A stretch of 12,388 nt of DNA from Pseudomonadota bacterium. GTDB lineage: Bacteria > UBA10199 > 2-02-FULL-44-16 > JBDRGF01. The notes below the pieces were generated by a model. It was given only the letters and a program-made list of their open reading frames with translations. It was not told where the DNA came from and searched no databases. Below are positions 1-12,388 of this stretch, one piece after another; within the stretch, counting starts at the first letter, position 1; every line of letters starts with the position of its first letter. Both the position numbers and the translations under genes were made by a program. The stretch is taken from contig JBDRGF010000074.1 of assembly GCA_043818055.1 (NCBI GenBank), forward strand, positions 1 through 12,388. Reading direction: 5' to 3'.

Positions 1-696
1 ACGATTGCGAACATTCCTTTCAGGAATATCATTGCGGAGTTTTCGGAACAGCCTTCTTGGACAGGCACCAAGGTGCATACCGTTATTGATGGAAGTAGTT
101 TGGAGATTGAAAGCGGATACTTGTCGGGGACGTATGAGACGCCGGTGAGGGATTTAGGATATGTGTCTACGGTCTATATCGGCATTGAAGCCGTTATAAC
201 CATTGCCACGGGCAGGGCATTCGATGACGATTCGGTGACGAGGTTCAATACCAGCGACACGTTAAGGTTTAGCGGTGAGGAAAGTCCCGGGGCGGCCACG
301 TTCGAGATAAAAATATCAGATGACAACATCACATGGTCCGGCTGGATGGAGTATCAGGCCGGGGATTATAACTGCCGGTATTATCAAATAAGGATGACAT
401 TGACCAGAGAGAATGTGGGCGATGACCTTGAGTGCACGACGTTCGATCATTATGGGGATTTACCCGATGTGGATGAGTATGGAAGCGATACGGTAACCGA
501 CGCAGGAACGGGCAAGGCGGTCGTGTTTACGAAGAATTACCATGAAGAACCGAACGTGCATATCGAGATCACGTCAGGCAGTGGGATTTACGCACAATTC
601 ACAAGCAAGAGCACGACGGGGTTTACGGTGAAATTATATGACGCCTCTGGCGTTGCCCAGACCGGAGATTTAGATTGGCATGGGCATGGAATTTAA
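1..696 (+). CDS. Phage tail protein, C-terminal part (5' truncated by the window edge)
   Basis: Frame +1 is open from base 1 (TIANIPFRNIIAEFSEQPSWTGTKVHTVIDG...), so the GTG at 73 is probably internal. The sequence is Thr/Gly/Asp-rich and beta-rich (SDDNITWSGW, RYYQIRMTL). It ends in a VVFTKNY..PNV...GFTVKLYD...DWHGHG module like those at the end of phage tail-tip and fibre proteins. Confidence 0.7.
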   Translation, partial: TIANIPFRNIIAEFSEQPSWTGTKVHTVIDGSSLEIESGYLSGTYETPVRDLGYVSTVYIGIEAVITIATGRAFDDDSVTRFNTSDTLRFSGEESPGAATFEIKISDDNITWSGWMEYQAGDYNCRYYQIRMTLTRENVGDDLECTTFDHYGDLPDVDEYGSDTVTDAGTGKAVVFTKNYHEEPNVHIEITSGSGIYAQFTSKSTTGFTVKLYDASGVAQTGDLDWHGHGI

Positions 697-707
697 GGAG
701 AGAGAAA

Positions 708-923
708 ATGGCAAGAACTTTAGTGCCTCACAAAGTAGTCATCGAGTTCGAAGACGGAGAGTTCGTAAACGGCGTATTGATCTATAAGATAAACGATAAC
801 GGAGTGATCAGCAGATATAAAAGCGTCGGGATAAAAAATGCGGGTTTTGATAAGGTGAGCCTGAATGGGATACTGCAGAAATTCAATGCGCACGCAAAAC
901 AGGCGGAGGGAATCGATGGATGA
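708..923 (+). CDS. Small phage hypothetical protein, 71 aa (MARTLVPHKVVIEF...)
   Basis: ATG at 708 follows an AAGGAG RBS at the upstream stop, a better start than 675. The stop overlaps the next gene. Confidence 0.7.
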   Translation: MARTLVPHKVVIEFEDGEFVNGVLIYKINDNGVISRYKSVGIKNAGFDKVSLNGILQKFNAHAKQAEGIDG

Positions 924-1194
924 TTTAATTTGCGCCAAGTGCGGGAAGCCGATATCCCAGGATATGGCTTATGTCGTAGTAAAGGGAAGCATTGTCCTGA
1001 GGGAACCTAAAAAGAGGCCTATGGTTTTTACGTGCATAGAGCAGGCATATAACTACGCCCAGAGCTTGGTGGTGCATGACATATGTTGGATTACGATGCT
1101 TAGAGAGCATGGCGTGGAATTATACGATATGAACGAAGTAGCCAAAAAATACAAGAAGGAGACTCAAGATGGCTTGGGACAAAACAAAACCTGA
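916..1194 (+). CDS. Small putative Zn-binding phage protein, 92 aa (MDDLICAKCGKP...HDIC)
   Basis: GGAGG RBS precedes ATG 916. An N-terminal CxxC and a later HxxC could form a zinc site. Overlaps both neighbours. Confidence 0.65.
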   Translation: MDDLICAKCGKPISQDMAYVVVKGSIVLREPKKRPMVFTCIEQAYNYAQSLVVHDICWITMLREHGVELYDMNEVAKKYKKETQDGLGQNKT

Positions 1195-1813
1195 AAACGA
1201 TATGCTTCTGATCAACTTTCCGCCAGCATGCCGAGCGAACTGGGATGCATTGGAATTATTGACGGATGCTAATTTGCAGATAACCAATGCCAAAGTTGCG
1301 GCAGGTGCCGGGATTGTGGATACGAAGCTGGCACAGATTACGACTGCCAGCAAAGTTAGTGGATCGGCGTTGACCGGGCTGGCCAGCGTGCCTTCGGGTG
1401 CAGGGGTTCTGCCGGAGGCAAATTCTCCTAGCAAATTGAAAGCGGACGCAAGCGATACCACGCCTCAATATCTCGATGGATTAATCGATACGGGAGTATT
1501 CCAGGTTTCTGCTGGGGATTTATTACAACTTGCCAACGGCGGGGTCGGAACGGAGAAATTGGTTGGCGGTGCGGCGAGCCCTGGCAACAACAAGGCGTAT
1601 GGGACTAACAGCAGCGGGACAAAGGGTTTTTATGATGTGGTGGATTTAGCGACCAATCAAATATTAACTGGAGAAAAGACTTTCAATAATTTAAAGCTCG
1701 GGGGAAATGCCAATTGCAATCAGAAGCAATTAGTTTCGGCCGTGATAGAAAATAGGACGTCCGATCCAGGCAGTCCGGCCAATGGGCAGATATGGATTAG
1801 GACGGATTTATAG
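1169..1813 (+). CDS. Phage tail-fibre-like / structural protein, 214 aa
   Basis: AAGGAG RBS. Gly/Ala/Thr-rich with ITNAKVA and IVDTKLA-type fibre repeats, and a C-terminal RTSDPGSPANGQIW motif common in tail-fibre proteins. Confidence 0.65.
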   Translation: MAWDKTKPENDMLLINFPPACRANWDALELLTDANLQITNAKVAAGAGIVDTKLAQITTASKVSGSALTGLASVPSGAGVLPEANSPSKLKADASDTTPQYLDGLIDTGVFQVSAGDLLQLANGGVGTEKLVGGAASPGNNKAYGTNSSGTKGFYDVVDLATNQILTGEKTFNNLKLGGNANCNQKQLVSAVIENRTSDPGSPANGQIWIRTDL

Positions 1814-1825
1814 AGGTAAAAGAAT

Positions 1826-2701
1826 ATGCCAGATCCTTCTTGGAATTTAACTGATCAGGATTGCAATGCTTTCGATCTTAATTGGAGCGCAAATACCGTT
1901 GGATCGGCAACATTGATAACGACTACTTATGATGGTAGATCGGTATACAAATATGATTGCCCTCAGCCTGGATCCAGCAATAACGCCTATGCCGTCAATA
2001 GCAGTCTTTCGGCTTGGACCGAATGCACTGCAGAGGTCGTGTTTAGAATAGACGGCACAGATGGCAACCATATAGTTTTTCAATTCTATTTAAGGGACAG
2101 CACGCCTCACGAATACAATGCCAATCTGTATTTCGATACCCAGTGGACAGCTCATCCATATATTTGGATGGCGGCGCCGCTTCTGGGTGTCGATTTACAG
2201 CAATGGATTGATATCGATGAAAATGGGTGGCACACCTTGCGGGTAGTCATCAATAGTTCTCGTAAGATGTGGGTTTGGGTTGATGGCGTATACCTTGGGT
2301 CGATTACACATGATGGCACGGTAGCATCTGGCTATACGGTTAACACCATCGGAGTTCATGCATATGGGCCTCAGAGGACGCCCCCGCCATCGAATAGGGT
2401 GCTTTATATAGATCACATACGAATGTCATCTTCCAAGGTCGAGCCTGATTATCACGGTATTGTTAACGTGCAAGGTTATCCCATAAATACAAGGATGGCT
2501 TCTTTGGGCCCTGGAAATATGGGCGGTTTGACCGATGTCAATCCTGTAGATGTTTTTCGATATCTACGAACGGGGATGCCAAGGGGAGATGTTAGATATG
2601 GCCTTCCGATTGTTTCTACTGGCGATGGTTTGGCGAGTAAGGTCAGGCTATATTCGGGAGGTTCCATAAAAGCTTTACAGAAAATGCCGGTATCATTTTA
2701 A
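1826..2701 (+). CDS. Putative receptor-binding / tail-associated protein with a ConA/LamG-like beta-sandwich, 291 aa
   Basis: GAGG RBS. WHTLRVVINSSRKMWVWVDG and LYIDHIRM resemble concanavalin-A-like lectin strands. Aromatic-rich, and last gene of the tail block. Confidence 0.55.
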   Translation: MPDPSWNLTDQDCNAFDLNWSANTVGSATLITTTYDGRSVYKYDCPQPGSSNNAYAVNSSLSAWTECTAEVVFRIDGTDGNHIVFQFYLRDSTPHEYNANLYFDTQWTAHPYIWMAAPLLGVDLQQWIDIDENGWHTLRVVINSSRKMWVWVDGVYLGSITHDGTVASGYTVNTIGVHAYGPQRTPPPSNRVLYIDHIRMSSSKVEPDYHGIVNVQGYPINTRMASLGPGNMGGLTDVNPVDVFRYLRTGMPRGDVRYGLPIVSTGDGLASKVRLYSGGSIKALQKMPVSF

Positions 2702-2730
2702 CAAGATATTGCTTGAGGTAAATCGAGATC

Positions 2731-2982
2731 ATGACAGAAAAGACCGTACCAGAACGATTGGCAGTTATCGAAACGGAGATTACGAATATCAAAGAGACCT
2801 TGGATGATATCAAAAACAATCACCTGAACTCTATCTACAATAAATTCGACGATATGTGGCAAAAATTTGTTTGCTTCGAAAAGAAGATGACCAGCCGGTT
2901 GCCTTTGTGGGGCACGATGATGATAACCCTTTTGACTTCATTGTGCGTCGGATTGATAGTTTACGGAGTGATGAGGAAATAA
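2731..2982 (+). CDS. Holin-like protein (XhlA-like architecture: coiled coil plus one C-terminal TM helix), 83 aa
   Basis: N-terminal heptad ERLAVIETEITNIKETLDDIK, C-terminal hydrophobic LWGTMMITLLTSLCVGLIVYGVM with a basic end, located right after the tail genes. Confidence 0.5.
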   Translation: MTEKTVPERLAVIETEITNIKETLDDIKNNHLNSIYNKFDDMWQKFVCFEKKMTSRLPLWGTMMITLLTSLCVGLIVYGVMRK

Positions 2983-2998
2983 GAAAAAGAGGTGAGAT

Positions 2999-3493
2999 AT
3001 GCTGAGAAAAATAATCGTGATTTCGACGGTGAGTTTATTGCTGGCCGGGTGCGCGGGGATACCCTTCCCCAAAATTACGACTCCCAAGAAACCAGAAACG
3101 GTTTATAACTGGCGGGAAGAAGTAACTACGAAGCCCAGGGCGATAATAGCCGACGATAAGGCCTATGTAGTTGAGGAAACAAAAAAGACACTACAGGTAG
3201 GGCTGGAGACTACCCATCGCAACTTGACGCTGGGAGAGAAAATCGGCAACTGGTTTTCAGGGTTGAGCCTGCTGGCTATCATTGCTTTGGTTGTGGGATT
3301 GGTTTTGTGCCCGGGCGCCACTTTGGCCTGGCTGGTCAAGCTTCTTTTCAAATGGAAAAAGGCAATGAGAGAGACAGTGGCCGCTATCAAAGAATCCAGG
3401 GCAGTCGAGAATGCGGAATTGCATAATGCCCTGAAAGATAAACAAAGCGTCGAGACCAAAAAGATAGTCGGACAGATAAAGGCGGATCTTTAA
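2999..3493 (+). CDS. Lipoprotein with an internal TM segment (spanin-like lysis protein candidate), 164 aa
   Basis: GAGGTG RBS. Signal peptide MLRKIIVISTVSLLLAG-C with lipobox LAGC, and a second hydrophobic stretch LSLLAIIALVVGLVLCPGATLAWLV. Confidence 0.55.
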   Translation: MLRKIIVISTVSLLLAGCAGIPFPKITTPKKPETVYNWREEVTTKPRAIIADDKAYVVEETKKTLQVGLETTHRNLTLGEKIGNWFSGLSLLAIIALVVGLVLCPGATLAWLVKLLFKWKKAMRETVAAIKESRAVENAELHNALKDKQSVETKKIVGQIKADL

Positions 3494-3600
3494 AAATATT
3501 GCAGAATAAGGTGAATCTTGGAAAGCAAGAAAAGATGAAAGAATGAGTTGCATTCCCTTCTCTTTTACGGTCTACTCCCCCTATAAAGGAGGGGATTTTT

Positions 3601-3867
3601 ATGGTTCGTGAAAACATAACGGCAAAGAAGACGCGGTATATCAGTGTCAGAAACGGCGGCGAAGAGACGTATGTCGAGAATATTCCGGTATCCGGCCGGA
3701 TGAGGGATCACCTGCCAGCCGCAAAACTGCGTCTGCGGGAGATTCAGCGCGTGATGCCTCTTGGCAAATGGTCGATTACGATCGAACAGCAATGGAAGGA
3801 AAACGGCGTTACGCATTTCCAGATGCTCGATGTTGTAACCGGCAAATTGCAGGAGTCGGTGCTGTGA
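3601..3867 (+). CDS. Hypothetical protein, 88 aa
   Basis: Strong AAGGAGG RBS at 3586-3592. The stop overlaps the next start (GTGA). Confidence 0.75.
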   Translation: MVRENITAKKTRYISVRNGGEETYVENIPVSGRMRDHLPAAKLRLREIQRVMPLGKWSITIEQQWKENGVTHFQMLDVVTGKLQESVL

Positions 3868-4034
3868 CGGGCAAATACCAATGGCCAGCTTCGCGATTGG
3901 GCGATAAAGAGATGGCCTTGTTGTTTCGGGAGAAGCAGAAGGCCAAAAGGAGCATCTGCGAGTTGTTGCGCAGAGCTGTCGATATTGCCTATGGTGAGGA
4001 TTCTGGCAAAAAGGAGGATCAAGATGGCGACTAA
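3864..4034 (+). CDS. Small ribbon-helix-helix (CopG/Arc-like) DNA-binding protein candidate, 56 aa
   Basis: AGGAG at 3851-3855 then GTG 3864, a better start than 3768. MTGKYQWPASRLGDKEMALLFREKQKAKRSICELLRRAVDIAY fits strand-helix-helix with an S..EL.R.AV second helix. Confidence 0.5.
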   Translation: MTGKYQWPASRLGDKEMALLFREKQKAKRSICELLRRAVDIAYGEDSGKKEDQDGD

Positions 4035-4332
4035 ACAAAAGCAAAAACGTAAGAAACAAAAGGCTGTAGAAGATAAAAAGGTTTCAACCGTAAATTCTCC
4101 ATCGCCTAAAGAAGGAATTGTTATGCATGCCGGGGCATCGCGTAATGAACTTATGATGACGGCCAAGGAACGCGGGGTTAAAAACTTCCGCGTGCTAAAC
4201 AAGCAGGAGCTGATCGATGTATTGAAGAATATCGGAGATCAGAAAGCCATTAATACGATTGTGACCGGTGCGGTTGCCAGATGGAAATCCGGCTGGGGTA
4301 AGAGAAAGGACAAGAATGAAAGTCAAAGCTGA
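4024..4332 (+). CDS. Basic protein with a Rho_N-like (helix-extension-helix) nucleic-acid-binding motif, 102 aa
   Basis: AAGGAGG RBS before ATG 4024. SRNELMMTAKERGVKNFRVLNKQELID matches the Rho N-terminal pattern EL...AK..G......L.K.ELI. Lys-rich N-terminus. Confidence 0.65.
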   Translation: MATKQKQKRKKQKAVEDKKVSTVNSPSPKEGIVMHAGASRNELMMTAKERGVKNFRVLNKQELIDVLKNIGDQKAINTIVTGAVARWKSGWGKRKDKNESQS

Positions 4333-4630
4333 ACTTGATTTAAAGGTTGAAATGGGCGGCGTGTCGCATGACGGCACTGGATGTCAGGGTTATCTGCCGG
4401 AAGGTACGCGGTATGAGGATATTGTCCGGGTGTTCGGTGGACCCCAGCTTGGCAAATCGCCGGACGGCAAGATCAAGGTTGAGTGGGTTGGTAGGATCAA
4501 CGGCCTTCTTTTTACGATTTATGACTACAAGTCAAAGACTGATCCGGAGCAGAATATCGATTGGCATATTGGTGGGAAGACAAAATTTACAGCGGAATTG
4601 GTGAACTTATTCTTTAAAGCAAAGCAATAA
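4316..4630 (+). CDS. Phage hypothetical protein, 104 aa (GT..QG...Y......FG.P....DGK...EW...TIYD.K...WHIGG pattern)
   Basis: AAAGGA RBS before ATG 4316, a better start than 4268. The pattern resembles small phage proteins of unknown function. Followed by a terminator. Confidence 0.7.
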   Translation: MKVKAELDLKVEMGGVSHDGTGCQGYLPEGTRYEDIVRVFGGPQLGKSPDGKIKVEWVGRINGLLFTIYDYKSKTDPEQNIDWHIGGKTKFTAELVNLFFKAKQ

Positions 4631-4651
4631 CCATCTCTGGATCAATAAATC

Positions 4652-4690
4652 AGAACCTCTGTTTGAAAAATAATCAATCAGAGGTTTTTT
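4652..4690 (+). terminator. Rho-independent terminator
   Basis: Stem AACCTCTGtTTGA / TCAAtCAGAGGTT with one mismatch and a 7-nt loop, running into TTTTTT (4685-4690), about 20 nt after the 4630 stop. Confidence 0.75.
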
Positions 4691-4691
4691 G

Positions 4692-4720
4692 TTGACACTG
4701 TTAGCTAACAGTGCTAACAT
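4692..4720 (+). promoter_or_regulatory. Sigma70-type promoter of the defence operon (probably leaderless)
   Basis: TTGACA (4692-4697), 17-nt spacer, TAACAT (4715-4720) with an extended -10 TG at 4712-4713. The ATG at 4727 sits 7 nt after the -10 box and has no SD. Confidence 0.8.
4696..4713. promoter_or_regulatory. Palindromic operator CACTGTTAG|CTAACAGTG
   Basis: Perfect 18-bp inverted repeat filling the -35/-10 spacer, extendable imperfectly to 4690-4719 (TGTT..AACA), directly upstream of an HTH-containing gene. Confidence 0.75.
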
Positions 4721-4726
4721 ATAGAT

Positions 4727-5986
4727 ATGGCTCAAGAAACTTTGGGGAACAAAATCAGAAAGGAAAGAAAAAAAAGGTCAATTTCTCTAAGAAAGTTGGC
4801 TGAGAATCTTGAAATAGCGCCAGCTTATCTTGTTGATATCGAAAAGGACAGAAGGATACCTTCTCAAGATATCATCCAGAAAATTGCCGACCTTCTTGAT
4901 GTTCCCATCGTTGAACTCCAACAGTTTGGATCTGATATTCCGAAACCAGTCAAAGAATGGCTTGAAGGAAATCCCGTCATTTCAAAAATCTTGAACCTCA
5001 TCAAGAAAACATCAATTCCCGAAAAAACAATTTCTGATTTTGAATCTTTTATTAAAAGTCCCCTAAATAAACAACCAATTCTTGCTATTTATGAATCTGA
5101 ATTACAGGCAATCGGACAAGAAAGCATTTCTTGGGATACAGAAACGGGAGGAGATCTTTTTGGTGTTAGTGGAGAGATGCCGATAATATACTTAGCAACA
5201 AGGTCTGGGCCGAATACCATTCGGAATCATGCTCATTTTCGTTTAGATGTTGAGTACCTAATAAAGTTGAGTATTGATCTTGATAATGATTGGGGACTGA
5301 GATATTTCGGAGATTGGCATTCCCATCATCGCTTAGGGCTTCAGTTCCCTAGCTCGGGAGACCAAAGAAGAATAAATCAAATTGCCAGGAAGAACAATTT
5401 TTTAGAAATGGCCGAGATGATTATTACGTTTTCATCATCGTTTGATTCGGATAAAAAAGTACAAGTAAACCCATACGTTTATTGTGAAGTTGTTTCAGAG
5501 GCACCAGTAGAAGCCGCTTTGATTATTTTAAAAGGATTAAGTCCTGTTCGGGAAGTTCTTCTCAAATCAGGAGGTTTCTCGGAACAACGCTTATTTCAAT
5601 ACTCTTCTTTTTCCATTGATCACATCATCGCGCCAAGAGAGCCTCTCGGAAGATTGCAAAGTGTAGAGGGTCTCCCAATTGACCAAATAACAGGAAAGGT
5701 ATTAAGGCGGGTAATATTGGAACTGGAGAAATTGTCTTGCGGAAAAATTGAAGAACACAAAACTCAATTCGGGCTTGTCTTAGTGGCACCAATAAATGAT
5801 GAAGAATATATTGGTTTTGCTATCGATGGTAAATGGCCGCATCAAATTCTTCAAATCAATTGGATTAATAGAAAAACAGGAAAGACTGAGGAGTTGCCAA
5901 TGCAACTAGATAATGCGACGCTTATAAATTTGCCGCGGTTGAATGAAATTTTCTGCAAAGCAAAAGATTTTAAAATTGCAAAATGA
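4727..5986 (+). CDS. XRE/Cro-C1 HTH fused to a JAB/MPN+ metallo-isopeptidase, plus a C-terminal domain, 419 aa
   Basis: aa ~5-65 LGNKIRKERKKRSISLRKLAENLEIAPAYLVDIEKDRRIPS is an XRE HTH. The JAMM motif is intact: E139 (ETGG), GDWH198-S-H200, PS209-S-G-D212. Confidence 0.85.
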   Translation: MAQETLGNKIRKERKKRSISLRKLAENLEIAPAYLVDIEKDRRIPSQDIIQKIADLLDVPIVELQQFGSDIPKPVKEWLEGNPVISKILNLIKKTSIPEKTISDFESFIKSPLNKQPILAIYESELQAIGQESISWDTETGGDLFGVSGEMPIIYLATRSGPNTIRNHAHFRLDVEYLIKLSIDLDNDWGLRYFGDWHSHHRLGLQFPSSGDQRRINQIARKNNFLEMAEMIITFSSSFDSDKKVQVNPYVYCEVVSEAPVEAALIILKGLSPVREVLLKSGGFSEQRLFQYSSFSIDHIIAPREPLGRLQSVEGLPIDQITGKVLRRVILELEKLSCGKIEEHKTQFGLVLVAPINDEEYIGFAIDGKWPHQILQINWINRKTGKTEELPMQLDNATLINLPRLNEIFCKAKDFKIAK

Positions 5987-6447
5987 CTATGGAAGAACGA
6001 TTAATATTAGAGAATCAGATACTTACCAGAGAGGGATTTTCTCAGTTTCAAATTTACACAGGACAAACTGCCGGAAATTATTATCTGTGGGGTGAGCAAC
6101 GAACGAGCAAGGGTAGTTCTTATAAAATTTGGAGTCCTATACCATCAACATACCCATATTCAAAACCACCTGTTTATGTTTATGACCCCAACCCTCTTTG
6201 GGCATATGGAGGAAACAAAACCGTTAATAGTTTTAGTGATAATGGTACTTCCCATAAAATGCATACATTAACAAATGGGCCGAATGGAGAAGTTCAAATT
6301 TGTCATTGGCATCCAGATCGTTGGCATAGCGGGATTACTCTTAACCGTGTAATGTTGAAGGTCGTTTTATGGCTTGAAGCTTATGAACAGCATCGAGACA
6401 CAGGTAAAGACATTTGTGACTTTGTTAGGACGATGGCGCAAACTTAG
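5983..6447 (+). CDS. Stand-alone E2/UBC-fold ubiquitin-conjugating-like protein, 154 aa
   Basis: UBC hallmarks: N-terminal RL..E helix, IPSTYPYSKPPV, H...NGEVQIC107 (putative catalytic Cys), W....TL..V....VLWL. ATGA overlap with the upstream gene. Confidence 0.8.
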   Translation: MTMEERLILENQILTREGFSQFQIYTGQTAGNYYLWGEQRTSKGSSYKIWSPIPSTYPYSKPPVYVYDPNPLWAYGGNKTVNSFSDNGTSHKMHTLTNGPNGEVQICHWHPDRWHSGITLNRVMLKVVLWLEAYEQHRDTGKDICDFVRTMAQT

Positions 6448-6456
6448 GAGATTTTT

Positions 6457-6636
6457 ATGGCAACTCAAAAAGAAATGATTAGGGAGGCTATGGAATCTAT
6501 AGCAGCCCGTAAACCGGGAAGAACAAAACTCGTTTACGATAAAAGCTCAAGAACGATAGTTGCTGTTTCTTTGACCGACCAAACTGTAAGAGGATTAAAC
6601 ATTTCGGCTGAAGATGCTGACATGTTTTTAAGCTGA
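6457..6636 (+). CDS. Unannotated 59-aa protein MATQKEMIREAMESIAARKPGRTKLVYDKSSRTIVAVSLTDQTVRGLNISAEDADMFLS
   Basis: Not in the ORF track, whose shortest ORFs are 60 aa. AGGAG RBS at 6446-6450, ATG 6457, and its TGA (6634-6636) overlaps the E1 ATG (TGATG). It fills the E2-E1 gap exactly. Confidence 0.85.
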   Translation: MATQKEMIREAMESIAARKPGRTKLVYDKSSRTIVAVSLTDQTVRGLNISAEDADMFLS

Positions 6637-7952
6637 TGATTACTATTACTGCTGAATATTTAAATCAAAATTGGAATATCCTACAGACGAACTCTATTCT
6701 ACCCACTCCATTGTCTGAATGGGACAATGGCGATGCATATACTTTGGCCTCCTTAGGACAATTTCCAAGTTCTAAAACTGTATTTGCTGCTATTGTTCTT
6801 GGTGATAAAAAACTAAGCGATTTTCAGTTCATAATCCGACTTCATAAACTGGAAAATGACACTCCCCAATCTTATCGTGCACCTACAGGTGATATATATG
6901 AAGCCGTTGCCGAAGCTATTGTTGATGGAAATTCCAAAAAAATTGAAATCAAGATAGTTAGTCTCATGATTGATTTGTCTTGTCGGCGTAAAAAGTTGAT
7001 TGAGGCAGATTTATTAAAAGACGTAACGGTTTTTATCGTTGGTTTGGGGACTGGTGGTATACAGGTTGCTTTAGATTTGGCGAAATCTGGAATTGGCAAA
7101 TTTAATCTTATGGATCCAGATAGGTTAGAAGTTGGGAATATATCTCGACATTACGCGGGTATATCTCTCGTGGGTCGAACAAAAGTAAAGGCCGCTAGGG
7201 ATTTAATCTTAGATAAAAATCCAATGGCTGAAGTTGAAACCTATGTAATGTCTGCTGAGCCTGACCAGAGAGAGGTGTTGAGAGAATTAATTGAAAAAAG
7301 TTCCCTAGTTATTTGTGCTACAGATAACCGTCAAAGCAAACTCTTACTGAATGCACTGTGTGTAACATTACGAAAGACTATAATTTTCGGTGGGGCTTTC
7401 CAACGAGCCTATGGAGGGCAAGTATTTCGGGTACTTCCAGGAGTTTCTCCTTGTTACCATTGCTTCGTTTTGGCCGTACCAGGTAAAGAATCTGATATGG
7501 AAATTTCTTCTCAGAGAAATGCTGACGCGATTGCTTACTCGGATATGCCAGTAGCAGTAGAGCCTGGTCTTTCGATAGATGTTTCTCCGATTGCGAATTT
7601 GATTTCTAAACTTGCTGTGATGGAGTTAATAAAAGGAAAAGATTCGACACTGCATATTCTTGATGAAGATTTCACAGCGCCTTGGTATCTTTGGGTGAAT
7701 CGACCAGAACCAAACACTGAATATGCAACGATTCAGCGACTAAGTGAAAGTGGCGTTGAAGGTAAAGACGGAATGACCATCCTTCGTTGGTATGCAATCC
7801 ATCTGAAAAAAGAATTAGCATGCCCCACATGCGGAGATTTCGAGGGTGCATTACGCAAACAATACGGATTAGTTGAGGGAGATAAACCTTCTCTTTTATC
7901 TCTTCGACTTCCAAACCAAGAATCAGAGAGGGAAATAAATAATGGAACTTAA
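6636..7952 (+). CDS. ThiF/MoeB/E1-family adenylyltransferase with a ~115-aa N-terminal extension, 438 aa
   Basis: VFIVGLGTGG nucleotide-binding loop, DPDRLEVGNISRH, GRTKV, CATDN, and Zn ligands C273xxC276 and C396xxC399. Confidence 0.9.
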   Translation: MITITAEYLNQNWNILQTNSILPTPLSEWDNGDAYTLASLGQFPSSKTVFAAIVLGDKKLSDFQFIIRLHKLENDTPQSYRAPTGDIYEAVAEAIVDGNSKKIEIKIVSLMIDLSCRRKKLIEADLLKDVTVFIVGLGTGGIQVALDLAKSGIGKFNLMDPDRLEVGNISRHYAGISLVGRTKVKAARDLILDKNPMAEVETYVMSAEPDQREVLRELIEKSSLVICATDNRQSKLLLNALCVTLRKTIIFGGAFQRAYGGQVFRVLPGVSPCYHCFVLAVPGKESDMEISSQRNADAIAYSDMPVAVEPGLSIDVSPIANLISKLAVMELIKGKDSTLHILDEDFTAPWYLWVNRPEPNTEYATIQRLSESGVEGKDGMTILRWYAIHLKKELACPTCGDFEGALRKQYGLVEGDKPSLLSLRLPNQESEREINNGT

Positions 7953-8820
7953 TACTTATTTTCAAGGTTTGCTTAGCAATATCGAGCCTGATGACAAAGC
8001 AGTAGCAAAAGCAAAGAAGGCTCATGGGGATTTACGTGAGATTTTAAAAAATGATAAACAAATATCTGATGCAGATCCTGATACGTATTTAGCCGGATCG
8101 TATGCGAGAGACACTGCTATAAACTACATCAAAGATGTGGATGTGATTTTATTAGTAGATCTTGATAACAATAAAACCTCGCCTGATGTCGCAGTCGCTT
8201 GGGTACAGGCGTCACTCCAAGAACATTACTCCAAAGTTATCCCTCAAGGACGATCTGTCCAAGTAAAAACAGACAGCGGTTTTGAATTGGATGTTGTGCC
8301 ATCTATTCCAATTGGGGATCGGAATGGTCCTATCTTAATACCTGATCGAGACATAAAAAACTGGGTCGCTTCTCATCCAAAGGGGCAAATTGCTTTTGGA
8401 GTAGATAAAAATAAGGCCACGGGAGAATGTTACAAGCCCTTAGTAAAGATTATGAAATTTTGGAGAGACAGGTTTAGCAGTGAAACCGCAAAAGTTAAAT
8501 CCTATATTCTTGAGAATTTAATTGGGGAGAATCTAACGGGACAACCTTCTTGCTATGATTCAGGAGTAGTTTCGATTCTGCAAAATGTCTATCAACGCTA
8601 TGCCGTGTATCTGAACACGCGCGTTGTTCCTAGAATTATGGATTTAGGGTATCCATCAGTTAATGTGGCGAAGAGGTGGAAATTTAATGAATTTGCCGCA
8701 TTTATGGAGGAAGTAAGAAAAAGTCAGATGATTGCCAACTCTGCCTTAGAATCACAGAGTGAACAGGAAAGCATAAAGCTTTGGAGACAATTATTCGGAA
8801 CAAAATTTGAATCAAAATGA
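7942..8820 (+). CDS. CBASS cGAS/DncV-like nucleotidyltransferase (CD-NTase, SMODS), 292 aa
   Basis: Pol-beta NTase motif G52-S53-Y...D65-V-D67, third Asp D117 (ELDVVP), then PDRD..W..SHPKG, KPLVKIMKFWR, SYILE and terminal WRQLFG..F. Adjacent to a SAVED effector. Confidence 0.9.
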   Translation: MELNTYFQGLLSNIEPDDKAVAKAKKAHGDLREILKNDKQISDADPDTYLAGSYARDTAINYIKDVDVILLVDLDNNKTSPDVAVAWVQASLQEHYSKVIPQGRSVQVKTDSGFELDVVPSIPIGDRNGPILIPDRDIKNWVASHPKGQIAFGVDKNKATGECYKPLVKIMKFWRDRFSSETAKVKSYILENLIGENLTGQPSCYDSGVVSILQNVYQRYAVYLNTRVVPRIMDLGYPSVNVAKRWKFNEFAAFMEEVRKSQMIANSALESQSEQESIKLWRQLFGTKFESK

Positions 8821-9980
8821 TGCAGCCGCCAAAATTTTTTCTTAGTTATAGCCGCAAGGATGTAGAAGATCTTGCAATTATTGCCCGGATTTTGATGATT
8901 CATGGCATAAAGACTTGGCAGGATATTAATAGCCTTGGTTCTGGGTTAACGGAGGCAGAAATTCGGAAAGCAATTCAAGAAAATTGTACGGGTCTCGTGT
9001 TTTATAGCACGGATGATAGTTTAAAAGCCCCAATGATTCGGAATGTAGAACTCAAAGTTGCAGAGGAGAAATTTTTGCAGGACAAAAATTTTCATATCGT
9101 TCCAATTTTTAAGTCGGGTATTGAAGCATCAAACATTGCTCTTAATGGCTGTTTGAAAACTAAAATATCAGACTTTAATGGAACCATCGTTAGAGATAAT
9201 GATCTCATGGCGGCCGCGCAGAGAGCAGCCTCTCTAGTTTTAAAAAATTTGAGTTTTCCAACGAAAGATTTCCTACCTGTAGGGGTAGTTTCATATCAAA
9301 AAAACTCTGATGACGTTGCTTTAAACCTCGATTTCACTCCCTATTTTCAGGAAGGCTTGCCGCTTGAGAAAACATGGAACAGAGAGTTTGTACCCGCTAT
9401 CGCCTCCTTAAAAGAATCCTTATTGTCAAAAAGAATCACGAATTTAAGATTGTTTTCTCGTGCCCATCTTTCCTTTGGACTTATGTTTGGGTATATCTTT
9501 CGGGATCGGACAGGATTTGTTATTGAGGTTGAACAAATCAACAAACCCAATAGAGAAATATGGAGTACTCAAGCGAAAGAGGAGAGTACTATGCTTACGA
9601 TTGAATGCACCCCAGTAACCAATTTTGGCGTAAAAGACATTGTAGTTAATTTGAATATTATATCGGATGATAATAATTCGTTTAGCAATTACGTTCAAAA
9701 ATCAGGTCTTCGCTATCGGGCATTGATAGAAGCAAAGCCGTCTTCTTATCCTTTCTTGATCTCCAATGGTCAAGCAGTTGTAATCGCTCGTGAGTTAACA
9801 AACAAAATCAAAGAAGCCCATGGAACATATAATACAAATGTTGTGCATCTATTCGCTGCGGTTCCATTTGGTCTTGCCGTAATAATCGGACACCAACTAA
9901 ATGCATGCGGAAGGATTCAATGTTATGAATTTGATAAAGCCAAGAGAGAATATTCCCCTTCGGTTACGTTAGAAAATTGA
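8817..9980 (+). CDS. TIR-SAVED CBASS effector (cyclic-oligonucleotide-activated NADase), 387 aa
   Basis: N-terminal TIR: FFLSYSRKD, TWQD, putative catalytic E78 (RNVEL). C-terminal SAVED: AHLSFGLMFGY, VHLFAAVPFGLAVIIGHQLN, IQCYEF...Y.PS. ATGA overlap with the cyclase. Confidence 0.9.
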   Translation: MMQPPKFFLSYSRKDVEDLAIIARILMIHGIKTWQDINSLGSGLTEAEIRKAIQENCTGLVFYSTDDSLKAPMIRNVELKVAEEKFLQDKNFHIVPIFKSGIEASNIALNGCLKTKISDFNGTIVRDNDLMAAAQRAASLVLKNLSFPTKDFLPVGVVSYQKNSDDVALNLDFTPYFQEGLPLEKTWNREFVPAIASLKESLLSKRITNLRLFSRAHLSFGLMFGYIFRDRTGFVIEVEQINKPNREIWSTQAKEESTMLTIECTPVTNFGVKDIVVNLNIISDDNNSFSNYVQKSGLRYRALIEAKPSSYPFLISNGQAVVIARELTNKIKEAHGTYNTNVVHLFAAVPFGLAVIIGHQLNACGRIQCYEFDKAKREYSPSVTLEN

Positions 9981-9989
9981 GGAATATTA

Positions 9990-10087
9990 ATGCTCGATAT
10001 AAAAACGCTTGTGAGCTATGGTTGTGGGATGCAATGTGCAGTATTGTCGAAATTCTCGACACGATGGAGAAAAAGGACAAGAAGTAA
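9990..10087 (+). pseudogene. Degenerate remnant resembling a type I R-M HsdM N-terminus
   Basis: GAGGA RBS then MLDIKTL. After skipping 2 nt (GT, 10011-10012) it reads ELWLWDAMCSIVEILDTMEKKDKK*, like the HsdM N-terminal pattern LE.WLWDAAC.IRG. The TAA overlaps the hsdR ATG. Confidence 0.5.
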
Positions 10088-12388
10088 TGACGAATAAAAA
10101 AGAATTATCAGAACGGGATATTTGCACGCAATTCATTCTTCCTGCCCTTGTAAAGGCTGGATGGGATGTTGCAAAGCAAATCAGGGAAGAGGTTTATTTC
10201 ACTGACGGGCGTATTTTTGTAAAAGGCAACAAAACTGCTCGGGGTGAAAGAAAGCGCGCCGATTTTATTCTATATCTCAAACCGAATATTCCAATCGCTG
10301 TCATTGAGGCGAAAGATAATAACCATTCCGTTGGGTCCGGCCTACAGCAGGCGTTGGGTTACGCGAAGATACTCGATATTCCGGTTGCCTTCAGTTCAAA
10401 CGGTGATGGATTTGTTCAGCATGATCTTTCCGGGTTCACTCCAGCGATTGAGAAAGAATTATCTTTAGATGCTTTTCCCTCCCCTTCCGAACTTTGGCAG
10501 ATGTATAAAAAACATAAAAAGATCACAACTCCCGAACAGGAAGAAATTGCATCATTCGATTATTTTTTTGATGGGTCAGGGCGTGCGCCCCGTTACTATC
10601 AGCAAATAGCAATAAATAGAACAGTTGAAGCAATCGCGCGCGGCGAGAACAGGGTTCTTCTTGTAATGGCTACCGGTACGGGTAAGACGTATACGGCTTT
10701 TCAGATTATTTATCGCCTTTGGAAAAATGGGCGTAAGAAACGAATCCTTTTTTTAGCAGATCGCAATGTGCTTCTGGATCAAACCAAGCGAAATGATTTT
10801 AAGCATTTTAAAGATCGAATGACGGTTATAAAAAAGAAGAAGATCGACAAAGCGTTTGAAATATACCTTGCTCTTTATCAGGGGTTAACGAACTACAACG
10901 AGGATAAAGACGCATATAAAGAATTCAGCCGGGATTTCTTTGATCTTGTGGTTGTTGATGAGTGCCATCGCGGGAGTGCAGACGCTGATAGTGCTTGGAG
11001 AGCGATATTGGAGTATTTTAGCTCTGCGACCCAGATCGGTCTTACGGCAACGCCGCGGGAAACAAAAGAAATTTCAAATATAGAATATTTCGGCGATCCT
11101 ATTTATACCTATACACTCAAACAGGGTATAGAGGACGGATTTTTAGCTCCTTACAAAGTCATACGTGTCGGACTCAATACCGACCTTGAGGGTTGGCGTC
11201 CGGACGCAGGCAAAAAAGATAAGGACGGCAATGAGGTTGAGGATCGGATTTATAACACTAAAGATTTTGACAAAAACCTTGTTATCGATGAACGGACAAA
11301 GATTGTAGCCAAGAAAATTTCAGAGTATTTAAGAAAAACCGACCGTTTTGACAAAACAATAGTATTTTGTGTTGATATTGAACACGCCGAACGCATGAGA
11401 CAGGCGTTGGCTATTGAGAACTCGGATTTGGCGCTTGAGAATTATAAATACATCATGCGAATAACCGGTGATGATGATGAAGGTAAACGAGAAGTAGACA
11501 ATTTCATAAATCCCGAAGAGCGTTATCCGGTTATAGCCACCACTTCAAAGTTGATGACCACCGGTGTTGACGCGCAGACCTGCAAATTGATTGTGCTTGA
11601 TTCAAATATCAAGTCGATGACTGAATTCAAGCAGATTATCGGGCGTGGGACACGTATTAATGAAGAATATGGTAAAACTTTTTTCGCCATTATGGATTTT
11701 CGCAATGTGACCGATCTTTTCGCTGATCCGGCTTTTGATGGTGATCCTGTTATGATCAAGCAGGTTAAGGGAGAAGAGGAATTAACAGACCAAGATATTA
11801 ACCCGGAAGAAGGTCAGGAAACCATTGATCCTGATACTGGAAAGCCGGTTGATTTCGAAAAAGAAGAAACAAAAGAGTATTCGGTTCAACCAGAAATTAT
11901 CCAAGGCGGGTCAATAGTATCCGAGCCTCAGCCGAAGATTTATGTGGCAGGCGTAGATGTTTCGGTCTTAAATGAGCGGGTTCAGCATTTAGATGCGAAC
12001 GGCAAATTGATCATAGAGACGTTAAAGGATTACACGAAAAAAAGTATCCTGCAGGAGTTTCGATCTCTTGATGATTTCCTTGCTAGGTGGAACAGTGCAC
12101 ATAAAAAGAAGGCAGTTGTCGAGGAGTTAGAATCTCACGGTATTATTATCGAAAATCTGATGTCAGAGGTAAAGAAGGATTTGGATGTTTTTGACCTTAT
12201 CTGTCACATTGCGTGGGATATGCCCGCGCTTACCCGCAAAGAGCGATCCGACCAAGTGAGGAAACGTAATTATTTCACTAAATATGGTGAAAAAGCCCGT
12301 GTCGTTATTAATGCTTTGTTAGATAAATATGCCGACGAAGGAATCGAGAATATTGAAGATTTGTCAGTTTTAAGAATTGATCCGTTTA
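10087..12388 (+). CDS. hsdR: Type I restriction enzyme R subunit, EcoAI-like (3' truncated by the window edge)
   Basis: Absent from the ORF track because there is no stop in the window. Reads MTNKKELSERDICTQFILPAL..., nuclease motif RADFIL...IAVIEAK, QALGY, helicase motifs MATGTGKT, DECHRGSA, GLTATP, LMTTGVD, FKQIIGRGTR, and C-terminal DVFDLICHIAW...LTRKER. Spot checks kept one frame to base 12388. Confidence 0.95.
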   Translation, partial: MTNKKELSERDICTQFILPALVKAGWDVAKQIREEVYFTDGRIFVKGNKTARGERKRADFILYLKPNIPIAVIEAKDNNHSVGSGLQQALGYAKILDIPVAFSSNGDGFVQHDLSGFTPAIEKELSLDAFPSPSELWQMYKKHKKITTPEQEEIASFDYFFDGSGRAPRYYQQIAINRTVEAIARGENRVLLVMATGTGKTYTAFQIIYRLWKNGRKKRILFLADRNVLLDQTKRNDFKHFKDRMTVIKKKKIDKAFEIYLALYQGLTNYNEDKDAYKEFSRDFFDLVVVDECHRGSADADSAWRAILEYFSSATQIGLTATPRETKEISNIEYFGDPIYTYTLKQGIEDGFLAPYKVIRVGLNTDLEGWRPDAGKKDKDGNEVEDRIYNTKDFDKNLVIDERTKIVAKKISEYLRKTDRFDKTIVFCVDIEHAERMRQALAIENSDLALENYKYIMRITGDDDEGKREVDNFINPEERYPVIATTSKLMTTGVDAQTCKLIVLDSNIKSMTEFKQIIGRGTRINEEYGKTFFAIMDFRNVTDLFADPAFDGDPVMIKQVKGEEELTDQDINPEEGQETIDPDTGKPVDFEKEETKEYSVQPEIIQGGSIVSEPQPKIYVAGVDVSVLNERVQHLDANGKLIIETLKDYTKKSILQEFRSLDDFLARWNSAHKKKAVVEELESHGIIIENLMSEVKKDLDVFDLICHIAWDMPALTRKERSDQVRKRNYFTKYGEKARVVINALLDKYADEGIENIEDLSVLRIDPF

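Follow-up and report, generated by a model that had tools for sequence, protein, structure and literature searches.

An apparently undescribed form of CBASS with a separate E2, a tail-less cyclase and a conserved small peptide

Described conjugation systems and the locus

In the published E1/E2-linked CBASS systems compared here, the conjugated molecule is the cyclase itself. In type II CBASS (E. cloacae CdnD02 [PDB:7TO3] and B. cereus CdnD), E2, linker and E1 are fused in one protein, Cap2, the E1 has a crossover Cys, and the extended tail of the cyclase ends in a conserved Gly or Ala. The Cap2 linker shares the fold of the ATG7 N-domain. The E1 Cys of Cap2 was reported to be dispensable in vitro (10.1101/2022.03.31.486616). 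The type II short form, E2-CBASS (S. marcescens CdnG-E2, [PDB:8HSB]), carries neither E1 nor JAB, and its cyclase is long, mostly of clade G and equipped with a C-terminal E2-binding motif (PMC12948482). In Bub (6E/DUF6527), the crossover Tyr of the E1 is catalytic and the JAB cuts a modifier-enzyme fusion (PMC11601596). The Bub E1 is of the homodimeric type, with an invariant Tyr and no Cys; the E2 uses Ser, a Gly-terminated beta-grasp Ubl serves as modifier, and a DUF6527 protein (BubE) is present. Bil types I and II (BilABCD) have separate genes for E1, E2, JAB and modifier. There the modifier, again a Gly-ended beta-grasp Ubl, is pre-processed by the JAB, and the E1 consists of IAD, AAD and CYS domains. 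The published gene complements list no cyclase for Bub and neither cyclase nor effector for Bil. Finally, ATG7, with a crossover Cys and Gly-ended Ubls, recruits a separate non-canonical E2 (ATG3 or ATG10) through its N-terminal domain.

The window analysed here is the whole 12,388-nt stretch. Between positions 4727 and 9980 it carries six plus-strand ORFs, encoding in this order a JAB protein, an E2, a small peptide, an E1, a cyclase and an effector. A preliminary description had proposed that the operon fits neither type II CBASS nor Bil, and this is supported: the E2 is not fused to the E1, which is without a catalytic Cys, the cyclase is tail-less, and there is a peptide with an ADMF end. 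What it has in common with CBASS in general is an intact CD-NTase with an adjacent effector, and a role in phage defence is predicted from these genes. It resembles type II CBASS further in its clade-D-like cyclase, SAVED or NucC effectors, JAB with an intact JAMM site, E2 with a catalytic Cys and E1 with a Cap2 linker-like domain. However, E2 and E1 each have an ORF of their own, both in the window and in the loci inspected, and there are extra parts, namely the conserved peptide gene, a C-terminal domain on the JAB protein and often an HTH. As in Bil, E1, E2, JAB and modifier would have their own genes, with a JAB processing step predicted likewise, but the E1 has one adenylation domain plus the Cap2-linker-like domain and no Cys domain. 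In contrast to Bub and Bil, a cyclase is present, and in contrast to Bil an effector as well. For BubE, no DUF6527 match was found by Pfam among the scanned ORFs of the window, and there is no room for such a gene between the six. The operon is apparently a conserved, undescribed form of CBASS. No such system was found in the literature searched; the tables and supplements of Millman 2020, Burroughs 2015 and Ledvina 2023 (Nature) could list such loci.

The six genes and their conservation

The gene junctions are as first described, with ORF list and sequence in agreement: ATGA at 5983, AGGAG at 6446, TGATG at 6634-6638, an 11-nt overlap at 7942-7952 and ATGA at 8817. A single promoter had been claimed, and the top promoter-like site of the window (4692-4720, score 10/12) does precede the operon, the total of 30 such sites in the window being no excess over the 27.6 in shuffles. 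It is a sigma-70-type promoter on the plus strand (TTGACA, 17 nt, TAACAT), found by motif scan and overlapped by a palindrome with 15-bp arms found by repeat search (4690..4720). The transcript is likely leaderless. Just upstream, an inverted repeat on the plus strand (4654..4686) forms a hairpin with 13-nt arms followed by a T run; it is absent from the terminator-scan output and would likely terminate transcription of the upstream higher-GC region. The window has 16 terminator-like matches, where shuffles give 10.7 +/- 3.1. Those internal to the operon all fall inside ORFs, and the only intergenic gap between the six genes is 9 nt, in agreement with the claim that there is no obvious internal terminator. 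No Rfam families were found in the window.

The first gene (4727..5986, plus strand, 419 aa) encodes an Xre/Cro-like HTH, a JAB/JAMM domain and a C-terminal domain (Pfam HTH_3, 3.5e-13; PADLOC JAB, 3e-9). The JAMM site is intact, with E139, H198, H200, S209 and D212 invariant in 87/87 sequences. The HTH is fused to JAB in 41 of 68 loci, and its predicted operator is likely the palindrome over the promoter, the core of which lies upstream of 24/62 HTH-fused and 0/29 HTH-less loci (background 1.3%). By eye, the C-terminal domain had been taken for an inactive E2/RWD fold; E2 profile comparison and a PDB search gave nothing significant.

The second gene (5983..6447, plus strand, 154 aa) has no match in Pfam, PADLOC or NCBIfam, and it is the predicted fold that identifies its product as a stand-alone E2/UBC-fold protein. 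In a fold search of the model (pLDDT 93.6) with VIA-align, the top row is SmE2 of E2-CBASS (8HSB_B; Z 10.2, rmsd 3.7, 131 aligned), with which eukaryotic E2 rows tie at Z 9.6. In related Atlas clusters, PF26395 (E2-CBASS) is present in 15-35% of members. Cys107, His91, His94 and His108 are invariant (111/111), so the enzyme differs from the Ser-using E2 of Bub.

The E1 (6636..7952, plus strand, 438 aa) matches Pfam ThiF (6e-37), and its ATP and Zn motifs are intact. Residues 1-390 of the model align with residues 172-600 of Cap2 (7TO3_A; Z 19.6, rmsd 6.3, 329 aligned), and the N-terminal domain covers the whole Cap2 linker from residue 172. Judged by this model, the E1 is Cap2 minus its E2 domain. 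ATG7 is also among the fold matches, and the N-terminal domain is predicted to recruit the separate E2 as in ATG7. Profile comparison of this domain with JAB or E2 gave no match. PaaA and MccB are relatives in both sequence and fold, with alignments confined to the adenylation domain. At the crossover loop, where type II CBASS and ATG7 have Cys, there is Tyr301 in 87/87 sequences, and a Cys between 277 and 312 in only 1/87; by sequence this is the arrangement of Bub, with which the E1 also shares the homodimeric type. The loop itself is modelled with low confidence (pLDDT under 50 for 299-311). The missing catalytic Cys had not been mentioned in the preliminary description.

The cyclase (7942..8820, plus strand, 292 aa) is a clade-D-like SMODS CD-NTase (Pfam SMODS, 1.9e-21) with intact GS and DxD...D motifs and an AGSY motif; its closest PDB relatives are CdnD enzymes, unlike the long, mostly clade G enzymes of E2-CBASS. 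Past the last aligned position, 2-3 residues remain in the window cyclase, compared with 30 in CdnD02, 37 in the 9SA4 entry and 3 in a tail-less type III CdnD. Across loci, the tail is 1-7 residues in 84/85 and its terminal residue varies, in contrast to the extended Gly/Ala-ended tail of type II enzymes. The product is likely cA3, a prediction based on the XGSX proposal (PMC13424991) together with the NucC partner effectors.

The last gene (8817..9980, plus strand, 387 aa) encodes a TIR-SAVED effector (Pfam TIR_2 and SAVED; PADLOC SAVED_TIR, 7.5e-54), predicted to be a cyclic-oligonucleotide-activated NADase. The 86 effectors grouped from the loci, with domain scans of representatives, comprised 52 nuclease-SAVED, 11 of the TIR-SAVED group, 11 1TM, 9 NucC and 3 others; as these sequences indicate, effectors are interchangeable among loci. 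Pfam and PADLOC thus agree with the earlier domain calls for HTH, JAB, E1, CD-NTase and TIR-SAVED, and the residues named then are correct and invariant, including cyclase D65/D67 (85/85) and TIR E78 (11/11) besides those given above for E2 and JAB.

Related loci were collected with a stand-alone E2 query, which would under-sample fused E2-E1 relatives. The order JAB, E2, peptide, E1, CD-NTase is kept in 88/90 loci with enough flank. JAB is present in 118/118 loci and E1 in 110/111, unlike in E2-CBASS, and the cyclase follows the module in 93/94 loci with enough flank. Divergence of E1, E2, JAB and cyclase is correlated (Spearman 0.83-0.91 over 68 loci, in which kin are not independent). The survey supports the earlier proposal that four genes make up a distinct conjugation module coupled to cyclic-oligonucleotide output, and it disfavours two merged systems for present-day loci; by these comparisons the six genes are one conserved system, not a chance merger. 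The TIR NADase output and the HTH fusion, in contrast, turned out to be variable parts. Two sister modules are without a cyclase. One (L045), a close sister, comprises JAB, E2, an E1 that keeps the Tyr, and a small ORF in which Phe-Phe occurs shortly before the end; no SMODS cyclase was found in that genome. In the other (L158), JAB and E1 are fused, an E2-like gene is present and the small ORF carries an aromatic motif close to its end; 14.9 kb of sequence gave no cyclase match. Neither small ORF matches the peptide profile, and that of L045 finds only itself in searches, so that homology is by position and motif. These sisters suggest that the association of the module with a cyclase arose by recruitment in the past. 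The E1 profile matched 0/92 other genomes of the window's phylum and 3/301 genomes in the phylum of G041.

The peptide and its viral copies

The micro-ORF at 6457..6636 (plus strand) encodes a candidate tag peptide of 59 residues that ends in ADMF plus a variable tail. Against 121 homologues, it shows 2908 synonymous versus 1950 non-synonymous codon differences. Because of this excess, and because 54/111 loci have the peptide as an in-frame fusion with E1, the comparison identifies it as a real gene. The fusions form one derived clade in a quick tree, in which the sister rows lie on long branches. No match was found in Pfam, PADLOC, NCBIfam or PHROG, and no usable one in Atlas. Over the same 68 loci the peptide is the most conserved of the genes compared, with a mean pairwise identity of 0.73 (E2 0.57, cyclase 0.57, E1 0.54, JAB 0.49).

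DMF is present in 121/122 peptide matches; L114, without DMF, was left out of the alignment, and L044 and L046 are frameshifted assemblies, the peptide of L046 being spread across frames. In 54 unfused sequences, the position after DMF takes 14 values or is a stop; two sequences stop exactly at F, and Gly follows ADMF in five. Of 53 fused forms, 52 have A, G or S directly behind F. This resembles the FA terminus of the cyclase tail in B. cereus, and for this reason a cut one residue later is possible in fused forms. The invariant Asp55 lies in an acidic stretch, followed by the free tail. A search for distant homologues gave 139 matches, from which eight long repeat-like proteins were removed as likely noise before counting. 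Of the stand-alone ones that keep the end motif, 13/21 end exactly at the Phe57 position (F, I or Y), by a rule that was set after inspecting the sequences and overlooked P0222, a diverged fused protein, if not others. In this wider set, the hydrophobic end is kept more than the Asp. The distant-peptide profile matched 0/64 other genomes and 0/401 genomes.

For an E1 and E2 with intact active sites there must be a carboxylate donor. A conserved candidate is missing elsewhere in the operon, since cyclase, E2, JAB and E1 all vary in their last residue. For this reason the peptide is likely the conjugated tag, with a predicted mature C-terminus at Phe57. Such an end would be unlike the Gly or Ala of characterised conjugation substrates, including the Gly-ended Ubls of ATG7, and the ADMF end likewise differs from the Gly of the Bub and Bil modifiers. 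The conserved-end pattern also fits a non-covalent subunit with the Phe packed on the E1 N-terminal domain.

The peptide is encoded at thirteen viral loci that lack the enzymes. The DMF end is missing in 11 of the 12 viral copies tested; L131 keeps ADMF and L128 keeps the Phe. L128 could be taken for an inactivated copy (ADMF to ADRF), but this is less compelling because RRF ends also occur elsewhere in the family. Viral matches are in part short (17-32 aa), with E-values that are relative to the candidates only. The peptide had no match in 50,697 GenBank phage records. The shortened viral peptides may act as decoys.

A possible mechanism and its alternatives

From these sequences, we think it somewhat probable that the system is a CBASS with a tail-less cyclase in which the enzymes tag a target with the peptide and so control the cyclase. 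The high conservation of the peptide, the sister modules and the viral copies all favour this reading. JAB would trim the peptide after Phe57, a cut that would also free it from E1 fusions, as the JAB of Bub does with its modifier fusions. E1 would then adenylate the Phe57 end and pass the peptide to E2 Cys107, either straight to this Cys or by way of an oxyester on Tyr301, the route of Bub, and the peptide would be joined to a target lysine by an isopeptide link. The target may be the cyclase, our first guess, or a phage or host protein, our second. Upon infection, the cyclase would be activated and cA3 would switch on the TIR-SAVED NADase. The overlapping palindrome is likely where the fused HTH acts to repress the promoter, and the truncated viral copies likely compete for E1, E2 or a reader surface.

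It is also conceivable, although unlikely, that in a split Cap2 the peptide serves as a subunit or adaptor, bound non-covalently to the E1 N-terminal domain, and that the conjugated molecule is, for example, an FG-trimmed cyclase end or a small molecule. The gene order E2, peptide, linker-E1 mirrors the domains of Cap2, the in-frame E1 fusions have a small residue at the junction, and most fused-clade cyclases end in FG plus one residue, leaving room for a trimmed-cyclase substrate. On the other hand, the E1 N-terminal domain, which spans the whole Cap2 linker, is predicted at pLDDT about 88-96 without the peptide, and the fused form is a single derived clade. Moreover, split-clade cyclases have tails of 2-7 residues (36/37) without a terminal Gly, distant peptides tend to stop exactly at the Phe position, and the L045 module exists without a cyclase. 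Rather improbable is a repressive or guarded tag, where constitutive tagging would hold the cyclase off until JAB removal or phage interference triggers the signal, and the viral copies would be an extra brake or what the system guards against. For B. cereus, it was proposed that conjugation to PspA holds the cyclase in check, and infection goes along with deconjugation, but mutants in the catalytic Cys of E1 or E2 lose immunity and show no toxicity (PMC11153139). Retention of the motif in L131 and of the Phe in L128 would suit such a tag, whereas the many viral copies without DMF are better suited to competing with an activating step.

RiPP-like chemistry, modelled on the mechanisms of MccB and PaaA, would have E1 adenylate the Asp55 side chain or mature the peptide into a small signal. 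The invariant Asp in an acidic stretch ahead of a free tail and the relationship of both enzymes to E1 are in its favour. We nevertheless regard it as very improbable: PaaA and MccB cover the adenylation domain only, whereas the Cap2 linker also has its counterpart in the E1 N-terminal domain, the invariant E2 Cys and intact JAB point to transfer and removal, and the hydrophobic end outlasts the Asp. Slightly poorer still are the prospects of two independent defences under a shared promoter, one conjugating the peptide onto phage proteins and the other a self-sufficient type I-like CBASS. The cyclase is indeed tail-less like type I and III enzymes, and cyclase-free sister modules exist, but the cyclase nearly always follows the module and diverges in step with it, while effectors are exchanged.

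Returning to peptide tagging, we tentatively extend it, with somewhat less than even confidence, to a new class of CBASS and a new bacterial ubiquitination: a Phe-ended, 57-residue, non-ubiquitin modifier would pass from an E1 Tyr oxyester to an E2 Cys thioester on an ATG7-like split Cap2 and gate a tail-less cyclase, and phages would have acquired and shortened the tag gene on repeated occasions, giving a new family of anti-CBASS decoys. PADLOC models match the cyclase, E1, JAB and effector; because they miss the E2 and the peptide, loci of this kind may be annotated as ordinary type II CBASS. Related loci occur in cultured organisms available for study (Mesorhizobium loti DSM 2626, Bradyrhizobium niftali and B. 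nitroreducens), and the viral copies are ready candidate inhibitors that point to the interface that matters. The operon has a separate-E2, ATG7-like layout, and the proposed chemistry, if true, would add two things to the range of E1 reactions, a C-terminus that is bulky and aromatic and a mixed relay from Tyr to Cys. In these loci the tag is apparently uncoupled from the cyclase, which would allow a direct test of the role of conjugation in CBASS activation.

Gene order, effectors and surroundings of the operon

Re-reading of the window upheld the six ORFs, junctions and promoter of the preliminary description. Family scans named the HTH, JAB, ThiF, SMODS, TIR and SAVED domains and left the 154-aa and 59-aa proteins without a name. 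An alignment of 46 E2 sequences, one from the window and 45 taken from 110 homologues, retrieved 127 loci. GTDB genomes contributed 46 of these and a viral contig one; the remaining 80 are the best of 203 metagenome matches. In this set, which includes those best 80 of 203 matches, loci with enough flank carry an upstream JAB in 118/118 cases, the peptide after E2 in 119/122, E1 in 110/111 and a CD-NTase in 93/94, and the complete gene order is kept in 88/90. Of the two exceptions, L046 is a frameshifted assembly and L045 a sister system. E1, E2, JAB and cyclase covary in pairwise identity (Spearman 0.83-0.91 over 68 loci, in which kin are not independent). The effectors are exchanged among loci: grouping of 86, with representatives named by scans, gave 52 nuclease-SAVED, 11 TIR-SAVED, 11 1TM and 9 NucC proteins and 3 singletons. 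TIR-SAVED proteins have NADase activity. The suggestion of two merged defences under one regulator is disfavoured for present-day loci; module and cyclase form a single system whose output can be swapped. Among the named hosts are Omnitrophota, Alphaproteobacteria, Acidobacteriota and Planctomycetota. The module is rare: 92 other genomes from the phylum of the window all lack it.

The 1TM effectors (for example, L003:4662-5165 and L021:12878-13390), 167-174 aa long and encoded 3' of the cyclase in 11 loci, are matched as well by a type III CRISPR-associated model. At L019:10444-12756, in an Afipia assembly, peptide, E1 and CD-NTase form a single 770-aa ORF, either a true fusion or an assembly error.

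A palindrome with 15-bp arms overlaps the operon promoter. The HTH is fused in 41/68 loci with 3 kb of flank; the palindrome core lies upstream of 24/62 HTH-fused loci versus 0/29 HTH-less loci (background 1.3%), and several other HTH loci have, by eye, a different palindrome. The operon is likely autorepressed.

The window spans an entire contig (C74). Its genome, 93.6% complete at 2.93 Mb, contains no second copy of the operon. A type I restriction subunit R gene of the EcoAI/FtnUII type (window:10018-12388) follows the operon and is truncated by the contig edge. Methylase and helicase genes occupy this position in two related loci (L047 and L001), which places the operon in variable defence islands. 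GC content is 38.7% in the operon versus 46.8% in the 4.6 kb on its left, where co-oriented unannotated ORFs (window:1-4630) resemble by eye the tail/lysis end of a prophage, a candidate assignment; nine ORFs scanned there gave no PHROG match at 1e-5. Of this region's ORFs, only the last (4268-4630) has a partial match, which lies 5' of the L047 operon.

The predicted conjugation proteins and a candidate donor

The full JAB motif is present in 87/87 homologues, and Cys107 of E2 in 111/111. The 154-aa protein is predicted to adopt an E2 fold (pLDDT 93.6); in structural comparison, the top row for this stand-alone E2 is its counterpart from Serratia E2-CBASS (Z 10.2, rmsd 3.7, 131 aligned), with which eukaryotic E2s tie. 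E1 retains its ATP-binding and zinc residues. Residues 1-390 of its model align with Cap2 172-600 (Z 19.6, rmsd 6.3), so E1 corresponds to the Cap2 linker and adenylation domain without the E2. According to 10.1101/2022.03.31.486616, this linker is folded like the N-terminal domain of ATG7, a domain to which separate E2s are recruited. The crossover loop of E1 has a Cys in just 1/87 sequences and an invariant Tyr301, also kept in the E1 relatives of three loci (L045, L105 and L160). E1 may hand over to E2 Cys107 via Tyr301 or directly; by analogy both routes are plausible, since the crossover Tyr of Bub was shown to be catalytic (PMC11601596) and the E1 Cys of Cap2 is dispensable in vitro (10.1101/2022.03.31.486616).

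The closest relatives of the cyclase are CdnD enzymes. Cap2-linked CdnD proteins extend 30 and 37 residues beyond the aligned end, whereas the window cyclase extends 2-3. Since the tail has 1-7 residues in 84/85 homologues and its last residue is not conserved, the known type II substrate is missing, with the caveat that most fused-clade cyclases terminate in FG plus one residue.

No other gene is as well conserved as that of the peptide (0.73 identity versus 0.49-0.57 for the others), which is under purifying selection and has DMF in 121/122 peptide matches. Among 54 unfused peptides, Phe is followed by a stop or any of 14 different residues, and tails have 0-9 residues, apart from a single 28-residue tail; this set includes a few fused forms cut by contig ends. 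Fused peptides have A, G or S directly after Phe in 52/53. In a quick tree they form a single clade (49 rows, SH-aLRT 100) beside several split lineages. On two short metagenome contigs absent from the tree (L071 and L074), split-clade-like peptides just 3' of the E2 match read as E1-fused, possibly through independent events or sequencing errors. Searching 1.84 billion representatives with a peptide profile brought up 139 matches. By an end-motif rule written after inspecting them, 13 have F, I or Y at the Phe position as their very last residue, 8 carry a tail of 1-9 residues beyond it, 9 are fused or long, 95 are without the end motif and 6 without the anchor; 8 repeat-like proteins were discarded. 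Together these data favour the peptide as a donor with a hydrophobic mature C-terminal end. A non-covalent subunit would explain much of the same pattern, and we give the peptide-tag mechanism slightly better than even chances.

Small ORFs also occur in cyclase-free relatives. A Binatia locus (L045:3673-12816) encodes an Hsp70-like protein, two unassigned genes, E1, JAB, E2, a small ORF that contains a Phe-Phe motif, and a MotA/ExbB-like gene; no SMODS match was found in its genome. More distant E1 relatives (L158:6059-9201, L159 and L160) lie in integrative-element-like DNA, adjoined in L158 and L160 by HerA/VirB4-like ATPases. One of them, L158, combines a small ORF with a JAB-E1 fusion and a weakly matched E2-like gene (E 0.015); the locus gave no cyclase match. 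The small ORFs of L045 and L158 gave no match to the peptide profile.

Viral copies of the peptide gene

A scan of IMG/VR with the peptide alignment picked up 14 loci, one of them a contig with the operon. The other 13, of which three are near-identical, match no operon protein except the peptide within up to 6 kb, and 10 of the 11 scanned are surrounded by genes for phage replication, recombination or packaging. Two further scans brought in L148 plus the near-identical pair L163 and L164, which fall a few residues short of the end motif. As controls, scans with E2, E1 and JAB alignments gave 1, 0 and 1 loci, the matches being the operon contig. Searches across the whole of these virus records, several of them fragmentary, were negative for E1 and for SMODS in 4 records each and for E2 in 5. 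Over stretches of 42-171 nt, the 12 copies tested share 74-94% DNA identity with peptide genes of hosts; just one of them retains DMF. In a 47.8-kb virus record (L128:6001-6296), the peptide gene precedes a 39-codon ORF whose start matches the E1 start. This segment is a captured operon fragment, and the first E1 codons beside the peptide gene show that transfer there went from host to phage. The copies may act as decoys. We only infer such a role, given that the scan patterns were not equally stringent, that several of the peptide matches are short, and that a captured motif could spread unselected through the mosaic reshuffling of phage genes.

Relation to known systems

A full-text literature search found no description of CBASS with separate E1, E2, JAB and peptide, although survey tables or supplements could list such loci. 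The literature covered includes PMC11601596, 10.1101/2022.03.31.486616, 10.1101/2023.09.26.559546, PMC7159879, PMC11153139, PMC13424991 and 10.64898/2025.12.03.692087. The opening part of PMC12948482 lists only two type II CBASS classes, and no family from 6a to 6e, as presented in part of PMC1779556, has the gene set of the window operon. The earlier claim that the locus fits neither type II CBASS nor Bil is supported, as the operon lacks the defining features of Cap2/Cap3 and Bil; it likewise lacks those of E2-CBASS and Bub. We class the operon as a CBASS variant apart from these four, one that would work like a type II system regulated by a ubiquitin-like step.

Follow-up and report, generated by a model that had tools for sequence, protein, structure and literature searches.

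A predicted autorepressor joined to a JAB peptidase heads the operon of an apparently undescribed CBASS variant

We have analysed a stretch of bacterial DNA of 12,388 nucleotides, termed here the window, whose forward strand carries an operon in which a CD-NTase has an adjacent effector, the criterion for CBASS. The first gene of the operon encodes an HTH DNA-binding domain and a JAB peptidase in one chain. The features of the locus are the following.

4654 to 4691, forward strand: hairpin with 13-nt arms (92% complementary) and a run of Ts, adjoining the -35 box; it likely terminates the phage-like genes upstream
4690 to 4719, no strand: predicted operator palindrome of 15 + 15 nt (87% complementary), overlapping the -35 and -10 boxes
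4692 to 4720, forward strand: sigma-70-type promoter match TTGACA-17 nt-TAACAT, from a promoter scan
4727 to 5986, forward strand: HTH-JAB fusion gene, a single open frame of 419 aa
4733 to 4927, forward strand: XRE/HTH_3 DNA-binding domain, aa 3-67, from Pfam and model fold matches
4922 to 5062, forward strand: segment of three helices, aa 66-112, containing conserved W and P residues, a candidate dimerization module
5069 to 5596, forward strand: JAB/JAMM peptidase domain, aa ~115-290, with E139, H198, H200, S209 and D212, from models and fold
5672 to 5983, forward strand: conserved C-terminal domain, aa ~316-419, helix-five strands-helix in the model, with invariant FG and WP
5983 to 6447, forward strand: stand-alone E2-like protein, 154 aa, with invariant Cys107, from motif pattern and context
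6457 to 6636, forward strand: small conserved protein, 59 aa, ending in ADMF plus a variable tail, with a strong SD upstream
6636 to 7952, forward strand: ThiF/E1 adenylation enzyme, 438 aa, with two Zn CxxC pairs (Pfam ThiF, E = 6e-37)
7942 to 8820, forward strand: CD-NTase (SMODS, E = 1.9e-21), 292 aa, with C-terminal Lys
8817 to 9980, forward strand: TIR-SAVED effector, 387 aa, from TIR_2 and SAVED models

Positions 1 to 4630 hold phage-like genes, including tail/baseplate-like, holin-like, lipoprotein and Rho_N-like genes, all except Rho_N labelled by eye. The RNA of the hairpin that follows them folds with -16 kcal/mol (z = -4.8); it was not called by a terminator scan. On the other side of the operon an EcoAI-type type I HsdR gene (10087 to 12388) follows directly after the effector in the same direction, possibly on the same transcript. 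The block comprising CBASS and type I restriction-modification genes has a GC content of about 37-40%, against 45-49% upstream, and begins at the fusion gene.

An XRE HTH at aa ~5-65 and a complete JAMM motif in one frame had been reported in a preliminary description of this DNA, and the 419-aa product bears this out. The Pfam HTH_3 model matches aa 10-64 (E = 3.5e-13, 49.8 bits for a cut-off of 23), and the PADLOC capH model matches aa 2-64 (E = 8e-9). PADLOC JAB models match aa ~135-233 with a best E of 3e-9, while the match to Pfam Prok-JAB is weak (E = 0.019) and falls under its own cut-off. An AlphaFold2 model calculated from a 41-sequence alignment has a mean pLDDT of 85.9, with a low-confidence hinge at aa 110-114. 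Its JAB part superimposes on the archaeal Rpn11 homologue 6fju_B with Z = 16.4 and an rmsd of 2.7 over 156 aligned residues, on Cap3 (9ild_A) with Z = 13.3 and on BilC (8tyy_B) with Z = 11.6, and the best Foldseek matches of the model are CSN5, BRCC36 and Rpn11. The HTH part resembles XRE repressors, with Z = 12.9 for ImmR and 11.5 for the N-terminal domain of CapH. The protein thus has both the JAMM motif E...HxH-x(7-10)-S-x2-D and the MPN fold. The five catalytic residues E139, H198, H200, S209 and D212 are invariant in all 88 full-length sequences, which excludes a degenerate JAB.

Two further parts of the chain were absent from the preliminary description: the helical segment at aa 66-112 and the C-terminal domain at aa ~316-419. 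By its modelled topology alone the latter would be RWD/E2-like. It gave nothing significant in Atlas, PDB-sequence and Pfam searches, and profile-profile comparison with the E2, the JAB, the N-terminus of the E1 and the small protein gave a probability below 1% in each case; in fold searches with the whole model the lists were filled by JAB and HTH matches.

A protein search with the fusion returned 560 homologues at E<=0.001. Among the 120 listed most are full-length with HTH_3, and there are also forms of ~345 aa that have no HTH. We fetched 143 related loci from three collection scans (61, 2 from viral contigs, and the best 80 of 425), and in 97 of these the fusion is present in a single frame, excluding an assembly artefact or a one-off fusion. 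The fused loci span Omnitrophota, Acidobacteriota, Planctomycetota, Pseudomonadota and others, and wherever 3.2 kb of downstream sequence is available (71 of 71) the E2, small protein, E1 and CD-NTase follow. The architecture is therefore not peculiar to this assembly, a matter that the preliminary description had left to a survey of homologues, yet the same survey reveals relatives that are HTH-less or separately regulated. About 20 relatives without the HTH retain the whole operon, so that the fusion is unnecessary for the role of the peptidase. All three records in a plasmid collection have no HTH part. With this query the gene was absent from 60 related genomes, which gave one unrelated HTH match; such absence is as expected of mobile cargo.

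Trees of the JAB and of the HTH contain the same two main groups, consistent with long co-inheritance of the two parts. The 19 HTH-less rows on the JAB tree require seven changes of state, at least five of them forced; the tree was made by a quick method, and does not fix whether the fusion is ancestral or derived. Both these 19 rows and the 21 used for the operator comparison below include L095, truncated at the edge of its contig, and L105, for which 126 nt of upstream sequence are available. Among the fetched loci we saw no stand-alone HTH beside the JAB that could have arisen by clean fission: the two-piece cases L041, L051, L096 and L104 look like frameshifts, and a search of shorter proteins for a split HTH gave two matches among just 12 candidates. 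In L099 the HTH has been lost and aa 67-105 have been retained.

The site at 4690-4720 that had been put forward as a candidate for binding by the fusion is indeed an inverted repeat, and lies over the TTGACA-17-TAACAT promoter match. The start codon is 7 nt past the -10 box, and all 84 unique fused loci have it 34-38 nt from the beginning of the -35 box. From this spacing the mRNA is probably leaderless. At the center of the palindrome, at 4700-4709, is a 10-bp core RT-NN-GC-NN-AY. We anchored the operator on the TTGACA-like box together with the central GC, which succeeded in 97 of 98 fused promoters including that of the window; L076 was unanchored, and removal of duplicates and of L097 (mis-anchored by 1 nt) left 84 unique promoters, 79 of which have the exact core.

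As both the central GC and the -35 columns served as anchors they are conserved by construction. Among unanchored columns T12 carries 1.8 bits and A19 2.0 bits, compared with 0-0.4 bits for columns upstream of the -35 box. Positions 13 and 18 are complementary in 73 of the 84 promoters by means of a T-A/A-T swap (shuffled mean 38, with none of 2000 shuffles reaching 73), although the swap follows the two main clades and so possibly represents one or two events. In the outer arms covariation is no better than in shuffles at most pairs. We set aside the mutual information of operator positions with HTH columns, as it mostly reflected the division into clades.

Using a profile trained on the fused set itself, we find one strong site in the 2.9-Mb source genome, scoring 35.6 bits, with the next at 14.4. 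Of 21 HTH-less genes one is preceded by the core, in line with the background of 0.13 per 150 nt. When 34 non-fused loci were scanned, strong sites came up solely in the four apparently frameshifted fusions, with weak sites at the JAB promoter of L037 and, at a distance, in L047. In some fused loci a second operator-like site is present, 20 nt upstream of the main one in L009, L120, L122 and L124, and beside the first also in L010 and L014; such pairs hint at cooperative binding.

A local autorepressor would be expected to give just this pattern, with a palindrome that lies over the two promoter boxes, accompanies the HTH and occurs once in the genome. Autorepression is likely because the palindrome is conserved, exhibits compensatory change, has a single strong occurrence in the genome and is absent where there is no HTH. 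The earlier suggestion that the enzyme may also be the transcription factor of its operon thus gains comparative support. An XRE protein bound over a promoter can also activate at a low level, as C proteins do, and the fusion could act in this manner instead.

Close relatives alternate between three modes of control: the fused HTH, a LexA-type box, and an HTH with an ImmA-like protease. The last is found in L036-L038, where a separate 130-aa HTH protein and an HExxH protein with a weak Peptidase_M78 match (E = 0.016-0.033) precede an HTH-less JAB. The operator core is present at both the HTH and the JAB promoters in all three loci, two of which are near-copies, and their HTHs form a long branch of their own. 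In L036 (4865-7919) and L037 (4888-7789) the pair of HTH and ImmA-like genes directly follows a gene resembling an integrase, which points to an integrative element.

In place of the fused HTH and its operator, 10 of 13 HTH-less loci from Alphaproteobacteria (L030-L033, L035, L039, L044, L045, L047 and L054; L053 had no anchor) carry a GTTC-N7-GTTC box of LexA type. Its distance is constant, and it lies upstream of the codon for the JAB ETGG by 265-290 nt. The N7 spacing is what we take to be that of the alphaproteobacterial LexA box. Such boxes have a background frequency of 0.045 per 450 nt, and were found in none of 11 other non-fused loci and in 2 of 94 fused loci. GTTC and GAAC are given as the consensus words of alphaproteobacterial LexA in the accessible text of PMC6473078. 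The presence in relatives of these boxes and of the HTH and ImmA-like pairs suggests that the operon is generally repressed, and that in the non-fused relatives it is probably damage-inducible. The three modes lend themselves to a comparison of the ways in which toxic immune operons are silenced.

The existence of L036-L038, in which a related HTH is paired with an HExxH protein and the operator core of the fusions recurs, together with the capH match noted above, could be taken to mean that the HTH part of the fusion is a repressor like CapH or ImmR, and that an ImmA or CapP protease coming from elsewhere, for example from a co-resident mobile element, cleaves it in trans. We consider this highly improbable. 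A partner of the CapP/ImmA kind is absent both near the fused forms, where none of the 58 loci with that flank has an HExxH protease gene within 3 kb upstream, and in the source genome (93.6% complete), which has no match to PF06114 or to the L036 protease; there is no Peptidase_M78 partner in the window. Moreover, the separate HTHs belong to the long branch of their own.

The absence of a protease gene upstream of all 58 fused loci fits with plain negative feedback, in which the HTH represses, the JAB works independently and no inducer exists; fusion would then save a gene, fix the dosage and perhaps supply a dimer interface. That HTH-less orthologues retain the same JAB and operon, and that L099 has dispensed with the HTH and kept aa 67-105, are in keeping with such independence. 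We regard this as a tenable reading that is nonetheless somewhat doubtful. The use of damage-induction regulators by the non-fused relatives, with the LexA-type box in 10 of 13 Alphaproteobacteria and an HTH plus ImmA-like gene in three loci, suggests selection for inducibility, and clean fission to a stand-alone HTH beside the JAB is not seen among the fetched loci.

Induction might instead occur by self-cleavage in the manner of LexA or CI, with an activated JAB cutting its own linker or that of its partner and freeing the HTH. The layout of repressor, linker and protease would suit this; fusions of CapH with CapP are known, with 15 systems given in the accessible text of 10.1101/2022.04.27.489752, and the low-confidence hinge at aa 110-114 falls between the two parts. 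In the Acidobacteria-rich group, moreover, the linker often contains xSDML or xADML, resembling the DADMF end of the small protein, and a loose form of the pattern is present in 38 of 88 HTH regions. However, 50 of the 88 are unmatched, among them this protein and its group, the motif lies at a predicted helix start, where acidic residues are common, and from one group to the other the linker shows little conservation. In this fusion the linker has no evident conserved site for cleavage. Copies without the HTH conserve the JAB just as well, so that it has another job. Self-cleavage is thus improbable in our view.

What that job might be is indicated by the remaining genes of the operon. The E2-like protein has Cys107 in 109 of 109 sequences; it has no match in Pfam, PADLOC or NCBIfam, and its Ubc matches are non-significant (E = 1-2). 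Of all products of the operon the small protein is conserved best, with 74% mean column identity, and has no match in Pfam or the Atlas and no conserved Gly end. It is fused to the N-terminus of the E1 in 59 of 99 scored loci and separate in 40. In the E1-fused proteins the F of the DMF end is followed by A or G in 58 of 59, whereas in the 40 separate ones 14 kinds of residue follow it and two proteins stop at the F. The family is wider than these operons, with 138 clusters, and in many of 42 members inspected the chain stops right at DADM[F/I] or at another hydrophobic residue of this kind. Short repeats in the very long proteins P0137, P0156, P0171, P0177 and others like them also match the profile of the small protein in its hairpin part, which may be chance or a recurring motif. 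In the E1 there is no Cys at 277-315 in any of 94 sequences, and Tyr301 is present in all 94, the crossover loop having been located from sequence; the idea that the N-terminal region of the E1 is a dead JAB found no support. For the CD-NTase the NCBIfam cyclase models score under their own cut-offs. The gene after the cyclase, scored in 91 loci, encodes a Cap4-nuclease-SAVED protein in 58, a 167-aa protein with no Pfam match, by its place an unassigned CBASS effector, in 14 (L004:4662-5165 and 13 others), TIR-SAVED in nine, DUF6602 in eight and something else in two.

Similar operons of JAB, E2, small ORF and E1 with no CD-NTase match are found at L057:7962-13254, L060:7851-13429 and L058:6826-11048. 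The small ORFs, similar by eye, lie between E2 and E1, and the E1s have Tyr in the loop, again by eye. The L057 operon is followed by a ClpB-like AAA+ gene and that of L060 by an ORF of similar length, while a class III cyclase-like gene precedes the L058 operon.

The preliminary description had set the fusion against CBASS regulators that are separate from the Cap3 JAB, but the JAB here does not belong to an ordinary type II CBASS: E2 and E1 are separate, the E1 has no crossover Cys and there is a conserved small protein. No E2-E1 fusion is present here or in the loci listed. According to the accessible text of PMC10097602 the substrates of Cap2 end in Gly or Ala, and the CD-NTase here ends in Lys. 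The best candidate for the modifier and substrate of the JAB is the small protein. By analogy the JAB probably trims it into a tag and later removes that tag, since in the accessible parts of the respective reports BilC trims BilA (10.1101/2023.09.26.559546) and BubCD cleaves a Ubl-E2 fusion, with Tyr in place of Cys (10.1101/2024.11.21.623953). With the small protein a better candidate than the CD-NTase, the JAB is possibly a priming protease as much as a deconjugase. A substrate ending in Phe would be unusual for an E1, and the variable residue after the F in separate small proteins fits poorly with the Gly/Ala rule.

Alternatively it is the CD-NTase that becomes conjugated, as happens in type II CBASS, once the JAB has trimmed its tail, and the small protein is a structural subunit of the E1, as its fusion to the E1 in 59 of 99 loci might suggest. 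In 50 of 52 loci with the small-E1 fusion the last F of the CD-NTase is followed by a G, mostly with a single residue after it as in BilA, which keeps the cyclase a possible substrate. For the group to which this protein belongs Gly occurs there in 0 of 30 and Ala in four, and the tail is just 2-7 residues. Operons with no CD-NTase match keep similar small ORFs, and many family members stop right at DADM[F/I] or at another hydrophobic residue of this kind. We judge this alternative to be rather unlikely, and prefer the small protein as modifier.

Taking the sequence comparisons together, the reading we favor, and hold with good confidence, is that the fusion is an autorepressor and an active peptidase in one chain, belonging to a distinct CBASS variant. 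Dimers of the fusion would bind the palindrome through the XRE HTH, for which there is good support, and would block RNA polymerase at the leaderless promoter that serves HTH-JAB, E2, small protein, E1, CD-NTase and TIR-SAVED. There is moderate support for a JAB that trims and/or deconjugates a C-terminal tag, likeliest the small protein of ~57 aa; it would release the small protein from the E1 where the two are fused, and the CD-NTase may also be a substrate. The E1 would adenylate the small protein and pass the tag, perhaps via Tyr301, to Cys107 of the E2. Some coupling between the two activities is favored because clean fissions are lacking and relatives have inducible alternatives. We tentatively propose that repression is lifted when the JAB or the C-terminal domain engages substrate or conjugates, so that the state of tagging feeds back on expression. 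More speculative, and on balance doubtful in its entirety, is a CBASS family with its own bulky-ended non-ubiquitin tag of ~57 aa, a Tyr-type E1, a Cys E2 and a processing and removing peptidase that is also the repressor, in which engagement of tag or conjugate releases the repressor and conjugation controls transcription with no separate damage-sensing protease.

How does this compare with known systems? In common with type II CBASS (class 6b) the operon has a CD-NTase and a SAVED effector with an E1, an E2 and an intact JAB whose fold matches Cap3. In that class Cap2 is an E2-E1 fusion; here the two are separate genes, the E1 has no crossover Cys, there is an extra small protein and the CD-NTase has no Gly/Ala end. 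The JAB gene comes first, and its product gains the N-terminal HTH and the C-terminal domain. Bub type I (BubAB, BubCD, BubE; class 6E) resembles it in having a JAB that processes a modifier joined to an enzyme of the pathway, and an E1 with an invariant crossover Tyr and no Cys (Y370 of BubCD in the accessible text of 10.1101/2024.11.21.623953). Bub type I differs in its beta-grasp Ubl ending in Gly, its Ser-type E2, the fusion of the JAB to the E1, BubE and the absence of a CD-NTase, whereas here the E2 keeps its Cys and the small protein has no Ubl family match. Bil (BilABCD) likewise has separate E2, JAB and E1 and a small modifier trimmed by the JAB. However, BilA is a beta-grasp Ubl with a conserved Gly, the E1 BilD has several domains including a CYS domain, there is no cyclase, and regulation is by separate capH and capP. 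The present operon points to an unstudied conjugation chemistry, of small non-Gly tag, Tyr-type E1 and Cys E2, and is relevant to the question of which roles other than deconjugation Cap3-like peptidases have.

The layout was not seen in the accessible text on classes 6a-6e (PMC1779556), on Cap2 systems (10.1101/2022.03.31.486616) or on Pycsar-like-4 (10.64898/2026.08.12.744502). In the literature searched we found no description of an HTH-JAB fusion, though supplements of CBASS surveys may list such operons. We conclude that the fusion operon is a real, widespread and apparently undescribed CBASS variant with a well-supported predicted operator.

As regards control, one parallel is with the C proteins of restriction-modification systems, which are encoded by leaderless autoregulated XRE genes; these are dedicated regulators and not enzymes of a pathway. 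CapH with CapP, like ImmR/ImmA and DdrO/IrrE, also places an XRE HTH repressor over a defense promoter, the HTH fold here matches CapH and ImmR, and three relatives use an HTH with an ImmA-like gene. In the accessible text of 10.1101/2022.04.27.489752 CapH and CapP are separate genes divergent from the operon, with some fusions to the M78 protease. Here, by contrast, the HTH is fused to the JAB of the system itself, is co-directional with the operon and has no M78 partner. CapW/BrxR and CapK with CapS repress adjacent defense operons and are likewise dedicated regulators (PMC13373217, accessible text). The known CBASS regulators CapW, CapH with CapP, and CapK with CapS are add-on modules that sense DNA damage, whereas here an enzyme of the pathway seems to be the repressor, acting at a short and defined predicted operator. 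Present in many unrelated bacteria, this layout provides a testable link between protein tagging and the control of a cell-killing defense.
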